Of a stretch of DNA of 64,000 nucleotides, positions 1-64,000 are shown in pieces. The position numbers were made by a program, and so were the translations under genes. Positions within the stretch are counted from its first letter, which is position 1; the number at the start of each line of letters is the position of its first letter. The notes beneath the pieces were generated by a model. The model made no database searches and was not told where the DNA came from. It saw only the letters and a program-made list of their open reading frames with translations. The stretch is from a virus, in the IMG/VR virus record IMGVR_UViG_3300017917_001194, positions 22,397-86,396 of that record. One strand, written 5' to 3'.

Positions 1-228
1 AGGAAGATTAGTCATAGCGGTTTTATAATCGTATGTCCATCCGCGATCCATGTCCCATATAGGTTCGCGATTAGATAAACTAGCCCACATGTTTTCTTGT
101 TCCATGGTGCTACGACTTAGTGGTTGCCATTCAGCACGATCATATAAGTTGTAACTGATGGCCTGCGGTAAAAGTTTTTCGTCGTAATCCTTCTCACGGA
201 TTAACACTTGTCGTCTAAGGATTTTCAT
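1..228 (-). CDS. hypothetical protein, partial (runs off window)
   Basis: ATG at 228 overlapping the stop of 225..473; open frame MKILRRQVLIREKDYDEK... to the window edge. Confidence 0.55.
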   Translation of the reverse strand, partial: MKILRRQVLIREKDYDEKLLPQAISYNLYDRAEWQPLSRSTMEQENMWASLSNREPIWDMDRGWTYDYKTAMTNLP

Positions 229-473
229 TTATGTTTTAGATAATCAAATACATCGCCGTACTCATAGAACCCGCCACCTGGACTCGTATGATACCTGCGA
301 TAGACAGTTTGGCTGGGCCAATACCACTTACCCCGAACACGCTTGGGTAGACGTAATCTGTATGGTTGCCATGCCTGTTCTATCTTGATACGTTGTTCCA
401 TCTCCGCAAAATCTTTTTCCATTTTAGCAATTATACGATTGATGGTATTAGCACGTTTTTGACTTATGTTCAT
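225..473 (-). CDS. hypothetical phage protein (PxRxxGKWxW-type small protein)
   Basis: ORF track; LPKRVRGKWYW segment resembles FWPRRCYKTKRWLW in 30501..30746. Confidence 0.65.
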   Translation of the reverse strand: MNISQKRANTINRIIAKMEKDFAEMEQRIKIEQAWQPYRLRLPKRVRGKWYWPSQTVYRRYHTSPGGGFYEYGDVFDYLKHK

Positions 474-766
474 TGTTCAGTAATATACTTTAATTGAAAC
501 CAACTTTGTGTCGCTTGGTTGAAAAAATCTAAATGTATCTGATCTTCATAGTGATATCGATGATCAAATTCAGATACCAGTGCGTCATCGTGTACATTAA
601 ATGGAACTAATCCTTTGTGGCGTCTAACAGTAAATCCAAGTTCGCGTTTCATCTTCCACGTGATCATAATACTAGGACCATAGTCTCTTATTAACTGTCG
701 GCTTATGCTCTCCCACTCACGAGGCTTGTGAAATATAATTAAGTTTTTCTTAACGGTTATCTTCAC
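470..766 (-). CDS. small protein, FxL(K/R)W-terminal paralog family
   Basis: C-terminus FFNQATQSWFQLKY; ATGA-coupled. Confidence 0.7.
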   Translation of the reverse strand: MKITVKKNLIIFHKPREWESISRQLIRDYGPSIMITWKMKRELGFTVRRHKGLVPFNVHDDALVSEFDHRYHYEDQIHLDFFNQATQSWFQLKYITEQ

Positions 767-1045
767 TTACAGTTCTTTGGCTTGTAGTTTCAACCAGGTT
801 ATAATTTTTGGATCACATTTCTTGTGTACATCGCGTCCGTGCTCGCGAACTAATAGAATACCATTGGCATTTTCTAACCAAACGCGACTGGCCATTTGAA
901 AGCAGGCATTGTGTAAAATCTTTTGACCAGTGCCATCAAGTTCTTCGGGGTGATATCCACGCTGAAAGGCATAACGCACAGGTTCGTTAAACAATTTAGT
1001 TCCTTGCGGAAATTCGTAGTAGTAATCAATCATTTTGTTTTCCAC
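767..1045 (-). CDS. small hypothetical protein (divergent member of the array)
   Basis: C-terminus DPKIITWLKLQA. Confidence 0.65.
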   Translation of the reverse strand: MENKMIDYYYEFPQGTKLFNEPVRYAFQRGYHPEELDGTGQKILHNACFQMASRVWLENANGILLVREHGRDVHKKCDPKIITWLKLQAKEL

Positions 1046-1314
1046 TTTAATGAGAACATTGTAGCATCTTTTGCTTCTTCAAACAACCATTTACCCAGAT
1101 GTTCTTGATGTTGACCTGTACAGTTTTGGTCTACCCAGTTCTTAACCTCCATCCAGGTTTGAGTATCATCGCCATCTCCACGATAGTAATCAACTTCAAC
1201 CACAGCCCAGCCGACTCGTATCATAACATCGCATAGAACATCAAAGTCCATAGTGTGTTGCATTTCTTCAGCTAGCTCATCTACAATAACGCCTTCTAGT
1301 TCTCTTCCGTTCAT
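1030..1314 (-). CDS. small protein, FxL(K/R)W-terminal paralog family
   Basis: start moved to ATG at 1314 (MNGRE; ATGA overlap); C-terminus FEEAKDATMFSLKW. Confidence 0.7.
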   Translation of the reverse strand: MNGRELEGVIVDELAEEMQHTMDFDVLCDVMIRVGWAVVEVDYYRGDGDDTQTWMEVKNWVDQNCTGQHQEHLGKWLFEEAKDATMFSLKWKTK

Positions 1315-1538
1315 ACGCACCTCAGAGCAAATTCCACAGCCTTGGCTCGATCTTTGAAGAAGTAGTAATATCCATCTTCGGTGAACGTACAATACGCCCA
1401 CTCACCTTTTGGTACATGGTCCCAACACCAAGCGGTTTGTGACAGCAACTTATTATATCCAGCGTTAACCATGTGAGGGAAGGACTCGAGATACACATCA
1501 ATCACTCGATTCATTCTGGCTCGTTCTTTTCTACTCAT
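1311..1538 (-). CDS. small protein, FxL(K/R)W-terminal paralog family
   Basis: C-terminus FKDRAKAVEFALRCV. Confidence 0.7.
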   Translation of the reverse strand: MSRKERARMNRVIDVYLESFPHMVNAGYNKLLSQTAWCWDHVPKGEWAYCTFTEDGYYYFFKDRAKAVEFALRCV

Positions 1539-1732
1539 TGTGCCCATTTTAACCTAAACCAAGTAGCATCGCGTTCTTCTGTAAACAACACTGAGATAGA
1601 TTTATTCCTACCACGCACACCTAGGTGTAAAAAACTTGCTAACTGTTGAGCATCTAACGAAATCTCACCGCGTCTATCCCACGCACGATCTCCCGTAAGG
1701 TCAACTCTATAAGCACCAGTAGTCATGACCAC
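1535..1732 (-). CDS. small protein, FxL(K/R)W-terminal paralog family
   Basis: C-terminus FTEERDATWFRLKW. Confidence 0.7.
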   Translation of the reverse strand: MVMTTGAYRVDLTGDRAWDRRGEISLDAQQLASFLHLGVRGRNKSISVLFTEERDATWFRLKWAQ

Positions 1733-1947
1733 CTTAATTTAAACACTACAGCATCCTGCTCGTGAGCAAAGTGATAGATGTTTTCTGCCCATTTAGCAGT
1801 AACACACCAAGGATGATCTTCGTCAACTTGATCTCTGTGTGGAGCAAGAGCACCTACATTATCCAATAACCAACAATGAATGACTTCTTCAGTTTGAACC
1901 ACACGCTCAATCATATGCAATGGTAAACTAACTTCTGCTCGAATCAT
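1723..1947 (-). CDS. small protein, FxL(K/R)W-terminal paralog family
   Basis: C-terminus FAHEQDAVVFKLRWS. Confidence 0.7.
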   Translation of the reverse strand: MIRAEVSLPLHMIERVVQTEEVIHCWLLDNVGALAPHRDQVDEDHPWCVTAKWAENIYHFAHEQDAVVFKLRWS

Positions 1948-2159
1948 GCAAATCTCAACAAGAATCCTGTGTACTTCTTTTCATCTACAACTTTGATAAA
2001 CATTTCTCCATGCTCTATACCCCATTGTTCCAGCAACCATTCGCGGTATCCTTCTGGGTAACTCTGCATGGGAGTGTCGAACTCTCGACCATAAAAGTCA
2101 ATAGCACGTTGTACAGCGTCCCAATTGATCACTCTTTTATCCATCATCATTATAGTCAT
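1944..2159 (-). CDS. small protein, FxL(K/R)W-terminal paralog family
   Basis: C-terminus VDEKKYTGFLLRFA. Confidence 0.7.
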   Translation of the reverse strand: MTIMMMDKRVINWDAVQRAIDFYGREFDTPMQSYPEGYREWLLEQWGIEHGEMFIKVVDEKKYTGFLLRFA

Positions 2160-2380
2160 CCAAACCTCAACATAAAAGCAGTATAGTCAGCATCGTCAGG
2201 GAACTCAATCCAGAACTTGGTATCTTCCCAAAAGTACTTTCGATGACTCATATGGTGTAATCCAAAGTGCTCACGCCACAATGCACCCATGATTTTAGGA
2301 GTAACGGGTTCCATAGACATTATGACTTGGCTGGCACGATTGTATGCTTCACCTAGTTGTTCTCTAGTGGTTTTGACCAT
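2156..2380 (-). CDS. small protein, FxL(K/R)W-terminal paralog family
   Basis: C-terminus FPDDADYTAFMLRFG. Confidence 0.7.
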   Translation of the reverse strand: MVKTTREQLGEAYNRASQVIMSMEPVTPKIMGALWREHFGLHHMSHRKYFWEDTKFWIEFPDDADYTAFMLRFG

Positions 2381-2708
2381 TTGGAAAGCTCAACATAAAC
2401 CAGTTTAGTGTAGCATCATCGGCAATATACAATCTATACTCTGAATACTTGATTGAGTATGCCCATGCTTTATTGTGTTCAGCAACTTCTTTATCACGTG
2501 TGGCCTTAATAATCTCGGCACGTGTTTCTACATCCTGGCTCCAACCAAATTTCTCGTTGAACCAACGACGGCATTGATCGAATTCCAATACTCCTGTGCG
2601 TAGCATAATTCGTCTAATATCAGGTCGTTGACGTTTAAACTCAACCATCCACGCAAAGTCACTGTGCCAAGCATGTCGTTTATCAAGTTTAGTTACAGTA
2701 TAGTTCAT
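2364..2708 (-). CDS. hypothetical protein, close paralog of 3117..3455
   Basis: shares TKLD.RH.WH, GVLEFD..RRWFNEKFGWSQDVETRA and DDATLNWF.LS. Confidence 0.75.
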   Translation of the reverse strand: MNYTVTKLDKRHAWHSDFAWMVEFKRQRPDIRRIMLRTGVLEFDQCRRWFNEKFGWSQDVETRAEIIKATRDKEVAEHNKAWAYSIKYSEYRLYIADDATLNWFMLSFPNGQNH

Positions 2709-2932
2709 TCTAATCCCCACTTCATAACGAACGCTAGGTAATCCTTTTCCTTATGAAACTGATAGTACACAGGATTCCAACCGGACCAACAATACCTGCG
2801 ACCCTTGCCTTTGCGTCCGTAGTTCTTGATCAACCAATCGGCACGTTGCTCGTCTACGAACCAATCGTCACCTGATAACGATACATAATATTTCCAGTAT
2901 CTCCGCGAGTAACGTTTTTGTTTAGAGTTCAT
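2705..2932 (-). CDS. small protein, FxL(K/R)W-terminal paralog family
   Basis: C-terminus FHKEKDYLAFVMKW. Confidence 0.7.
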   Translation of the reverse strand: MNSKQKRYSRRYWKYYVSLSGDDWFVDEQRADWLIKNYGRKGKGRRYCWSGWNPVYYQFHKEKDYLAFVMKWGLE

Positions 2933-3120
2933 GCCCACCTCAAAGCAAACATTATAGCATCATCTACCAATTCAAATCTAGCACGACGTGTAGCGGTGCC
3001 AGGAGGGCCATAGATATTATAGTTGCCCTTGCAGTTATCTCTGCACCACTGATGTAGGGCTTCGATATCTTTGTATCGTGTGACACGAGCAGTAACTTCA
3101 GTCCAAGGTTGATTGATCAT
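2929..3120 (-). CDS. small protein, FxL(K/R)W-terminal paralog family
   Basis: HQWCRDNC motif; C-terminus FELVDDAIMFALRWA. Confidence 0.7.
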   Translation of the reverse strand: MINQPWTEVTARVTRYKDIEALHQWCRDNCKGNYNIYGPPGTATRRARFELVDDAIMFALRWA

Positions 3121-3455
3121 TTGTCCACCTTTGGATGACTTAGAACAAACCAATTGAGTGTGGCATCATCGTGTACATAAATTCTATAATCGTTGTACTT
3201 GATTGAATAGGCCCAAGCAGTATTAAACGCTTCTGGTAATTTGTCAAGTGGTGCTGATTTGATTATACTAGCACGAGTTTCTACATCCTGGCTCCACCCA
3301 AACTTTTCATTAAACCAACGACGACTCCGATCAAACTCTAGCACTCCAGTAGTGGTGTGTGGTGCATTGATGCGACTTTTCTTAAACTCAATCATCCACT
3401 TAAATGACTGGTGCCACGAGTGTCTGTGATCTAACTTGGTTATTTCATAGTTCAT
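3117..3455 (-). CDS. hypothetical protein, close paralog of 2364..2708
   Basis: see paralog; DNA-level similarity also visible. Confidence 0.75.
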   Translation of the reverse strand: MNYEITKLDHRHSWHQSFKWMIEFKKSRINAPHTTTGVLEFDRSRRWFNEKFGWSQDVETRASIIKSAPLDKLPEAFNTAWAYSIKYNDYRIYVHDDATLNWFVLSHPKVDK

Positions 3456-3456
3456 G

Positions 3457-3711
3457 TTATGACCATTTTAATTGCAACATCGTCATAATATCTTGTCGTC
3501 TGATTTGATATTGGTGATTGCCCATATTATGATATTGCTTACCAGACCAGTTTCTTTCCCATGGTGTTAACCCGGATGCCGGAGTGCGTTGTTCGGCACC
3601 AAATGTTTGAGTAAGCCACTCATATAAATCGTCGGACTTATCATCAACTGCTACAGTCCAATGAGGATGATTATATCCGTTTCTGTGTTTTTGTATATAT
3701 TTGATTTTCAT
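3457..3711 (-). CDS. small protein, FxL(K/R)W-terminal paralog family
   Basis: EWLTQTFG motif; C-terminus RQDIMTMLQLKWS. Confidence 0.7.
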   Translation of the reverse strand: MKIKYIQKHRNGYNHPHWTVAVDDKSDDLYEWLTQTFGAEQRTPASGLTPWERNWSGKQYHNMGNHQYQIRRQDIMTMLQLKWS

Positions 3712-3792
3712 GATTACCCTTAGATCAAAAGGAAGGAGGGCAGTGCGAACACAGCCCTGTGAATCTTAATACACCACCCTCCTATAAGCTAC

Positions 3793-4878
3793 TTAGGCGC
3801 TTGCCTGTAAAATGTACTTGCCGTAGCGTTGGTGGAACTCGTCAAAGTTCTTCAACTTAGTAGGCTGGAATGGAAGATTATAGGTTGTCAAAGCAATCCT
3901 TGCCCCCATCACAACCAACTCAGTTTCAAAGTTCTTCATCATGTAAGCAAAGAATCTATCTGCCATTTCATGGAACTTCTTGTCCTCAACCTTCTTCTCT
4001 ACAGCACCTTTCAACTCATAGCACATAGAAATCACTAGCGAATACATAGCTGACACTTCCTTGACATCCAAGCTGTCAGTTTTACCTGACAAGATGTCTT
4101 CTGGCTTGGGCATACGTCCAGCAATCTTGCGGTGTGCCATAAATTTAACAGCAAGGCCTTCACCTACAGTACCTGCGATCAAGTTCATTGTGGTGTCATC
4201 ATCGTGATCTTCGTCCTCTAACAACTGGCTCACGAATGTCCATGAACGTGGTGTGGCAAAAGCACGTGACGCTGACTTGGCATCAAAATCATACAAGTCT
4301 TGCTTGGCGAAGCTCAAGTAACCTACTACGTCCTTGTGGATTTTGTTTTGTACAGCCCACTCTTGCCAGCTAGGGAAGTCCACACGCATTTCCTGGTGAA
4401 CAAAGCGGTTGGCAAGTGGTGTTGGCATACGGAATGTTACACCTTTGTCCGACTCTCTGTTACCTGCGGCAACCAAAACTACATTGTCTGGCAATGTATA
4501 TTTGCCGATACGACGGTTCAAGATCAACTGATAAGCGGCGGCCTGAACTGAAGGTGCGGCAGAGTTCATCTCATCCAAGAATAGCACAACAATAGGATAC
4601 TGACTAGCTAGTTCTTGACTTGGCAAGTCGATAGGCTCGGCCCAGTCCATCTTACCCAAGTCCTTATTGTAGTAAGGAATACCACGGATATCGGTGGGCT
4701 CCATCTGACCTAGACGCAAGTCAATCATATAACCACCTAGTTCTTGGGTGATACCCTCAACTAGTTCTGACTTACCAATTCCTGGAGGACCCCAAAGGAA
4801 CAATGGGCGTTTGGCTTTAAATGCTTTGAGCAAACTTTTGCGAGCTTGCGAACTTGTAACTGTTCTTGATTCTGACAT
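3793..4878 (-). CDS. MoxR-family AAA+ ATPase
   Basis: Walker A GPPGIGKS, Walker B LFLDE, AAGN, LANRF arginine finger, TPRSW. Confidence 0.9.
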   Translation of the reverse strand: MSESRTVTSSQARKSLLKAFKAKRPLFLWGPPGIGKSELVEGITQELGGYMIDLRLGQMEPTDIRGIPYYNKDLGKMDWAEPIDLPSQELASQYPIVVLFLDEMNSAAPSVQAAAYQLILNRRIGKYTLPDNVVLVAAGNRESDKGVTFRMPTPLANRFVHQEMRVDFPSWQEWAVQNKIHKDVVGYLSFAKQDLYDFDAKSASRAFATPRSWTFVSQLLEDEDHDDDTTMNLIAGTVGEGLAVKFMAHRKIAGRMPKPEDILSGKTDSLDVKEVSAMYSLVISMCYELKGAVEKKVEDKKFHEMADRFFAYMMKNFETELVVMGARIALTTYNLPFQPTKLKNFDEFHQRYGKYILQASA

Positions 4879-4923
4879 GGCTGTGTCCTTTATTTAAAAG
4901 TTAATAACGATACTACAAATACT

Positions 4924-4952
4924 ATTATAACGATACTGCCTTTACTGGTCAA
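4924..4952 (-). promoter_or_regulatory. sigma70-type promoter
   Basis: TTGACC-N17-TATAAT upstream of the MoxR gene. Confidence 0.75.
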
Positions 4953-5200
4953 TCCCAGGATTTCTTATCTCCATACTGTTCATTATAATCGTAACCTGCT
5001 TGATACTCGGCAACTTCTTCTGGGGTGAGTTCAATTACTGCTTCACCTCGATAAGTACCATAGGGATACCAATGGGCATTGGCTGGACGACCGTAATAAC
5101 TGTCAGCCGCACCACGATCATATAAACTACCATGACGCTTGCGATCAAACTGATCACCACGTAGAGCGTTGAATACTTGTTCTTTTTCTGATAACATCAT
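4949..5200 (-). CDS. hypothetical phage protein
   Basis: ORF with AAGGAG RBS; RHGSLYDRGAADSYY motif. Confidence 0.7.
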   Translation of the reverse strand: MMLSEKEQVFNALRGDQFDRKRHGSLYDRGAADSYYGRPANAHWYPYGTYRGEAVIELTPEEVAEYQAGYDYNEQYGDKKSWD

Positions 5201-5206
5201 TGCTCC

Positions 5207-5452
5207 TTAACTGTTTACAGTTTCGAATGGGCTGGTAGTTTCAACCACACCAAAATCCGCTTCAACTTGATCTTGGTCAACTAATAGTGTTGACACAAGT
5301 TCATCTCTCCAACGCAATCTAATAGGTTGATCAAGCAGAATGGTGTATTGAACTGCACCACCTAGTTTAACACGACTGTCAACTACTACACCAACCACAC
5401 GATCACCGTGATAGTTAGCACGAATTGTTGATCCATCTTTAGTCCAGCTCAT
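5207..5452 (-). CDS. hypothetical protein
   Basis: ORF with AAGGAG RBS downstream of a promoter. Confidence 0.7.
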   Translation of the reverse strand: MSWTKDGSTIRANYHGDRVVGVVVDSRVKLGGAVQYTILLDQPIRLRWRDELVSTLLVDQDQVEADFGVVETTSPFETVNS

Positions 5453-5481
5453 CTTAACTCCTTATTATTAACTATACTAAT

Positions 5482-5510
5482 ATTGTAACAAAAGGCGAGA
5501 TTCTGGTCAA
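5482..5510 (-). promoter_or_regulatory. sigma70-type promoter
   Basis: TTGACC-N17-TACAAT. Confidence 0.7.
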
Positions 5511-5516
5511 GTGTGC

Positions 5517-5565
5517 TAAGTCATTGATTTTATTAAAGAAAAACCCCTTAAGAATCAAGGGGTTA
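5517..5565. promoter_or_regulatory. pair of inverted IHF-consensus sites
   Basis: AATCAAtgacTTA (minus, 5517..5529) and AATCAAggggTTA (plus, 5553..5565) match WATCAANNNNTTR. Confidence 0.5.
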
Positions 5566-5571
5566 TAAGTG

Positions 5572-6135
5572 TTACATACAAGGACCGTTGCCGTTCCTGA
5601 ATCCAACTGTGCCACCTTCTTCTTGAATACGCTTGATTACGTCTTCAAACAAGATGGGTGCAAAGTCGGGAGTTTGTTCTACACAAACACAATGGTACCG
5701 TAAATCTATAGCACCATCTTTCATTACACGAGCACCGTGCAAGTGACCATGAATGTTTACACCAAATCTACCCAACGACGCATCGTGGATAGGAATGTGT
5801 GATAAGATCATTCCGTTCATCACATGGTAAGCACGAAGTTCTCTAAAGTATTGACGATAGTCATCATCTCTAAAGATATCGTGGTTGCCACGGATTAACA
5901 CTTTGTCACCATTCAAACGTGCCAATGTAGTCAAAGCTCTGCGGTTAATAACCACATCGCCTAAATGGTACACTTTGTCCTTTGGACCTACACGCTCGTT
6001 CCATGCCTTGACCATAGCTTCATCCATTTCTGCTGGATCATCCCATGGACGCATTTTAGACCCGTCTGCGTTGGTAAAGCGGCACACGCCTGCATGACCA
6101 AAGTGCGTGTCGCTAACTAAAAATACTGCTGGCAT
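5572..6135 (-). CDS. calcineurin-like metallophosphoesterase
   Basis: SDTHFGH, HLGD, GNHD, SH, HGHLH motifs. Confidence 0.9.
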   Translation of the reverse strand: MPAVFLVSDTHFGHAGVCRFTNADGSKMRPWDDPAEMDEAMVKAWNERVGPKDKVYHLGDVVINRRALTTLARLNGDKVLIRGNHDIFRDDDYRQYFRELRAYHVMNGMILSHIPIHDASLGRFGVNIHGHLHGARVMKDGAIDLRYHCVCVEQTPDFAPILFEDVIKRIQEEGGTVGFRNGNGPCM

Positions 6136-6162
6136 TGTGCCCTCCTTTCTGATTAATATATA

Positions 6163-6191
6163 ATTATAACAGACTAGGAGATTTTGGTCAA
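6163..6191 (-). promoter_or_regulatory. sigma70-type promoter
   Basis: TTGACC-N17-TATAAT. Confidence 0.7.
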
Positions 6192-6196
6192 CCGTT

Positions 6197-6628
6197 TTAC
6201 TCGGGGAAAATCCTACCTGTTACACTCATTCTAAACTGGCCCTTCTCTACACCCTGAACATCATGGTACCGATCAGCTTCGAGTATGTGCCACCGACCCG
6301 GCTCAATAACATATGAGTGCGTAAGGGTCGTTTGATCATCCTCATAAAAATTAGTAGAGACATTGCCTCCGCCGGTTTTTAATAGATAGACCAGTTTTAT
6401 TTTTGTTCCAACGTCCTTATGTTGAGGTAAATCTCCACCTATGATTTGAAATCCCCAATACATCTCTTTAGAGATATTTTCTTTGCACCAGGCATTTATT
6501 TCTTGATTAAATGAATCAGTCCACGCATAATCAGCATGTTTTACTTTAAATTTATAATCTTCTGCTTGGTTTGGCAGTTGACTAATAATATCATCTGGTA
6601 TAGGCGGAAGATTAATATAACGAATCAT
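6197..6628 (-). CDS. putative 2OG-Fe(II)/cupin-fold protein
   Basis: HxD (HKD) plus distal H (YHDV) and R. Confidence 0.55.
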   Translation of the reverse strand: MIRYINLPPIPDDIISQLPNQAEDYKFKVKHADYAWTDSFNQEINAWCKENISKEMYWGFQIIGGDLPQHKDVGTKIKLVYLLKTGGGNVSTNFYEDDQTTLTHSYVIEPGRWHILEADRYHDVQGVEKGQFRMSVTGRIFPE

Positions 6629-6792
6629 CTACCTCGACCTGCGGCCTTTTTCATAGGCTTACCAGCACCAACTGGGGGTGCTGTTTTCTTTTTTGATGAC
6701 TTGTCATCTTTAATACCATCTTCGTTTTCTAGATGGTGTTTACCTTGCTTCTTAGCCAATGCGGCCTTAAGTGTGTCGGTTAGTTTGCTCAT
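6625..6792 (-). CDS. small basic hypothetical protein (55 aa, not in ORF track)
   Basis: MSKLTDTLKAALAKKQG...KKAAGRGR; coupled to neighbours by overlapping stop/start. Confidence 0.6.
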   Translation of the reverse strand: MSKLTDTLKAALAKKQGKHHLENEDGIKDDKSSKKKTAPPVGAGKPMKKAAGRGR

Positions 6793-6953
6793 TAGTTAGA
6801 CTTCTCCTTCGAACGGCGAGGTTGTTGTTGAGACGCATATTCAGCGTCAACTAAGGCTTTCTTCCATGCACCACGTTGATGTGAATTTTTGATAATAGCC
6901 AAAGCTCGTTTAGCTTCTTTACTTAGTTTAAATGCGCCTGTTGTTTTTGCCAT
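6792..6953 (-). CDS. small basic hypothetical protein (53 aa, not in ORF track)
   Basis: MAKTTGAFKLSKEAKRALA...; AGGAG RBS. Confidence 0.6.
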   Translation of the reverse strand: MAKTTGAFKLSKEAKRALAIIKNSHQRGAWKKALVDAEYASQQQPRRSKEKSN

Positions 6954-7035
6954 TTTATTCTCCTAATTAAATATGTTAGTATCATTATAGCACAAAAAAT
7001 CACAAAAGCAACTCAGACTGGATAACTATTTACTT

Positions 7036-8628
7036 ATGTTTGACAATTCCAAACCAAACGTTATTATTCTCGCAGATTTAACCGATGTGGTCACAATGAG
7101 TAAAACACTCGGGCCATATAAGGTAGCTAATGAGTTGCGTCGTGCTGGGTTTGAATGTATGGTATTACAACATATTCATACCATGGATTTTGAAGAGTTA
7201 AAATATCTGTTAAGCAATCTAATATCAGATCAAACTTTATTTGTTGGGATCAACACAATGTTCTATCAGGACATTGATGGGGTCGTTAAATCGCCAACCG
7301 AACCTATGTATTATAAAGAAGCACATCCTGGTGCTATGTTACCACACGGGTACAAATATAATCAAGAATTTAAAAATTTTGTTAAACTGTGCAACCCTAA
7401 TACAAAAATAGTATTAGGAGGATCCAAGTCAGTTGATGCTAGTTGGAATAAAGATTATGATTATCTAGTATTTGGGTATGCTGATGTATCAATTGTTGAA
7501 CTTGCTAGATATCTTCAAAATCCTCAAGGAAAACTTAATAAATCTTATCGAAGCATTCATGGCCCTGTTGTTTTAGACGATAGTCGTGCTGAAACATATG
7601 ATTTTAATAATACCCCTATGGGGTATGTTGACCACGATATTATACTTCCAGGAGAAACATTAAACATTGAGATAGCCCGAGGTTGTATATTTAGATGTAC
7701 TTTTTGTAGTTATCCGTTGAATGGTAAGAAGAAGTTGGATTTTATTAAACACGAAGAAATACTATATAATGAATTTATAGATAACTACCGACAATGGGGA
7801 ACAACACGTTATATTTTTTCTGATGACACGTTTAATGACAGCGCAGAAAAAATTGAGATGATTTGGCGTATTAGCAGACGTTTACCATTTGATCTTGAGT
7901 TTTGGGCATTTGTTCGACTAGACTTGTTATCCGCACATATTGACTTAACAGACAAACTTTTTGAAAGTGGGCTTCGCGGATGCTTTTTTGGAATTGAAAC
8001 CATGAATGAAAAATCGGCCCGCTCTATAGGTAAAGGTGGTAGTCGCGAAAAACAAATTGATACCTTAAAATACATTAAGGATAAATGGGGCGATAAAGTT
8101 ATATTATCAGCCGGATTTATACTTGGACTACCATATGAAGATCTTAACAGTATGAATTTAACAATTAATACGTTAGTAAGTAGACAAATACCGCTAGACC
8201 ATTGGAGTTTTTTTCCGTTAGTTATCCGGGGTGATATAACACAGCACAGTAGCAATTATCACAGTGAACTAGATAAAAATTATACAAAATACGGGTATCG
8301 TAAAATTGGAGTTGACGGAATTTTTCTTGATTGGGAAAATGATTATACAAATTATAAAGAAATACTCCAATTATCTAAATGGGCCAATGAAATCTCAACA
8401 GAACGCGGCATTCGTACAATAGATTCATACCAAGCATTTAGTATTGCCGGTTTGGGTTTTGATTTAGATTTTACAAGAATCAGATCTAATAATGAAATTG
8501 ATTGGCATAAAATTTTCTTAACCAAGCAACAACGTGCTTTAGAGTATAAAAATAAAATATACTCTATTCAAAATATCAAACCTTATTATAGCAAATCTAA
8601 GTTCAGTTGGACTTGGTCTGGAGTGTAA
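7036..8628 (+). CDS. B12-binding-type radical SAM protein
   Basis: ARGCIFRCTFC CxxxCxxC motif, DDTF, GIET, GLPYE; N-terminal cobalamin-binding-like domain. Confidence 0.85.
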   Translation: MFDNSKPNVIILADLTDVVTMSKTLGPYKVANELRRAGFECMVLQHIHTMDFEELKYLLSNLISDQTLFVGINTMFYQDIDGVVKSPTEPMYYKEAHPGAMLPHGYKYNQEFKNFVKLCNPNTKIVLGGSKSVDASWNKDYDYLVFGYADVSIVELARYLQNPQGKLNKSYRSIHGPVVLDDSRAETYDFNNTPMGYVDHDIILPGETLNIEIARGCIFRCTFCSYPLNGKKKLDFIKHEEILYNEFIDNYRQWGTTRYIFSDDTFNDSAEKIEMIWRISRRLPFDLEFWAFVRLDLLSAHIDLTDKLFESGLRGCFFGIETMNEKSARSIGKGGSREKQIDTLKYIKDKWGDKVILSAGFILGLPYEDLNSMNLTINTLVSRQIPLDHWSFFPLVIRGDITQHSSNYHSELDKNYTKYGYRKIGVDGIFLDWENDYTNYKEILQLSKWANEISTERGIRTIDSYQAFSIAGLGFDLDFTRIRSNNEIDWHKIFLTKQQRALEYKNKIYSIQNIKPYYSKSKFSWTWSGV

Positions 8629-9376
8629 TGTTCAACTTAGTTAGATCAGCGCAGGTATAGTGTTGATAATTTGATTTAAGGACTTCTGGCATTGGCACTC
8701 GACGAATGTCTGTAGTATATCTCCTGGCAATATCTTCAAAGCTCATAGTTTGACCTGTGCCAATGTTCCATATACCCGATTCATTGATGTTTAACATTTT
8801 TAAATGAACATCCACTACACGACTTACATGAACAAAGTCACGTTGGGCCGGCTGACCTTCGAATATTTCTACATATCCTTGTTCTTCTGCTTGCTTCTTA
8901 AATTTGTAAAACGGACTGGCTTGATTACCTTTGTGTTCTTCACCTTCTGGCCCGTACACATTAAAGTAACGAAAACCTTGTGTGATAATGTCGCGTGGAT
9001 TTTGTCGTACATAGCGTTCAAATAAGTATTTTGTCCAGGCATACGGATTACGTGGATCCACCGGCGATGTTTCGTTGAACTCTGCACCTAATCCATATAC
9101 ACTAGCTGAACTGGCCCACTGAAAGTTAGCACCTGTTTCTGCGGCCAGTTCGTATAACTTTACACTGAAATCATAGTTTTGTAACATGATCTTTTCAATG
9201 TCACGTTCCATAGTTGAACTGTTGGCACCAATGTGTATGATCCAGTCAACCTTTTTAATTATAGGGAAGAATGAATCATGCCAATCAAAAGGAATCACTT
9301 CGTGTCCAGCATCGACTAATGTGTCAAACATGTGCTGGCCAATGAATCCACGATAGCCTGTGAGTAATATTTTCAC
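8603..9376 (-). CDS. hldD: ADP-L-glycero-D-manno-heptose 6-epimerase-like
   Basis: TGxxGFIG, GANSST, ASSASVYG, YxxxK, RYFNVYGP.E.HKG.QAS. Confidence 0.8.
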   Translation of the reverse strand: MKILLTGYRGFIGQHMFDTLVDAGHEVIPFDWHDSFFPIIKKVDWIIHIGANSSTMERDIEKIMLQNYDFSVKLYELAAETGANFQWASSASVYGLGAEFNETSPVDPRNPYAWTKYLFERYVRQNPRDIITQGFRYFNVYGPEGEEHKGNQASPFYKFKKQAEEQGYVEIFEGQPAQRDFVHVSRVVDVHLKMLNINESGIWNIGTGQTMSFEDIARRYTTDIRRVPMPEVLKSNYQHYTCADLTKLNITLQTKSN

Positions 9377-9744
9377 TGCTGACTGTCTCCGGGCAAGACA
9401 CGATAGTTGTCTTCGATAGAGTCAGCTGTGCTTACTTCGATAATGGTACCTGCTTCAATGCAGATAAGTTGATGTGGCAGTAATGGTGGATTATGCCATG
9501 TGTCGCCTTCGGCTAATGGTACCTCAATAACATTAGCAGTCTTGGTGTCAATCCACTTGACAATAAACTTACCACTTTGTACATACCATGTTTCATCTTT
9601 CTCTGCGTGAAAGTGCATGGAGAACTTTGCACCTTCAGCAAAGTTTAAGAACTTACCACAATACTTGTCGTTAGTTGCCCATATGTCTTCGCAACCCCAA
9701 CCTTTTTTAACATGACCTTTTAATCTCTTTACTGATCCTGGCAT
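9373..9744 (-). CDS. cupin (mannose-6-phosphate isomerase-like)
   Basis: KGWG.E, SMHFHAEKDETW, PHQL, EVST. Confidence 0.8.
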   Translation of the reverse strand: MPGSVKRLKGHVKKGWGCEDIWATNDKYCGKFLNFAEGAKFSMHFHAEKDETWYVQSGKFIVKWIDTKTANVIEVPLAEGDTWHNPPLLPHQLICIEAGTIIEVSTADSIEDNYRVLPGDSQQ

Positions 9745-10505
9745 AATATTTCCTCTATTGTTGGAGCATACACTCCTGTGTGCTGTACTGTTATACTTGC
9801 GGCTTTGATAGCAAACTCAATACCCTTGCGTATGTTATTGCTGTCTAAAAATCCCACAGCCAATGCCGCTAAGAATGTATCGCCGGCGCCGCACACATCT
9901 ACAACTTCAATACTTGGTGCCGCAAATCCTTCTTCTTGATACTCAGCACCTTGAGCACCTAATGTGACAATCAAATCCTTAGGAAAGGATTTTGCTAGAC
10001 TGTGTTCATGTGCGTTGATTTTAACATAGCAACCTTCAAACCGTTTTAAGTTTGTTTTCTTTGTGTCAATAAAAATTGGTCCAGGATATTGTTTGCGTAA
10101 AGCTTCAATTAGTTCATAACTTACATAACCTTTATTATAATCACTGATTACAATAGCATCTGCATTACTAAGTGTAAAAGGTATGTGATCGAACACTAGT
10201 GGAGAGGAAGTAAAATCTGCGTCTATGCGAACTATGTGTTGCCGACTACGAATGTCAATTAGTCTTGTTTTAGTACCACGTTTCCCCTTCATCGCAACAA
10301 CTTCACAACCAAGTTCTTTTAAGTTGGCCTCGACATTGGAAACCATTCCTGGACGTGCTTCTGTGTGACTGTATCTGAATACCGGCACAGGTGCTTCGGG
10401 GCTGATACGATCTATATGTCCATACTCGTACTCGTCAATACAATCATCACCTATTAGTAATATCTTGTATTTTCTTTGTAGTCGAGTAAGGATCGAGGCG
10501 TTCAA
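9729..10505 (-). CDS. heptose-7-phosphate kinase (HldE/RfaE kinase domain, PfkB family)
   Basis: [27 protein letters not shown]. Confidence 0.85.
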
Positions 10506-10839
10506 AGTAAATTATCCCCGGAGCATGTTCTGCACCAATAACGCTGGTACCACGATGGTCAGAACCTTTGACCATAATGTCACACTGCTTTATTAGATTT
10601 ATCAAGTCTTCGTCGGTGTCGAATTCTTTTACGTCATCTACACAACGGAGAGCTCGTAACATTATAGCACGTTCTTCATAGGAATTAATAGGCCTTGCGG
10701 AACCTTTTTTCTCCCGAACACGTCTGTCCGAATCTATAGCAACGGTCAAATGATCACCTAAACTTCGAGCATAGGTTAAAAGTTCTAAGTGCCCTCGATG
10801 TAATATATCAAAGGTTCCGTTGACAAATACCTTTTTCAC
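10447..10839 (-). CDS. heptose-1-phosphate adenylyltransferase (HldE/RfaE domain II)
   Basis: [11 protein letters not shown] (HxGH), KG..RP, KGSD, YSTT. Confidence 0.85.
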
Positions 10840-11087
10840 TCGTCAGTCCATTTACGAGTTTGGTCGAAGGACTTTTCTTGAATGGTTCTTTCTTTGAAAA
10901 ATTTACGTGGATTACCGCACATAGCACAATGACTATCACCACATGTGGTAGCGTGTATTTTGCTCAATCTGTGTTCTGGTCCTGTTGGGAATCCGTATGC
11001 TTTGGCGATGCTAGATTGTTTCTTAATAGCACGGATTTTCTTTTGAAGTCGTTTGGAATGCTTGAAACGTTCTACTTGATTGCTCAT
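10836..11087 (-). CDS. small basic Cys-containing hypothetical protein
   Basis: [14 protein letters not shown]; GGAGG RBS. Confidence 0.65.
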
Positions 11088-11122
11088 ATTGTGCCCTCCA
11101 CTGTTATTTACACTATAACTGA

Positions 11123-11362
11123 TTACACATCATTTTTAAACAAGTATTTGCCCAAAATAGTCACAGGCGGCATGGGTTTTACGACTAACCCAGTTCGACG
11201 CTCTACTTCTTGAATAAGTTGACGTCCTACGCCTTGACGTCTGTATTCTACATTAACAAAAATATCGCGGATTTCTGCCCGCGAATTATAAACAGCATAC
11301 CCTACAGTACGTCCTGACTCTGTGGCCAGGACGTTACCTGGGTTATGACTAAACTCAATCAT
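11123..11362 (-). CDS. GNAT-family N-acetyltransferase
   Basis: V...YRRQGVGRQL acetyl-CoA motif. Confidence 0.7.
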   Translation of the reverse strand: MIEFSHNPGNVLATESGRTVGYAVYNSRAEIRDIFVNVEYRRQGVGRQLIQEVERRTGLVVKPMPPVTILGKYLFKNDV

Positions 11363-11868
11363 TAACTGTTTAACACTTTTGCCACTGAGTTCATCACTGC
11401 CGCGATTCTACCAATATCTCGTAGTTGCTCTACAGTATAGCCTAATGCCTTCAAGCCATCGTAATGGGCTTTCACGCAGAACTCGCATTTGCCAACAATA
11501 CTTGCGGCAAGACTAAATGCTTCAAAGTTTGCCTTTGTAGTTCCGCCATGACTTGCGATTGCGTTCATTCTTAACTGCGCTGGCAGGCCTTTGAGTTGAG
11601 GATCATCAGACATTTCAACATAGGGATACCAGACATTGTTTTGGGCCATGGTGCTTGCGGCAGTCATCGCAGCATCAGCATGGACAGGGGTGTCTGCCAA
11701 CATGACAGCCAACACTTTTCCGTTGCCAGTTGCGGCCAATGCGGCCACAGCACAGCCCATGGCCACATCTGGATCTAATGTGCTACGCAAAAGGACAGCA
11801 TCAAGATTTAACTTGGTGTCCTTTGCGTATTCTGGCAACGCTTCTTTGATAGCGTCTGTGAATGCCAT
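11362..11868 (-). CDS. ahpD: alkyl hydroperoxide reductase AhpD
   Basis: PEYAKDTKLNL, MAQNNVWY, CEFCVKAH CxxC motif; follows ahpC. Confidence 0.9.
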   Translation of the reverse strand: MAFTDAIKEALPEYAKDTKLNLDAVLLRSTLDPDVAMGCAVAALAATGNGKVLAVMLADTPVHADAAMTAASTMAQNNVWYPYVEMSDDPQLKGLPAQLRMNAIASHGGTTKANFEAFSLAASIVGKCEFCVKAHYDGLKALGYTVEQLRDIGRIAAVMNSVAKVLNS

Positions 11869-12407
11869 TATAGTGTCTCCCCGCCGACTGTGCGGTTACA
11901 AGCACACAATTCGTTTGTTTGAAGGCTATCTAACACACGAAGAGTTTCTTCAGGTGAGCGGCCTACATTCAGATTGTTAACTGTGACATGCTGAATAACA
12001 TTATCAGGGTCAACAATAAAAGTTGCTCTTAATGGAGCACCAGCAGGAGCATAAAATACGCCTAATTGTTCAACTAAACTCAGGTCACCTCGTTGTGTAT
12101 CAGCAAACTGATTGTGGCGAATATTTTTTAGATCTGGGTGGGCATTTTGCCACGCAACAGCACAAAATTCATTGTCTGTAGATCCTGTTAAGAGCACAGC
12201 ATCTCTGTCCTCAAAATCCTGATATAATTTGTCATACCCAACAATTTCTGTGGGGCAAACAAAAGTGAAAGATTTTGGATAGTAAACGATTACTTTCCAT
12301 TTGCCAGGGAATGATTCTTCGTTGATTGTAAAGAACGCATCATCTGGTTGTCCTGGCTTAACACCTGTGATGGTAAATGCTTCAAGTTTGTGTCCTACTG
12401 TTTTCAT
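11868..12407 (-). CDS. ahpC: peroxiredoxin AhpC
   Basis: YPK.FTFVCPTE, RATFIVDP, VGR..EETLRVLD, LCAC. Confidence 0.92.
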   Translation of the reverse strand: MKTVGHKLEAFTITGVKPGQPDDAFFTINEESFPGKWKVIVYYPKSFTFVCPTEIVGYDKLYQDFEDRDAVLLTGSTDNEFCAVAWQNAHPDLKNIRHNQFADTQRGDLSLVEQLGVFYAPAGAPLRATFIVDPDNVIQHVTVNNLNVGRSPEETLRVLDSLQTNELCACNRTVGGETL

Positions 12408-12462
12408 GCTATCTCCTTAAGTTAAAAAAATTTGCTATCAGTATTTGTACTGACATGTGTAA

Positions 12463-12548
12463 AGTATAATAGTATATATCTATTAAGTCAAGGAGATTTA
12501 TAGGTTTTTCCTGAATATTTTTTAATAAGGCTTATAGGAAAAATCAAT
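12463..12548 (-). promoter_or_regulatory. sigma70 promoter with upstream OxyR-like operator
   Basis: TTGACT-N17-TATACT at 12463..12491; ATAG-N7-CAAT and ATAG-N7-CTGA half-site pairs at 12500..12548. Confidence 0.5.
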
Positions 12549-12551
12549 AAC

Positions 12552-13193
12552 TCAATGATAGTGTAGTTGTTTAAGTTCTGGAAGTTTAGCCAAAAATTCC
12601 GTGTGTGGTAGAAATTCGGTGTCAAAGGTCATTGAGCTAATGTCAATGCCGTTGTCTAAGGCCTGTTGATATTTAGAATTTTCAATTATATCAAATATAA
12701 GATGCAATCGGAAAGTATCTCCCCGATTGCAATAGGTGTGATAAATTCGATTGTTTACTTCATAATATTGCCCTACATCAAAATAATGTTCTCTATCTTC
12801 TATACACCAAAAACAATCAGGATTACTAATAATAGGAACATGAATTCGATGACTGTGTTCGTGCCACCAGCATGGATCTACGTGAAATAATAACTTATCT
12901 CCTGGCATCAAACAAGCAATTTCACATTTGATAAATGTATGATCAGGATACAGTGTGTGCATCCATTGATCAACAGTTTTAAATTCATCTAATACACGTT
13001 GAACATCGTATGTTAGTTCTTGTGGTCTTTCTTGTCGAATTCCATATGGAACACGAACTATACGTGTAGTTAATATTTCATTGCGGTCAAAATCCTTTTT
13101 AGACCAGTCTAGACTTAATGCTAATTCTTGAAGATTAGCAATTACCTCCTGGGGTACTGAACCTAAATGAGTAAAGTCTGTGGTTAAAAACAT
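12552..13193 (-). CDS. aspartyl/asparaginyl beta-hydroxylase-like 2OG-Fe(II) oxygenase
   Basis: HVD, RIHVPI, NNRIYH, RLHLIFD. Confidence 0.8.
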   Translation of the reverse strand: MFLTTDFTHLGSVPQEVIANLQELALSLDWSKKDFDRNEILTTRIVRVPYGIRQERPQELTYDVQRVLDEFKTVDQWMHTLYPDHTFIKCEIACLMPGDKLLFHVDPCWWHEHSHRIHVPIISNPDCFWCIEDREHYFDVGQYYEVNNRIYHTYCNRGDTFRLHLIFDIIENSKYQQALDNGIDISSMTFDTEFLPHTEFLAKLPELKQLHYH

Positions 13194-13209
13194 AAAGTAT
13201 ATTTAATAT

Positions 13210-13232
13210 TGGCGGAGACTATTGGATTCGAA
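13210..13232 (-). repeat. tandem degenerate copy of the tRNA-Ser(GCT) 3' end
   Basis: TTCGAATCCAATAGTCTCCGCCA vs TTCGAATCCTATACTCTCCGCCA (2 mismatches in 23 nt). Confidence 0.75.
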
Positions 13233-13321
13233 TGGCGGAGAGTATAGGATTCGAACCTATGCACCGTTATACACAGTGACGGATTAGCAATCCGTTGCAT
13301 TAACCACTCTGCCAACTCTCC
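13233..13321 (-). tRNA. tRNA-Ser(GCT)
   Basis: ACGGA-TT GCT AA-TCCGT, long V arm, CCA. Confidence 0.92.
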
Positions 13322-13326
13322 TAATT

Positions 13327-13402
13327 TGGTGCTGGAGAAAGGAATCGAACCCTCGACATCCGCATTACAAGTGCGGCGCTCTACCGTCTGAGCTACTCCA
13401 GC
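13327..13402 (-). tRNA. tRNA-Thr(TGT)
   Basis: CCGCA-CT TGT AA-TGCGG, CCA. Confidence 0.93.
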
Positions 13403-13403
13403 T

Positions 13404-13841
13404 TTAAAAACTTTTACCTTCGAGATATCTTTGCTTTCTAAAATGTCTTCCATTGCCTCTATTCTTGCCTTTATATGTTTCTGTTTGGCTATGACAATTT
13501 GGACAAATCATTGCTAAGTTATCTTCAGTTTGATTTTGGCTATTACCATCAACGTGTTCCACCTCAAGTGTCAGTGGCTTACCGTTCCATTCTATTGTGC
13601 CGCATATAGCACAACAGTGATTCTGTTTTTCTAACAGATATCTTTTAATATGAACGCTTACACCGTTTGGTCCTGCGCCTACTCTTAATCCTTCTTTCCA
13701 TTCCTTAACGTATCTTTTATATTGAGCAGTTTGTTGGCATTTTATCGAACAGTAAATATTTTTCTTACCAGGATGATAATTTGCTTCTGTACCACAATCA
13801 ATACACAAATATGTTTTAGGGTTAATTCTCTTTTTTGCCAT
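13404..13841 (-). CDS. HNH homing endonuclease
   Basis: CxxC, LEVEHVDGN..N...NL..ICPNCHSQT. Confidence 0.88.
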   Translation of the reverse strand: MAKKRINPKTYLCIDCGTEANYHPGKKNIYCSIKCQQTAQYKRYVKEWKEGLRVGAGPNGVSVHIKRYLLEKQNHCCAICGTIEWNGKPLTLEVEHVDGNSQNQTEDNLAMICPNCHSQTETYKGKNRGNGRHFRKQRYLEGKSF

Positions 13842-13884
13842 GGTATAGCACTCCTTACATTTATTTATGCTATACCAATGAATT

Positions 13885-14073
13885 TTACTCTGCGGCTTCT
13901 ACCACAGGAGGCGTGTAGCCTAATTTTTGAATACGGCGTTGAATTTTAGCCACAATTTTTTTCTTACTTGCACGTTCTAACAGTTTAACCAACTGTGGTC
14001 CATTGAGACTGACAATCTTTACTTCACCGGATTTGGTGTAACCTGGCTTCTTACGATTTAATTTCTTTGACAT
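13885..14073 (-). CDS. small basic hypothetical protein
   Basis: true start MSKKLNRKK at 14073 with AAGGAG RBS; the ORF-track extension is tRNA sequence. Confidence 0.65.
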   Translation of the reverse strand: MSKKLNRKKPGYTKSGEVKIVSLNGPQLVKLLERASKKKIVAKIQRRIQKLGYTPPVVEAAE

Positions 14074-14124
14074 TATTGACTCCTTTGTTCTACTTATTTT
14101 AGTTGTTGTTGCCGATAAAAGTTT

Positions 14125-14209
14125 TGGTACGAGGGGCGGGATTCGAACCCGCAAGGCTATTCGCCGCTGGATTTTAAATCCAGTGTGTAGACCGTTCCAC
14201 CACCCTCGC
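14125..14209 (-). tRNA. tRNA-Leu(TAA)
   Basis: CTGGA-TT TAA AA-TCCAG, long V arm, CCA. Confidence 0.9.
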
Positions 14210-14215
14210 AAAATC

Positions 14216-14494
14216 TTATATAGCGTCTGACAAGTTGGCCCAGGTAATATCCTTGGGATCAACGATGGCTACATTGTATTCGTACTTACGCAATAACTTC
14301 TGAGGTGGTACGGCACGACGTGGCATACCATTAACCTTGCCTGCTGTTGAATCAATTGGTTGTACCCAAACAAAAGTCTTGGAAAACTTAACCACACGTG
14401 CAATCACAATACGGTTATTAGCCACAGTGAATACGTGTTGCCCGATTTCTAATGGTTTGCCTAGTAGATCCTTAACAACATAATCGTTAATCAT
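14216..14494 (-). CDS. hypothetical protein
   Basis: start MINDYVVKDLLG with AGGAG RBS. Confidence 0.65.
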   Translation of the reverse strand: MINDYVVKDLLGKPLEIGQHVFTVANNRIVIARVVKFSKTFVWVQPIDSTAGKVNGMPRRAVPPQKLLRKYEYNVAIVDPKDITWANLSDAI

Positions 14495-14511
14495 ACTAAC
14501 TCCTATATAGT

Positions 14512-14585
14512 TGGAGCAGGGTAAGGGAATCGAACCCTCCGCTCTAGCTTGGAAGGCTAGGGTATTACCACTATACGAACCCTGC
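14512..14585 (-). tRNA. tRNA-Gly(TCC)
   Basis: CTAGC-CT TCC AA-GCTAG, CCA. Confidence 0.92.
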
Positions 14586-14594
14586 ATTTATAAT

Positions 14595-14623
14595 AATATA
14601 ACACAATCTACTATACTTGTCAA
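14595..14623 (-). promoter_or_regulatory. internal sigma70 promoter for the distal tRNAs
   Basis: TTGACA-N17-TATATT just upstream of tRNA-Gly(TCC). Confidence 0.6.
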
Positions 14624-14628
14624 TTAGG

Positions 14629-14713
14629 TGGTGCCCCAGGTGAGACTCGAACTCACACGCCTTTTGGGCAACGGCTTCTAAGACCGTCATGGCTACCATT
14701 ACATCACCGGGGC
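14629..14713 (-). tRNA. tRNA-Leu(TAG)
   Basis: ACGGT-CT TAG AA-GCCGT, long V arm, CCA. Confidence 0.9.
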
Positions 14714-14718
14714 ATATT

Positions 14719-14809
14719 TGGAGGAAGAGGTGGGATTCGAACCCACGGATCGCTCATCACGATCGCTAGTTTTCAAGACTAGAGCCATCAACCACTCGAC
14801 CACTCTTCC
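14719..14809 (-). tRNA. tRNA-Ser(TGA)
   Basis: CTAGT-CT TGA AA-ACTAG, long V arm, CCA. Confidence 0.92.
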
Positions 14810-14810
14810 A

Positions 14811-14885
14811 TGGTAGTAGTGGTAAGATTCGAACTTACACCGGACCGCGTATGAAGCGGGCGCACTACCGTTATGCTACACTACC
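14811..14885 (-). tRNA. tRNA-Met(CAT), elongator-type
   Basis: CCGC-TT CAT AC-GCGG, CCA. Confidence 0.82.
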
Positions 14886-14897
14886 ATAAATATTACT

Positions 14898-15404
14898 ATG
14901 AGAATAAAAGAGATTTTAACTGAAGCACATCACAGCATCATACTAACCATGCCAATTGGACCATGGAAAGTGCAAATCGATTCTCATGCGTATGCTACAT
15001 TACCTGCTCGTAATATTCCGTTAGAAAACTTTACCAATATGATAAGTTATATGTGTTATCTACCGGATGTTCTTCCGACAATTCCTGTTGGGCGCGGTGC
15101 ATATTTTCAAGACACAAATACTGCTATTTCAATATATGTAACACGTGTAGCTGACAATGTCGTTAGAGTAGAAACAGTGTTGGACCGCACAATGAAGCCA
15201 AAGCAACCTTTATTCCGCAGACCAGTGCCTGCACCGGACATGAAAAATCTTAAGCCTGTTGACTACAGCGCAATAAAGGCTGATGTACAAGCCCGCGGTA
15301 GAGATGCAGTTAGTCAAGACTTGGAAAAAACTCTACAACCTATCACACCCGTTAACCGAGCTGAGCGAAGAAAATTCGCCAAAGTAATGCGTCGTTTAAA
15401 ATAA
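14898..15404 (+). CDS. late-expressed hypothetical protein (MRIKEILTE N-terminus)
   Basis: ATAAATA late-promoter motif 5 nt before the ATG; antisense within the tRNA array. Confidence 0.7.
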   Translation: MRIKEILTEAHHSIILTMPIGPWKVQIDSHAYATLPARNIPLENFTNMISYMCYLPDVLPTIPVGRGAYFQDTNTAISIYVTRVADNVVRVETVLDRTMKPKQPLFRRPVPAPDMKNLKPVDYSAIKADVQARGRDAVSQDLEKTLQPITPVNRAERRKFAKVMRRLK

Positions 15405-15440
15405 TCTACCATATAAAAATACTCTTGTGTAAAAATGTTT

Positions 15441-15620
15441 TTATATGGTGGGACTGCTCGGATTCGAACCGAGACTCTTACCGGTTAAAAGCCGGATGTT
15501 TTGGCCAGTTAAACTACAATCCCTCATTTTCTCTTTACGTCGTAGAGCTTTGTTGCTCTTGCGGTGCGAGCCCGCCTTCCGTTTATTTGCTAGTACAGCA
15601 AATGGATTTCTTGGTTTCAT
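15441..15620 (-). CDS. small basic ORF reading through tRNA-Lys (candidate ArfA-like rescue factor)
   Basis: AAAGGAG RBS; MKPRNPFAVLANKRKAGSHRKSNKALRRKEKM then the whole tRNA-Lys in frame to TAA at 15441. Confidence 0.6.
   Translation of the reverse strand: MKPRNPFAVLANKRKAGSHRKSNKALRRKEKMRDCSLTGQNIRLLTGKSLGSNPSSPTI
15446..15523 (-). tRNA. tRNA-Lys(TTT)
   Basis: CCGG-CT TTT AA-CCGG, CCA. Confidence 0.9.
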
Positions 15621-15642
15621 TTTATTCTCCTTTGTTAAAAAT

Positions 15643-15717
15643 TGGCCCGCCGTGCAGGAATCGAACCCACATTCTAGAGGTAGAAGCTCTATGTCCTATC
15701 CATTGAACGAACGGCAG
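15643..15717 (-). tRNA. tRNA-Arg(TCT)
   Basis: TAGAG-CT TCT AC-CTCTA, CCA. Confidence 0.9.
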
Positions 15718-15722
15718 TTATT

Positions 15723-15817
15723 TGGTAGCAGATCTAGGATTTGAACCTAGCCGTTCCGGCCCATCTAGCCAGTCTCCAGAGTTTATAAGTCTCCGCCGCA
15801 CTCCAGTGCTATCTGCC
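15723..15817 (-). tRNA. atypical tRNA with TAT anticodon, tiny D-loop and long variable arm
   Basis: 7-bp acceptor GGCAGAT/ATCTGCT, D arm GCAC-TGGA-GTGC, loop CTTATAA, T arm CTAGG-TTCAAAT-CCTAG, ACCA. Confidence 0.75.
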
Positions 15818-15818
15818 T

Positions 15819-15894
15819 TGGGGTGCTGTATGGGACTCGAACCCATATTAACGGAATCACAATCCGTGGTGTTAACCTTTACACTAACTGCACC
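15819..15894 (-). tRNA. tRNA-His(GTG)
   Basis: ACGGA-TT GTG AT-TCCGT, G-1:C73, CCA. Confidence 0.9.
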
Positions 15895-15895
15895 A

Positions 15896-16369
15896 TTAAC
15901 CGTTGGCTATATTAAGGCTCTTGTACCTATCTGCCGCATAGCTAGCCGCGAATGCTCGGGGCTTGACCATTGGAATAACATTACAAGTACCACGGATATA
16001 ACCTATGGCTTGACCGCATACGTTAGAACTAGCGTAGTGTTCATCTGGGTTTAAGTCTAGGTGAACTTCAACATGGCGATTTTCTAGTACGTCTGCTAAT
16101 TTTAAATACAATTCACTTGCTTTATACACTTCGGTCATCAAGCGAGTGTTAGGACGATCCACGCGATCATAATCACGTTCACGTGAGACTTCGCCAAATA
16201 TCTTACAGCCATTGTTGCCGTTGATGTGTACAACTATAACCGCTGTATAGTCCGCATACCACGCATGATTTACTTGTAATCGTTCACTATCCACACCGAT
16301 ATAAATTTTAGTATCTGGTGTTTGTGCTTCAATGAACGCTTTTAATGCTGGTATGTCAAACTTTTTCAT
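15896..16369 (-). CDS. RNase H-like protein (YkuK/DUF458 type)
   Basis: IYIGVDSE, RLMTEV, EVHLDLN, AASYAAD. Confidence 0.75.
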   Translation of the reverse strand: MKKFDIPALKAFIEAQTPDTKIYIGVDSERLQVNHAWYADYTAVIVVHINGNNGCKIFGEVSRERDYDRVDRPNTRLMTEVYKASELYLKLADVLENRHVEVHLDLNPDEHYASSNVCGQAIGYIRGTCNVIPMVKPRAFAASYAADRYKSLNIANG

Positions 16370-16383
16370 TTAATCCTCACTGG

Positions 16384-16773
16384 TTAATTTGTTGGTAAAC
16401 CTCTTGCCGCTCTGCCTTTACCCCTGTTTTTTCCTTTATAGGTGTCAGTAGTAGCATGACAATTAGGACATAGCAATCTTAAATTTTCTAACTTATTATT
16501 ACCGGCATTGCCATCTATGTGATCTAAATCTAAAGGTATTTTGTTACCTAACCAAGTTTTACCCTTGCACATAGAACATTGATGTCCTTGTATTTTTTTC
16601 ACAAACTCTCTAATAGCCGGGCGTGACCAAACAGAATAGTCACCTTCTTCTAATTTTTTCAGATTATTTTGCTGTCGACCTTCAAAGTAACATTTACGAC
16701 AACAATACATATTAGAGTTACTCAATCGTTTAGGCATAAACGATGTGTTACAAGTTTTACAAACATAGTCCAT
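16384..16773 (-). CDS. HNH homing endonuclease
   Basis: LDLDHIDGNAGNN..ENLRLLCPNCH; paralog of 13404..13841. Confidence 0.88.
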   Translation of the reverse strand: MDYVCKTCNTSFMPKRLSNSNMYCCRKCYFEGRQQNNLKKLEEGDYSVWSRPAIREFVKKIQGHQCSMCKGKTWLGNKIPLDLDHIDGNAGNNKLENLRLLCPNCHATTDTYKGKNRGKGRAARGLPTN

Positions 16774-16816
16774 AACATTATTCTCCTATATCGTATTTAG
16801 TATAATGTCATTATTT

Positions 16817-16890
16817 TGGTGCTTCGTGAAAGAATCGAACTTCCGTGTCCCACTTGTAAGGAGGGCATTCTGCCATTAAATTAACGAAGC
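16817..16890 (-). tRNA. tRNA-Val(TAC)
   Basis: CCCTC-CT TAC AA-GTGGG, CCA. Confidence 0.87.
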
Positions 16891-16895
16891 ATGCG

Positions 16896-16972
16896 TGGCC
16901 GGTCTTGCAGGATTCGAACCCACCACCCCCTGGTTCGTAGCCAGGTACTCTATCCAAATGAGCTAAAGACCG
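16896..16972 (-). tRNA. tRNA-Arg(ACG)
   Basis: CCTGG-CT ACG AA-CCAGG, CCA. Confidence 0.92.
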
Positions 16973-16974
16973 AA

Positions 16975-17066
16975 GTATAACCCAGGGCTACCAGAGTAAA
17001 AATCACACGTCTAACAGCATGTCATTTACTGTAGATTACTGTAGGTAGTGGGCTGGGCCGTTATAA
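16975..17066 (-). ncRNA. candidate structured RNA between tRNA-Ile and tRNA-Arg
   Basis: nested complementary segments TATAAC/GTTATA, CCCAG/CTGGG, CTACC/GGTAG, AGTAAA/TTTACT, ACATG/CGTGT. Confidence 0.45.
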
Positions 17067-17067
17067 C

Positions 17068-17141
17068 TGGTAGCCAGAACAAGAATTGAACTTGTAATAA
17101 TCGCTTATCAAGCGACCGTTATACCATTTAACTATCCGGCT
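17068..17141 (-). tRNA. tRNA-Ile(GAT)
   Basis: GTCGC-TT GAT AA-GCGAT, CCA. Confidence 0.9.
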
Positions 17142-17142
17142 G

Positions 17143-17220
17143 TGGTCTCGGGTGAGGGATTCGAACTCTCGTTATTCCTGGTCCCAAACCAGGTGCCATA
17201 CCAGACTAGGCGAACCCGAG
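17143..17220 (-). tRNA. tRNA-Pro(TGG)
   Basis: CCTGG-TT TGG GA-CCAGG, CCA. Confidence 0.92.
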
Positions 17221-17221
17221 T

Positions 17222-17992
17222 TTAAAGTTTTGAATATTTCTCATTCCACACCCTGATTCTTTCTAATAATTCCTCATAGGTGATTGAATTTTTTTTATGT
17301 TTTGAACTATTTTTAGTATGTATAAGTAGTTCACAATTTGCCGGGTGCCTTATATGTTCCACTGGTAAGTTATTATCAAATCCATATCTACAACTAATCA
17401 TATGATCCCTACTTACTCCTCCGGTATTGTTACCTCTATTTGAGGCTTGATACCACCCGTGTGTTTTTATTAAATTAAAATTAAACTCATCTGGGTAATC
17501 TTTAAGATTAAATCTAAATTGACAATCGGCACGATAATTTTGCCATTCTGTTCTCTTTGCCCTTAACGGAATGTTTTTATAATCTATAGCACACTTTTTA
17601 CAACAGAACGTTTTAATTTTACTAAAAGTTTCAAATTGAGAATTACAGTGCTTACATTGTTTACTAATTAATTGTTTGCTCTTGGCCGGCCCTGTTTTAA
17701 ATTTTGAATAATCTTTAATAGCATTATTATAAATGGCCGCACAAGAGTTAGAACAAAATTTATTATGTCTTCTATTATACTCAAGTTTAGTACCACATTG
17801 AGCACATAGATTGGGATTTTTTATATATTTGTCAATAACATCTTCTTGGTGTCGTTTAGCTAAGATATCATATTTGCCGTTATATCCAGAGGAATATTTT
17901 GATAGATTAAGATGCGTTCTATCAACATGAGTAAATATTCCTTTTGCTGATTTAACTTCTTTACAGTATATACAACTACACAGTGTCGGCAT
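17222..17992 (-). CDS. putative homing endonuclease (zinc fingers + DH...HPAN.E HNH-like C-terminus)
   Basis: repeated CxxC; SRDHMIS...GF.NN.P...IRHPANCELL...NSSK. Confidence 0.7.
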   Translation of the reverse strand: MPTLCSCIYCKEVKSAKGIFTHVDRTHLNLSKYSSGYNGKYDILAKRHQEDVIDKYIKNPNLCAQCGTKLEYNRRHNKFCSNSCAAIYNNAIKDYSKFKTGPAKSKQLISKQCKHCNSQFETFSKIKTFCCKKCAIDYKNIPLRAKRTEWQNYRADCQFRFNLKDYPDEFNFNLIKTHGWYQASNRGNNTGGVSRDHMISCRYGFDNNLPVEHIRHPANCELLIHTKNSSKHKKNSITYEELLERIRVWNEKYSKL

Positions 17993-18066
17993 TTTTCATC
18001 TCCAAAAGTATTTTATACTATTATTTATCATTGGTGGATAATCTAATAGTTAAATTAAAACACTTT

Positions 18067-18139
18067 TGGAGATGGTCAGGATCGAACTGACTACCTTCTG
18101 CTTGCAAAGCAGATGCTCTCCCAAATGAGCTACACCCCC
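18067..18139 (-). tRNA. tRNA-Ala(TGC), CCA not encoded
   Basis: TCTGC-TT TGC AA-GCAGA, G3:U70. Confidence 0.9.
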
Positions 18140-18143
18140 GTAA

Positions 18144-18219
18144 TGGAGCAGGATATCGGGTTCGAACCGATGACCTCGACGTTGGCAACGTGGCGCTCTA
18201 CCAGCTGAGCTAATCCTGC
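18144..18219 (-). tRNA. tRNA-Gly(GCC)
   Basis: ACG-TT GCC AA-CGT, CCA. Confidence 0.9.
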
Positions 18220-18225
18220 ATTGTT

Positions 18226-18301
18226 TGGCAGGGGATGAGTGGATCGAACACTCTCAATGGCGGGATCAAAACCCGCTGCCTTCCCATTTGGCGAATCCCC
18301 A
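18226..18301 (-). tRNA. tRNA-Gln(TTG)
   Basis: GCGGG-TT TTG AT-CCCGC, CCA. Confidence 0.9.
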
Positions 18302-18359
18302 CTTGTACTACTTGGCGGTTAAAAATAGTTCGAACCGCAAACTTGAGATAAATATTAGT

Positions 18360-19178
18360 ATGACAAAAAAATATTTTACTCAATCACAATGTAAACATTG
18401 TGGTAAAATTTACACTAAACAGAGAGATTCAAACAGATCTTTCTGCGACAATCAATGTCGTGTAAACTTCCGAATTGCTAACAAAAAAGTTATTATTAGG
18501 CCTTCTAAAACTTGCCCTAAATGTCACACTATTCACAATAAAATAGGAACATTCTGCTCTCGTAGTTGTGCCAATGGACACATTGTTACAGATAAGCATA
18601 AATCTAAATTAATGGACACTATTAATACTAAACTCACTATTAAGAACCAATTCGGTGAACACCCACGAAAATCTGCATTGCCAAAAAATATTGGCAAGAT
18701 TAGGCAATTTAATTATGTTGGCCCATATACTAAAATATACTTGTGCACCTGCAAATATTCTGGAAAGAAGTGGTATTCGCCTACAGTTAAAACCGTTCAT
18801 CCTGACTTGGGACGGACACGGAAAGAATACAGTTACTCTTGTCGTTTTCAGTTTGGAATTTCATCATTTCCAGATTGGTTTACTGATGCGTCTGAATTAA
18901 TAAACAAATACGGCTGGTACTCAACTCCCGGGTCGCGCAAAGGAATTAAAAACACAAACGGAATCTCGAGAGATCATTTATATTCGATCACCGACGGATG
19001 GACAAACAATGTTCCTCCCGAACTTATCCGGCATCCGGCGAATTGTGAGCTAGTCCCTCATCAGCAAAACCAATCTAAATATTATACTTCAAAAATAACG
19101 CTTGATGAATTATATCAACGAATACGCCAATTTAATTTGTTATATGGGCTACCCTGCACCGACTTGAACGGCGACTAA
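18360..19178 (+). CDS. putative homing endonuclease, paralog of 17222..17992
   Basis: start MTKKYF after the ATAAATA motif; SRDHLYS...IRHPANCELVPH..NQSK. Confidence 0.7.
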   Translation: MTKKYFTQSQCKHCGKIYTKQRDSNRSFCDNQCRVNFRIANKKVIIRPSKTCPKCHTIHNKIGTFCSRSCANGHIVTDKHKSKLMDTINTKLTIKNQFGEHPRKSALPKNIGKIRQFNYVGPYTKIYLCTCKYSGKKWYSPTVKTVHPDLGRTRKEYSYSCRFQFGISSFPDWFTDASELINKYGWYSTPGSRKGIKNTNGISRDHLYSITDGWTNNVPPELIRHPANCELVPHQQNQSKYYTSKITLDELYQRIRQFNLLYGLPCTDLNGD

Positions 19179-19219
19179 AAATTTTGGAGATTTCTGTGCT
19201 ACCTTTACACTACAGGGCA
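19145..19219 (-). tRNA. tRNA-Trp(CCA)
   Basis: GAAAT-CT CCA AA-ATTTT; 3' end reads GCCCA and overlaps the antisense endonuclease tail. Confidence 0.8.
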
Positions 19220-19233
19220 ATAACTATTTAAAT

Positions 19234-19318
19234 TGGTGGAGTATCCAGGGATCGAACCGGGCGTGCCATAAGGCGGGGGATTTACAGTCCCCTGCATCAC
19301 CGTTGATGCTTCTACTCC
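19234..19318 (-). tRNA. tRNA-Tyr(GTA)
   Basis: GGGGA-CT GTA AA-TCCCC, V arm, CCA. Confidence 0.9.
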
Positions 19319-19326
19319 AAATTGTA

Positions 19327-19403
19327 TGGCATCCTGTAGGGGATTCGAACCCCTGAATGTCACCGTGAAAGGGTGATGACTTAGGCCGCTTGTCGAACAG
19401 GAT
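19327..19403 (-). tRNA. tRNA-Glu(TTC)
   Basis: TCACC-CT TTC AC-GGTGA, CCA. Confidence 0.92.
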
Positions 19404-19409
19404 AAAACC

Positions 19410-19485
19410 TGGTTGCGGGAGGAGGAATTGAACCTACCATCTGAGAGCTTATGAGACTCCCGTGCGACCACTACACTTTCCCGCG
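19410..19485 (-). tRNA. tRNA-Met(CAT), initiator-like
   Basis: C1:A72 mismatch, CT CAT AA loop, CCA. Confidence 0.82.
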
Positions 19486-19492
19486 ATTGTTC

Positions 19493-19576
19493 TGGCTCCG
19501 AAGGTAGGCTTCGAACCTACAGTGCTTTCGCGGCAGATTAACAGTCTGCTGAGTTTACCAGTTCCTCTACTTCGGA
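19493..19576 (-). tRNA. tRNA-Asn(GTT) with extended variable arm
   Basis: GCAGA-CT GTT AA-TCTGC; V arm GC-GAAA-GC; CCA. Confidence 0.88.
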
Positions 19577-19583
19577 ATTGTCT

Positions 19584-19658
19584 TGGCGGTCTCAAGGGGT
19601 AACGATCCCCTTCTTTATGCGTGACAGGCATATGTGCGTCCATGAACACTTTGAGACC
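19584..19658 (-). tRNA. tRNA-Asp(GTC)
   Basis: TATGC-CT GTC AC-GCATA; non-canonical T loop ATCGTTA; CCA. Confidence 0.87.
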
Positions 19659-19739
19659 AAAATCTGGTGAGTAGTTTTGTTACTCCGGACTACTACTAAC
19701 CGGGTTTCACTAATAACTGGCTGAGCCAGAATTCGTGTT

Positions 19740-19817
19740 TGGAGCAACGGGTGTGATTCGAACACACGGCTTTAGGGATTTGCAGTCCCTTGCATTGGGC
19801 CACTCTGCCACCGTTGC
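19740..19817 (-). tRNA. tRNA-Cys(GCA)
   Basis: AGGGA-CT GCA AA-TCCCT, CCA. Confidence 0.92.
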
Positions 19818-19821
19818 ATAT

Positions 19822-19958
19822 CATACTGAAGCACACTCGAGAGAATGTGCTTTAGTATGCTGTGATTTTTTGTTCCACACAAGGAACTCCATCCTACAGT
19901 CCGCCCATTTGTACTGTTTTAAGTGTAGTACAGGATCTCGTTTCCTATAACCACTCTA
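19822..19958 (-). ncRNA. candidate structured RNA(s) at the head of the tRNA array
   Basis: 14-bp hairpin 19822..19859; TGTACT/AGTACA, ATCC/GGAT, GTTCC/GGAAC, GTGGTT/AATCAC stems; non-coding. Confidence 0.45.
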
Positions 19959-20007
19959 AATCGTTCTTGGAATGATTGTTCCAACCATTCTGCAAGCAGT
20001 TAGATAT

Positions 20008-20205
20008 CTATCTTGACCACTTGGAGTAAAGACCGCTCCGTGTTGCTATGGGGCAATCTTTTCTGGCTTCGAGTTCGGCTTGTGCCCTATCGATCTTGTT
20101 TCGGAACAATTTTGCTTTTTGTTCGTCAGTTAGAACATAGTGAGCCGCTTCGAACGCCTTTTGAACGATCGTATTATGCAATTCCGTATTGTCTATAGTC
20201 TGCAT
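20008..20205 (-). CDS. hypothetical protein, first cistron after the attenuator
   Basis: AGAAGGAG RBS, 65 aa. Confidence 0.65.
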   Translation of the reverse strand: MQTIDNTELHNTIVQKAFEAAHYVLTDEQKAKLFRNKIDRAQAELEARKDCPIATRSGLYSKWSR

Positions 20206-20224
20206 CGCGTTTCTCCTTCTTTCT

Positions 20225-20260
20225 AAAATAAAAACCCCAGGGTGTTTAGTCCTGGGGCTC
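20225..20260 (-). terminator. intrinsic terminator of the tRNA-operon attenuator
   Basis: GAGCCCCAGG-ACTAAACAC-CCTGGGG followed by TTTTTATTTT. Confidence 0.85.
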
Positions 20261-20298
20261 TTGAATAAAGTTTAAAATACAATTCTATTCAGAACCCC
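20254..20298 (-). promoter_or_regulatory. antiterminator hairpin overlapping the leader-ORF 3' end
   Basis: GGGGTTCTGAATAGA pairs with TTTATTCAAGAGCCCC and shares GAGCCCC with the terminator. Confidence 0.75.
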
Positions 20299-20401
20299 TG
20301 ATACCGTACACAATATTACCCTCTGTTGGTAGGCAGGCTGACGACCAACGTAATGCGGGCATCTGCTTACTATCAAAGGTTATGTGTCTTAAAGTATTCA
20401 T
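20285..20401 (-). CDS. attenuator leader peptide containing all 20 amino acids (38 aa)
   Basis: MNTLRHITFDSKQMPALRWSSACLPTEGNIVYGIRGSE*; ATG 10 nt after the -10 box. Confidence 0.7.
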   Translation of the reverse strand: MNTLRHITFDSKQMPALRWSSACLPTEGNIVYGIRGSE

Positions 20402-20411
20402 AATAGTATGT

Positions 20412-20440
20412 ATTATAGTTTAGATATTTATATCCGTCAA
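20412..20440 (-). promoter_or_regulatory. sigma70 promoter of the tRNA operon with nested TATAAATA late motif
   Basis: TTGACG-GATATAAATATCTAAAC(17)-TATAAT. Confidence 0.8.
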
Positions 20441-20817
20441 CCTCTTTTGGTAAAATTATTTATCCCTTGTAAATCACTGGTTTCGCCACGTGCTACACGA
20501 TATGCGTCCACTGCTCGCATACGAGCTAACATTAGTCTCAAACGCATTTCATCTGTAATTACTACATCATCTTCTGTGGGTGCAATATCTACTCGTGCTT
20601 TTAATACTGTGTCTCTACGTACAATCATATACTGTTGAGCCACAGTTAAACTGTCATCATCTTCATCGTCGGCAAAATACTTGTGTATGGGCAGGTGACG
20701 TGTGGTCAGCTTGATTACTTGCTTGACTTCTGGCTCTGGTGCGGCCACTGGATCTGAAGCATAAGCAACGGCAAATATTACCGCTAATGCAGCGGTTAAA
20801 ATATATCTTGTTCTCAT
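20437..20817 (-). CDS. putative exported protein
   Basis: signal-peptide-like N-terminus ending AVAYA. Confidence 0.65.
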   Translation of the reverse strand: MRTRYILTAALAVIFAVAYASDPVAAPEPEVKQVIKLTTRHLPIHKYFADDEDDDSLTVAQQYMIVRRDTVLKARVDIAPTEDDVVITDEMRLRLMLARMRAVDAYRVARGETSDLQGINNFTKRG

Positions 20818-21111
20818 TTAGTTTGGTACCAATACAGTTCTATAGCAGTTACAACTAGCATCTACTATGGTTTCATAGTGGTAGCCATATGGTGCTACGG
20901 GTTGAGCAGGTGGATAATACACCGGCTGTGGTTGAACATAAACCGTTCTAGGTTGTGCGAGGGCATAACCCAATACGCCGCCTATCACTATCGGGGCGAT
21001 CCAATTCTGGCCTCCGTGGTGATGTGAATGGTTCCAATGATTCGGATTTGCCTGGCTTGAGTTCGCTATTAACATCATACTTGCAAAAAGCAGTGTGATA
21101 ACCTTTTTCAT
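20818..21111 (-). CDS. putative exported His/Pro-rich protein
   Basis: signal peptide, HHHGG, hydrophobic segment, Pro/Tyr-rich tail. Confidence 0.7.
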   Translation of the reverse strand: MKKVITLLFASMMLIANSSQANPNHWNHSHHHGGQNWIAPIVIGGVLGYALAQPRTVYVQPQPVYYPPAQPVAPYGYHYETIVDASCNCYRTVLVPN

Positions 21112-21175
21112 AGTTGTTTTCCTTTGTGTGGCTCATACTATATTAACGCCTGCCCGCACGAAAAAGTTGACAAGA

Positions 21176-21199
21176 AAAAGGCCCAATTAAGGGCCTTTT
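21176..21199. terminator. bidirectional intrinsic terminator after tmRNA
   Basis: AAAAGGCCC-AATTAA-GGGCCTTTT. Confidence 0.8.
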
Positions 21200-21510
21200 G
21201 GTTGTTTCTGTTACGAGGTAAGTCCTACCCTAAGCAGTGATTAAACTGCTAAAGTTTGGCGTTGTGCTGTACGAGCAGAGAATTTAACGTTCTTACCTGA
21301 AACAGTTACTTCGCCTTTAGATGCGTTTGCATTTACATTTATTTGCTTGGATTACGTCCATCGCCTCTCGTGTTGTCTGCTACAATACTAATTCGCCCGT
21401 CGAGTCTAAATCAGGCCCCTCATAAACATTCTACTTAAAATGCTTATGGTGGACCTGGGGAGGCACTGCCCCTCCCGTCCGAACAACCTTTCTCTTCACT
21501 TCATACAACA
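21200..21510 (-). ncRNA. ssrA: circularly permuted two-piece tmRNA
   Basis: acceptor piece ends CAGGTCC-A-CCA at 21447; hairpin spacer; coding piece starts GGGCCTGATTTAGACTCGACGGG at 21418 (G3:U70); tag ORF 21241..21330; outer ends approximate. Confidence 0.85.
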
Positions 21511-21515
21511 ATTCT

Positions 21516-21719
21516 TTACTCTCTACCCCAATCAATATGTGTCCAAATTCTATCATAAATGTAGTACGAACAAGTCCATACTATGTTAATAATGATAGCA
21601 GGTAATATTGCTTGCGTAGTACTTTGTCCAGTGATCAACAACATTACATAGGTGCTTAGTATAACCCAGCATCTGTAGATTAAAGTTTTTACTAATGTTC
21701 GCTTTTTCGTATCTTTCAT
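21516..21719 (-). CDS. small membrane protein (DUF2061-like)
   Basis: RTLVKTLIYR...YYIYDRIW..I.WG. Confidence 0.7.
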   Translation of the reverse strand: MKDTKKRTLVKTLIYRCWVILSTYVMLLITGQSTTQAILPAIIINIVWTCSYYIYDRIWTHIDWGRE

Positions 21720-21922
21720 AATTCTTTTACCACTCCACGATAGCATAAAGGTATATACCACCACGGTTGACGTCTGGGTTTTGTTAGAGTATATTCTAAT
21801 ACCTTGCCGTTAGGACTTACCCAGGTATTATGGAATCCTAACCAAGTGCGACTACGATGCCAGCGAATACTTCCGCCCCAACGAAATCGCATCCATAACG
21901 CAAAAACCAAACAATTACACAT
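21716..21922 (-). CDS. hypothetical protein
   Basis: AGGAG RBS; ATGA-coupled to the next ORF. Confidence 0.6.
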   Translation of the reverse strand: MCNCLVFALWMRFRWGGSIRWHRSRTWLGFHNTWVSPNGKVLEYTLTKPRRQPWWYIPLCYRGVVKEL

Positions 21923-22030
21923 GTGTTAATCTCCTACTATTATGTAGCGTATTTTACACGCCAAAGATTAACACAATATTAAATCTAGCCGACCCACCAC
22001 CAATTTTTTCTAAAATTGGAAACTATTACT

Positions 22031-22059
22031 AGTATATATGGTTACTGATTACTTGTCAA
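22031..22059 (-). promoter_or_regulatory. sigma70 promoter (may drive two small ORFs and tmRNA)
   Basis: TTGACA-N17-TATACT. Confidence 0.65.
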
Positions 22060-22068
22060 TTTGTATGA

Positions 22069-22797
22069 CTATTTCTTTTTATATTTAGGTAATATTCTAT
22101 GCATTGGCGGAACGGCAATGCTATCTGGAGGAACATCTTTCATTAGTGTAACTCCCATCCACACTGTGGATCCGGCACCGACTCTTAAAGGTATTCCTTT
22201 GTTATTAAATCCTCCAATGATTGTACTTCTGGCACCAATTTTCGCATGATCCTCAATGATAGCATTAGATATTAAACAACTTGATCCCAATGATACATTT
22301 CGGCCAATATATACGTCGTGGCCTATGTGCGAAGTGCAATCAAGTATGCAATGATCCCCGATGGTGATATTAGAACGTAATCCACTCCCGGGAGATATCA
22401 TAATGCCCTTGCCCATTTTAATGTTGTAACCGGGTGTATATGCACATGTAGGATCGATTAAATTAATTACATTAACTCCTGCGCGGTCTACTAGGTCTAT
22501 TCGATCCTTGCGTACTTGTTCATTATCGAGACCAATGTCATTTAAATGTTGACTACCAGTCCAAAAACTAGTTACGATAAAATCGCACTCTTCTCGCCAC
22601 TGTCTAGCCTGTTTATTTTCTGTATCTAATAGCCAATCTTCGTTTCCAATGATAGGAATGTCAAATACTGATTCGGTATTTCCGTAATAATATTTGTCTA
22701 AAATACCTAGAACTTTAATACCTAATCGATTAGTAATATGTATAGGAAGAGAAAAATCTCCCCTCACTCCAACAAAGATAACTGGTTTTTTATTCAT
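22069..22797 (-). CDS. PglD/NeuD-like hexapeptide-repeat sugar acyltransferase
   Basis: N-terminal Rossmann-like domain, IGHD motif, left-handed beta-helix repeats. Confidence 0.8.
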   Translation of the reverse strand: MNKKPVIFVGVRGDFSLPIHITNRLGIKVLGILDKYYYGNTESVFDIPIIGNEDWLLDTENKQARQWREECDFIVTSFWTGSQHLNDIGLDNEQVRKDRIDLVDRAGVNVINLIDPTCAYTPGYNIKMGKGIMISPGSGLRSNITIGDHCILDCTSHIGHDVYIGRNVSLGSSCLISNAIIEDHAKIGARSTIIGGFNNKGIPLRVGAGSTVWMGVTLMKDVPPDSIAVPPMHRILPKYKKK

Positions 22798-23272
22798 AAT
22801 CTTTGCTCACTATCACTGATGCACATCGTCCACCAAACCCATAACTATTTTTAATAAAACTGTTACAATGCTTTTCTAAATTTTCAGTTAACAACGCTGG
22901 ATCATCGGCTAATGGATTGGTTAGCCCAAATGTTCTTGGAATGATATTATATTCTAAACTAGCTAAACCATAAATTAATTCAAGGGCACCACATGCCCCT
23001 AGTGCATGTCCTATTTTGGCTTTTGCTGAATACATGGGTACACCTGGCAGATATTTTTTCATTACACGATATTCTATATCGTCACCTAATACTGTTGCTG
23101 TTGCATGGGCACTAATGAAATCAACTGTATTCATACCTGCTTCTTTTAAGGCTTGACTAACAGACATTTCTGCCGCTATTTCATTTAAGCCGGTTAAATT
23201 TTCAAAGCAAGTTTTATAGTCGTTGCCTAGTGAATCAACAATGCCTACTCCGGTGATAGCGACTCTTGTCAT
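22790..23272 (-). CDS. internally deleted beta-ketoacyl synthase (FabB/FabF-like)
   Basis: RVAITGVGIV N-terminus fused to AHATAT..GD..E, K..IGH.LGA.G..E and NSYGFGG; only 160 aa. Confidence 0.7.
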   Translation of the reverse strand: MTRVAITGVGIVDSLGNDYKTCFENLTGLNEIAAEMSVSQALKEAGMNTVDFISAHATATVLGDDIEYRVMKKYLPGVPMYSAKAKIGHALGACGALELIYGLASLEYNIIPRTFGLTNPLADDPALLTENLEKHCNSFIKNSYGFGGRCASVIVSKDYE

Positions 23273-23877
23273 ACAGCCATCTCACGATCAAAACGACCGG
23301 ATTCTATGTAATCAAATAGTTCAGGGCGGAATCGTATACTCAATGCAATACGCACAAGACCATGATTGACAATAGGTGCATGCGGAACGTAAACATTAAT
23401 CCAGTGAGGAATCCAACTATCACATCGGCCGATTTCTTTAGCTGTGTCATCCTTAACGGCTAAGGCGTGATTAACATAGATATTTTCTCCTAGTTTGCCA
23501 TTCATTGTTTCTCTTGGCAATACTTCTGCTTCGTAAAAACCAGTATATGAATCTTCGCAGTTAGCCACTGGCAAATTTAAAGCGATGTTTCTTGCTTTCC
23601 ACAATGGAAAGTCTCTATGTATAGCATAATGTTTATTTGGTTTAACTAGAATAAGAGCGTTTTCGGCCATGCGATCTTCAAGATCCCAACTTTGAATTAG
23701 ATGTATAATATTAGGACAATTTGTTCTTAAATCATCATGTGAAACTGGAATGAAGTGTGTGTCATTGAATTGATCTAAGTCAGGCATGACAGCCTGTCTC
23801 AATTGCTCAAGATCTGTGCGATAATCTTCAATATTAATTTTAGCTGGTCTGTATAACCACTCTACTTGTTTTCTCAT
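23269..23877 (-). CDS. putative 2OG-Fe(II) oxygenase-fold protein
   Basis: IHRD, ALNLPV, PH, RIALSIRF. Confidence 0.55.
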   Translation of the reverse strand: MRKQVEWLYRPAKINIEDYRTDLEQLRQAVMPDLDQFNDTHFIPVSHDDLRTNCPNIIHLIQSWDLEDRMAENALILVKPNKHYAIHRDFPLWKARNIALNLPVANCEDSYTGFYEAEVLPRETMNGKLGENIYVNHALAVKDDTAKEIGRCDSWIPHWINVYVPHAPIVNHGLVRIALSIRFRPELFDYIESGRFDREMAV

Positions 23878-23929
23878 TGGATTGCCTTTTTAATAATTAA
23901 TTTTATATTATTTTTTTGTAATTGTCAAT

Positions 23930-24042
23930 GCTTGTAGAGTATCTACGCACGGCTGGCGTTCTAAGCGTTACACGTTAGTAAAGTGGTCGAACCACAGGCG
24001 TCATTTTGAAAGCCGACGTCGGAGAATCCGGCGTTGCAAGAG
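23930..24042 (-). ncRNA. candidate late-expressed structured RNA
   Basis: GC-richer non-coding block after CTAAATA; CTTG/CAAG closing pair, CGG/CCG, CGTC/GACG, GTGG-TTCGA-CCAC. Confidence 0.45.
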
Positions 24043-24051
24043 TATTTAGTC

Positions 24052-24423
24052 TTAGACTACAGTCCAACCAAGTTTTAGCAAATCTTCACGTATTTCATCA
24101 GTAACAGTACTTTCTTTAACATACTGGTTTTCTTCGTAGTAACTCGCAGGATCTACATCACCGGCACCAAATCCTCCCATGCCACTACAGTAATAATCCA
24201 TGTAGTCCTCGTCACAGTCACGTAGAGTAGCCACAACACCGCCAGCGGCACGCCAACTACAGGCCCAAGTGTTATCAGCTAGCACTTGCCAGACATCTTG
24301 CTTTTGGAATTCGTTATTACACATGGCCGCATACAAATTTTGAGCATAGGACTTTGATGATTTCACTTTCGTGCGAAACCATTCACTTTCCATCATGTCA
24401 GTCTGCATACTATAATGTGTCAT
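24052..24423 (-). CDS. conserved phage hypothetical protein
   Basis: YAQNLYAAMCNN, W.CSWR.AGG.VA, DYMDYYCSG; start moved out of the tRNA. Confidence 0.75.
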   Translation of the reverse strand: MTHYSMQTDMMESEWFRTKVKSSKSYAQNLYAAMCNNEFQKQDVWQVLADNTWACSWRAAGGVVATLRDCDEDYMDYYCSGMGGFGAGDVDPASYYEENQYVKESTVTDEIREDLLKLGWTVV

Positions 24424-24431
24424 ATTAAATT

Positions 24432-24507
24432 TGGTGGGCGGAGCAGGACTTGCACCCACACTCCCCGAATTATGAGTTCGACGCTTTACTGTTTAAGCTA
24501 TCCGCCC
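24432..24507 (-). tRNA. tRNA-CAT (probably Ile2/lysidine type)
   Basis: TCGAA-CT CAT AA-TTCGG, GGGC acceptor start, CCA. Confidence 0.82.
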
Positions 24508-25192
24508 TAAAACTATTGTTTCTAATTTGCTTAATTTCTTGTTCTTTGATTATACACAGTTTCTTAGGAAATTGCGACCATTTTGAACGATCTCTTTCTG
24601 TTTCATACCCCTTAACCTCTACATATAAGTTTAGTGATTCTATATAAAAGTCTGGAAAATATCTTCTGACACCGTTCCACTCATATTCGAATGATTCACT
24701 GGGTCTCTTTGGATCTAGTCCGTTTTCTTTTGCCCAGAGATAAAAATCAACCTCCCATTGACCCTGAAATTTTATACCATCTACAATTATTTGTTTTGTT
24801 CTTCCTCGATTTGATGATGTATATGCTTCAGGATTATTTTCCACTGCTTTTTTCATTGACAATCGATGTTTTTCTCTAATGGACTGATTTGCCCATTGTG
24901 TTTTATTTTGTTCTATAGTCGCTTGTCTTATTTTTGTTCTGCCACTGTCTGTTAAAACTTCCATTATTCTGTTAGGATTTTTTGGACATCGGCGTGTATG
25001 ATTACTCAATGCACTCTTTGTTTCGTATATTTTTTGACAATGAATACACGGAGTCGGAGGTATTATCGGATTTTTGAAATTAGATTTATTGTAAGACATA
25101 TCTAATCTAAGTGGATTTAAACTACAACGAATCTCGTGCTGTATTTTTGATTTCAGACTCTTTGCTGATTTTTGACAATATTGGCAGAACAT
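24470..25192 (-). CDS. putative homing endonuclease, zinc fingers + PD-(D/E)xK domain
   Basis: CxxC..H...C fingers; WE, YFPDFY...YVEVKG. Confidence 0.75.
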   Translation of the reverse strand: MFCQYCQKSAKSLKSKIQHEIRCSLNPLRLDMSYNKSNFKNPIIPPTPCIHCQKIYETKSALSNHTRRCPKNPNRIMEVLTDSGRTKIRQATIEQNKTQWANQSIREKHRLSMKKAVENNPEAYTSSNRGRTKQIIVDGIKFQGQWEVDFYLWAKENGLDPKRPSESFEYEWNGVRRYFPDFYIESLNLYVEVKGYETERDRSKWSQFPKKLCIIKEQEIKQIRNNSFRADSLNSKASNS

Positions 25193-25244
25193 TTTTATCT
25201 CCTATAAGTTTATTTATCATAGGAGTCGTTTGCTTTAACTAAAA

Positions 25245-25631
25245 TTAGTTATAGTTGTCAAGAAACTTGTTTAAGTTTCCATACAGTCTGGCCATCATAG
25301 CTTCTTTGGAACCAAAGAATATGATTTGTTTTGGTATTTTCTTTTTGACTTCAATGTAGTAAGGCATTTGAAGTTTTCGATCTAGTTTAAGTATGGTCAT
25401 GCGATCGAATGTTTCCCAATTGATTTCCATTGAGTAACTTTCAAGATCCATGACCTTTTTGAATGTGAAATAACCCAAATCGGTTAGACGTAGACCTCCA
25501 CTAGCTCGAATGTTGTACCACCATATCTTCATAGCGGTGTTAGCATCCATTTCGCTACCGTCGGGTAGCTTAGATATGATTACTTCTGTAAGTTTGAGTT
25601 TGTCGCGCACATCAAGGATATACCTGGTCAC
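25245..25631 (-). CDS. hypothetical protein
   Basis: WW.N.R..GGLRLT..G motif. Confidence 0.7.
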   Translation of the reverse strand: MTRYILDVRDKLKLTEVIISKLPDGSEMDANTAMKIWWYNIRASGGLRLTDLGYFTFKKVMDLESYSMEINWETFDRMTILKLDRKLQMPYYIEVKKKIPKQIIFFGSKEAMMARLYGNLNKFLDNYN

Positions 25632-25899
25632 CCTGCTTGAGCAGTACTACGGTGAACTTGTCAGTTTTGAATTGTGTGTTTAACTTCTTGGCCAAGTTGA
25701 TAGCATGGCCCGGGTTAGAGAAACTAACCTTTTTGTACTTAGGTCCAGGATACTGAACTAGTAGGTTAGATGTTTTGAGATTAATGGGTTGACCAGAGTA
25801 AAATACGGCCCAAGTACCTTCACTAGCTAATACCTGTTCGGTCTTATATGTGGTTTTATTAGTTTGCTCAATAAGAACTATTGGTTTAGGGCGAGACAT
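25612..25899 (-). CDS. hypothetical protein
   Basis: MSRPKP...GPKYKKVSFSNPGHA. Confidence 0.75.
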   Translation of the reverse strand: MSRPKPIVLIEQTNKTTYKTEQVLASEGTWAVFYSGQPINLKTSNLLVQYPGPKYKKVSFSNPGHAINLAKKLNTQFKTDKFTVVLLKQGDQVYP

Positions 25900-26548
25900 G
25901 TAGTAATCCCTTTAATTGTTTACAATTACTTCCGTGCCAACGGACATAATTAGTTTTCTGTGTAGTTAACCCACAATGTTCACAAGTAATTTGATTGTGT
26001 GGTTTATGACAAGGATGATTATCACCTTGCTTTGCTTTGCTTATTTTAGATCTACTTTCGGCAGACTTTGTTTTACCGTACGCAGGATGTAAATTGCCAG
26101 TTTTTCCAAATAATCCATTTGCTGGTCCAAATTTTGTAGATTTAGTAATAGACTCGGCTGTATGTTTCTTTCCATAAAACGGATTATTAGATCCGGTGCG
26201 TGTGCCTTTTAATGCATTTTGTATTTTTTGACGAGTTTCTTTACTTACTGTACTACCTGCTGTAGTAAAGTTGCCATCGCCGTTATGTAAATTAAAGCTA
26301 TATGGATCATTTTTAGCATCTAATATATCTAAATAATCTGCCTCAAGTTTACGAATATATGTTGGATCACCAATGGCCAATATTTCATGAGTCCAGTCGT
26401 TGTAGGTTTCTAGTATAAGAGATTTAATTTTACTTGAACAAATATAACCGTCAGCTGGATGACACCCACGTTTTGTACGTGATCTAATATACCATTTAGA
26501 TGTCGAATGTTGGGTCCATTTATATAGGTACGCCTGTGTATTACTCAT
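25886..26548 (-). CDS. GIY-YIG-type homing endonuclease with NUMOD3 repeats (possibly degenerate)
   Basis: YLY...WYIR (G replaced by R), NPFYGKKHT, C-terminal CEHC. Confidence 0.7.
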   Translation of the reverse strand: MSNTQAYLYKWTQHSTSKWYIRSRTKRGCHPADGYICSSKIKSLILETYNDWTHEILAIGDPTYIRKLEADYLDILDAKNDPYSFNLHNGDGNFTTAGSTVSKETRQKIQNALKGTRTGSNNPFYGKKHTAESITKSTKFGPANGLFGKTGNLHPAYGKTKSAESRSKISKAKQGDNHPCHKPHNQITCEHCGLTTQKTNYVRWHGSNCKQLKGLLHVSP

Positions 26549-26577
26549 ACATTTATTTATGCCAAAATATAGGTATA

Positions 26578-26787
26578 TTATTTGAAACTGCCACCGTCCA
26601 TATTGACTGTAATAACCTGATCATCGGCATTGTTTTTAGGTTGTGTGCGTAGTTCTTCCAAGGCCAGCAACAACTTGGTAATGTCAGTGTGTAGGTCCTT
26701 AGCATCTTTAATGCTCATGATATAGTCTTTCTGACCACGAGCCTCAAAGCCTTGAATACGTTCTACAAATCGTTGAATGTGTATCAT
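26578..26787 (-). CDS. hypothetical protein
   Basis: ORF ending MDGGSF; ATGA-coupled. Confidence 0.7.
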   Translation of the reverse strand: MIHIQRFVERIQGFEARGQKDYIMSIKDAKDLHTDITKLLLALEELRTQPKNNADDQVITVNMDGGSFK

Positions 26788-27152
26788 TCGTTAGGCATCC
26801 TTGTGAATGGTTCTAAGTTAGGTGGTTGCCACCCTTCTGGTTTCAAAACTTTTCCATCTTCACGCTTACGAACCTTGCCTGTAGCAGGATCAATCTTGGC
26901 AAAGTTAGTACGCATGACTTCGTTCCATGCCGCTTCGGCATTAGCACCTAGACTATGTATAGCACCAATAGTGACAACAAGAATATCGATAAGTGCGTCA
27001 AGATCATCGACAATATTATCGCTTTCGCATAGTTCATCGAATTCCTCTCTAATTAAATTACAATACATTTGATACTGCTGTAAGTCTTGTTTGCCCACTG
27101 TTTGGTCGCAGGCTGCCATAAATTTCCATTGGTCTAAAAAAGGATTAGTCAT
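26784..27152 (-). CDS. MazG-like/PRA-PH nucleotide pyrophosphohydrolase
   Basis: LIREEFDEL, DALID, N.AK...REDGKVLKP.GW. Confidence 0.8.
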   Translation of the reverse strand: MTNPFLDQWKFMAACDQTVGKQDLQQYQMYCNLIREEFDELCESDNIVDDLDALIDILVVTIGAIHSLGANAEAAWNEVMRTNFAKIDPATGKVRKREDGKVLKPEGWQPPNLEPFTRMPNE

Positions 27153-27591
27153 TTGTGCTCGCTTGTTCTTTAGTGTGAAATGGTCCGTGGAAGTCGTAAC
27201 GTTCCAGGGCGATTAGTTTTGGATCTTGAACGATTTTCCACTTGCGTCCACGCTTGACCGTGTACCATCCTGCGGCAAACCATGATTTAGATTTCTTAGT
27301 TTTTGTATACAGTGGTAACTGTTGTTGTACGTCCCATACTGGATTGTGTACACGTGATGCCGCTGGATATCCGTGTACGCTGTGTGTATCAGGTTTGCTG
27401 GATTTTACTTGATCAACAAATTGAATGTTAGCACGTTGCGCCGCCATTCTAATTGTTTTGTACTGCTCAACTTGATTGTTGATTGTAACTTGAAAGCCAC
27501 CACCTGTGGCTTCAATGTTACCAACTTTTTCGTTGTCTTGCTGTAGTATCCAAAACTTCTTGTCTATTACAGGTTTAGCTACGATTGTCAT
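27145..27591 (-). CDS. hypothetical protein
   Basis: ORF track; coupled to the RNase H gene. Confidence 0.7.
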   Translation of the reverse strand: MTIVAKPVIDKKFWILQQDNEKVGNIEATGGGFQVTINNQVEQYKTIRMAAQRANIQFVDQVKSSKPDTHSVHGYPAASRVHNPVWDVQQQLPLYTKTKKSKSWFAAGWYTVKRGRKWKIVQDPKLIALERYDFHGPFHTKEQASTND

Positions 27592-28585
27592 TTAGTACTC
27601 CTTTGTATGTTTCATTCAGCCAGCGTCCAAACTGTTCTGAAAATTCGCTACACTTGTTAAGCTCATACTTGCCGCAAAACTGCATGAAGCGAACACCCAC
27701 TTGTCCTATATCTTTGTGCGATAACTGCACACGAATAGCTGAGTCAACTGCATCTTTAATCTCTTGTGGTTGTGCTGTAAGATCAATCAAATGACAGTTA
27801 CGTTCATAATCATCTAACACACGATGTTCAACACCATTGTGATCAGTCCAACGCTGTAACATCAAGTTGTTCCAGTTGTAACCTTTTTTGTCCTTATCTT
27901 CAAATGCTTCTTGTAATCCAACCTTATTCTTAGTGCCCTTGGTTCGTACGCCAGGAAAGGCACTAAACACATTATCCGAACTATCGCCACGCATACACTT
28001 TTCAAATAATAGCCACTGCGGATTAGGAATAGTTTTAGGCTGTTTGGTCTTTTTGTCGATAACTTCACGTCCTTTAGCATCATAGATACCTTTTAATGTG
28101 ATTAACTCATCTGTAATGCCGTTGTATTGATCTACGTTTTCTGCGATGAGCTGAACAAAGTCAGTATCGCTTGATACTATTGTGTGATGGTCTTGTGGGT
28201 GTAGAGCAATCCAACGAGCTATAATATCGTCAGCTTCTGCATTTTCATGACGTATTACGCTACAGTTTGTTTTGGTAGACAAGTATTTAGTCAAGTTATC
28301 ATACGTTTCCCAGAACAACTTATCTTCTTCTTGCTCATCTTCTGTTAGGGCCGCACGGGCTACAGCACGGTTCTTTTTGTAAGGCTCGTAGTAATCTTTA
28401 CGCCAACTACGCCCTTCTAGGGCAAATACCACGTGATCTGCTTTGAAGCGTGTGGCTACTTTGTTAGCGGCCATCATAGTAACGTGTAGAGCAAAGCCTA
28501 GTTTGGTCCAGGTATCACTTGCTTTGAACGCACCATGGCGGGCACGGAAAAACATATTAGCCGTATCAATTAGAACGTAGTTCAT
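27575..28585 (-). CDS. rnh: T4 RNase H-like 5'-3' exonuclease (FEN family)
   Basis: LID..N..FR, SWRK..Y..YK.NR, EADD, SSDTDF.QL, GDSSDN. Confidence 0.88.
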   Translation of the reverse strand: MNYVLIDTANMFFRARHGAFKASDTWTKLGFALHVTMMAANKVATRFKADHVVFALEGRSWRKDYYEPYKKNRAVARAALTEDEQEEDKLFWETYDNLTKYLSTKTNCSVIRHENAEADDIIARWIALHPQDHHTIVSSDTDFVQLIAENVDQYNGITDELITLKGIYDAKGREVIDKKTKQPKTIPNPQWLLFEKCMRGDSSDNVFSAFPGVRTKGTKNKVGLQEAFEDKDKKGYNWNNLMLQRWTDHNGVEHRVLDDYERNCHLIDLTAQPQEIKDAVDSAIRVQLSHKDIGQVGVRFMQFCGKYELNKCSEFSEQFGRWLNETYKGVLNDNRS

Positions 28586-28592
28586 TAAAACC

Positions 28593-29306
28593 CTATATTA
28601 TTTTGTTATCAACAATGTATTGTAACATAAAACGGGCAAAATAGCTATGGCCGTCCTTACCAAAATGCCATGAATCGGGCGCAACCGTTTCAATTCCGGC
28701 TGATTTGATTATACTGTTGAAAGTTTGTGTAGAATCATATGGTCCGATATAACTTTTACCCCAGTTGTGTTGTTCGTTTACAGGAATTCGAGTAAAATCA
28801 TTATTGCCGTTGACAAAGATATGTTTGATATTAAGATTTTTAAGCTCTCGATGAAATTCCCAAATTTTATCATGCCAATGCTGTGTACATAAATTCCAAT
28901 CTACATTAGCAATATAATTTTTATACGTGAGTTGTAAAGATTCTGGAACATCGTCGATACCACTAGCATTAACTTGATAGTAGGTACCATCCTCATCTTG
29001 CCATTCTTCTCGTTCCCAAGTTGACCATTGAATGATCATTAATAATTCATCTTGACCACTATAGTGGCTATCTAACCATTCTCGAGTGGTGCGTAGTATT
29101 CGTGTGTTAGAACTAGCACTTTCAGCACCACAATGAAACCCTGCTCTAATTGATCGACTTAGTAAGGTGCCCCAACTAATTGCGAGATTTTCTGGATGCG
29201 GTGCTCGACCCATGTAAAACAACTCAGGATCATCTATGGCGAATGCATGTGGATTTACTGCTTCGGCAGCCGCTGTGTGGCTGTCACCGTTTACATATAA
29301 TATCAT
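28593..29306 (-). CDS. SGNH/GDSL-like hydrolase-fold protein
   Basis: NGDSH, SSN.RI.R, C-terminal H....H. Confidence 0.6.
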   Translation of the reverse strand: MILYVNGDSHTAAAEAVNPHAFAIDDPELFYMGRAPHPENLAISWGTLLSRSIRAGFHCGAESASSNTRILRTTREWLDSHYSGQDELLMIIQWSTWEREEWQDEDGTYYQVNASGIDDVPESLQLTYKNYIANVDWNLCTQHWHDKIWEFHRELKNLNIKHIFVNGNNDFTRIPVNEQHNWGKSYIGPYDSTQTFNSIIKSAGIETVAPDSWHFGKDGHSYFARFMLQYIVDNKII

Positions 29307-30118
29307 ATAAAAATTTCGTGTGGTAGTTTTGTTTGGTTGTCGACGCAATATAGTTTGTCAATGATATCTTTGTCGATAACCGTTGGATCAACATACCAAT
29401 CTTCAAAAGGTTCCCACGTGTTTGTGGAATAATTTTTAACCGCAACATTGTCAATTAATAAAAGATATCCTAACGATTTGAGATAATCTCTACTTTCTTT
29501 TTGTATCTGTTCGTTGTTGTTAAACACATCAGTTTCAAAAGTAATAGCCGAAAATCTATGAGTAGTAGGAATTCTTTTTAGACATGCTAAACTACAAGAC
29601 TCATCTAAATCAACTTGCAAGTAATCAATTTGATAATCAAATGCTTGTAACAATAATTTAAAGTCAGTATGCCAGGCGTTTGATAACATAAGGTTGCCGC
29701 CTGGTCTAAGACGTTGCCATTCTTCTTTAAGGTTTTCTCTAAAATCAATACTAACGCCGCTCCAACCAAATTCTGTTTCGAGCAAATAAGTATTGCTCAT
29801 ATATTGTGGTTCACTGGCACCAAGTTCAACAAAAGTTCCTTGTTGTTTTCCATTCATCACAGTCAATACAAAGATATCCTGCCAACTTTGCGAATAATTT
29901 TGTTTTAGTATATTACAGTTGTTAAATGGATATTTTAATCTCAAACTTGAGTGATAGATTGGATCAAACTCAATTCGAGATTCTAAGGTTTGTTTAATTC
30001 CAAAATCTGTAATGTGGTCTAAAGACTGTAAATTTAAAAATTCTTCGTAGCTAGGCCATCCTGATGGATGAGATATTCGATCGTAATTATAATTACGTTC
30101 TCGTATGCCAAACATCAA
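29303..30118 (-). CDS. FkbM-like methyltransferase
   Basis: SQ..QD, FVELGA, SNT.LLE, IDYLQVD, EDWY. Confidence 0.75.
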   Translation of the reverse strand: MMFGIRERNYNYDRISHPSGWPSYEEFLNLQSLDHITDFGIKQTLESRIEFDPIYHSSLRLKYPFNNCNILKQNYSQSWQDIFVLTVMNGKQQGTFVELGASEPQYMSNTYLLETEFGWSGVSIDFRENLKEEWQRLRPGGNLMLSNAWHTDFKLLLQAFDYQIDYLQVDLDESCSLACLKRIPTTHRFSAITFETDVFNNNEQIQKESRDYLKSLGYLLLIDNVAVKNYSTNTWEPFEDWYVDPTVIDKDIIDKLYCVDNQTKLPHEIFI

Positions 30119-30501
30119 CTTACTTCTCTACGTCCATTACCTAAGTCTTTGCTTTTTACTACTCTTCCATATTCAGGATTTATTGCTTGATCTTGTTCGT
30201 ATGTTTCTAATACTACATTACGACAAACATTTTGGAACCAACGATCTACAATATCACTTTCGGGTTCGTTGGGTTTCATTTGATATCCAGCACGTACTAA
30301 ATTAGCAATAAACTTATCATTCCAATCAAGCTCAAAACTACCTTCGCTTAGATTTTCTGGATTTACATCCATACTAAGAATGCCTACCCATGGTTCACCT
30401 TTTTCTGTAGCAATTTCTTTTTCAGTTTTCTTAGGTGCGGCTTTCTTTGGCTCCTCGGCCTTAACTGGTTTCTTCTTTTTGAATATGTCAAATATTCCCA
30501 T
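30115..30501 (-). CDS. hypothetical protein
   Basis: GEPWV, FELDWND, IVDRWF. Confidence 0.7.
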   Translation of the reverse strand: MGIFDIFKKKKPVKAEEPKKAAPKKTEKEIATEKGEPWVGILSMDVNPENLSEGSFELDWNDKFIANLVRAGYQMKPNEPESDIVDRWFQNVCRNVVLETYEQDQAINPEYGRVVKSKDLGNGRREVS

Positions 30502-30746
30502 TAGTCACTCACTTTCTTAATTATCATGATCAACGCTTCGTTACTATCGAACCAACGATCGTCGATAACCGGTTCGCCTGGTCCTGTCCATATAGCACGT
30601 CCACGCATGGCTGTTTCCATCCATAACCAACGTTTTGTTTTGTAACAACGACGCGGCCAGAAACAATATTTGTACTCGTAATTGGCTCGATCCAACCAAC
30701 TGTCTTGTGCTTGCACATCATCACGATATAAACCTTGTGGATACAT
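30501..30746 (-). CDS. hypothetical protein
   Basis: FWPRRC...WLW motif. Confidence 0.6.
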   Translation of the reverse strand: MYPQGLYRDDVQAQDSWLDRANYEYKYCFWPRRCYKTKRWLWMETAMRGRAIWTGPGEPVIDDRWFDSNEALIMIIKKVSD

Positions 30747-31489
30747 TATTTTTTAAACACCGGTATAGGTTGCATCTTGTGTAAGTTTCTAGCACGAATC
30801 TTACGATACTGATACAACACCATAGCATCAGCGTCACTCTTTGGCACAATATCCTGCTCGTCCATGATCATAGCACGTTCAAGTTCTGGATAGCCTAGGC
30901 CACCTAGTTGATCACGATCCACACGCCCATCCTCCCACAGTCCGTCTGTTGGTTCTGCTTGAATAATGCGTTCATCAATGCCTAACTCACGTCCTAGAGC
31001 CCACACTTCAGTTTTCATTAAGTCAGCAATAGGACTAATATCCACTCCACCATCGCCGTACTTGGTAAAGAAACCTACACCAAAGTCTTCAACCTTGTTG
31101 CCTGTGCCTACTACGATGCCATTACAACTTTGTGCTATTTGATACAGTGCCATCATACGCAAGCGACTACGACTGTTAGCAAACGCTAGTTCACTTGAGT
31201 AGTTACCCATGATCTCTTCAAAGCGATCAAACGTGCTAGTTAGGTTAATAATCTCTGAACGCACATTTGGATAGTTGTTGGCTAACCAGAAACAATGATC
31301 CAAACTTAAATTATGTAAATCATCACGCTGGCGAATAGGTAGTGCCACTGCGATAGTATGTAGGCCTGTGCGAGCACACAATGTACTTACCACAGCACTA
31401 TCAATACCACCCGACACACCTACTACAAGACTGGTAATGCCATTCTTCTCGGCGTAGTCTTTGATCCAAGTTGTAATTTGATCTTTCAT
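30746..31489 (-). CDS. nadE: NH3-dependent NAD+ synthetase
   Basis: SGGIDS, N..SRLRM..LY, GTGN, GFFTKYGDGG.D..PIADL.KT. Confidence 0.9.
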   Translation of the reverse strand: MKDQITTWIKDYAEKNGITSLVVGVSGGIDSAVVSTLCARTGLHTIAVALPIRQRDDLHNLSLDHCFWLANNYPNVRSEIINLTSTFDRFEEIMGNYSSELAFANSRSRLRMMALYQIAQSCNGIVVGTGNKVEDFGVGFFTKYGDGGVDISPIADLMKTEVWALGRELGIDERIIQAEPTDGLWEDGRVDRDQLGGLGYPELERAMIMDEQDIVPKSDADAMVLYQYRKIRARNLHKMQPIPVFKK

Positions 31490-32355
31490 TTACCCCAACC
31501 ATTTCCCCACAAGTCCACGTGTAGTCGTGGGCTATAATACCAACCACGTTCACAACACACGTCTGCGATACGTACTTTGTTTGCTTCATATGGTGCTACA
31601 ATACCACCTTGTGGCATTAGATATACATTACCTTTAAACCCTGCCGCACGATAAGCGTCTGTTGCCTTGATTGCTTCTAACAAATGCTCATCAGTTTCTA
31701 CAACAAACTTAAGGTAAGCATGACCATGATTTTGATAATCGCAAACAATATCAGGACAGATAGCATCATCCCACTTTTCTCCACTTGCTGATAATTTAGC
31801 ACTTATACTAAATGTAACTTCACGTTTATTAGGGCCACCCCAATCATCTTGCCATTCAATTAGCCACTGCTTAAAATCTTCATGTAACTTTTGAGTACCG
31901 TTAGTTTCAAAAGTAATATTCTTAAGATCCTTCATGCGTGGGTGCTCAAGCAATTCTTGATAAGCACGTTGCCAACCTAACAACGGTTCACCACCTGTGA
32001 TAACCAAGTGTACATCATTGCCATTGTTTTGTACCCACTGATTATTAGGAGTAAGAGCTAACATCTTATCTACAAGATTTTCTGTAGTATATGTTGGACT
32101 CAAGTGTTTAAAGTCTGGGTGCCAACTTGCATAACTATCACAACCTGTGGTTACAAGTGGAAGACTGTTAAAGTCTTTGTACAATTCTACATTCTTGGCA
32201 ACTTCATCTGCCTCTGTGCTTAGTTCTCCTGGTTTACAACCAAATCCTGCACATTTAAAGTTACAACCATATGTTCGCAAAAACACTGAAGGAACGCCAA
32301 CAAAACGTCCTTCACCTTGCAAACTATAAAATATTTCGCTTACTTTTATTTTCAT
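31486..32355 (-). CDS. queE: 7-carboxy-7-deazaguanine synthase (radical SAM)
   Basis: EIFYSLQGEG..G.P.VFLR..GCN..C, ITGGEP, ETNGT, PRLH. Confidence 0.88.
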   Translation of the reverse strand: MKIKVSEIFYSLQGEGRFVGVPSVFLRTYGCNFKCAGFGCKPGELSTEADEVAKNVELYKDFNSLPLVTTGCDSYASWHPDFKHLSPTYTTENLVDKMLALTPNNQWVQNNGNDVHLVITGGEPLLGWQRAYQELLEHPRMKDLKNITFETNGTQKLHEDFKQWLIEWQDDWGGPNKREVTFSISAKLSASGEKWDDAICPDIVCDYQNHGHAYLKFVVETDEHLLEAIKATDAYRAAGFKGNVYLMPQGGIVAPYEANKVRIADVCCERGWYYSPRLHVDLWGNGWGK

Positions 32356-32849
32356 CTAGTCCACCAACTTTCCCATGGGAAATCAATCCAAACATCTTCT
32401 TCTGCTTTGTTTATTGTAACAGCTGAATAGTCAATTGTCAACTCCGATTTACTTGATTCGTTATCGTATAATGTGGCTACTCGAACCCGATTGTTCCAGA
32501 CCTTGGTCCAACTGACATCATCCGGTAAACACATACCTTGCCAATCCTGTTTGATCCAATTTAGAGTAGCACCGGTATCATTGATATCATCCACAATAAG
32601 GATTCGCTTGCCTGTAAGTGCATCTTCGCTCATCCATGTATTGGATTCTTCGTAAGCATGATCACGTAAGTTGACCTTGAGTGTGTGCATAGGCACATCT
32701 AAGTATTGGCTAATCATGTTAGCAGGCACTAACCCGCCACGTGTAAGTCCCACAACATAATCTGGAATCCATTGATCCTTGTGCATCTGGCGGAGAATCT
32801 CTTGCACCTGATGTTCAACATCAGTCCAAGTTACTAGTTGTTTTTTCAT
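32352..32849 (-). CDS. type I phosphoribosyltransferase
   Basis: GLTRGG, ILIVDDINDTGAT, WIDFPWE. Confidence 0.85.
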   Translation of the reverse strand: MKKQLVTWTDVEHQVQEILRQMHKDQWIPDYVVGLTRGGLVPANMISQYLDVPMHTLKVNLRDHAYEESNTWMSEDALTGKRILIVDDINDTGATLNWIKQDWQGMCLPDDVSWTKVWNNRVRVATLYDNESSKSELTIDYSAVTINKAEEDVWIDFPWESWWTR

Positions 32850-33442
32850 TTTAAAAAGTTTTCAAAGGTTGATCTAGGCCACAAACACATGCGGCGTTTA
32901 GGTTCATTGGTGATATATTCATTAATTGCATCTACAGGATTGTCAAAGTTGTAAGGTTCTCTTTCTAAGTTTAATTCTCTAAAGTTACCAGTAGAAATAT
33001 CATTATTATTGCCTTCAACATAACTAGTAGTTAAAATATATTTTACACGACTACGAGCTATATTTGCAATAGTTTTGACCAAATCGTTATGACTAAAGTG
33101 GAATAAACAATCTCGGCAAAATAATAAATCAACTTCGGGCAACTCATCTTGACTGATATCAATCACTCTAAAATCTACTCCAGGGTATTTAGACCTATTG
33201 CTATCAACCATAAAACTTACAATATCGCCACCGATATACTTAAATCCTTTTGGAAACTGAACAGTACTCATCCAGGAATAATCACCGCATGGTGCATCAA
33301 ACATACTTGAAATATTATACTTGTTTACAAACTTAGGCAAAGCTGTGCGTACAGGTTCAGTATAATACATTGTGCTACCTGTGCCGCACAGCACATCATT
33401 CCACCTATGATTTTTTATAATATCTTCGAATACTTCTTTCAT
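32846..33442 (-). CDS. class I SAM-dependent methyltransferase
   Basis: G.GST, DAPCGD, GGDIV, CRDCLFH. Confidence 0.75.
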   Translation of the reverse strand: MKEVFEDIIKNHRWNDVLCGTGSTMYYTEPVRTALPKFVNKYNISSMFDAPCGDYSWMSTVQFPKGFKYIGGDIVSFMVDSNRSKYPGVDFRVIDISQDELPEVDLLFCRDCLFHFSHNDLVKTIANIARSRVKYILTTSYVEGNNNDISTGNFRELNLEREPYNFDNPVDAINEYITNEPKRRMCLWPRSTFENFLK

Positions 33443-34161
33443 AGTGCGGACAAACTCTTCATGAATCTTAATTTTTCTTCTATACCACGACTACCATGTA
33501 GATGTATAATTTGACATTCCTCTATGTCAACGCCGTTCCACAAGTCTTGTCTCCACATCTCGTTAGGATCCATCCATGGAGCCTGATAGTTTAATTTTGG
33601 TAGTAACACTTCACTTAGTCGTGGCCCTTGATTCCAGAACATATGATTTAAAATAATTTGCTCAGTATCATAACTGTCGAAGTCCCATTCGTTAGCCATT
33701 GCTAATCCTTGCTCCCAAATGGCAGTTGACATAGTTGCCGGAAAATATCTTACACCGGCATTAAAAAAATGTGAGAATTTTAATTGATATTTGTTAGGTT
33801 TGTAAAACGATCTCGGATCACTAAAATTAAACATCATAAAATGCTGGTACCTATTCCAAATATCAACAGGTGCGATAGCCATTGTATCTGGATCGGTGTA
33901 GAGAATATTACACGGAGCATTGTCCTTCCAGATTTTATAAATTTCAAAAAATGTTCTATGTAGTCCTTGGTGAATAGTATCATAATTATCAGTAATATAG
34001 ATAAATTCCCATTCGCCTTTAAGGTGCTTCTTAAAACTTGCAAGACTTGTTCTATGGGCTTCTAAATAACAACTGAATAAGTTTGGTTCATTACTCCGAT
34101 CCCTAAAGGACCAGTTGGTGCTTTTTAACTCATATAAACTTTTAACTAATATATTTTTCAT
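33439..34161 (-). CDS. nucleotide-diphospho-sugar transferase-like
   Basis: LYTDPD (DxD), FNAGV, EQ..LN, HLHG. Confidence 0.6.
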   Translation of the reverse strand: MKNILVKSLYELKSTNWSFRDRSNEPNLFSCYLEAHRTSLASFKKHLKGEWEFIYITDNYDTIHQGLHRTFFEIYKIWKDNAPCNILYTDPDTMAIAPVDIWNRYQHFMMFNFSDPRSFYKPNKYQLKFSHFFNAGVRYFPATMSTAIWEQGLAMANEWDFDSYDTEQIILNHMFWNQGPRLSEVLLPKLNYQAPWMDPNEMWRQDLWNGVDIEECQIIHLHGSRGIEEKLRFMKSLSAL

Positions 34162-34901
34162 TTTTTAGGTACCATGTATAACCAGGACATATTGCTAGGA
34201 CGACCTTCATGTACTAATGCCCACTTGTCGCAATCACTTAGTTCTTTAAGAAACTCAAATTGATAAGGATCTTTTGATTTTTGATCAATTTTGTGTATAG
34301 TGTGTGTGTTAATAAATCTTGAGATTAATGTGTCGGTAATGCCAGCAATCATACAATCATGGCACTCAACCAACATAATAGATTTTTGTAAAGATGGCAC
34401 TTTTACAGGATCAAGTAAGTTGATCTCTTCACCTTCACAATCAACAATCAACAGAGGTCTCTCGGGCATGTAAATTTTTGATTCGAGCCATTCACAATTT
34501 ATAGATTTCTCACTTACATCAAGACTTCGAACACTATTTGCCAGAGCATTGTTTATAGTAACAAACATAGCCTTAATATTAATATCAATTGCCAATCCTG
34601 GTGTGTGGGGTAATCTTCTACTAAACCCTACGGCATAGTATCCCTCGGCGCAACCAATGTTAATAAACAAATCAGGTTTCTTTGCGATTGCATCTTCGAT
34701 CGCTAGGTGTAATTCATCTTCATAGACACCTAATAATTTTGCCGCAGTATCTCCGTCACCCCAGGAAGTTCTTGGCACAATAGTCATACCTTTAAACGGC
34801 CCAGTTTGTACACGACCGTCGGTGTGATGAAAGATATATGGAATAAGCTCTACACGTCGAGCATTAGCAATATCTTGTAAATGTCTTTCTAGTGCGCTCA
34901 T
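34158..34901 (-). CDS. FkbM-like methyltransferase
   Basis: GPFKGM, LLG.YE.EL, NIGCAEGYY, DCEGEE. Confidence 0.75.
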   Translation of the reverse strand: MSALERHLQDIANARRVELIPYIFHHTDGRVQTGPFKGMTIVPRTSWGDGDTAAKLLGVYEDELHLAIEDAIAKKPDLFINIGCAEGYYAVGFSRRLPHTPGLAIDINIKAMFVTINNALANSVRSLDVSEKSINCEWLESKIYMPERPLLIVDCEGEEINLLDPVKVPSLQKSIMLVECHDCMIAGITDTLISRFINTHTIHKIDQKSKDPYQFEFLKELSDCDKWALVHEGRPSNMSWLYMVPKK

Positions 34902-35734
34902 TGTTTGCCACCTGAAAATTTAACTGTAAAGTGAGCCATTTGTTTGTTAACATCGTTCTCTTTGAGTTTTTGCCAAGGATCTTGTATACCGGCTTTAATG
35001 TTTCGCCAGAATGTAGTATCAAGACCTTGTTTATCCATATATTGGCTCAATAATTCTGTTTCTCTCATGCGTAAATTAATCCAAGCTATGTTGTGGAAAT
35101 CTTTTGGATTATTAGGATTACCTTCTAACAACTCCATATGCCTTTCTTGGAAGGTTGGATCATCATTATTACCAGTTAAATCTTTGCGATCATGTGTGAC
35201 ATACACTTCAATGCGTTTCCAAATGTCAAGTTTATATGCAACTTGGCTAAGCCAGGCGTCCGTCAACGGATGTGGACTAAGATAAGTGAGTTGTTCTAAC
35301 CATGCCCTCGGAACAATAGGAAAAATACTGTATGGGTGATCTTTGTGGGTGTGTACTGCTAATAATTTAAATTGTCCGGTGTGTTCGGTGATTTTACGAT
35401 CCCACCCGGATGTGTCCATTAGTGCATCATCGTTCCAGAAGAAATACCAATCGGCACTTACTGAATTTGCCAGTGTGTTAATATACTCGTTTAATCGTTG
35501 GTATCCTAGTGGTTCAAATTCTTGAACTTCATAATCAATGCCCTTATTGTCAAGGTATGGTTGCACATGTTCGTCAAAGTGTTTACGACCGACAGTGTCG
35601 TCGTTGTCAAATGCAAACATAATAATAATATCTTTTATGTCCAGCGCACGATTGACAAGTCCTATTACACTTCTTGCTAGTGCATCTGTTCTTCCCCGTG
35701 TGGGCAATAATACTGCTATTTTATATTCATTCAT
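34898..35734 (-). CDS. GT2-family glycosyltransferase
   Basis: VLLPTRGR, D.DD, WNDD. Confidence 0.75.
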   Translation of the reverse strand: MNEYKIAVLLPTRGRTDALARSVIGLVNRALDIKDIIIMFAFDNDDTVGRKHFDEHVQPYLDNKGIDYEVQEFEPLGYQRLNEYINTLANSVSADWYFFWNDDALMDTSGWDRKITEHTGQFKLLAVHTHKDHPYSIFPIVPRAWLEQLTYLSPHPLTDAWLSQVAYKLDIWKRIEVYVTHDRKDLTGNNDDPTFQERHMELLEGNPNNPKDFHNIAWINLRMRETELLSQYMDKQGLDTTFWRNIKAGIQDPWQKLKENDVNKQMAHFTVKFSGGKQ

Positions 35735-36879
35735 GATGTTCTTTCTGAAATTACTTTTACTTTACCAGCGGCATGTCTAGCAGTTTCTAAAGCATTATCA
35801 CCCGAAGCTAGAACCACCCCCATTCTACGATATGGACGAGTAGTAGGTTTACCAAAGATTCTAACATCTACATTCGGCACAGACAATGCATCTTCAACAC
35901 CAGTGTATTTAGGTGCAATACCGTCCCGGTCTGCTAAAATAACGGCGCTGGCACCTTCACGCGAAGTAATCACCGGAATAGGCAATCCTAATATAGCACG
36001 AGCATGTAAATCAAACTCAGTTAAATTTTGACTAATCAGTGTAACCATACCAGTGTCGTGAGGGCGTGGGCTTAGTTCACTAAAAATAACTTCGTCTTTA
36101 GTAACAAAGAATTCAACACCAAAGATGCCCGAGCCTCCAAGATCATCTGTAATAGTTTTAGCCATGTGTTGTGCGATAGCGATATGCTCAGGTTTCATTG
36201 TTTGTGGTTGCCAACTGTACTGATAATCGCCACGTTCCTGTACATGACCAATAGGATCGCAATACAATGTGGTGCCATCTTGTTGACGAATAGTTAACAG
36301 AGTAATTTCAAACTCGAAGTTGATAAACTCCTCTACAATAACTTTCTTTCTGTCTCCACGCATGTTAGCACAAGCATAGTCCCAGCTTTTAATAATATCT
36401 TCTGGATTGTGTACTACACTTTGACCTTTACCTGAGCTGCTCATAACAGGTTTAACTACAACAGGAAATCCAATGTCATTTGCTTTTAGAGCAAGTTCTT
36501 CGCCAGTCTCAGCATATTCAAATCTTGCTGTACGTAACCCGAGACTCTTGGCATTGTCACGAATCCGATCTCTATTCATAGTTAGATTAACTGCTCTGGC
36601 ACTAGGAACAATATGTTTACCTTGTGCTTCTAACTCAACTAATAGTTCAGTTCTAATTGCCTCAATCTCTGGTACAATTAAATCAGGATTATAGTATTCG
36701 ATTACTCGTTGTAGTTCACTTGCATCTAACATATCGCAAACAGTATTATAATCTGCAACTTGCATGGCAGGAGCATTTGGATAACTGTCCACGGCGATAA
36801 CAGTACAACCGAGTCTCTTGGCACTGATAACAAATTCCTTACCTAGTTCTCCCGAACCTAACAACAATATAGTTTTCAT
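35731..36879 (-). CDS. purT: formate-dependent GAR transformylase (ATP-grasp)
   Basis: LLGSGELGKE, PEIEAI, KPVMSSSGKGQS, SPRPHDTG, RRMGV. Confidence 0.93.
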   Translation of the reverse strand: MKTILLLGSGELGKEFVISAKRLGCTVIAVDSYPNAPAMQVADYNTVCDMLDASELQRVIEYYNPDLIVPEIEAIRTELLVELEAQGKHIVPSARAVNLTMNRDRIRDNAKSLGLRTARFEYAETGEELALKANDIGFPVVVKPVMSSSGKGQSVVHNPEDIIKSWDYACANMRGDRKKVIVEEFINFEFEITLLTIRQQDGTTLYCDPIGHVQERGDYQYSWQPQTMKPEHIAIAQHMAKTITDDLGGSGIFGVEFFVTKDEVIFSELSPRPHDTGMVTLISQNLTEFDLHARAILGLPIPVITSREGASAVILADRDGIAPKYTGVEDALSVPNVDVRIFGKPTTRPYRRMGVVLASGDNALETARHAAGKVKVISERTS

Positions 36880-37379
36880 GCAAATAAATCCTCATCCCAT
36901 ATACGATGTCCTTCACGGAATGCCATATTGCTTTGAGTTTCTCTAACTTCAACCCTAAAACACCACAATCGTTCGGCTTCACTTGGACCCCACATGTCTG
37001 GAATGTATACACCATTAACATATTTGTACAACTGATCTGCTAGACCTTCACAACCAAGTTTTGGTAGGATAGTTAGTTTAGCAAGATTACGACGTTCCAT
37101 TTCCTTGTAAAACTCAAGCTCTGGGTCATCTTCTGCTACTAACAATGTATGATCAAATTGACTTTCTAGTACGTTCTTAAGTTCTTTGAGACCACCGTAG
37201 TCGGCTGCCCAATTACGTACATCCAAATCATCTGTGCCAAAATAGAACTTCATTGAAAAACTGTAACCGTGAATTAGGTTACAGTGACTGTCGGCACGCC
37301 ATTGGCGATAAGCACAAGGGAAAGCATCATGATACTCTTTGGTGCTCACATACTTGTATTGAACTGGTAGATATGACAT
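36876..37379 (-). CDS. queD: 6-carboxy-5,6,7,8-tetrahydropterin synthase
   Basis: C...HGY motif (CNLIHGYS), DYGGLK, FDH, E. Confidence 0.85.
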   Translation of the reverse strand: MSYLPVQYKYVSTKEYHDAFPCAYRQWRADSHCNLIHGYSFSMKFYFGTDDLDVRNWAADYGGLKELKNVLESQFDHTLLVAEDDPELEFYKEMERRNLAKLTILPKLGCEGLADQLYKYVNGVYIPDMWGPSEAERLWCFRVEVRETQSNMAFREGHRIWDEDLFA

Positions 37380-37466
37380 ATTATTCTCCTAAGTTAAATT
37401 GTAACATAGGCTTGCAGAATTTGTAAAGCGGGATGAATGCCGAAAAGGCCGCTGTTGAGTTGATAT

Positions 37467-39479
37467 TTATTCAATTAGTTTTATAGTTCTACTAAATTTA
37501 CTATCAGCCAAACTAATTGCCTGATAAAAGTATTGTTCGTACTGTTTGAGTGGGGTTGCTTGGTGTTGATGCCATGTAATGTCTTGGTAAGTTTGGTTAA
37601 CAAAAATTGTTTGATCGTTAATTTGATATGTGTACGATCCTCGATTTAATTGCTTGATTTTGAAATAGGTGAGCCAATCATACTCTGTATCAAACTCTCG
37701 GCCAAGATTAGGGTTATATTCCGAATCCAATACTCCATTCCGTAAGTAAATACCAAGATCTGATATAATAGGATCGTTAAGCCTCTTCGCTAAGTCATTG
37801 CATAATTTACTATAAAATAATTGTGCGTTGGTTAATGCAACAAATGCGAAATACGTTCTGGGTGGTAAAAGTATCGGGAAATCAGGATGGTAGTCGATTC
37901 CGTGTTGAGTAAATGTAACATCGTGTACCCATTGATGAATGGTCTGGTATCCTAATGCAAATAACTTTTCTAACACATCTTCGTTAGATAATTTGGGTTT
38001 GACATAATTTTTATAGATAAAATCTTGAACAAACGATGGCTCCATATGATGTGTATCTTTAATATATCTACAAAGCATAGCATTAACACCAGTGTAATCA
38101 TTTGCAAATGCTAGACCGTTAACAAGATACATGTCCACCCATTCATCCTTGGTATAGCTATAAGTTTCCACAACGCTTTCAACTGTTGGATTGTTCCAAG
38201 TGTGTGAGTTAAAGATTGCTGGATGAATTTCAAATTCTTCCTTTACTAACCAAGACTCGGTTGACATCATCTTAGGAACCGTTTGAATCTTAAATTGTTC
38301 TCTCATCTCAGGACTAAACGCTGGAGTCTCGGGTAATAATATCCATGTGTTTGGTCTAGCCGCACTGAGATTATTATTAACCAGGATGTCAATTTGATTA
38401 AGAGTTTTTTGATAATTATCGCCTGGTAGTCCAGCAATAATTTCAACTTTAACCGGTAACTCTGGAAACTTTGATCGCAAATAGTTAACACTAGCAATTT
38501 GTTTTTCTATAGGTGGATCTATGCGTTCAACATTATTTTTAATTTCTTCATCTATTGCTTGAACTGAAATTTTGTGGTGATCTAGTAAACCTTGTTCGGC
38601 TAGAAGTTCTTTAATTTTAGTAGTTCTTGCCAGGTGATTTTTAGCATTCTCGGTAACAACAGTTTTTGGGTAACCATATTTTTTTGCAACATCAACAATA
38701 TGTTCGGTTATAGCAACATCAATTTCATAAATTCCAAAGTTAGCATCAAGGGTTGAAAACAATTTTACTTTGTTCGCACCGATCCATTCAATCTCATCAA
38801 GTACAATATCAAATGGTTTTTTAACTACTTTGGTGTATGTTCCGCCACCCCAATCACAATAGATACATTTATAAGGGCATCCCCGAGACGTTTCGATTGA
38901 TCCATACATAAATTGACCAGCGTATGGTAGAAGATATTTTTCTTGAGCCTTATAGATGTTATTGGGCCACTTGAAAGATTTTTTTTCGATTCCTAATTTA
39001 CTAAAGCATCGATTTTTATCTTTGTCGGCATAGTAGATGTATGGAATTTTTTCGTAATCAGTAATAGGAAAATAATCAAGTATTTCTTTGAATACTATTT
39101 CACCGTATGCATCACTTGGAACAACAATGTCCACCCAGGGCTTTTCTTTAAAAAAATTTTCATTGTATTTGATGTGGGGTTGTGGGCCACCGTAAACAAT
39201 TAAACAATTAGGATATTGATTTTTTACCTCTTCGGCTACTTCGTCAAAAAAAGATTCATTCCAGACGTACACACTAAAACCAAATATGTCCGGTGGCGCC
39301 TTTTGACATTCATTGAGAATCTCTTCTTTAGATCTATAATCAGCGATCCATGGGTCGGCCCACTGATATTCAGTATGTTTACTACTGTTTTCTTCGAAGT
39401 AAGTTTTAAGGCTACACCAGAGCAGAGGAAGAGTTAACTCGGCAAATGAGTGTTTATTTGCCACATACACATTTTTCAT
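37467..39479 (-). CDS. B12-binding-type radical SAM protein
   Basis: GFSVYVWN, GGP, ETSRGCPYKCIYCDW, DANFG. Confidence 0.85.
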   Translation of the reverse strand: MKNVYVANKHSFAELTLPLLWCSLKTYFEENSSKHTEYQWADPWIADYRSKEEILNECQKAPPDIFGFSVYVWNESFFDEVAEEVKNQYPNCLIVYGGPQPHIKYNENFFKEKPWVDIVVPSDAYGEIVFKEILDYFPITDYEKIPYIYYADKDKNRCFSKLGIEKKSFKWPNNIYKAQEKYLLPYAGQFMYGSIETSRGCPYKCIYCDWGGGTYTKVVKKPFDIVLDEIEWIGANKVKLFSTLDANFGIYEIDVAITEHIVDVAKKYGYPKTVVTENAKNHLARTTKIKELLAEQGLLDHHKISVQAIDEEIKNNVERIDPPIEKQIASVNYLRSKFPELPVKVEIIAGLPGDNYQKTLNQIDILVNNNLSAARPNTWILLPETPAFSPEMREQFKIQTVPKMMSTESWLVKEEFEIHPAIFNSHTWNNPTVESVVETYSYTKDEWVDMYLVNGLAFANDYTGVNAMLCRYIKDTHHMEPSFVQDFIYKNYVKPKLSNEDVLEKLFALGYQTIHQWVHDVTFTQHGIDYHPDFPILLPPRTYFAFVALTNAQLFYSKLCNDLAKRLNDPIISDLGIYLRNGVLDSEYNPNLGREFDTEYDWLTYFKIKQLNRGSYTYQINDQTIFVNQTYQDITWHQHQATPLKQYEQYFYQAISLADSKFSRTIKLIE

Positions 39480-39629
39480 ATTATGACTACTTATTACTAA
39501 GCAGTTCAGATATCAATAAAGCACCGGACCACGAGGCAGAACTTAACCAGCCCCAAAATGCTGGGTCGTTGTCTATGTTTAAAAATATGTTAGCAACGCT
39601 AGAGATTACACCAAGTAATAATACCACTT

Positions 39630-40019
39630 TCATCGTTTGTATTTTCCTTTGCCCGGAATAGTGTTACGCACACCACCTGTTGGATCTTTAACATCACCCT
39701 TGCGACGTGGGATCAAATGTATGTGTGGCCAGCCTATTGTTTGTCCGGCAGCTTCGCCGTAGTTCATACCAATGTTAAATCCATCCCACTGACCTAGTTC
39801 CACCATCTTCTTGCCATAACGTACAGCATCTTCAAATGCATCAGTGAGCACACCAAAGGTATTGTACTTAGGCACAAATAATAAATGTCCATCAGTTACT
39901 GGATATTTGTCGTTGAACACCTTAACGTGATAATCTTCACTTAGAACCAAGTCCCAGGGAGCATCGCTATCATCGATGATGTCAGGTTGTGTTTCGAATA
40001 TACATTCTTTGCGTGACAT
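39630..40019 (-). CDS. HIT-family nucleotide hydrolase
   Basis: GHLLFVP, AGQT, HIHLIPR. Confidence 0.88.
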   Translation of the reverse strand: MSRKECIFETQPDIIDDSDAPWDLVLSEDYHVKVFNDKYPVTDGHLLFVPKYNTFGVLTDAFEDAVRYGKKMVELGQWDGFNIGMNYGEAAGQTIGWPHIHLIPRRKGDVKDPTGGVRNTIPGKGKYKR

Positions 40020-40021
40020 GA

Positions 40022-40717
40022 TTACCTTGGAGCAAATTCTTGCTGTAGTTTGATATTGTCCATAAACTCTTTCTTAACTGCTGGATCTGTTTTAAACACA
40101 CCAGTTAATACAGTAGTTTGGGTTAAACTAGAGTGTGCCATAATGCCGCGATTTTCACAACAACCATGTGTGGCTTGAATGTACACGCCTACGTTTTCAC
40201 TAGCAGTTGCCTTCATGATCTCTCTGGCAATATCATTACATAGTTCCTCTTGTAACGTGCCACGTCTAGCACACCATTGAGCTATTCGTGTATATTTAGA
40301 AAGGCCAATGAGTTTATGAGCGGCGATGATACCGATGTAGGCAACGCCAGAAACTGGCTGATGATGATGAGAACACATAGAACGAAGCTCGCTCCTAACC
40401 ACCAACATCCCGTCATAGCGGTCTTCAGAATCATTTGGGAAAGCTGTTGCATCTGGTGCTGGATCATATCTACCTGCCATTATTTCGTTAAAGTACATCT
40501 TGGCCAAACGACGTGCTGTGCCTTTACTGTTAGGATCGTCTTCACGATCAATTAACAGTGTGTCCAATACATTTTCAAATGCCACAGTGGCTTCATCAAT
40601 AAGTTGTGCCTTTTGTTCTTCTGTAACATAATCACTAATGTTATCGCCAGCCCAGAAGCGTTTGCCTCCTGCTCGCATTTGTTCTCTTAATACTTGTGCT
40701 AAGTTTTTTTCTGCCAT
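40022..40717 (-). CDS. folE: GTP cyclohydrolase I
   Basis: SMCSHH, IGLSK..R, RR..LQE, H.C...RG. Confidence 0.92.
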   Translation of the reverse strand: MAEKNLAQVLREQMRAGGKRFWAGDNISDYVTEEQKAQLIDEATVAFENVLDTLLIDREDDPNSKGTARRLAKMYFNEIMAGRYDPAPDATAFPNDSEDRYDGMLVVRSELRSMCSHHHQPVSGVAYIGIIAAHKLIGLSKYTRIAQWCARRGTLQEELCNDIAREIMKATASENVGVYIQATHGCCENRGIMAHSSLTQTTVLTGVFKTDPAVKKEFMDNIKLQQEFAPR

Positions 40718-40770
40718 TTATTTCTCCGAGTTATAAGTCGTGGATGACTTTGTTTAATTGTACGTAATAT

Positions 40771-41313
40771 TTAGACCTGTGTCAATAGGAATCCAGATAT
40801 TTGCATTGTATATTTGTCCTGGAATCCAGCGTTAGAACTTACATGCAATATATCACTGCTCCATATAAACCCATCGCCAGCTTTCCAATTTGTGCTAGTT
40901 TCAAACTTATCATTTAATTGGTATTGTAAGAATTGCCCCATTTTATAATCTTCAAGGTAGATGTTTGCTCGCACTTTAGTTTCGGTGCGGTTTGGGTATT
41001 GTTGTCCAATTTAGAAGAACGTGTCTCTATGAAACGGGACAACACAACCTGGCGGTTGTTTAATAGTAGATACTGTAATTACTTCCATGTTTAACTGGCG
41101 TCCTAACTCTTGATAGTCGAGTTGTGTGTCATTCCACCAAAGTTGATGTATCTTAGTATTGTGAATATTGTAGCTTTTAGGAAAGCCACCGTATTGTTCG
41201 TGAATATCTGTAAGCTCGTACACTTGGTGTTTAATACAGCTACCACTGTGTACAGAGTAATCAGCAATAAGAAGAGGTGTAAAATCAAAATCAAGATGAA
41301 CCGGTTTAAACAT
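40771..41313 (-). pseudogene. 2OG-Fe(II) oxygenase-like gene interrupted by an in-frame TAA
   Basis: 41011..41313 and 40771..40974 share a frame: HRDTFF*IGQQYPNRTETKVRANIY...H...NAG. Confidence 0.7.
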
Positions 41314-41315
41314 TG

Positions 41316-41903
41316 TTAGTCCTTTATTATAATATTTCTGCAGTCTGGGTATTCAACATATTTAGGTTGTTCATTTACCTTGGGTAATAATTTAAGTCCA
41401 AGTTCCGCTTCTTCTATAGTAGGTTTATAGTGATAGCCTATCCGAAATGTTAATTGTTCTTGCCACGGCGTTATCTTAAGGTCTCTACCATCATAACGCA
41501 TCATGCTTAACTGATCATAAACCTCTACGTCATCAGTAAGTATAGCACCACCTCGGCCTATTTGTAAAGGTTTTCCATTGCCAAAACTCAAACATTGTAA
41601 TTGTTCTGGGCGGTACATATTGCGTTCGAGTCTGCGGGCACTATCCCAAATGCGTGTACCAAAAAATTGATACTCCCCAACCCAATTCTGATATTCTTCT
41701 TCTACATAAGTATATTCAATGCCTAGCTTATGCATGGTCATTGGTATGCTCAAATAAGTAAACGGGGTGAAACAAGTAGACTTCACATTGTCAAACCTCA
41801 TGCACATCTCAATAGCGTGTGTACAACAATCGGTCATCACAGCATAAGGTGCACCTGTGTATTTGGCTAACTCTTGTTCAAAATCAAATATACTATCAAA
41901 CAT
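41316..41903 (-). CDS. DegT/DnrJ/EryC1/StrS-like PLP enzyme (short form)
   Basis: FE..LA.Y.G, DSA, CLSF...K...GRGGAIL. Confidence 0.75.
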   Translation of the reverse strand: MFDSIFDFEQELAKYTGAPYAVMTDCCTHAIEMCMRFDNVKSTCFTPFTYLSIPMTMHKLGIEYTYVEEEYQNWVGEYQFFGTRIWDSARRLERNMYRPEQLQCLSFGNGKPLQIGRGGAILTDDVEVYDQLSMMRYDGRDLKITPWQEQLTFRIGYHYKPTIEEAELGLKLLPKVNEQPKYVEYPDCRNIIIKD

Positions 41904-42259
41904 TATTCACTCAAATGATCTTGTTTAATTTCTCTTACAGGACAACTAAGTATTTCTGCCATTTGATTTTTGAGAGAAATTCTTTTGTTATTCCAATTTC
42001 TAATTTCGATAGCTCGACGACCTATTTCTTCTAAGTCAAGTTCTTTCTCTTTACCACATTTTAATTCAGACTCAAGATCCCATATCTTGTTATGAATGCG
42101 TTTTAACTCGTTATATTGAACTTGAATGCCACTAAAGTTAATACTACGAAATTGGTCCATGTACCAATCTAACTCAGCACGATTTAACTGGGTACGATCA
42201 AACTTTACCTCTGCGATTGCTAATCTATCTACAAGTTCTATTATAGGAAAAAATGTCAT
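41903..42259 (-). CDS. hypothetical protein (sugar-modification-cluster associated)
   Basis: ELVDRL.I..VK, IWDLE, N.KR. Confidence 0.65.
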   Translation of the reverse strand: MTFFPIIELVDRLAIAEVKFDRTQLNRAELDWYMDQFRSINFSGIQVQYNELKRIHNKIWDLESELKCGKEKELDLEEIGRRAIEIRNWNNKRISLKNQMAEILSCPVREIKQDHLSE

Positions 42260-42906
42260 AACAAGGTTCTCAGATGGTCCGCCCAGAGTTGATGTCCTGA
42301 TTCGTTAAGATGAATATCATTCTTGTTTATCTCGCACTTATTGTCATGTATAAATTCTAGCATAAAATTTTCTGTTTGTAAATCCAAATGGTTAACACTT
42401 TCCTTACTAAAGTAAAACGGAATATATTTGCAAGGACAACGTAATGTCACACTGTCGAGATAACTAGTAAGATTACATCTCTGTTCGTATTCGGAGTAGT
42501 AATTACTAAACCACGTATCGTAAAATTCCAACCCCGAATTTAAGGGTGTAAGTCTTTTCCATTTGTTAAAGGTACTAGCAGTTGGATTATAACTTCTAAA
42601 TAATTGCCTTGTTTTAGTTGTAAATTTCAGCGAGCGATCAATCACATCAATATGTTGAGGATTGTCTGGTTGATATTCAAAGCTTTTTCTACTGTAATGA
42701 CTCCAACCGATGACTACAATATCATCATCGGCGATGAGATGACTGTTTTCTAAAAATGTATGATAGATAAAAAAATTGTCAGCACCAGATTGGGCAAAAT
42801 TTTCATAAGAGATACTTAAACCCTCAGCTAACAGATATCCCCAAAACTTATGTTCATCTACTAAATGTGGTAAACTCATACTCTGACCAAATATCCAAAG
42901 TTTCAT
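42256..42906 (-). CDS. SGNH-like protein
   Basis: IFG.S, G.DN, DIH....GH. Confidence 0.55.
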   Translation of the reverse strand: MKLWIFGQSMSLPHLVDEHKFWGYLLAEGLSISYENFAQSGADNFFIYHTFLENSHLIADDDIVVIGWSHYSRKSFEYQPDNPQHIDVIDRSLKFTTKTRQLFRSYNPTASTFNKWKRLTPLNSGLEFYDTWFSNYYSEYEQRCNLTSYLDSVTLRCPCKYIPFYFSKESVNHLDLQTENFMLEFIHDNKCEINKNDIHLNESGHQLWADHLRTLL

Positions 42907-43931
42907 AGGTATAACACCTCAATACTCTTTGGATTGTCTAAAATATTTTGAATTTGTATGTTGTTGATGTTTGGTCTACAAGGTTGACACAAACTAACAT
43001 TAGTTTTATTGTATATGTCTTGATGCTGTTCACCTAACCATAGGTCTCTAAAGTCTCCAGTATCCCAATTACCTAATTCAAACTGTGGATTACCTTTGTT
43101 TTCACAACAAATATATATTTTGCCATCAGCACAAAACACAGGAAAGTGGAACATCTGATGGCATTTTTTATAATTACGTGGACGAATTTTGTTCATGTTC
43201 ACATAATGCGGTAGATTAAATTCTACACTCAACCGTTGTAACATATCCAACATCTCATTAGTGATAACATGAGCGTTTCCGTTTATAATAGCCGGACGAA
43301 AATATAAACCACGCCCATTTACTTGTTTGACAGTTTTAAATAGATCATGCATGGCCTCGTAGTTGTCGTTTAGTGGATTAATTAGACATTTGAAATCTAC
43401 ATTAACACCAACTGAGATTAAATTTTGAGCATTATTAATTACTCGATTGAACAAACTCTTGGCCGTTAAACTATGACGAATTTTTTCGTATAGATCCTCA
43501 GTCCCGGCATCAATGTCTATACCAATCCACGCAATTTTTTTAAGTTTCTCAACAACGATACTGTTGAGTAGGCGATCTAGGTTACTGCCATTTGTAGTAA
43601 TGCTACACAAAAATCCAAGATCGATAGTGTGTTCGATTACGTGTTCATAACCGATTAAAACTGTGGGTTCACCACCGCCTGGATAAGTTATTGTATGTGT
43701 AGTTCCATAACTATTTGGGGTATGAGCTCGCCAACTGGCTAACTTGTTTAGTAGATTGATATACTCAGTATACTTTTTTTGTACTGGTTTGTTTTTTCTA
43801 AATTCCTCACTATTGCAGTAGTAACAATCCTGATTACAAACATTGGTCAAGTCAATGTCTACCTGAGCCGGCAGAATTTTCATTGTATCTTGGTTTTTCA
43901 TCCAATGTACTAGTTCAGCGTATTGATACAT
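42903..43931 (-). CDS. radical SAM/SPASM-domain protein
   Basis: CNQDCYYC, GGGEP, TNG, C-terminal CC..CQPC. Confidence 0.85.
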   Translation of the reverse strand: MYQYAELVHWMKNQDTMKILPAQVDIDLTNVCNQDCYYCNSEEFRKNKPVQKKYTEYINLLNKLASWRAHTPNSYGTTHTITYPGGGEPTVLIGYEHVIEHTIDLGFLCSITTNGSNLDRLLNSIVVEKLKKIAWIGIDIDAGTEDLYEKIRHSLTAKSLFNRVINNAQNLISVGVNVDFKCLINPLNDNYEAMHDLFKTVKQVNGRGLYFRPAIINGNAHVITNEMLDMLQRLSVEFNLPHYVNMNKIRPRNYKKCHQMFHFPVFCADGKIYICCENKGNPQFELGNWDTGDFRDLWLGEQHQDIYNKTNVSLCQPCRPNINNIQIQNILDNPKSIEVLYL

Positions 43932-44887
43932 GTTAATAAATCTTGATAATATTTTTTACCAAACTCTCCAGCAAAAAGCATTTCGGCATTCTGCTTTCTT
44001 CTTTGGTATGTAAGTTGATTAAGTTTAAATAAATCTTGACTAAGTAGATCGTTGATGATCTTGTGAACTTTATGAATCCTTAACTTCCAATCTTGTTCAT
44101 GATCGTAATACTTATGGTCAATTATATCGTCAAAGGTATCAACTCCAAGATCGGCAAGTGCTTGAATGGTTCCGGGATTTCCAATTATTAAAAAAAGTTG
44201 TCCACTAGCTATAGGTTTCCAAGTTTTTTCGGTTATAAACACCATTGGCAAAACTGTAGTTTCAGTTACTAAATGAATGTAACTGTCTGTGCATGCTGGA
44301 TGATTGATATCATAGGAACTTGCATATTCGTTTGTATTTGAAAATGTTTCCCATTCTTTTAACATCTCCGGATCTAACATATAATCATCAGCACGTTCTG
44401 GATTTGAAAAAGCGTGACGATTCATTGTAAATACCCAGTTAGAAAAATCAGGATGTTTTCTAAGTATAAGATAATTGTATATTCTATGAAATCTATGATT
44501 AAAATTTAAACTGGATAATCTATGTTTTTTTTCAAAATTATCAATAGATTCTAATTTTTTAAATTGTACATAGCTCTGATAGTACCAGTGAGAATAAAAT
44601 AGTAACCTCGGTCGAGATAAATGATCTGTTATGTTATGTGTAAGGAGAATAAAATTTATACCGTTGGACTCTAATAGGTCATATATTGCCTCGTAGATCA
44701 ATGTACCGTCTCCATAATGCTCACTGCTAAAGTCGGCAATAACTAATCGATCTTTTGGTAGATTTTTTATTTTTTCTTCACTGAGAATCCATTCTGGAAC
44801 ATCAAAAATTGTCCTAGGATCATTAAAATAAAACGTATTTGGAATGTTATTAATTATACCAATTCCATGCGTGTTGTGCGATGTCAT
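43910..44887 (-). CDS. glycosyltransferase-like protein
   Basis: HLVTET, FITEKTWKPI, GVDTFDDIIDH..YD. Confidence 0.55.
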   Translation of the reverse strand: MTSHNTHGIGIINNIPNTFYFNDPRTIFDVPEWILSEEKIKNLPKDRLVIADFSSEHYGDGTLIYEAIYDLLESNGINFILLTHNITDHLSRPRLLFYSHWYYQSYVQFKKLESIDNFEKKHRLSSLNFNHRFHRIYNYLILRKHPDFSNWVFTMNRHAFSNPERADDYMLDPEMLKEWETFSNTNEYASSYDINHPACTDSYIHLVTETTVLPMVFITEKTWKPIASGQLFLIIGNPGTIQALADLGVDTFDDIIDHKYYDHEQDWKLRIHKVHKIINDLLSQDLFKLNQLTYQRRKQNAEMLFAGEFGKKYYQDLLTCINTLN

Positions 44888-45794
44888 GTAATGTGTATTT
44901 TGGTCGCCAATTGGCCATCTGTTCAAATTTAGTTGCATCGGCTGTAAGAGTAGCCGGGTCGCCATCGCGCTTGGGACCAAACTCGATTTGAATAGGCAAG
45001 TGTGTAACACCACGAATAGCATCAACTACTTGTAAATTACTTGCACCTGTTGATGTGCCTAAGTTGTATACACCAGGCAATACCAACAACTTGTTTAGTG
45101 CTAGGATGTGTGCATCAACAATATCACTAACGTGTAAATAATCTCTTACACAGGTGCCATCATCTGTATCGTAATCGTTGCCATTACATACAAAGTGTTT
45201 ACCTAACTTGGCATTTTCAATAATGCGTGGAATGATATGTGTAGCACCTGGCTCTTGCCCATGACGAGCCTGTGGATCTGCACCACACGCATTGAAGTAG
45301 CGGAATGCTACATAATCAAAGTCGTAAGCACGAGCATAAGACTTGAGCATCCATTCAATCATTAACTTGCTTTCGCCATATGGACTGATAGGTTCTGCTG
45401 GGTCAATTTCTTGGCAAGGTGTTATAACAGGATTACCATAAGTAGCCGCACTGGAACTAAAGATTAGTCTTGGGCGATGTTCAAATGCCAACAAGTAATC
45501 GCAAAGTGCTTTGGTCTTAACAAAATTATTGTTATAATATTCTTCTGGATTGGCAATACTAGGACCGACTAAACTTGTACCAGCACAATGTATAATAGCA
45601 TCAACATTCTTTTGTGCCATCCAATTTAATCCAATGTCGCTGGCAAAGTCTGCTTGTAAAAATTTATCTAGCCAATTAAGATTTGTGGACAAAGGTCTAA
45701 GGTCAATACCGTATACTTCGTGACCTTGATCACATAGTTGTAGTACTGTTTGTCCGCCAATATAACCAGCGGCTCCGGTTACTAGCACTTTCAT
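44850..45794 (-). CDS. galE: UDP-glucose 4-epimerase
   Basis: TGAAGYIG, SSSAATYG, YGESK, RYFNACGA, DGTCVRDY.HV. Confidence 0.88.
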   Translation of the reverse strand: MKVLVTGAAGYIGGQTVLQLCDQGHEVYGIDLRPLSTNLNWLDKFLQADFASDIGLNWMAQKNVDAIIHCAGTSLVGPSIANPEEYYNNNFVKTKALCDYLLAFEHRPRLIFSSSAATYGNPVITPCQEIDPAEPISPYGESKLMIEWMLKSYARAYDFDYVAFRYFNACGADPQARHGQEPGATHIIPRIIENAKLGKHFVCNGNDYDTDDGTCVRDYLHVSDIVDAHILALNKLLVLPGVYNLGTSTGASNLQVVDAIRGVTHLPIQIEFGPKRDGDPATLTADATKFEQMANWRPKYTLHDIAQHAWNWYN

Positions 45795-46981
45795 TCGTAC
45801 TTGCTTTCTGCTACATGATCACGATAACGATTACCGGCTCTGTTCCACTGCTCGCCAGCACCAGTCATAATATCAACAATGCGATCAATAGTGCCATCGT
45901 TCCAGGCACTAATCTTGCCCATGTTCCGGTGCGGCTGTTTTAAAAGATTAACCAACTTATGATGTGCGTCATCAATGGACCAGGGTACATAGAGCCTATC
46001 AGGATCATTAGCAAAAGTTTCAGGGAAACTGCGATAAGCAGGATATAGAACGTTGGCACCCAAGGTATCGGCTTCAGAAACAGTATTGGATACCCAGTCC
46101 TGTAATGCACAATTAAATAACACCCGAGAATCATTAAGAAGAGCATAGTATTCGTCTTTCTTGAGGTCCTTATAAATCTTTAACAAGCCACGTGCTTCAA
46201 GTTCCTCTGCACGTTTAAGATACTTAGGATTGTTTGAACGCAGTGGACCACCCGAGAACACAGCAAACTCAACATCTGGATCTTCGTTCCAGGTTGTATG
46301 CCACGCTTCAATTAAGTCCATGAAAAAGTCTGGTTGTTTCTCTTGATCAAAACGTGCGGCAAAACACACACGTTTGGTACGTTCAGCAAACGGTTTAACA
46401 TTGAATGGACCACCCACCCGACCTAGTACTTCTTCCTTACCGAATGCTAGTCCACTGATGTTATAGATAGGAGCAGACCAGTTAGCAATACGCATATGTG
46501 CTACCATCTCTTCGTTAGTGGCAAGTATGCCTGTGACAAACTCATTGACCATTTGCTCATACAAGCTCATCCACTTGGCCATACCCCATACGTGTACAAA
46601 GTCATCTGGATCAATAGCTTGTGCTAGACAACGCACATATACACGTGGACGCTGATTGGCTGGAATCTGATCCATAATATATGGTAATGATTCGATACCT
46701 GGTTGGAACATGTCCTCGAAGTAAACAACATCCTCACCAGTACACTCACCGTTACGCATCATCTGTACCAAGTTCATCATTTGACTCATACCAAAGTAAC
46801 TGCGTCCATGTGCGTCTAACACTTGTCCTACACTAATGCTCTTGGTATTGTCAATAGTTTGACCTGGAACTACAACACAATCAATGCCGCGTCGCTTAAA
46901 CACAGCCTCATTCCATTGTTGTAGCTGAAGGGTATAACGGCCTTCGTATGGTTCGAGGCCCATGTAAAAGAGTTTACGCAT
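45791..46981 (-). CDS. GT-B glycosyltransferase (likely DNA-modification associated)
   Basis: ARFDQEKQP, YY.LL, EA, YRSFPE; next to the DpdL-like gene. Confidence 0.7.
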   Translation of the reverse strand: MRKLFYMGLEPYEGRYTLQLQQWNEAVFKRRGIDCVVVPGQTIDNTKSISVGQVLDAHGRSYFGMSQMMNLVQMMRNGECTGEDVVYFEDMFQPGIESLPYIMDQIPANQRPRVYVRCLAQAIDPDDFVHVWGMAKWMSLYEQMVNEFVTGILATNEEMVAHMRIANWSAPIYNISGLAFGKEEVLGRVGGPFNVKPFAERTKRVCFAARFDQEKQPDFFMDLIEAWHTTWNEDPDVEFAVFSGGPLRSNNPKYLKRAEELEARGLLKIYKDLKKDEYYALLNDSRVLFNCALQDWVSNTVSEADTLGANVLYPAYRSFPETFANDPDRLYVPWSIDDAHHKLVNLLKQPHRNMGKISAWNDGTIDRIVDIMTGAGEQWNRAGNRYRDHVAESKYE

Positions 46982-46982
46982 G

Positions 46983-47204
46983 TTAGCGGTATCCTGAGAA
47001 TCTGCGGGAATCTTCTACCCACATGTTTTTGGCGTTCTTGCCTTGGATGAATTTGTTATACTGTTGCCAAGCATAACTCTTGAAATTGTAGAGATCGCTC
47101 TCGTTGAAACGATAGCCATAATCCACACAGAAGTCCAAGAAACTTTCTAAGTCATTATGAGTTTGAATGGCCTTAGCACTTGGTCGGTAAACTTGCTTAC
47201 CCAT
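46983..47204 (-). CDS. hypothetical protein
   Basis: DLE.FLDFC..YGY.FNE.DLY. Confidence 0.65.
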   Translation of the reverse strand: MGKQVYRPSAKAIQTHNDLESFLDFCVDYGYRFNESDLYNFKSYAWQQYNKFIQGKNAKNMWVEDSRRFSGYR

Positions 47205-47215
47205 TTGATGTTCCC

Positions 47216-47278
47216 TTAAATTTTAATTGAAAGGTTAGGGCGAGAAAGTTCGTATTTAATAAGGCATCCGTTCTCGCC
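47216..47278 (-). pseudogene. orphaned former 3' end of the QueD-like gene
   Basis: encodes GENGCLIKYELSRPNLSIKI*, parallel to NENGAQIEFLQSYPAQSIKV* ending 47942..48385. Confidence 0.7.
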
Positions 47279-47351
47279 ATTCCGGACCGCCTTTGGTAAA
47301 TTGTAATAGTTTGTCTGTGTCATAAATAACAACGATAGAGAGGTTACCACA

Positions 47352-47960
47352 ATGCCTAAATTATTTAACCCTACATACAATGATACTTGTTTTTTCTGCG
47401 GTTGTCAAGCCCATTACATTAGTTTTAATTCCAAACAACTGCGTTGTGTTGAAAAAATTACTCAGTGCCCAGGTTTTGTTAAAAAAGCCGAAGCATCTCG
47501 ACAAAAGAACATTTCTCCAGAACAAAGACATGCTCATATGAAGCGTATGAGTCAAAACGGCAATGCCAAATTGGTTGAGCTTCATAAAGATAAACATTGG
47601 AGAAAACAGAAAAGCGAAAATATTACTAAAAGTAAAGTAAAAAATGGTTCGGCTATTGACCCATCTCTTAAAGACGCTTGGAAACTTTATGAAGATGCTG
47701 TTGACCGAATCACACGCGAAAGTTGGATTTATTATCAAGATATAATTAATCCGGGTGGTTTAATAAGAGGAAAGGAATTTGAACTGGATCATAAGTTTAG
47801 TAAGGCAGAAGGATTTAAAAATAACATACCGCCTGAATTTATCGGGCATCCTGCTAATCTTGAAATGATTAATAGGTCCGAAAACCGTAAAAAATATAAT
47901 ACCTCATCTATCACAATTAACGAATTACACCAACTCATCGGTCAAACTTTGATCGATTGA
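47352..47960 (+). CDS. putative homing endonuclease (DH...HPAN.E family)
   Basis: ELDHKFS..EGF.NNIPPE.IGHPANLEMI...ENRKK; ATAAATA upstream. Confidence 0.72.
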   Translation: MPKLFNPTYNDTCFFCGCQAHYISFNSKQLRCVEKITQCPGFVKKAEASRQKNISPEQRHAHMKRMSQNGNAKLVELHKDKHWRKQKSENITKSKVKNGSAIDPSLKDAWKLYEDAVDRITRESWIYYQDIINPGGLIRGKEFELDHKFSKAEGFKNNIPPEFIGHPANLEMINRSENRKKYNTSSITINELHQLIGQTLID

Positions 47961-48385
47961 GCTGGATAGGATTGTAAAAATTCAATCTGAGCTCCATTCT
48001 CGTTGTCTTCACTGACATCTATTTTAATATCTCGATTTGGGTATTGTTCTGCGATTTGAAGATATAAATCTTCAGCAATCATCTCACAACTCTTAAAATC
48101 AAGATTTAAAATATCATCTTTATACAAGGATTCGACCCAACGTTTAAATTGTATAAATTCAATAGCTCGATCTGAATGTTCAACTTCGATCGCAATTTTA
48201 AAATGAAACATATGCCGGTGGGGGTTAGCTAAGAAACTTACATCATATTCCCCTGCTGTGTTTAACTTTGGATCGGTTGCAGCCGCTGGATATCTATGGA
48301 TGCCTTCGCGGGCAAATGTTACCCAGATCCATCTCTTTGCTTTTTGTTTAATGCGTTCTACTTGTTCACGTTGTTCTTGTATCAT
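47942..48385 (-). CDS. QueD-paralog T-fold protein, DpdL-like
   Basis: LANPHRHMF (LxxxHRHxF), IEFI, SCEM. Confidence 0.7.
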   Translation of the reverse strand: MIQEQREQVERIKQKAKRWIWVTFAREGIHRYPAAATDPKLNTAGEYDVSFLANPHRHMFHFKIAIEVEHSDRAIEFIQFKRWVESLYKDDILNLDFKSCEMIAEDLYLQIAEQYPNRDIKIDVSEDNENGAQIEFLQSYPAQSIKV

Positions 48386-48564
48386 TGTGCTTTAATCATT
48401 CCTGGTGGTGGGTTAGAATTTTGCCATCCTTGTTTCCACCAATATTCTACAATACCGCCGGTCCAAGGGCAAGAGGAAATGGGTTCTCCGCTACGATTGG
48501 CTTCGTAACCTTTTGTCCATTCTCTCATGGCAATCTTTTGATCTGATTCGTATGTGGCTGTCAT
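48382..48564 (-). CDS. small protein with Rmf/CrpP-like motif
   Basis: GYEA...G.....CP.......WW..GW. Confidence 0.5.
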   Translation of the reverse strand: MTATYESDQKIAMREWTKGYEANRSGEPISSCPWTGGIVEYWWKQGWQNSNPPPGMIKAQ

Positions 48565-48830
48565 AGTTTCAAGTTTTCGTATGTGATGATTTTACCGATC
48601 TCTTCTCCGAGATCCTTCCCTTCTACTATAACATGTAGACTACGGTTGTGTCTATCCTTTTGGTGATCATAGTTTTCGGTTTCGATTACAATGCCACCAT
48701 TTGCTTTGAATACTCTAAAATGAAATCCATTTGAATCAATGCTGTTGGACCTAACTGCAACTTCAATTGGGACCGAATCACAATCGTCTTTTAGTGCCCA
48801 TGTACGTAGTTTTCTTTTAAGCCATTTCAT
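48561..48830 (-). CDS. hypothetical protein
   Basis: ORF track, translationally coupled. Confidence 0.65.
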   Translation of the reverse strand: MKWLKRKLRTWALKDDCDSVPIEVAVRSNSIDSNGFHFRVFKANGGIVIETENYDHQKDRHNRSLHVIVEGKDLGEEIGKIITYENLKL

Positions 48831-49272
48831 TTGGTGCCTTTATAGTAATAGTTGAAGAAGTTGTTTCGGTTGCGTATCCGTCGCTTGAGATTGAAGTACT
48901 ACAGTTAATGTTACCTCCGGTGCCCGTGCCTGTACCCCACCATATGCCTGGAAGACCTGGTCCTGTGTGTGGTGCTGTGGTAGGTGGAGTACCTGTATAT
49001 GGATATCCTGGACTATAAGGTGCTGGCGTATATGGATGTTGTTGTGCTATTTGTTGGCGCACCATTTGAATTTCGTTACGCAACGACTGAATTTGAATGG
49101 TCAACTCCATCATCTTATCACGCATCTGTTTAATCGGCCCTGGAGTTCGATTATCATCTACTTTGGTCAACGCAACAATCATCATGAGTTTTCTAAATGT
49201 ATCTTTTACCCTTGGATCATCGCTGGTCATAGCCTGATCCAACATGTCCATTAGTTGTTCTAAATCATCCAT
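48817..49272 (-). CDS. hypothetical protein (coiled coil + Pro/Gly/Thr-rich tail)
   Basis: ORF track. Confidence 0.65.
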   Translation of the reverse strand: MDDLEQLMDMLDQAMTSDDPRVKDTFRKLMMIVALTKVDDNRTPGPIKQMRDKMMELTIQIQSLRNEIQMVRQQIAQQHPYTPAPYSPGYPYTGTPPTTAPHTGPGLPGIWWGTGTGTGGNINCSTSISSDGYATETTSSTITIKAPNEMA

Positions 49273-49784
49273 TATTCTATCTCCTGGTCCTTACTGTATT
49301 TAGACCAATCTGTAAACACTGATCTATTTTGTAAGTCGTGTACGCTGTGACACCACACACCTGGATTAGTTGAGGCAAAGTCTACGTCATCGATCTTTAG
49401 TGTGGCATTATATCCCAACTGATTGATGTGCGGTAATTTAACACTAATCATAGGAATAAAGTTTACATAAGTTGTAAGTTCGGTGTTGGGCAAAAACTTT
49501 GCATGAGAAACATCTATGTCCAGTGTACACAAGTAACCAGCAGATAAACATTCGGCAACCATATCAATCCAATGTTTCCATTCATCTGCTGTGATATATT
49601 GTTGTGGGAAACTTTGATTAGCACCGAAGTAAATATGTTCTACTTCTTCTGTGTCGGCCCAATTTAATATATCTTCTGTAGATTGTATGCCCACAACAAA
49701 CAATGTCTTTTTGCCAAACGCCGGTGTATGTTCTACTTCTTCACCCACAAATGCTAGAGTTTTTTCGTGTCCTGGTCTATCCAT
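49272..49784 (-). CDS. conserved hypothetical protein downstream of the TGT-like gene
   Basis: G.EVEHTPAFG..TLFVVG, HIYFGAN.SF, KIDD.DF...NPGVWC. Confidence 0.7.
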   Translation of the reverse strand: MDRPGHEKTLAFVGEEVEHTPAFGKKTLFVVGIQSTEDILNWADTEEVEHIYFGANQSFPQQYITADEWKHWIDMVAECLSAGYLCTLDIDVSHAKFLPNTELTTYVNFIPMISVKLPHINQLGYNATLKIDDVDFASTNPGVWCHSVHDLQNRSVFTDWSKYSKDQEIE

Positions 49785-51346
49785 TACTTCACCTCTGCTT
49801 CTAATGCATCGAGTTTATCAACTTCGTCAGCAGTAAATTCCTCGCCATGATCTTCGGGTGTGTCATCTACTACGTCAAACAGTGCGTTGAACTGTGGACG
49901 AGCACTGACTGTTTTCTTGCCTTTGAATCCACGTGTGCCGATAATGTCCATCCAATACTTGTTGTAGTGTTCAATGATAGCTTCAGCTTCATCTCTATTG
50001 GGTGTGGCAAAGATGGCATCTACAATATCTTTGAACTTGGCATGGTCGCCATTTTCATACCACATCATGTTAGGCCATGTACCGGAATCATAAGCACGAT
50101 TGGCACGTTGTACTGCTTCTAAGTGTGTCCAAACATTATGACCCATGAGCAAAGCATAACTGAAACTATCCCACGATGTTTTACCTTCTTTACCAATTTT
50201 ATTTAGGTCACCTGGTTTGTACACACAGATATCTTTCATTGTAAACAATCGAGAAATTGGACTTTCATCAAAGTGATTGATTAATCCATCTGCTACTACG
50301 GCTTGTCCATACGGACGGGCGTCTGTGCTATACTTCTTGTCATCCACAATAGGACTCATACGATAACACCATTTGTCATTGTGTGGCAAGTCAATGTGAT
50401 GATATACCTGTCCGTTAGCAGTTGCTAAGAATGGACTAGCACAGTCAAACGAGATAGTAAATGCTGGATTAACATATTTGCGAACAGCACGTTGAATATC
50501 TGTTAACAACACAGCCCACTCTAATTTACTTGTACCCAAGAAGTGCATCCAATCATGAATACCTTCTTGTAACAATCCATCATGACGTAGTGCTACAAGT
50601 CTGCGTAGTACCAAGTGTACATCACACATATTCTGACCACCCATGGCCCATCCATCAAAGTGTGTGTCTGGATACTTAACAGGATCGCAATACTCTTTCA
50701 TAATGTCATACCACTCATCTGCTGAACGATGATTGTCACCTTGTAACACGTTCAAGAACTTGGCACCACCATTATTCTTGCCCTTGCGATGCTTCATGAA
50801 ATAATCATTGTTGAACTTGGTAGCATCTACAGCTTCTTGTAGTGTGGTAATTTGACATTTGGCACTAGCGTTCTTATCGTGAATAACCCAAGTTGGAATA
50901 TCAAGAATCATGCCATAGTCAGCAACACCATCTAGCCACTTCAAGATTGCTTCACGTTTCTTTTGTGCTTTAGGGCAACCACTGTTGGCTTTCCAATCAC
51001 CCTCCCACAAACCCTTGGCAATCTGGAATCCACCTGAGTCACCTAGGATAAATGATCCTGGATCACGATTACGCACCATGTCCTCTGACCAGTCTTGCTT
51101 GGTCAAATCCAAGTTAGCGTGACCACCTGAATATAAACTCCACTTGTACGGAAACAATGCTTTCTGTGGATTAAGCCAGTTCATCATTTCCATGTCTTGA
51201 ATGCCAGCGGGCATACGTGCAGGATCAACGTAAGGACCATTTACTGGATCACGTTGCTTGCCTATGAACGTAGCATAAAAACCACTGATGGCCGGAAGGA
51301 ACACGGCATAATCATTCTGTTTTGCTGTTAAATTATCCTGCGACAT
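49784..51346 (-). CDS. dpdA: tRNA-guanine transglycosylase-like DNA deazaguanine insertion enzyme (DpdA family)
   Basis: DSGGFQ, LDIP, LNVLQG, GWAMGG, HFLGTS, SFDCAS; folE/queD/queE context. Confidence 0.78.
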   Translation of the reverse strand: MSQDNLTAKQNDYAVFLPAISGFYATFIGKQRDPVNGPYVDPARMPAGIQDMEMMNWLNPQKALFPYKWSLYSGGHANLDLTKQDWSEDMVRNRDPGSFILGDSGGFQIAKGLWEGDWKANSGCPKAQKKREAILKWLDGVADYGMILDIPTWVIHDKNASAKCQITTLQEAVDATKFNNDYFMKHRKGKNNGGAKFLNVLQGDNHRSADEWYDIMKEYCDPVKYPDTHFDGWAMGGQNMCDVHLVLRRLVALRHDGLLQEGIHDWMHFLGTSKLEWAVLLTDIQRAVRKYVNPAFTISFDCASPFLATANGQVYHHIDLPHNDKWCYRMSPIVDDKKYSTDARPYGQAVVADGLINHFDESPISRLFTMKDICVYKPGDLNKIGKEGKTSWDSFSYALLMGHNVWTHLEAVQRANRAYDSGTWPNMMWYENGDHAKFKDIVDAIFATPNRDEAEAIIEHYNKYWMDIIGTRGFKGKKTVSARPQFNALFDVVDDTPEDHGEEFTADEVDKLDALEAEVK

Positions 51347-51701
51347 TGTCTTCCTTGACTAATGCTTCTACTATTTTAAGTTGTTCTTCTGCTTGTTTGA
51401 ACTTGTCGTATGCGTCTTTGATAGCAGGATTCTTCTCTGCCATCGCCTTCCAACGACGTTCCTCATCGATCTTTTTACCGGCCCAATCAATAACTTCTTT
51501 GGCATTTGGACTTAAATCAACTGACACATCCGAACCTATGCGATACCAATTGGCTGTGCCATCATACACTTCTAGACAGTGACTCTGTACATTGTATCGA
51601 ACCATACCTGCACTGGGCGTTCCGGGACTGATATAAGGCATACCACCACTTGTAGATTGTACGCCTATATATGTATAGTTGCCGTTTATAGAGTTAATCA
51701 T
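51333..51701 (-). CDS. hypothetical protein
   Basis: G.VRYN...LEVYDG..W motif. Confidence 0.65.
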   Translation of the reverse strand: MINSINGNYTYIGVQSTSGGMPYISPGTPSAGMVRYNVQSHCLEVYDGTANWYRIGSDVSVDLSPNAKEVIDWAGKKIDEERRWKAMAEKNPAIKDAYDKFKQAEEQLKIVEALVKEDNVAG

Positions 51702-52372
51702 TTAATCACCTGTGCTATTAAATTGTAATCCATACTGTATGCATCAAGGATTCTCTGTTTAAGTTCTGGTTGTTCATTTATCCTGCTATATAAAAAGTTT
51801 TTAATTATTTTAGAATCTTGATTTAGATTGCTATCATTACGATCAAGTTGTCCTTCTGAAACAAAACTTAATTTTAGATGATCAGATACTTTATTGTCAA
51901 CATTTGAATCACCTATATAAAAATAAACTCGTGGCGTATTTGGTAACAACTCTTCAACAAATTTATATTGTGGATACACATGATCGTCAAAAGATTCTAA
52001 GTTATCAAAAATTAATCTTTCGGTTAACCATGTATAGTTGTTTACAAAATCCTCGCCAGTTTTTCTTTGGAAGTTTGGGCCTGGGCCAAATTTTATGTTA
52101 AAAAAACTACTAGCATTTAATATCCAACTTAGTGCGTACTGAGCAAAACCGGATACCCATCTGTCTAACGGATCTCTTAATATTATTATTAATTCATTAA
52201 TGCGTTCAGCATTAAGATTGTTAATATTTGCGGCGGACCAGCCGTTTGCATTTAACCAACTGGAATAATAAGAGCTGGCATTTTTAGGAATGTTAACCAT
52301 AAACTTTGTATGATCTTGATTAACATTCCCCGATCCAGGAGTATACCCACGACGTATTAAATGCTCACTCAC
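51698..52372 (-). CDS. sulfotransferase-like protein
   Basis: IPKNASS, RDPLDRWVSG, D.H..PQ, Y..DY.L. Confidence 0.65.
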   Translation of the reverse strand: MSEHLIRRGYTPGSGNVNQDHTKFMVNIPKNASSYYSSWLNANGWSAANINNLNAERINELIIILRDPLDRWVSGFAQYALSWILNASSFFNIKFGPGPNFQRKTGEDFVNNYTWLTERLIFDNLESFDDHVYPQYKFVEELLPNTPRVYFYIGDSNVDNKVSDHLKLSFVSEGQLDRNDSNLNQDSKIIKNFLYSRINEQPELKQRILDAYSMDYNLIAQVIK

Positions 52373-53091
52373 TTACTTTGTGCTGGAAGAATATAGTTAT
52401 AAGTTGCCAAGCCAGAGTTAACTGTAATTTGTGCGGCACCATCATCACTAATCTTAAATGACTTGTCACCTGTTAAATCCAAGATGCTAATAACAGTCTT
52501 GATTGGCCATGCCCATGAACGCTTGAGTACACCTTGTACACTTGGTTGAAATACAAAGTTACCTGCGTGGGTGGAGTGATCACCAAAGAAGAACTTCAAA
52601 TCACCATTGTCTGTTTTTGCTTGGAATGTTACTTCCTCTGCGTTAGCACTTGCCTGCATCTTCAAACGCTGAATAGCCGCTTGTGTTGGCTCAAAGTCAA
52701 TGTGCCAGTTAACACCTTTGAACTTAACTGTTTTAAGTTTTTCGTTGACAATCTCACTTGCCATAAAGCGATAGTTATTCTTAAAGTCACCTGTGGCATT
52801 TTCAAAGTTAATGCCATCTGGTGCACCTGTGTCTTTGCGTGTGATGCTTAGTTTAGCATTCTCTTTATACTCTTGAATGTTCAACAAGATACTAAGTTTA
52901 CCCAAGTTAGGCATACCAAAGTTACCAACAAAGTCTGCTACTGGAGCGGCAAACTTGCCCTCCAATACAACTGAACGGTCTTCTGCGATGCCCGCAATAA
53001 TTGTTTCGTTAGCATCGCCTGTAATTTTTACAAGGTCAATACAGCCTAATTTGTATGTGTGTTCTACTAAGTCTAATAAATGATCTCTCAT
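52369..53091 (-). CDS. putative DNA polymerase sliding clamp (gp45-like)
   Basis: 240 aa ending YNYILPA; near the polymerase, whose C-terminus FQTLFEW is a clamp-binding-like motif. Confidence 0.65.
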   Translation of the reverse strand: MRDHLLDLVEHTYKLGCIDLVKITGDANETIIAGIAEDRSVVLEGKFAAPVADFVGNFGMPNLGKLSILLNIQEYKENAKLSITRKDTGAPDGINFENATGDFKNNYRFMASEIVNEKLKTVKFKGVNWHIDFEPTQAAIQRLKMQASANAEEVTFQAKTDNGDLKFFFGDHSTHAGNFVFQPSVQGVLKRSWAWPIKTVISILDLTGDKSFKISDDGAAQITVNSGLATYNYILPAQSK

Positions 53092-53124
53092 GTGTTTCTC
53101 CTATGATGTTTGATTATACTGGGG

Positions 53125-54216
53125 TTATTTAGAATTTGCAATAGGTTCGAGTAAATTTTTTCTACCAGATTTGATAATTATTTCTTTTAATTCTTCTGCG
53201 GTGTATAAATCTCTTTTATCTTTTTCCACTAATTGAAATTCATCAACAAGATTTCTTAAAAAATGTAGCTCGGCAATCGATTTTTTAATTTTTATCTTAG
53301 CCAAAGTTTGTCCACCACGTAAACTGGTAAGATCTCCTGGTTTTTTAAATTCGATCCATGTGTTTGGTCCATCATCGTGATGTTTGAATAGTACTTCGTA
53401 GCCGATTCTCTCAGCTAGTGCTACAACCAGATTACCGGGAGTATAAGAGCTATAATTCATCTCAGTCAGTATAACTGCTTTTGCACGGTCACAATCATTG
53501 AATGTCATGATTAACACACCGCCTGGACGAAGTTTTTGATAAATTTCCTCAAGATACTGTTTGATAATTTCAAAGGGCTTAAAATTAAAGAAGTGGTAAC
53601 TAAAACAAAATCCAAATTGGCCATTGGGTATCTTTTCTAAGATTTCGTGATCCTCTGATTCTGTAATAACATATGGACGTAACCTACGTCGATATTCTGG
53701 TGTAAATTTTTGCATCACAGGATCTAATAAAGTATGTCTTATATCTATTAGATACAATGGATCAAACATAACCAAATCATCAATAAAATTTTCAAGCCCA
53801 GGACGAATAATCATGCCGGGATATTTCCATGATGAGTAACGTTTTAGTCTTGCTCGAAGTAATAAATCAGTTTCTTGATTAAATGTCAATCGGCGATTCA
53901 AGATTTGCTCATCGGTTTCTTTTGTTATTCCCTTATAAAGCTCGTAGCTTTTACTAAAGTAAGGTTTTTCTACTTCGCTGATTATCTTGTCAAGTTCGTC
54001 TTTCAGTGAATAAAAATTATCTCTGAATTGATCAAATTTTAAATTAATTTCATTGAAATGTTCCTTGAGTGTTTCTGTATGATTGCCTAATTGTACAGAC
54101 TGGCTCTCAACTAAGTGTATAACTTTGGTTAATTCTGATTGTGCCTGTTGCTTGACATCATTAACAATCTGCATGTCAATTTGATTACGGTAGGCTACTA
54201 GTTCGCTTAGTTTCAT
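53125..54216 (-). CDS. methyltransferase-domain protein
   Basis: LRPGGVLIMTF; start moved to MKLSEL. Confidence 0.65.
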   Translation of the reverse strand: MKLSELVAYRNQIDMQIVNDVKQQAQSELTKVIHLVESQSVQLGNHTETLKEHFNEINLKFDQFRDNFYSLKDELDKIISEVEKPYFSKSYELYKGITKETDEQILNRRLTFNQETDLLLRARLKRYSSWKYPGMIIRPGLENFIDDLVMFDPLYLIDIRHTLLDPVMQKFTPEYRRRLRPYVITESEDHEILEKIPNGQFGFCFSYHFFNFKPFEIIKQYLEEIYQKLRPGGVLIMTFNDCDRAKAVILTEMNYSSYTPGNLVVALAERIGYEVLFKHHDDGPNTWIEFKKPGDLTSLRGGQTLAKIKIKKSIAELHFLRNLVDEFQLVEKDKRDLYTAEELKEIIIKSGRKNLLEPIANSK

Positions 54217-54217
54217 C

Positions 54218-56875
54218 TTACCACTCAAACAATGTTTGGAATGTATTGTCTGTGTTAGTTGCTGATGCCAAGTCCCAATCCAACACACCCAATAAGTTGT
54301 CCACCTTGCCATCAATAACTGTGGCTTCCATTTCCGCGTCATCAAATGGTAGTTCTTTAAACCATTGTGGTAAATGCATTTCATCTGTTGGATAACCTAT
54401 ACTTGTCCACCCTAACGCATTAGGTTTCAACTTACATACAATAGTTTTCATACCATCAACAATACTCATTGAATAGTTGTCACTGTTCATCTTACGCAAG
54501 TTATTCCAGTTTAGTGCCGCACGAACGTGCCCTGGCATGTTAGTCTTGCCCTCACGTTCTTCTTTCTTGCCGTACATGGTTAAGTTGTTCACACGCTTGG
54601 GCGAACCTTTTTCCCAACCTGGGCGATCTTTAAACTCATATTTAAATGTACGAACCTTTTCAACAATACTATCACGTGTGGCACCAGTCAGTACATCATC
54701 TAAGATGTCACTTAAGAAGTCTTGAATAACTTTAGGAGTATCACTACGCTTGAGATCTAGACCCATGGCTTTTACTTTGCCGGGCTTGCCATCTACGTCC
54801 ACACGCTTGCCTTCTTTGTCAATGATCATCACAGCATAACGCTTCTTGGTAATAAACAAACCTTTTGACGCAACAACTTCTCGACCGCCTCGAATAACAC
54901 TGCCCATTTCTCTTGGACAGTGGAATGCCTGTTCCATGAATCCTGGAAAGCTCTGATTAACCTGATCAGCAATACTATCATAAAGTGCAATACAAGTTTC
55001 ATAGTTCCAAGACATACGTCCTTCTTCTACTTCCTTCTTAAGTACAGGCCAAGCAGAGAAGTAACACGAGTCTGTATCACCATAGATGATAGTTTCACCT
55101 ACGTGGTCGTATTTGCCCGTGATGCACTCATTAACGTATGCATCCATATGTTTTGCGATACTTCGCCCAGTAAGGGTAGTAGATTGCCCGATACGTTTAT
55201 CAAAAAAACGGCAACCAGGATTAAGAATGGCTCCGTATAAGCTGTTAAGATTAATTTTCTTAACCAACTGACGCTTGTCCCAGTATTCTTCATCTTCTTT
55301 GTTTGTACATTCCTTGAGCTTGGCTTGCATTTCTTTACGTTCAGCATACCAACGTTTGAGTAACCCAGGAATGATACCTTCCTTTTCAAATGTAAAAATA
55401 GTTCCGTTAGCAGAGAGACACCAGGGTTGATTACTGTCAAAAATAATCTTCCAAACTTCTGCGGCTGAGTGTACAGTTTCATCACCATCCTGCCAATCAA
55501 TGGTAATCTCTGTTCCACGTTGTTGTTCCATTACTGCTGTGTATTCTAGTGTGCCAAACAGACCTTCCCAAGCCGCGGCAAAACTCATGCCACCTCGCAT
55601 GCGTTCTTGAATATAACGATCTGTCATGGTCAGTCTAAGTTGACCGACGATGGTTTCTGGGCCCATGTTAAGTGCCCGGATCGTAGAAGGATACAGTGAG
55701 TTAATGTCGATTGATCCGATGTATTCGTGGATACCTTTTTTGGGGTAAGCAACATAGGCACCTGCGGCTTGCGTATCTTCATCTGACAATCTCTCCTTAC
55801 GGTTAGGCACTACCATTCCACGTTCGTGGGCTTCGTTAATGATCGCTTGCTCAGTTACAGCCACAGCACCCATGGTGGTTTGTAGTAGAACTGTGTTTTC
55901 GTGTGCCAGTGTGTTAGCCAAGTCTAAGAATTTTAGTCGCTTGTCTAACTTAGCCACAATCATTGTATCTTGTCTATTATAGTCAATAAACGTTTTGAAG
56001 TTTTGATTGTACAGTTGATCCAGTGTGCCTTCAAACTGCGTCTTACGTTCACCTAGCTCGTGTTCAGCAATAGCATCCAATGAGTAACTGTGACGTTCTT
56101 CATATGTGTACTTGCGATACAGTTGCATATAGTCCATATGCACACGACCAATCAAGTCAAAGGTGATGTTTTCTGCACCAAAGCGTTCAAAAGTTCTTTG
56201 CTTGGGCAGTTGATTCCATAAACAAAAACGTCTAGTGTCATCTTTACTCAACACACGAGTAATACGCATGACCATGTAGGGAATATCGAAACCTTCTGAG
56301 TTCCACCCTGACAGTGCGTCGGCATCTTCGATTAAGTCCAAGAACACACCAAGCATAGCCGCTTCATTATCAAACAACATAGTGTTAGAAAACTCACTGG
56401 CGATTTCTTCTGCGGTTTCCATGCTCATATGTTTAGGTGGAATAACCAGGGTAACCATTTGGTCTAACCAGTCTAAGTAAACTGAAATAGCCGTGATTGG
56501 ATTGAATGGGTCTTCTGGTCGACTGTAACCCTTAACCGGATCAAAGTCAACCTCAATGTCGAAAAACGCTGTTTGTAGCTTGGGTGCGTCTTGACCTTTG
56601 TAGTTGTCCTCTAGACAACGGAATATGGGATTGATATCGCTTTCATAGAGTTGCTTACCCGATTGGATACGCATTTCCTTGCGGAACTCTTTGTTGTTGC
56701 GTGTGCTGAAACGGCTTACTGGTGTGCCGTATATCGATTGGAACTTACCGCGAGGGTCATCGTAATAGAACACATAGTTAGCAGGATACTCGCGGTATTC
56801 TCTGCGACCATTAAGTCGTTCTACAACGTGAATACGATCGTGTTCTCTGTCAAATAAAGCGTCCACGTAGCTGAT
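54218..56875 (-). CDS. family B DNA polymerase (probable ATC start)
   Basis: ExoI FDIE, ExoII WNSEGFD, DINSLYPS, K..LNSLYG, YGDTDS, KKRY. Confidence 0.95.
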   Translation of the reverse strand: MSYVDALFDREHDRIHVVERLNGRREYREYPANYVFYYDDPRGKFQSIYGTPVSRFSTRNNKEFRKEMRIQSGKQLYESDINPIFRCLEDNYKGQDAPKLQTAFFDIEVDFDPVKGYSRPEDPFNPITAISVYLDWLDQMVTLVIPPKHMSMETAEEIASEFSNTMLFDNEAAMLGVFLDLIEDADALSGWNSEGFDIPYMVMRITRVLSKDDTRRFCLWNQLPKQRTFERFGAENITFDLIGRVHMDYMQLYRKYTYEERHSYSLDAIAEHELGERKTQFEGTLDQLYNQNFKTFIDYNRQDTMIVAKLDKRLKFLDLANTLAHENTVLLQTTMGAVAVTEQAIINEAHERGMVVPNRKERLSDEDTQAAGAYVAYPKKGIHEYIGSIDINSLYPSTIRALNMGPETIVGQLRLTMTDRYIQERMRGGMSFAAAWEGLFGTLEYTAVMEQQRGTEITIDWQDGDETVHSAAEVWKIIFDSNQPWCLSANGTIFTFEKEGIIPGLLKRWYAERKEMQAKLKECTNKEDEEYWDKRQLVKKINLNSLYGAILNPGCRFFDKRIGQSTTLTGRSIAKHMDAYVNECITGKYDHVGETIIYGDTDSCYFSAWPVLKKEVEEGRMSWNYETCIALYDSIADQVNQSFPGFMEQAFHCPREMGSVIRGGREVVASKGLFITKKRYAVMIIDKEGKRVDVDGKPGKVKAMGLDLKRSDTPKVIQDFLSDILDDVLTGATRDSIVEKVRTFKYEFKDRPGWEKGSPKRVNNLTMYGKKEEREGKTNMPGHVRAALNWNNLRKMNSDNYSMSIVDGMKTIVCKLKPNALGWTSIGYPTDEMHLPQWFKELPFDDAEMEATVIDGKVDNLLGVLDWDLASATNTDNTFQTLFEW

Positions 56876-56943
56876 GATAATTCTCCGATATTAGATTAGG
56901 TGTATAAATATACTTATATAGATGCTTGGTATAGGAAAAATAA

Positions 56944-57690
56944 ATGTCAATAACTCAAACAGAGGCACAGATCAATCGATGGAAAAACTCTCAAAGTAAA
57001 AGAATTGCCAATTGGAAATTAAAAGCATCAATAATTCACAACAATAAGTTTATATACGATAATGTAGTTTACAGCAATTCCCACGACAAAGTCAAGATAT
57101 TATGCCCGGAACACGGCGAGTTTGAGCAAAGAGCTTGCGATCATTTACATCAAAAACAAGGATGTCCAAAATGTTCTCATAATTTTCCAATTACCCATGA
57201 ACAGTTTGTTTTTAGAAGTAATGAACGGTATGGCAGTAAATTTACAATACTTTCTCAATTCATTGGAATCAAACATCCTATTAAATTGCACTGTAGAGAC
57301 CATGGTGAATTTACTCTTAAAAAAGCAGAAAAACATCTTGAACGTGCCGGAGGATGTCCAACATGTTGGTATCTCAGCCGATTAGAAAACTTAAAGCCTG
57401 GAAATATCAGCAAAGTTGAGAAAGACTGGTTAGATTCGTTAAATGTTCCGTTGCGGCAAGAAAAAATTATAATTAACGGGCAGACTTATCTTGTTGATGG
57501 ATTTAATCCAGTTACTGGCACAGTTTATGAATATTATGGATCTTTCTGGCACGGTAACCCAGAAAAGTATTCGCCGAATGAATATAATAGAAAAACTAAT
57601 ACAACATTCGGCGAATTGTATCAACGCACACTAATAAAAGAACAAGAAATAAAGAAACGGTACGCTCTTGTTACCAAATGGGGGCCTTAA
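56944..57690 (+). CDS. putative homing endonuclease (zinc ribbons + Vsr-like PD-(D/E)xK)
   Basis: two CP.HGEF...GCP.C modules; VDG...YEYYGSFWHG. Confidence 0.75.
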   Translation: MSITQTEAQINRWKNSQSKRIANWKLKASIIHNNKFIYDNVVYSNSHDKVKILCPEHGEFEQRACDHLHQKQGCPKCSHNFPITHEQFVFRSNERYGSKFTILSQFIGIKHPIKLHCRDHGEFTLKKAEKHLERAGGCPTCWYLSRLENLKPGNISKVEKDWLDSLNVPLRQEKIIINGQTYLVDGFNPVTGTVYEYYGSFWHGNPEKYSPNEYNRKTNTTFGELYQRTLIKEQEIKKRYALVTKWGP

Positions 57691-57947
57691 AGCGTTTTGC
57701 CTGTCATAACTAAAATTTGTTCAAGCAATTCGTGATCTGATTGTTCTTGGCCAAATGAAGCTTTGTGTGCTAGTTTAATAGCTTTTTTAAGAATAGCAGG
57801 CTTTACTTCCATTTCTTCTGCTACTGCTTTGATAGTGTCATTCAAGCCGCCTTGGAGTGTTTCAATTTCGTGCATGACCTGCATGCCCTCATTGAGGATT
57901 TGAGTTAGTTTAGCTGTTTGTTCTACTGTGAATACGCGATCTGACAT
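57687..57947 (-). CDS. small dsDNA-binding protein (T4 DsbA-like)
   Basis: helical L..TIKAVAEE...KPAILKKAIK; AGGAG RBS; family call by recall. Confidence 0.55.
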   Translation of the reverse strand: MSDRVFTVEQTAKLTQILNEGMQVMHEIETLQGGLNDTIKAVAEEMEVKPAILKKAIKLAHKASFGQEQSDHELLEQILVMTGKTL

Positions 57948-58002
57948 TTGGTTCTCCTGATTAATAACAATGTTATTGTACATAATAAAACGTTTAATGT
58001 CA

Positions 58003-58090
58003 ATAGAAGTTGCTCACTTTTGGTAAACCGGTAGCGAATCGGTTAAACCAGCCCAGCAGCCGGGCATTCGGTCCTAAGGCCAAATTCTAT
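58003..58090 (+). ncRNA. candidate multi-stem structured RNA
   Basis: ATAGAAGTTG/CAAATTCTAT, TGGT/ACCA, AACCG/CGGTT, GCCC/GGGC stems. Confidence 0.5.
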
Positions 58091-58329
58091 ACTTCTGAAT
58101 AGGGATTAACTGGAAGATCGTCAGTGGGGTCTGGATAAACAGGATAACGATTTTCATTCATTTGGGGTATACCAATCTAAATCTTTTAATTTTTCTTTAA
58201 CTTGTTGCTCGTGCCACTGTAACTCACTAGCACACATTGAAACAAATGCACTATGAGTATGCACAGACGGAGCCGAAAGAAATTTTTGATATAAAGATTT
58301 AATTAAAGAGTCTCTAAATGCTGGCATGA

Positions 58330-59319
58330 TTACTCCTTAGGCACACAGTTAGGAACTGTGCGTCCATCCTTTTGTTTGGTACCAACTGGCTTGTAACCCT
58401 TCCAACATGGATTGTCTTTAGGATCACGTAGGCCTTCTTTTACATCATCTGCGGGCAACAGGCTAACTCGTTTGTCTGAACCTTCATCACGAAGTTTCTT
58501 TTCTAAACGGTCATGAACAGCACGAGCATGCTCGTAAGTTTCAAATCTTTTCCATTTTTTACCATTAACACATACCCAGTATGGATCATACTTGCCGAAT
58601 GTTTGACGACCTTCTTCTACTGCACTTTCTTCACAATTCCAACGACGACGTGCCTTGCAAATTGCCTTGTCTGGTGTTTTTTGGCAACTGATATTATGCA
58701 TTTTCATTTGGCCTTTACTACGTGAGCAGTAGCTCTTACGACGTTTGCTAGCCTTGGAACCTTTTTTAAGTTTGCTAGGTTTAGTAGTTACAGCCGTTTG
58801 TAGTTTGCTACCTGGGTGTTCGCGACGATATGCTTTAACTGCTTTCTTACTCATACCGTCCGTACGATCTTTCTTATTAGCTTTTTGCCAATCTTCATCT
58901 ACTTGCGGATCAATGCCCTGTTCCTTTTGACTTAACAAATAATCCCAAACATTTACTAACATACCTTCTGCTTTGGCAATCTTTTCTTGCACCCACTCAG
59001 GTAAATTATCACGATCCTTGATAGTATCTATTAATCCTTCTACAGCACGAGCAGTAGTATGTAGGTTAGTATGCGCCATGCCCGCTTCGTCATCATACTC
59101 ACTATCTTCGTGGAACAAGTGTGCATCTGGAGCCACTGGTCGGCGTTCTTTTTGCCAAGTCCATTCTTTGTTGCGTTTGGCCCATTCTGTGCGTGACATG
59201 CCATATGCTTGTTCAAACTCGTCATCAGACATAGAATTACGACCTCGACTGTTTAAAAAGTCTTGATATTCAATATCAAGTTCGCTCATTTTACTTTCAA
59301 ATATTTCTTGTAGAATCAT
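58330..59319 (-). CDS. modular basic head-associated protein
   Basis: MILQEIFE start; modules LPEWVQEKI, EDWQKANKKD..., CWKGYKPVGTK...VPNCVP. Confidence 0.7.
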   Translation of the reverse strand: MILQEIFESKMSELDIEYQDFLNSRGRNSMSDDEFEQAYGMSRTEWAKRNKEWTWQKERRPVAPDAHLFHEDSEYDDEAGMAHTNLHTTARAVEGLIDTIKDRDNLPEWVQEKIAKAEGMLVNVWDYLLSQKEQGIDPQVDEDWQKANKKDRTDGMSKKAVKAYRREHPGSKLQTAVTTKPSKLKKGSKASKRRKSYCSRSKGQMKMHNISCQKTPDKAICKARRRWNCEESAVEEGRQTFGKYDPYWVCVNGKKWKRFETYEHARAVHDRLEKKLRDEGSDKRVSLLPADDVKEGLRDPKDNPCWKGYKPVGTKQKDGRTVPNCVPKE

Positions 59320-61334
59320 TTTTCCCAACCCTTTTGTTGTGCTTCTTTTTGCTTATCGAGATAACGTTGTCTAATAACTTGCTTGTCTTCATACCCAATA
59401 TCTGGATTGGCCAATAACTTAGTTAAATGATTTTTAACTTCGTGCCAATGTTTTTCACTAGTCAATGGATTATAACCGGCACGTAAGGCTTCCTTAACTG
59501 GTTGTTGTGGTTGTTTAGGTTGCTGTGACTGTTTTCCAAAAATCTTTTCAAAATCCTTAAACAGTTGTCCTAACACATCTTGGTTATTGGGTTCAACACT
59601 TTCATTACTACCGACCATCTTTGTACCTGGAGTGCCTTTGTCTGTACCTTTCCAGTAGCCTGTAAATTTAGGACCAGTTGGGTGTTCGCGAGCTTGTTGC
59701 ATAGTACCTTCGCGGATAATTACCTCTTCTCCGCGTTTCTCTAATCCACGTTTAATTTCTTCCGCTTCTTTTCGGTCGGGGTACTTGGTCAATGGACTCC
59801 AGCGATCACCTCGTTTAATCCATATCGAATAATAACCTTTTTCTTGTTTAACCGGTGACCCAGAAACGCTAATTTCGTTTTCTCGCATGTTCAATCTACT
59901 TTTTAATCTTGTACCATATTGTTTCATCCACTCAGCCGCACGACGCTCTTCATCAGGTGTAGATTGATGTGTTAATTTTTCTTTTTCTCTAGCAAGTTTA
60001 TTTTTCTTAACTAATTTTTGTGTAGCAATTTGTTTTTTTACACCGGCTAATTGGTGTTGTAAAGCAGGTAACATACTTGGTGCATATGGTATGCCCATTA
60101 ACTTACTGGCGGTACGTATGGCATCTTCATAGTCCATGCTTACACCAGCTTGACCGGCATCATACATAGCTTTGGCCGCAGTGCGGAATAACACATCTTG
60201 TAATGATTGTTCTTCTGGTTGTCCTTCAATCATAGCACCAACTTGTCCGCTACCAATATCATGTACTTCATGAACACGTCTTTCTGCACCACGTGGGGAT
60301 CTTCTAAATCCACCAGCAAGTCCAGATGGAATTTCTGCTTTCTTTAAAGGTGATCTGTATATAGGAGATTGAATGCCGCCGATGTCTGCCATACCTGCAG
60401 GAACTTCTTCCGGTTTGGCAATTTTTGCTGGTTTCTTTGCAGGTGGCGTTAATTTTGTAGTAGGGGTTACGCCTACAGCTGGTGCCACTCCGGGTTGTGC
60501 AATTTTATCTGTAGCCACGCTTACTCCTAGTTGTGGCTGAGCTTCTTTATCGGCACTTCGGCGTTGTTTCATTGCACTGAGTTTTTGTGCCAACGACGCA
60601 TTGGCTTGACGTAATTGTTGTACTGTTTGTTGTAACGAACGTTCATCGTTTTCTAAATCATCAATTTCTTTTTGTTGCGCTTGATTAATAGCAGAAATTT
60701 GCTTTAGCAATTCATCTTGTTTGAGATTTACGTTTTTCATTGATGAAATAGTTTTATCTGTTTTTTCTTGATTGACTATTTCATCTTTAACTAAGGCTTC
60801 AATATCTGTTTTGGCCGCAGGGTGACGAGCACGAAGTTTTTGTAACTCACGAGCAACTGTAATATCTTTAGCGGTACGACCTGTTAATTCGTTGTCTTTG
60901 TCTTTGAAACTTTTTTTGTCTTCTTTAAACAAGTCTAACTGTTCTGGCTCAGGTGTTTCTGGTTCAGCTTCGGGTTGATTAAAATCTAATTCAGTTTGTT
61001 TTAATCGAGCAAGTAAATTTGATATCTTATCTTGACTTACTAGAGTTCTATAGATAAAGTTTGCTCGTTCAGTCTTAGTTTTAAAACTGTCATAGTAATC
61101 GGCAATATCATTGATCTCGTCACTATTAATATGGCGATTTGTGCCATTGAGAAAACTAAGAGTAATTGGAGGATTGCCTGGAGTGTCTAACGATTTCATA
61201 ATTAATGCTAAGTTAGCATTACCTAATGCACGATTTCTTGAACCTGGTACATGTGGGCCAGAAGGAACATACTCTGCTTGTGGTCTTTGGTCTTCTGGGG
61301 TACCTGGATTTTCAAATAAATCTATAGTGTACAT
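59316..61334 (-). CDS. modular coiled-coil head-associated protein
   Basis: MYTIDLFE start; low-complexity modules separated by xxE motifs. Confidence 0.7.
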   Translation of the reverse strand: MYTIDLFENPGTPEDQRPQAEYVPSGPHVPGSRNRALGNANLALIMKSLDTPGNPPITLSFLNGTNRHINSDEINDIADYYDSFKTKTERANFIYRTLVSQDKISNLLARLKQTELDFNQPEAEPETPEPEQLDLFKEDKKSFKDKDNELTGRTAKDITVARELQKLRARHPAAKTDIEALVKDEIVNQEKTDKTISSMKNVNLKQDELLKQISAINQAQQKEIDDLENDERSLQQTVQQLRQANASLAQKLSAMKQRRSADKEAQPQLGVSVATDKIAQPGVAPAVGVTPTTKLTPPAKKPAKIAKPEEVPAGMADIGGIQSPIYRSPLKKAEIPSGLAGGFRRSPRGAERRVHEVHDIGSGQVGAMIEGQPEEQSLQDVLFRTAAKAMYDAGQAGVSMDYEDAIRTASKLMGIPYAPSMLPALQHQLAGVKKQIATQKLVKKNKLAREKEKLTHQSTPDEERRAAEWMKQYGTRLKSRLNMRENEISVSGSPVKQEKGYYSIWIKRGDRWSPLTKYPDRKEAEEIKRGLEKRGEEVIIREGTMQQAREHPTGPKFTGYWKGTDKGTPGTKMVGSNESVEPNNQDVLGQLFKDFEKIFGKQSQQPKQPQQPVKEALRAGYNPLTSEKHWHEVKNHLTKLLANPDIGYEDKQVIRQRYLDKQKEAQQKGWEK

Positions 61335-62686
61335 TATTTTTCTTCTATATAGTCAGCAGATTCATCGTGGCATCTACTGCGAGCTTTAAACATCTCTATT
61401 GCCATGCGAGCCTCATCTAAAGTTTTAAACTTTGATTTCAATGCGCGATTACCATGTCGAATTTCAAATCCTGTGTGTTTGTCACCATGTATTTCAAAAA
61501 CACGACCGTTGCCTATTTCAATGCTTTCAGAGGTAGGATTACCCCCACCGTATGTAGGATTAACTTCGGGACTCGGCGGTGGTGTAGTCTGCGGAACTAA
61601 ATCTTCATCAATATGTTTAGGTAATAAGTCTTTGTCGCCCTTGTCTTTTTTGCCAAGATCACGATCGTCTTTTTTCTTTTCTTTAATATCAGTGTCTTTT
61701 TTCTTGTCGTCAACACTGGCAAGATAGTCGTTTAATGATTTTCTAACTTTGTCTAACAACTTTTCTTCTTCTACTTTGGCTTCGCTAAGAGCTGGCGGCT
61801 CTCCTGGTAGTGTACCCGATGCGTGCCAAGGAATATCATCGGCATCAAGATTAATATCATCATGAGGAATGGTTCCAGCTTCAACTGATCCTCCAGTTGA
61901 TCCACCTTGTTCTTCTGGAGCAACTTCTTTAACAGTGTGCTTGACACCAGCACGCTTTAACATTTTACTTAATTCTTCTTCTACTGGTGGTTGACTGTAT
62001 TTCACTGGACCAAGATTTTTAGTATCATAGGGCTTCATTGGTTCTGGATCTGGAGTCCATTCATCACCAAATTCACTTTTCATTTGACGTACATAATCTT
62101 TGTAATTGATTACATCTAATGTGCTTGGAATTCTGTCTGGAATGTTGCCTTCCTTCATTCCAGGTAATGCTTTAACTACATCAGCTGGCCCCATGTCCTT
62201 TTCAGGTTGTGATTTTACTGAGTTATCAGTTCCGTTAGATGCCGCTGCTTGTGCAGTTGCTCCGGATCCAGTAGTATTAACGTTAACATTCTTATTATCT
62301 GTTTTTGGATATCCAGCTGCCCATCCTGGAGTCGGTGCAACGCCGCCTAACTTGTTAACTTCTTTCCATTTGGCCGCTACGTTTACATCGGCTTCAGCAT
62401 CGGGATTGGCAAAACGCTCGCCTTCTGGATCGTGTATAGCCAAATCTTTAGACAAGACAACCGCTTCATCAGTTTCTTCTTCCTCGCCTACTAACCAACC
62501 ATCCATTGGATGCTTTTGATAAGGTGGTTTGCTTAGAGTAGGACTGATGTCTTTGGGTTTGAACAATGCTGGCAATTGCTTGACTGATTGTTGTTGAGGA
62601 TTGAGACCATGCTTGACGGTAGTGGGAGTAACACGTCCTTCAAGTATGGCTAATCGTTCAATAATGTCTTTAATATCGTTACTCAT
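61334..62686 (-). CDS. modular acidic head-associated protein
   Basis: MSNDIKDIIERL start; VxE-delimited segments. Confidence 0.7.
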   Translation of the reverse strand: MSNDIKDIIERLAILEGRVTPTTVKHGLNPQQQSVKQLPALFKPKDISPTLSKPPYQKHPMDGWLVGEEEETDEAVVLSKDLAIHDPEGERFANPDAEADVNVAAKWKEVNKLGGVAPTPGWAAGYPKTDNKNVNVNTTGSGATAQAAASNGTDNSVKSQPEKDMGPADVVKALPGMKEGNIPDRIPSTLDVINYKDYVRQMKSEFGDEWTPDPEPMKPYDTKNLGPVKYSQPPVEEELSKMLKRAGVKHTVKEVAPEEQGGSTGGSVEAGTIPHDDINLDADDIPWHASGTLPGEPPALSEAKVEEEKLLDKVRKSLNDYLASVDDKKKDTDIKEKKKDDRDLGKKDKGDKDLLPKHIDEDLVPQTTPPPSPEVNPTYGGGNPTSESIEIGNGRVFEIHGDKHTGFEIRHGNRALKSKFKTLDEARMAIEMFKARSRCHDESADYIEEK

Positions 62687-63126
62687 TATGCTCGTGCGTC
62701 CTTAAGAAAACTCTTAATCTGCCACATATACTTGCCATGACTGTCCTGACGTTCGGCCATAAAGTTAGCAATGTCTTCACGTCCTTCGGCTTGTGCGGCT
62801 TCAAACACTTCCATAACGATTGCTTTCATTTTTTCAGTGTCTGACAATAATTCTTCTAACATTAAACGAGCTCGTGGCACTTTAGTTTGGCCACTAATTT
62901 GTGATAATTCTTGAAAACGCTCAAAACTACCAGGAGCATAATCATCGAGTGTTCTAATATACTCAGCAATTTTATCTACTGCGCCATAGGCATCTTCATA
63001 GATGTCGGCAAAAAATTCGTGCAATTGAGCAAAATCTGGACCTTCAACATTCCAGTGGAACATATGGGCTTTAAGATAGTAAGCAAAATTGCTTGCTAAC
63101 AACTGTTTTAACAAATCACTTAGCAC
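62686..63126 (-). CDS. dps: Dps/ferritin-like protein
   Basis: KAH.FHWNVEGP.F..LH, D..AE..R, H.K..W. Confidence 0.9.
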   Translation of the reverse strand: MLSDLLKQLLASNFAYYLKAHMFHWNVEGPDFAQLHEFFADIYEDAYGAVDKIAEYIRTLDDYAPGSFERFQELSQISGQTKVPRARLMLEELLSDTEKMKAIVMEVFEAAQAEGREDIANFMAERQDSHGKYMWQIKSFLKDARA

Positions 63127-63313
63127 GTTTTTTTCCTTTTAGCTTTTTCATCCAATCCGGTGTATTAGGAGTGGAGTCGTTTGTATATTTACCTGCAAGC
63201 ATAGATCCTCCTGATCTTCGTTGCATGCCCATTGGGGCAACAACTGTGGCTATTCCACCACTAGATGTAGCACCGCAAGATGCTGTTTCGACTACAAATT
63301 CGCTAGCTCTCAT
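63116..63313 (-). CDS. small hypothetical protein
   Basis: MRASEFVVE.A..GATSSG.IA. Confidence 0.7.
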   Translation of the reverse strand: MRASEFVVETASCGATSSGGIATVVAPMGMQRRSGGSMLAGKYTNDSTPNTPDWMKKLKGKKRAK

Positions 63314-63594
63314 TCGTTTATCCTTACTACATTATTTTCAACTGTTCCTGGGCCGTAATCAACTCTCATGTTTTCCACACGTATACTTGCCAAGTGCGGT
63401 GGTACTAATTCGTAGCTAATAGTGTATTCACCGGGTTCAGCTTCTATAGGAATCATTTCCTCAAGATACTGATCAGTCCATGTCCAAGTGCGTTCTGTAA
63501 ACAATTCGTCGTTAACATACACGCGATAGATAGGAGGCAATCCTTCCCAATCGCAGTCAACGTCACACAGTACACGCACAAAATTCTTGGCCAT
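63310..63594 (-). CDS. hypothetical protein
   Basis: YRVYVNDELFTERTW; CTAAATA upstream. Confidence 0.7.
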   Translation of the reverse strand: MAKNFVRVLCDVDCDWEGLPPIYRVYVNDELFTERTWTWTDQYLEEMIPIEAEPGEYTISYELVPPHLASIRVENMRVDYGPGTVENNVVRINE

Positions 63595-63625
63595 ACTGTA
63601 TTTAGTGGTATTAAATTTTAAGGGA

Positions 63626-64000
63626 TTAAAGGCTGAATGGATCTATAATGACAATTTGGCCGTCGTCTCTACGACCTAGATTTTCAATAGAACGTAAGTC
63701 TAACGGTGCTTGCCCGCCTAGAGCATCTTCAAGATCTTGTGTGGCTAACACTAACCCGTCGATTTGTTGTTCGTCGAGTTCAGGTGGGCGTGGCGTGTTG
63801 TTGTAAAATGCGTTAAGAGCATGTTCACCGCGTGGTAGTGCGCTCATCAACTCTTCGAGATAATATAGCACATGCTCTTCACCGTGTACAGGATTTAAGT
63901 ATTCCATTTCGTAAAGGAAATAACTTTCGCCGTCTACAGTAAAATCTCCAGCGTTGTATATGCGTGGATAGTGCGGGTTACGCTGATTACGCATGAAGAA
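63626..64000 (-). CDS. kinase-like fold protein, C-terminal part (5' truncated)
   Basis: PRIY, MEYL, LDL....N, IVIIDP. Confidence 0.55.
   Translation of the reverse strand, partial: FFMRNQRNPHYPRIYNAGDFTVDGESYFLYEMEYLNPVHGEEHVLYYLEELMSALPRGEHALNAFYNNTPRPPELDEQQIDGLVLATQDLEDALGGQAPLDLRSIENLGRRDDGQIVIIDPFSL

Follow-up and report, generated by a model that had tools for sequence, protein, structure and literature searches.

A small open reading frame (ORF) that stands head-to-tail with tRNA-Lys(UUU) in the tRNA array of a large phage is a real protein-coding gene under purifying selection, and it belongs to an undescribed family of small basic proteins. In phages, the ORF enters the 5' end of the tRNA without a stop codon, and its linkage to tRNA-Lys(UUU) has outlasted much reshuffling of the arrays. 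In bacteria, a minority of the family genes lie directly downstream of RtcB genes. Our tentatively favored explanation is that the family consists of undescribed small RNA-damage or translation-stress proteins, and that in phages the end of the message would be set by tRNA processing.

Results

Organization of the ORF and its tRNA neighbors

The window, that is, the whole stretch of 64,000 nucleotides that was analyzed, comes from an IMG/VR viral record of 86 kb, which is estimated to be 27% complete and whose relatives are phages of 160-350 kb. The features of the locus are as follows.

15627 to 15633, minus strand: Shine-Dalgarno-like AAAGGAG, read directly, 6 nt 5' of the ATG at 15620
15525 to 15620, minus strand: small basic protein, conserved 32-codon coding part (alignments A1-A3, pN/pS, cluster counts)
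15524, minus strand: lone base that separates codon 32 from the 5' end of tRNA-Lys (5' end by ARAGORN and Rfam)
15446 to 15523, minus strand: tRNA-Lys, anticodon UUU, with encoded CCA (ARAGORN; Rfam RF00005, 64 bits)
15441 to 15443, minus strand: TAA, first in-frame stop of the read-through frame, just 3' of the CCA
15408 to 15449, minus strand: long A/U-rich hairpin that begins in the CCA end of tRNA-Lys (z = -5.06; 0 of 200 shuffles equal)
15643 to 15717, minus strand: upstream tRNA-Arg(UCU) (ARAGORN), its 3' end 22 nt before the ORF start codon
21197 to 21563, minus strand: two-piece (permuted) tmRNA (RF04321 match at 21510-21298, 98 bits; RF01849, 54 bits)

The 32-codon product, translated on the minus strand from the ATG at 15620 to 15525, is MKPRNPFAVLANKRKAGSHRKSNKALRRKEKM. 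The ORF fills the spacer between two tRNAs, because the 3' end of tRNA-Arg(UCU) lies so close to the start codon. The cloverleaf of tRNA-Lys(UUU) was confirmed, and its 5' end at 15523 was agreed by ARAGORN and Rfam. RNase P cleaves at tRNA 5' ends, and from this established function a cut would be expected between 15524 and 15523. The frame stays open across the entire tRNA-Lys, giving a total of 59 aa up to the TAA at 15443-15441, which sits in the 5' arm of the A/U-rich hairpin. An earlier sequence-only reading of this locus had described a ribosome-binding site AAAGGAG and 32 codons in a frame open through tRNA-Lys, with a stop just after its CCA; when the coordinates were re-read, this description was accurate. 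Inverted repeats similar to the A/U-rich hairpin were seen by eye after tRNA-Lys at three other loci (L027, L030 and L090).

The folding of the ORF RNA was not unusual compared with shuffled sequences (z -1.64), and a scan for promoters and terminators around the ORF gave signals at shuffle level only. A search of sequencing runs gave DNA runs with the sequence, and RNA runs that share only a small fraction of its words. Contigs from four RNA runs (metatranscriptome) matched the tRNA parts only, with 90-99% likeness and from other organisms; none of them covered the ORF, and they give no evidence either way.

The ORF belongs to a large family of small basic proteins

When the 32-aa peptide was compared by tblastn with 80 loci gathered through a neighboring RNaseH-like gene, two true homologues were obtained, L027 and L030. 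Both ORFs stand directly before tRNA-Lys with no stop, and both are preceded by tRNA-Ala, not tRNA-Arg. A degenerate DNA pattern of the core then matched more than 120 viral stretches, a lower bound; together with the window these hold 123 motif sites and 84 unique ORFs. The family core can be written as RN..[FL]..LA..[RK]KAGxHRKxNKALR[RK].

It can be seen that, first, the changes among these ORFs are those of a coding sequence. In 11 codons upstream of the search pattern, and hence unconstrained by it, pooled pN/pS was 0.38 in frame, compared with 0.90 and 1.57 when the two other frames were read, and the entropy of third positions was about twice that of positions 1-2. Secondly, of 77 unique homologous junctions, 74 have a Shine-Dalgarno-like motif no more than 20 nt before the start. 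Thirdly, profile searches gave at least 1,830 clusters when grouped at 90% identity (E≤0.01), all of them 'hypothetical' or unnamed, and 595 clusters at the 50% identity level; a look-up of the clusters added neither names nor accessions. The ORF recurs with synonymous change and is therefore beyond chance; that it is a genuine conserved gene is confirmed by these three results.

Across the family, the core consists of (P)RN-x-[FLV], followed by [RK]-K-[AG]-G-x-H-[RK]-K-x-N-K-A-L-R, in proteins of 32-70 aa, and the window peptide aligns to it across its full length. Only weak matches of unknown function were found in PHROGs (E 0.015-0.075), and a search of the ESM Atlas brought up nothing beyond 'hypothetical protein' clusters of the family itself. 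None of 43 matches to longer fused forms carried a Pfam domain, and the long fused forms that were inspected are read-throughs of tRNAs. Annotation of such loci calls for care, as gene callers mask the ORF or extend it through tRNAs. An unannotated homologous stretch was also observed in the cultured phage ACP17, where it has a stop, no ATG and no tRNA nearby.

The junction with tRNA-Lys(UUU) is conserved among phages

Of the 84 unique phage ORFs, 75 run without a stop into tRNA-Lys(ttt) and 1 into tRNA-Arg(tct), while 5 stop earlier and 3, counted as a separate class, run off the contig; locus L001, a duplicate of the window, was excluded from these junction classes. Among the five early-stop ORFs, one type, present on 4 contigs, ends in an apparent truncated tRNA remnant. 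The sequence-only reading had asked whether homologues consistently abut a tRNA 5' end without a stop, and this is the case for 76 of the 81 unique phage copies complete on their contigs; as the junctions are related by descent, they cannot be counted as independent events. Sixteen kinds of tRNA occur upstream of the ORF at these junctions; the downstream partner is fixed. Relatives that lack the ORF have tRNA-Lys(UUU) behind short plain spacers.

The read-through tails behave differently from the part before the tRNA. The frames of the 77 unique junctions relative to the tRNA are split 23, 23 and 31, and the first in-frame stop in the homologues ranges from tRNA position 6 to 126. Since all three frames are used and the stops are scattered in this way, the tails are accidental and not conserved. 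The long members of divergent clusters are plain translations of tRNA-Lys, and the conserved product is therefore the part before the tRNA.

The sequence-only reading had further proposed that an RNase P cut leaves a 32-codon message without a stop. The boundary on which this depends is conserved as described above; the cleavage itself we infer from the established biology of RNase P. In bacteria, polyadenylation is not known to complete a stop codon, so that the cut message would be truly stop-less. The situation is like that in the tRNA punctuation model of mitochondrial transcript processing, in that excision of a tRNA would set the end of the adjoining coding RNA. It is also like that of the ORFs interspersed in phage tRNA clusters, where genes are packed tightly between tRNAs. 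Our literature search gave no description of a conserved ORF-tRNA fusion of this kind, nor of any ORF joined to tRNA-Lys in this way. An end that lacks a stop and is defined by the tRNA is a conserved and mechanistically plausible feature, although, as shown below, one that is not unique to this ORF.

Other genes of the tRNA arrays also end inside tRNAs

The arrays of 215 loci, with 2,639 unique tRNA contexts, provided a control set of non-family ORFs of at least 60 codons (L001 and L202 were excluded). Among 369 such ORFs, 68 (18%) run into a tRNA 5' end and 301 stop within 60 nt upstream of a tRNA, mostly with gaps of 0-8 nt. Peptidase-like, phosphatase-like and HNH-like genes are among those that enter a tRNA; the window holds one example, a 228-aa HNH-like ORF (start at 25192) that enters tRNA-Met and stops at position 36 of that tRNA. 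Entry into tRNAs is thus general to these arrays, and therefore it is not by itself a mark of ArfA-like gating.

These data bear on a simple explanation, in which the ORF is a normal small gene tightly packed against its tRNA, read-through takes place on unprocessed transcripts, and the stop-less fragment is a by-product without a regulatory role. The behavior of the control genes, including the HNH-like ORF, is what such packing would give, and so are the 30 of 83 family junctions that stop at the TAG formed by the universal U8-A9-G10 of the tRNA. The ordinary stops of the bacterial homologues described below also agree with it. However, the tRNA is overlapped by 94% of the family copies but by 18% of the other genes. 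A stop by tRNA position 13 is reached in only 33 of 83 family junctions, compared with 58 of 68 for the other genes, and 12 family junctions extend beyond the entire tRNA. The three frames are about equally used, which gives no hint that an early stop is selected for. In addition, the downstream tRNA has stayed fixed while the upstream one has changed many times. The family therefore remains an outlier among array genes for tRNA overlap. The stop-less junction may be tolerated packing, but as a full account of the ORF we consider ordinary packing somewhat unlikely.

Homologues in Burkholderiales have ordinary stops

A scan of genome contigs gave 14 loci, mostly from Burkholderiales. Two of them, L217 and L222 (Achromobacter anxifer and Burkholderia aenigmatica), are in tRNA arrays and enter tRNA-Lys, whereas 10 of the 14 have ordinary stops and no tRNA; the loci outside arrays are stand-alone ORFs of 50-68 aa. 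In an evenly drawn sample of 301 Burkholderiales genomes, 63 were positive, with exactly one match each, and all 12 loci inspected in this sample had normal stops and no tRNA. The chromosomal form in Burkholderiales is thus a single-copy gene, 47-70 codons in length, that ends at a normal stop. In many classes of the phage junctions, the read-through tails (about 12-15 residues past ALRR) give products that resemble the bacterial protein in length.

Besides RtcB, which is treated below, the recurring neighbors of the bacterial genes are DHDPS, dapF, HlyD and gpsA. DHDPS and dapF, like the aspartokinase also found near some copies, belong to the lysine pathway. This could suggest that the ORF is a Lys-rich leader peptide that senses the supply of Lys-tRNA and tunes maturation of the adjacent tRNA-Lys, and the content of about 6.8 Lys in about 40 codons and the fixed linkage to tRNA-Lys(UUU) point the same way. 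However, the invariant residues are mostly other than Lys (N, A, G, H, R, N, A, L, R), and no run of Lys codons is present. Nor is there a bias among the Lys codons, the share of AAA being 0.58 compared with a background of 0.67. The bacterial copies lack an adjacent tRNA to be tuned, and the relatives without the ORF express tRNA-Lys from plain spacers. A leader peptide is accordingly very improbable.

Part of the bacterial family lies directly downstream of RtcB

RtcB seals RNA breaks that have 2',3'-cyclic phosphate and 5'-OH ends, and anticodon nucleases have tRNA-Lys(UUU) as their classic target. When the neighbors of the bacterial genes were scanned with Pfam, RtcB was found beside two copies. 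In the Burkholderiales sample, at least 10 of 63 family genes follow an RtcB match in the same orientation, with gaps of 7-1303 nt: seven of 7, 11, 21, 41, 51, 66 and 71 nt, and three of 732-1303 nt, all measured between the ends of profile matches and not of ORFs. Among the matches listed, the chance of such adjacency is about 1e-25 by a rough binomial calculation with a crude model. The genes flanking the pair vary between genomes, so that what is conserved is RtcB together with the small gene. RtcB anywhere in the genome was found, among the matches listed, in 37 of 63 family-positive versus 99 of 238 family-negative genomes (p 0.016, counts tallied by hand); by the same listed matches, 26 of the 63 positive genomes have no RtcB match. 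In the phages, the sole RtcB in 35 records lies 404 nt downstream of the ORF and 328 nt after its tRNA-Lys, with two further tRNAs between this tRNA and RtcB, so that the phage link amounts to 1 of 22 ORF-bearing records.

Sections of PMC6514570 tie RtcB neighborhoods to ribosome rescue after ribotoxin damage and describe pairs of RtcB with the ribosome-rescue factor PrfH. The position of the family gene directly downstream of RtcB is alike; the partner is different, for the basic protein, 47-97 aa long, lacks a release-factor domain. Of the 301 Burkholderiales genomes, 9 have PrfH, in none of them adjacent to the family gene, which is uninformative. No small RtcB-linked protein of this kind was met in our literature search, whose scope for PMC6514570 was the article apart from its supplements. 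On the grounds of the RtcB adjacency, the PrfH-RtcB pairing elsewhere and the status of tRNA-Lys(UUU) as a nuclease target, a role in responding to RNA damage during translation would be the best-supported functional lead. This lead holds for a minority of copies.

Comparison with ArfA, BrfA and ArfT

The sequence-only reading had suggested that the ORF encodes a ribosome-rescue factor like ArfA. The window peptide had no Pfam match at E≤1, and none of 46 family members matched Pfam ArfA (PF03889) at E≤10; PF03889 was likewise absent from the phage record, the E. coli control being positive. A profile of alignment A1 gave no matches at E≤10 against all PDB chain sequences, which we take to include the ArfA and BrfA ribosome complexes. 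NCBIfam yielded no matches for the family. With hhalign, alignment A2 and a Neisseria-type ArfA from L243 (a genome of the order Burkholderiales) gave a probability of 0.6%, and BLASTP against ArfA gave nothing at E≤100. ArfT, for which the Pfam, NCBIfam and PDB profile searches also gave no similarity, was set apart by description. Judged by these comparisons, membership in ArfA, BrfA or ArfT is not supported.

The likenesses that remain are as follows. According to parts of PMC6299226 and PMC8012679, the basic C-terminal tail of ArfA and BrfA, with a KGKGS-type stretch and a KH motif, lies in the mRNA channel. The stretches are given as KGKGS for ArfA and KKGGSTNKK for ArfT in parts of PMC6299226, and the KH motif of ArfA and BrfA in part of PMC8012679. 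Like ArfA, the family protein is small and basic and has a basic, G-containing stretch with a neighboring His; its message would be stop-less after RNA processing and its product open to trans-translation. It differs in that truncation of the arfA message is by RNase III or a terminator hairpin, while the family's would be by tRNA and RNase P. The family also has no detectable homology with ArfA, is shorter (32-42 aa), and has cellular homologues with normal stops. BrfA of Bacillus is made from a truncated message, as the phage message of the family would be. ArfT of Francisella (40 aa) is alike in size and has a similar basic stretch, but arfT has an ordinary stop, unlike the phage copies of the family; a rescue factor need not come from a non-stop message, as ArfT is presented in part of PMC6299226.

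As for the supposed resemblance to the KGKGSY segment of ArfA, the family does have an invariant basic stretch, K-A-G-x-H-R-K. The residue after G is variable, however, and the His follows this variable residue and not a Lys as in the KH motif of ArfA and BrfA, so that the likeness is a resemblance only.

Two related sequences, L085 and L168, neither of them beside tRNA-Lys, have a strong 16-bp hairpin over the 3' end of the ORF (z -4.2 and -6.1) that recalls arfA. Stop hairpins in L089 and L106 were considered as well and were dropped because they are not significant (z -0.85 and -0.57).

A tmRNA is encoded by the phages with or without the ORF

The tmRNA of the window lies on the same strand, about 6 kb from the ORF, and matches RF04321 with 98.4 bits against a gathering score of 47; ARAGORN called no tmRNA at this permuted site. 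Its tag, as read from the Rfam alignment, is ANASKGEVTVSGKNVKFSARTAQRQTLAV. A permuted tmRNA was detected in 28 of the 34 related records, in 27 of them with a score above the family cut-off, and in 19 of 19 near-complete relatives. The phage does carry its own tmRNA, as had been claimed. SmpB was found in none of 20 records. The tmRNA is equally present in the near-complete relatives that lack the ORF (9 of 9). Because it is universal in the group, its co-occurrence with the ORF is uninformative, and it is context for the non-stop idea with no specific link to the ORF.

We can now weigh the proposal that the ORF encodes a rescue factor like ArfA, BrfA or ArfT, the RNase P-made stop-less message of which would yield a tmRNA-tagged product that is destroyed unless trans-translation is saturated. 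Its size (32-42 aa) and charge match those of ArfT (40 aa) and mature ArfA (52-55 aa). The [RK]KAGxHRKxNK stretch is loosely like KGKGS and KKGGSTNKK (in the parts of PMC6299226 cited), and its invariant His beside basic residues recalls the KH motif (likewise from part of PMC8012679). The conserved stop-less junction, the hairpins of L085 and L168 and the presence of tmRNA without SmpB would all fit, as would the pairing of RtcB with the rescue factor PrfH elsewhere (from sections of PMC6514570). Almost no Burkholderiales genome has ArfA (3 of 301). ArfB is somewhat rarer where the family is present (30 of 63 positive versus 148 of 238 negative genomes, tallied by hand, p 0.044), but this depletion is weak and confounded by phylogeny. 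Against the proposal stand the lack of sequence relation to ArfA or BrfA, the variable residue in KAGx, the insignificant hairpins of L089 and L106, the unrelated enzymes that also enter tRNAs, and the tmRNA of phages without the ORF. The bacterial homologues, with their ordinary stops and no tRNA in 10 of 14 and 12 of 12 loci, are of the kind that the sequence-only reading had itself named as speaking against it, and for the cellular branch they do so. We therefore regard an Arf-type rescue factor under this control as quite unlikely. A rescue-type or repair-linked function of the family is possible and has become testable.

Discussion

In the explanation we tentatively favor, that of a protein of RNA damage or translation stress, large freshwater phages carry a fixed two-gene unit in their tRNA arrays, namely an ORF with its Shine-Dalgarno motif placed head-to-tail with tRNA-Lys(UUU), with neither a stop nor a spacer between them. 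The tRNA array would give rise to a single precursor transcript. Cleavage by RNase P at the 5' end of tRNA-Lys ahead of the ribosome's arrival would leave a message of 32-42 codons without a stop, on the 3' end of which the ribosome would stall; the fate of the peptide may then be set by tmRNA tagging or by tag-free release. If the ribosome comes first, it would read into the tRNA as far as a chance stop and add a non-conserved tail. Under both routes, the functional product would therefore be the conserved N-terminal 32-42 residues. Most likely, this product would serve in a response to damaged RNA in translation, and it would bind the ribosome or a broken tRNA alongside repair of the RtcB type. 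Rescue activity of the ArfA kind would be one specific possibility within such a role. Against this explanation count the minority of copies to which the RtcB link applies and the other neighbors that recur beside the bacterial genes. The general overlap of array genes with tRNAs, the tails that bring many junction classes to about the length of the bacterial protein, and the tRNA-Lys(UUU) and tmRNA of related phages without the ORF count against it as well.

A bolder version can also be formulated, which we consider unlikely. According to it, the family would be a new class of small translation-rescue or RNA-repair cofactor working with RtcB, which the phages would deploy, along with a spare tRNA-Lys(UUU), to counter defence by anticodon nucleases. 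Expressed from a tRNA-punctuated, stop-less message, it would report by its level the balance between RNase P processing and the capacity for trans-translation. On ribosomes that broken RNA has stalled, such a cofactor might bind the vacant decoding site or the mRNA channel; alternatively, it might bind nicked tRNA-Lys. If true, this would be a third independent invention of the control logic of arfA and brfA.

According to PMC8012679 and PMC6299226, small rescue factors share no sequence relationship and are difficult to detect through homology. A rescue-factor candidate based on context is useful for this reason, since homology cannot find such factors. In our literature search, no paper on a phage Arf-like factor was found.

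The analysis defines a large unnamed family of small proteins, with at least 1,830 clusters and a presence in about one fifth of the sampled Burkholderiales, and gives it two testable links, one to RtcB RNA repair and one to tRNA-Lys(UUU). If the tRNA boundary truly makes the phage message stop-less, a gene gated by rescue in the manner of arfA would be built here in a new way, and this would offer a reason why these tRNA-rich phages, many of whose array genes end inside tRNAs, all carry a tmRNA.

Overlap of reading frames with tRNA genes in phage arrays

The small basic family is not the only gene type whose reading frame enters a tRNA. The window holds a second example, with a good SD and no stop codon ahead of the tRNA that lies directly 3' of it:

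24508-25192, minus strand, HNH-like ORF of 228 aa
24432-24507, minus strand, tRNA-Met(cat)

The first stop in the frame of this ORF falls at position 36 of the tRNA. Across the phage tRNA arrays (215 loci, drawn from L002-L216 and the window), the spacing between a gene and the next tRNA is mostly 0-8 nt, and 68 of the 369 long non-family ORFs terminate within a tRNA, their stop frequently being TAG at U8-A9-G10. Elsewhere in the window array, one gap between tRNAs, in which ARAGORN called nothing, was matched over 15750-15814 by one metatranscriptome contig with 2 differences:

15718-15818, minus strand, 101-nt gap from tRNA-His to tRNA-Arg

Family copies without an intact tRNA-Lys downstream

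The following phage family copies have no intact tRNA-Lys downstream:

L085 (phage locus) 5926-6084, minus strand, family copy, tRNA-Lys not next; 16-bp hairpin over the ORF 3' end, folding score against shuffled sequences (z) -4.2
L168 (phage locus) 4587-4766, plus strand, family copy, tRNA-Lys not next; 16-bp hairpin over the ORF 3' end, z -6.1
L090 (phage locus) 393-560, plus strand, family ORF with an apparent tRNA remnant at its end; same type in L126, L131 and L171
L202 2501-2653 (KY979132.2 151742-151894), unannotated family homologue in the cultured Acidovorax phage ACP17

The hairpins of L085 and L168 have identical stem sequence and different loops. The L090-type ORF end resembles the 5'-most ~27 nt of a tRNA followed without a gap by ACCA, a pattern suggestive of an internal deletion in the tRNA-Lys. 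The ACP17 homologue has a stop codon, but no tRNA is close to it and no ATG lies 5' of its conserved part. It begins, in a different frame, where the preceding gene stops.

Trans-translation components

A permuted tmRNA is present in every near-complete genome of the phage group, while a search of these genomes for SmpB found none. This pattern may be linked to the tight spacing of genes and tRNAs, and to the ORFs that terminate within tRNAs, in the arrays described above. The window copy, missed by ARAGORN, was located by Rfam alignment:

21197-21563, minus strand, two-piece tmRNA

As read from that alignment, its predicted tag would have 29 residues and the C-terminus LAV.

Bacterial neighbourhoods of the family

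In some Burkholderiales, the small basic gene is paired with that of the RNA ligase RtcB:

L246 4037-5392, RtcB and small basic gene
L250 3702-5289, RtcB and small basic gene
L251 3309-4917, RtcB and small basic gene

In these and other pairs RtcB comes first and the small gene follows after 0-71 nt; the chromosomal surroundings of the pairs are unrelated to one another. Several bacterial copies of the family gene (L233, L237, L238, L239 and L250) have genes of the lysine pathway in their neighbourhood (DHDPS-family, DAP epimerase, aspartokinase), a proximity that may reflect chance or a single related subgroup.

Follow-up and report, generated by a model that had tools for sequence, protein, structure and literature searches.

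A putative leader-peptide attenuator, often with all 20 amino acids, upstream of tRNA genes in giant phages

The leader unit and its switch

The window (the whole 64,000 nt stretch of viral DNA that was analysed) carries a sigma-70-type promoter on its minus strand, with a -35 hexamer at 20435..20440 and a consensus -10 hexamer at 20412..20417; together the hexamers match 11 of 12 consensus positions, and they are separated by a 17-nt spacer. The ATG of a short leader ORF lies 10 nt downstream of the -10 hexamer. This ORF (20285..20401, minus strand) consists of 38 codons and a TAG stop, and includes 33 distinct codons and all 20 amino acids, tyrosine being the twentieth type, reached at codon 32. 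A preliminary description of this DNA had reported such a promoter followed by such an ORF, and both were confirmed. Sites resembling promoters are, as a class, no more frequent in the region than expected (43 vs. 41.6 in shuffles), so the window promoter counts only through its conservation in relatives, where equivalent promoters are present. No Shine-Dalgarno sequence was seen upstream of the leader ATG, and the 10-nt gap from the -10 hexamer corresponds to a 5' UTR of about 3-4 nt, that is, to a start of the leaderless type. How efficiently the leader would be translated is uncertain, given the missing Shine-Dalgarno sequence and a start that probably has a 5' UTR of 3-4 nt instead of an AUG at the very 5' end.

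The last leader codons and the stop codon are contained in the 5' arm (20284..20298, minus strand) of a predicted antiterminator, the 3' arm of which lies at 20254..20269 (minus strand). Pairing of 20298..20284 with 20269..20254 gives 15 bp with one bulge and an energy of -19.9 kcal/mol, and none of 200 shuffles was as good (z = -4.8). An intrinsic terminator follows (20225..20257, minus strand), with a 7-bp, G+C-rich stem (20257..20251 with 20241..20235), a 9-nt loop, a T-run (20234..20225) and an energy of -12.7 to -15.5 kcal/mol. It appears in the full-length minimum-energy fold, and is absent from the list of a simple terminator scan because that scan accepted loops of at most 8 nt. The four bases 20257..20254 are both the last four of the antiterminator 3' arm and the first four of the terminator 5' arm. 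The earlier proposal of about 15 bp of pairing over the end of the leader that excludes an intrinsic terminator was borne out in each part. A candidate for an upstream anti-antiterminator, a 5-bp pairing onto a G-run, is seen in the window's subfamily; it is weak, and in the window it contains a mismatch.

Genes and structured RNA beyond the terminator

The first gene past the terminator is a 65-aa ORF (20008..20205, minus strand) with a strong ribosome-binding site and a helical product that has no match in Pfam, PHROGs or the PDB. In the first set of loci, a relative of this ORF is found behind 12 of 18 distinct leader cores (17 of 23 sources); another occurs behind leader 2 of G011 (see below). 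About 190 nt of conserved, structured sequence separates it from the first tRNA gene, including an RNA-like stretch at 19823..19955 (minus strand), in which 12 of 19 predicted pairs are maintained despite two-sided changes among six sequences. The motif pair of this stretch recurs across viral contigs, in 120 stretches or more. Beyond it lies the tRNA array (13233..19817, minus strand), where ARAGORN identified 23 tRNA genes with 22 distinct anticodons and with ORFs interspersed; one further tRNA gene lies upstream of the leader, and a 95-nt, non-canonical tRNA-like gene was detected at a lowered threshold only. The array had been described as 25 tRNAs following the leader on the same strand. 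Strand and downstream position stand, with the count corrected to 23 and the 65-aa ORF and structured sequence placed in between. A search of 19800-20900 against Rfam gave sub-cut-off scores for His_leader (RF00514; 17 bits vs. a gathering cut-off of 49) and L10_leader (15.6 vs. 44), and nothing else at E <= 10.

Relatives of the unit

Relatives were collected with two independent anchors, the terminator pattern (22 loci) and the downstream RNA-like motif (80 loci kept from at least 120). The latter, a DNA motif, was used in place of the downstream small-ORF alignment, which showed too little conservation to serve as a search seed. The leader set comprises the loci from both anchors together with L238 and the window. 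Three loci were excluded before counting, two cut by the locus end (L098 and L121) and one a wrong pick (L137), and no leader was called in ten others, six of which have fewer than 310 nt of upstream sequence. One of these ten, L144, has a leader both by the promoter rule and by model R1. The longest ORF was taken as the leader in four loci (L125, L189, L150 and L154), and for the 34 distinct non-leaderless leaders a rule assigned the start codon, which may lie a few codons from the true one. In all, 91 leaders were called, 81 of them distinct, from 104 sources, mostly uncultured giant-phage contigs.

These leaders have 20-60 codons, and their other two frames contain on average 3.2 and 3.8 stops per leader. 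In the 47 distinct leaders of the leaderless type, the ATG is found 3-10 nt past the -10 hexamer (mostly 6-7), and 21 of them have a tandem ATG. A G+C-rich hairpin with a T-run occurs 25-42 nt past the stop codon in every called leader, and tRNA genes follow on the same strand in 60 of the 62 cases where 1,500 nt or more of sequence is available downstream. The terminator loop was considered as a conserved functional element and rejected, as it had been required by the first search pattern and many other loops are present among loci found with the second anchor. The preliminary description had called for a comparison of related tRNA arrays, and these do keep the short ORF, its stop at the antiterminator, the competing terminator and the excess of amino acid diversity (see later).

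One related contig matches the window at the DNA level only from promoter through terminator (69% identity, E = 1.2e-14), and the two small proteins flanking the element have no relatives in either the cultured-phage collection or the viral contigs. The promoter-to-terminator unit is conserved where its flanks are not. DNA and protein searches of the cultured-phage collection with the window element returned no match, as did searches of that collection with two other family members, and model R1 has no match in phages Phosso and Atu_ph07. When read directly, the DNA of these two cultured phages, which infect Sinorhizobium and Agrobacterium, was found to carry analogous units of different sequence upstream of their main tRNA arrays, in Phosso at about 419,650-419,980 (PV764938.1) and in Atu_ph07 at about 339,300-339,050 on the minus strand (NC_042013.1). 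The equivalent ORFs of cultured relatives are annotated as hypothetical proteins.

Conservation of the switch

Among the 81 distinct leaders, the region of the stop codon pairs with the terminator 5' arm better than shuffles in 78 at P <= 0.05 and in 70 at P <= 0.01, with a mean energy of -19.6 kcal/mol and z = -4.0. To be counted, the pairing partner had to include 4 nt or more of the terminator 5' arm, as it did in 81 of 81. The segment tested for duplexes extended 33 nt upstream of the stop codon, 18 nt being too short for the largest cluster. When 5' arms were borrowed from other clusters, a median of 2.6% of trials gave pairing as good. By geometry only, a ribosome positioned at the stop codon would overlap the antiterminator 5' arm in 79 of 81 leaders. 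The naked transcript, when truncated ahead of the terminator 3' arm, is predicted to sequester the terminator arm in 75 of 81. A covariance model built jointly from the 80 switch regions found 83 matches and aligned the helix badly: measured against the window helix, 53% of cells were paired, and only two of five measures beat shuffles. Since subfamilies use different helix registers and the covariance alignment was poor, the duplex tests on individual sequences, with shuffles and arm swaps, were relied on.

Amino acid composition of leaders and their tRNA sets

A random 38-mer contains all 20 amino acid types with P = 0.007 (independent draws) or 0.004 (windows of real genes), and the composition of the window leader, taken alone, is suggestive; it becomes decisive only when relatives are added. 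All 20 types are present in 43 of the 74 leaders of at least 30 aa, and in none of the 74 when either of the other two frames is read. The mean number of types is 19.08 in the leader frame vs. 16.34 and 16.59 in the others. The complete set is not universal, as the remaining 31 leaders have 14-19 types. After clustering at 40% identity, nine of 19 representatives have all 20 (0.59 expected, P = 8e-11), and in the subset of leaderless-type leaders, where the start is fixed by the promoter, the figure is seven of 13 (0.20 expected, P = 5e-11). The window leader belongs to a 40%-identity cluster of five leaders of 38-39 aa, each with 20 types, and it shares no more than 49% identity (median 24%) with the other leaders that have all 20. 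When 50-70% of its residues were substituted at random, all 20 types survived in 1-3% of trials. Some residue motifs recur among leaders.

The codons of the window leader include one for 21 of the 22 anticodons of the array (null 15.3, P = 0.0004), the anticodon left out being Gly-tcc. The leader also has Phe and Tyr codons, and no Phe or canonical Tyr tRNA gene was found in the 86-kb fragment. Where the tRNA set is split in two, leader composition follows the set downstream. There are two tRNA clusters in G011, each with its own leader, and 18 of 20 and 28 of 34 informative residues are cognate to the adjoining cluster (Fisher 2.8e-7); in the complete genome G018, two leaders likewise mirror two clusters (23:4 vs. 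6:13, Fisher 4.4e-4). Across the 25 leaders in which some amino acid is missing, 219 of the 232 tRNA amino acid types encoded downstream are represented, against a null of 189.5 (maximum 208 in 20,000 trials). The match is imperfect. Most coverage tests on a single locus are not significant taken singly, and G003 (93% complete) retains a leader of 17 types before just six tRNA genes.

Proposed mechanism and alternatives

The anatomy of the unit and its conservation, the co-varying pairing, the excess of amino acid diversity and the match of leaders to tRNA sets all point to ribosome-mediated (leader-peptide) attenuation of transcription, with aminoacyl-tRNA supply as its signal and the phage tRNA genes as its target, and we regard this function as probable. 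It agrees with the preliminary description, in which a ribosome that finishes the leader masks the antiterminator and a stalled one frees it. From these features we infer translation of the leader and a working terminator, as well as the direction in which the switch responds and what it responds to. Host RNA polymerase would start at the strong sigma-70 promoter, so that the transcript begins almost at the leader AUG. A first ribosome that stays close behind the polymerase would arrive at the leader end and cover the antiterminator 5' arm, the terminator would form and transcription would stop; if it is delayed at an earlier codon, the antiterminator would form first and the polymerase would read through into the small ORF, the structured RNA and the tRNA genes. 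As the antiterminator is the default fold of the naked RNA in 75 of 81 leaders, the outcome would depend on a race of the ribosome against RNA polymerase, and not on a strict trp-type 1:2 / 2:3 / 3:4 arrangement.

Because the window leader contains all 20 amino acids and codons for 21 of 22 anticodons, a shortage of almost any aminoacyl-tRNA should raise expression of the array, and an ample supply, including the phage's own tRNAs, should lower it, which would constitute negative feedback. It had been suggested that stalling at almost any codon would turn on the tRNA set. In a footprint model, this holds for codons 1-30, where a stalled ribosome leaves the antiterminator free, and 18 amino acid types are therefore predicted to be sensor-competent. 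It does not hold from codon 32 through the stop, where the antiterminator is masked (codon 31 is borderline), nor for Val and Tyr, which occur at codons 31-32 only, where a stalled ribosome would favor termination.

A more general sensor would have the same parts. The leader would be translated and the switch would work, but as a report on overall translational capacity (ribosome availability, host shut-off, inhibitors), with the diversity of the leader having no role in sensing. The default of the naked transcript suits such a device, as any failure or delay of translation would give readthrough, and so does the 17-type leader of G003 with its six tRNA genes; the whiB7 uORF attenuator is also reported to answer many translation stresses (PMC10274678). 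However, coupling of this kind needs no set composition, and the complete set of 20 is kept far above chance across diverged lineages, while in G011 and G018 the paired leaders differ in composition as their tRNA clusters do. We consider it unlikely that overall capacity is all that is reported.

That the product is an untranslated small RNA of about 170 nt, or that the unit is a plain insulating terminator with an incidental ORF, is very improbable. The unit has its own promoter and terminator, no Shine-Dalgarno sequence, and a promoter-to-terminator transcript more structured than shuffles (z = -2.98), all of which speak in its favor, but there is no Rfam family match, and the leader frame is uninterrupted between a promoter-proximal ATG and a stop within the switch in leaders of 20-60 codons at 24% median identity, against three to four stops in each other frame, with all-20 diversity confined to the leader frame (43 vs. 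0 and 0 of 74). A micropeptide gene, with a functional 38-aa product and hairpins that are simply its terminator, is scarcely credible: the hypothetical-protein annotations in cultured relatives and the recurrent residue motifs are in keeping with it, but the sequence drifts freely (median 24% identity) as composition and stop position in the switch are kept, and a plain terminator needs no competing helix over the stop codon.

The attenuator reading can be extended to codon-resolved, closed-loop control of each tRNA block of giant phages, with each leader stocked with the codons of the tRNAs behind it (all 20 amino acids for a complete block, a matching subset for a split array) and tRNAs made on demand, including when the host cuts or depletes tRNAs as a defense, a case in which the switch would serve to sense tRNA-targeting immunity during infection. 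On this joint proposal our judgement is evenly balanced. The link to host anticodon nucleases is speculative.

Comparison with known systems

Leader-peptide attenuators are established in enterobacteria for trp, his, leu and phe, with multivalent examples in thr and ilvGMEDA. The phage unit resembles them in having a short leader ORF between promoter and intrinsic terminator, mutually exclusive helices, a leading ribosome whose position would pick the helix (here by geometry), and leader codons that would name the amino acids sensed. It differs in being phage-borne, in having tRNA genes rather than biosynthetic enzymes as its target, in sampling up to all 20 amino acids rather than runs of one to three, in its leaderless-type start, and in a naked RNA that defaults to readthrough instead of termination; nor does the window element share sequence or Rfam membership with the enterobacterial leaders. 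T-box riboswitches bind one uncharged tRNA directly, independently of translation, and control synthetase or amino acid genes. As proposed for the phage unit, they are terminator/antiterminator switches that report tRNA charging, but no T-box model matched 19800-20900 at E <= 10. To our knowledge, how phages control large tRNA sets is essentially unknown, and no account of a leader-peptide attenuator before tRNA genes was found in the literature within our scope, which subscription journals lay largely outside.

The mycobacterial whiB7 (wblC) uORF is a bacterial system, not viral, and is not homologous to the phage leader unit. Stalling on this uORF is reported to lead to antitermination, whiB7 is activated by loss of many amino acid biosynthesis, tRNA or tRNA-synthetase genes, and the uORF coding sequence determines which amino acid starvation is sensed; its uORF, however, is enriched in alanine and not even over all 20, and its target is a drug-resistance transcription factor (PMC10274678). 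The trn operon of Anabaena PCC 7120, with about 26 accessory tRNA genes, is reported to be silent until translation is impaired, but it is controlled by the repressor TrcR on direct repeats of the promoter, and is carried by a cellular megaplasmid, not a phage (PMC8421152, PMC10272220). The terms 'leader', 'attenuat-' and 'terminator' have no occurrences in the main text of PMC8421152.

If the proposed function is correct, the textbook trp-type mechanism has been adapted to sense the entire aminoacyl-tRNA pool and coupled to tRNA supply. The unit would then be the first known attenuator of tRNA genes, and its leader peptide the first under selection for a complete set instead of for repeats of one amino acid. 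It would suggest, in a form open to testing, when phage tRNAs are produced and for what reason (codon-usage mismatch, host shut-off or tRNA-cleaving defenses), and would supply a compact natural part that reports the decoding speed of any codon. It would also account for dozens of tiny 'hypothetical proteins' and unannotated gaps before giant-phage tRNA arrays. The analogous units in cultured Sinorhizobium and Agrobacterium phages make a bench test possible now. Within the array of the window, a consensus-like internal promoter is present at 14623..14595, and could allow expression of the distal tRNAs independently of the attenuator.

Anatomy of the Leader Region

All elements of the unit lie on the minus strand of the window. 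A promoter with 11 of 12 consensus positions (20440..20412) is separated by 10 nt, without a Shine-Dalgarno sequence, from a 38-codon leader ORF (20401..20285) in which all 20 amino acids are encoded by 33 distinct codons. Its stop codon sits inside the 5′ arm (20298..20284) of a 15-bp antiterminator helix, the 3′ arm of which (20269..20254) overlaps the stem of an intrinsic terminator with its T-run (20257..20225). Then follow a 65-aa ORF with a strong ribosome-binding site (20205..20008), a structured, conserved sequence of about 190 nt, and 23 tRNA genes detected by a tRNA gene search (19817..13233). The promoter, complete leader and overlapping helices described in the preliminary description are confirmed ahead of the tRNA genes, and the array does lie on the leader strand, but with 23 genes rather than the 25 claimed. 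An Rfam search of the leader region returned no family match, the best hit being His_leader (17 bits against a 49-bit cut-off), which is essentially the terminator.

An upstream 126-aa ORF (20817..20437) has its stop codon inside the -35 hexamer of the leader promoter (20435-20440, minus strand), so that readthrough from the upstream gene into the leader is possible. Just 5′ of the promoter region the phage encodes a permuted (two-piece) tmRNA of alphaproteobacterial type (21197-21563, minus strand; RF04321, 98.4 bits; RF01849, 53.7 bits), which hints at an alphaproteobacterial host. The window covers bases 22,397-86,396 of an 86-kb IMG/VR virus contig with a CheckV completeness estimate of 27%. 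The family-B DNA polymerase of the contig shares 50% identity with that of Sinorhizobium phage Phosso and 47% with that of Agrobacterium phage Atu_ph07, both giant phages, and has many uncultured relatives in IMG/VR at 80-91% identity.

Collection of Related Leaders

When an 831-nt query around the element was compared with a related 96-kb contig, the sole DNA-level match spanned exactly promoter to terminator (69% identity, E = 1.2e-14). Sequence searches with the small proteins neighbouring the element found no detectable relatives. Related loci were gathered by two independent anchors. The first, a terminator pattern, gave 22 loci (18 distinct cores); because it forces the loop to appear conserved, a second was added, consisting of a motif pair in the structured stretch 3′ of the small ORF, which matched at least 120 stretches of viral contigs and contributed 80 retained loci. 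With one further locus (L238) and the window, the sources totalled 104. Leaders were called automatically by finding a terminator, next a stop codon that precedes it by 12-50 nt, and last the ORF. This yielded 91 leaders, 81 of them distinct; 10 sources remained uncalled, six owing to missing upstream sequence, and a further 3 were dropped.

Coding Capacity and Amino-Acid Diversity

The calling routine makes the leader frame open by construction, and for this reason the other frames, the frame of the promoter-proximal start and the amino-acid diversity were tested. Over the leader stretches, the two alternative frames contain 3.2 and 3.8 stops on average. All 20 amino acids occur in 43 of the 74 distinct leaders of at least 30 aa, compared with 0 and 0 in the other frames, and the mean number of types is 19.08 against 16.34 and 16.59, so the diversity is confined to the leader frame. 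The 753 long ORFs in these loci that served as background have a rather flat composition, which makes the diversity test conservative; a random 38-mer drawn from this background contains every amino acid with P = 0.007. When the leaders were grouped by single linkage at 40% identity, 9 of 19 representatives of at least 30 aa were complete (0.59 expected, P = 8e-11), and at 50% identity 14 of 30 (0.96 expected). Completeness is not universal: 14-19 types are present in 31 of the 74 leaders, and 9-11 in a short class (20-22 codons).

Compared with the other complete leaders, that of the window reaches no more than 49% identity (median 24%), and nine of its amino-acid types are present as single copies. 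Random replacement of 50-70% of its residues preserves all 20 types in 1-3% of trials. Such divergence, combined with the ready loss of completeness under random substitution, argues that completeness is upheld by selection and not by chance inheritance.

In 47 distinct leaders an ATG lies 3-10 nt (mostly 6-7 nt) past a near-consensus -10 hexamer, in tandem in 21 of them, which would make their mRNAs leaderless or nearly so. Across 14 clusters of this class (40% identity), the ATG next to the promoter shares its frame with the switch-internal stop over 20-53 codons, and when only these leaders, with a start fixed by the promoter, are counted, 7 of 13 have all 20 types (0.20 expected). In the remaining leaders the 5′ UTR is longer, and a hairpin and a purine-rich stretch precede the ATG. 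Five loci (L125, L130, L135, L138 and L142) show the order promoter, 5′ hairpin, untranslated stretch of 60-80 nt and leader ORF, and have no leaderless start.

The Predicted Terminator/Antiterminator Switch

Pairing was tested for each distinct leader between a segment running from 33 nt before to 12 nt after the stop codon and a second that starts 14 nt ahead of the terminator and extends 7 nt into its 5′ arm. The mean pairing energy across the 81 leaders is -19.6 kcal/mol, better than shuffled 5′ segments at P ≤ 0.05 in 78 and at P ≤ 0.01 in 70. At least 4 nt of the terminator arm are included in every case (81/81), and the pairing overlaps the footprint of a ribosome with the stop codon in the A site in 79 of 81. 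5′ segments swapped in from the leaders of other clusters pair equally well in a median of 2.6% of trials, and since foreign segments so rarely suffice, the two arms evidently change together. On the opposing side, a single covariance-model alignment of all sequences fits the window's helix poorly (53% of cells paired); the helix register differs among subfamilies.

When the naked transcript is folded through the first 7 nt of the terminator, the terminator arm is sequestered in 75 of 81 leaders, so the default would be readthrough when no ribosome is at the leader end. A simple footprint model of the window predicts that a stall at codons 1-30 permits the antiterminator, and that a ribosome anywhere from codon 32 through the stop blocks it. 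An upstream pairing able to sequester the G-run of the 5′ arm is present in the window's subfamily, and is short and mismatched in the window.

Match between Leaders and tRNA Genes

Of the 62 leaders for which 1,500 nt or more of downstream sequence was available, 60 are followed by tRNA genes on the same strand, with a median of 444 nt between the terminator and the first tRNA. The short leaders are the informative case for a match with the tRNA set. In the relative G011, a 21-codon leader stands directly 5′ of a Gly, Glu, Leu, Asp, Ala, Val, Thr, Pro, Met, Asn cluster; about 6.5 kb further on is a second leader of 37 codons, followed by a small ORF and structured stretch, and the second cluster, which lies behind this leader, comprises Met, Tyr, Trp, Phe, Cys, Gln, Arg, Lys, His, Ile and Ser. 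With Met excluded, each leader is written mainly in the amino acids of the cluster behind it, with 18 of 20 residues in the first and 28 of 34 in the second (Fisher 2.8e-7). Relatives of the first leader in G014 and G016 have the same restricted composition. G018, a contig of 357 kb with a completeness rating of 100%, has another such pair, unrelated in appearance: a 30-codon leader precedes Asn-Ser-Asp-Ala-Glu-Gly-Thr-Leu-Pro-Gly-Met-Ser and a 22-codon leader precedes Ile-Trp-Cys-Lys-Gln-Met-Lys-Arg-His-Phe (residues counted by eye, 23:4 versus 6:13, Fisher 4.4e-4).

In 25 distinct leaders that are incomplete and precede genes for four or more tRNA amino-acid types, 219 of 232 downstream types are represented (189.5 expected; maximum 208 in 20,000 simulations), with single loci mostly not significant. 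In terms of codons, 21 of the 22 distinct array anticodons are matched by a cognate in the window's leader (null 15.3, P = 0.0004), and coverage in five relatives ranges from 15/16 to 23/25, four with P < 0.02. Counter-examples are G003 (93% complete), with only six tRNA genes behind a 17-type leader, and the window itself, the leader of which contains Phe and Tyr codons although a search of the 86-kb contig fragment detected neither a Phe nor a canonical Tyr tRNA gene.

A non-canonical, 95-nt tRNA-like gene with a long variable arm lies at about 15723-15817 (minus strand), seen by ARAGORN only at a lowered threshold and labelled Tyr(ata); genes of 91-95 nt in relatives are called Ile(tat). 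The array also contains an internal, consensus-like promoter (14595-14623, minus strand; 11/12, extended -10) directly before tRNA-Gly(tcc), the sole array anticodon without a cognate codon in the leader, and this placement may be a coincidence.

Proposed Mechanism

The reading best supported by the observed anatomy, conservation and statistics of the switch is a race between ribosome and polymerase. The first ribosome would load at the 5′ end of the transcript and trail the polymerase; reaching the last codons in time, it would mask the 5′ arm and the terminator would form, and if it were delayed at an earlier codon the more stable antiterminator would form and the operon would be transcribed. 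With nearly all tRNA species sampled by the leader, a shortage of almost any one should induce the operon, and an ample supply, including the phage's own tRNAs, should shut it down. We infer in this scheme that the leader is translated, that the terminator acts, and what sets off the response and in which direction. The preliminary description had interpreted the unit as an attenuator, for which it looked to related arrays for a short upstream ORF of excess diversity and co-varying antiterminator and terminator; both are present in the relatives, and this comparative evidence supports the interpretation.

Known Systems and Cultured Phages

Leader-peptide attenuators of amino-acid operons have runs of particular amino acids in their leaders and control biosynthetic targets other than tRNA genes. 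The phage unit works alike, but differs in its tRNA-gene target, completeness in place of runs, leaderless start and default state. Its attenuator function is predicted from sequence comparison. Functionally close is the whiB7 uORF attenuator, where uORF composition is reported to determine the starvation sensed (PMC10274678). Also close is the accessory tRNA operon of Anabaena, induced by translational stress via a promoter-bound repressor (PMC8421152, PMC10272220); neither a leader nor a terminator is mentioned in the main text of PMC8421152. A search of the main texts of largely open-access literature found no account of an attenuator before tRNA genes or of an all-amino-acid leader.

The covariance model had no match in the two nearest cultured phages, Phosso and Atu_ph07. 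Analogous units of leader, antiterminator and terminator were read from the DNA upstream of the main tRNA arrays of both (Phosso, L242, PV764938.1 419,000-420,450; Atu_ph07, L243, NC_042013.1 338,780-340,200), each with a leader annotated as a hypothetical protein. That of Phosso has 54 aa and 19 amino-acid types, and its codons 42-45 form a helix with the 5′ arm of a terminator 33 nt past the leader (-24.1 kcal/mol, z = -5.8; equalled by 0 of 500 shuffles). The Atu_ph07 leader, gp469 (42 aa, 18 types), has the same arrangement (-20.3 kcal/mol, z = -4.7). These cultured examples make the attenuator hypothesis open to bench testing.

Other Conserved Elements

The small, helical ORF family (50-65 aa; window member 20008-20205, minus strand) is the first gene past the terminator in most long-leader loci. 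Its alignment has five invariant columns, and no relative was found in Pfam, PHROGs or PDB. Between this ORF and the first tRNA lies a structured, RNA-like element (about 19823-19955, minus strand), also seen in L116 (12318-12460), L101, L103, L106 and L096. It had no Rfam match, and 12 of its 19 predicted pairs are kept among six sequences despite changes on both sides. In one subfamily (L094, L099, L104, L112 and L098), more hairpin-rich, conserved non-coding stretches are found 100-260 nt past the small ORF, before the first tRNA.
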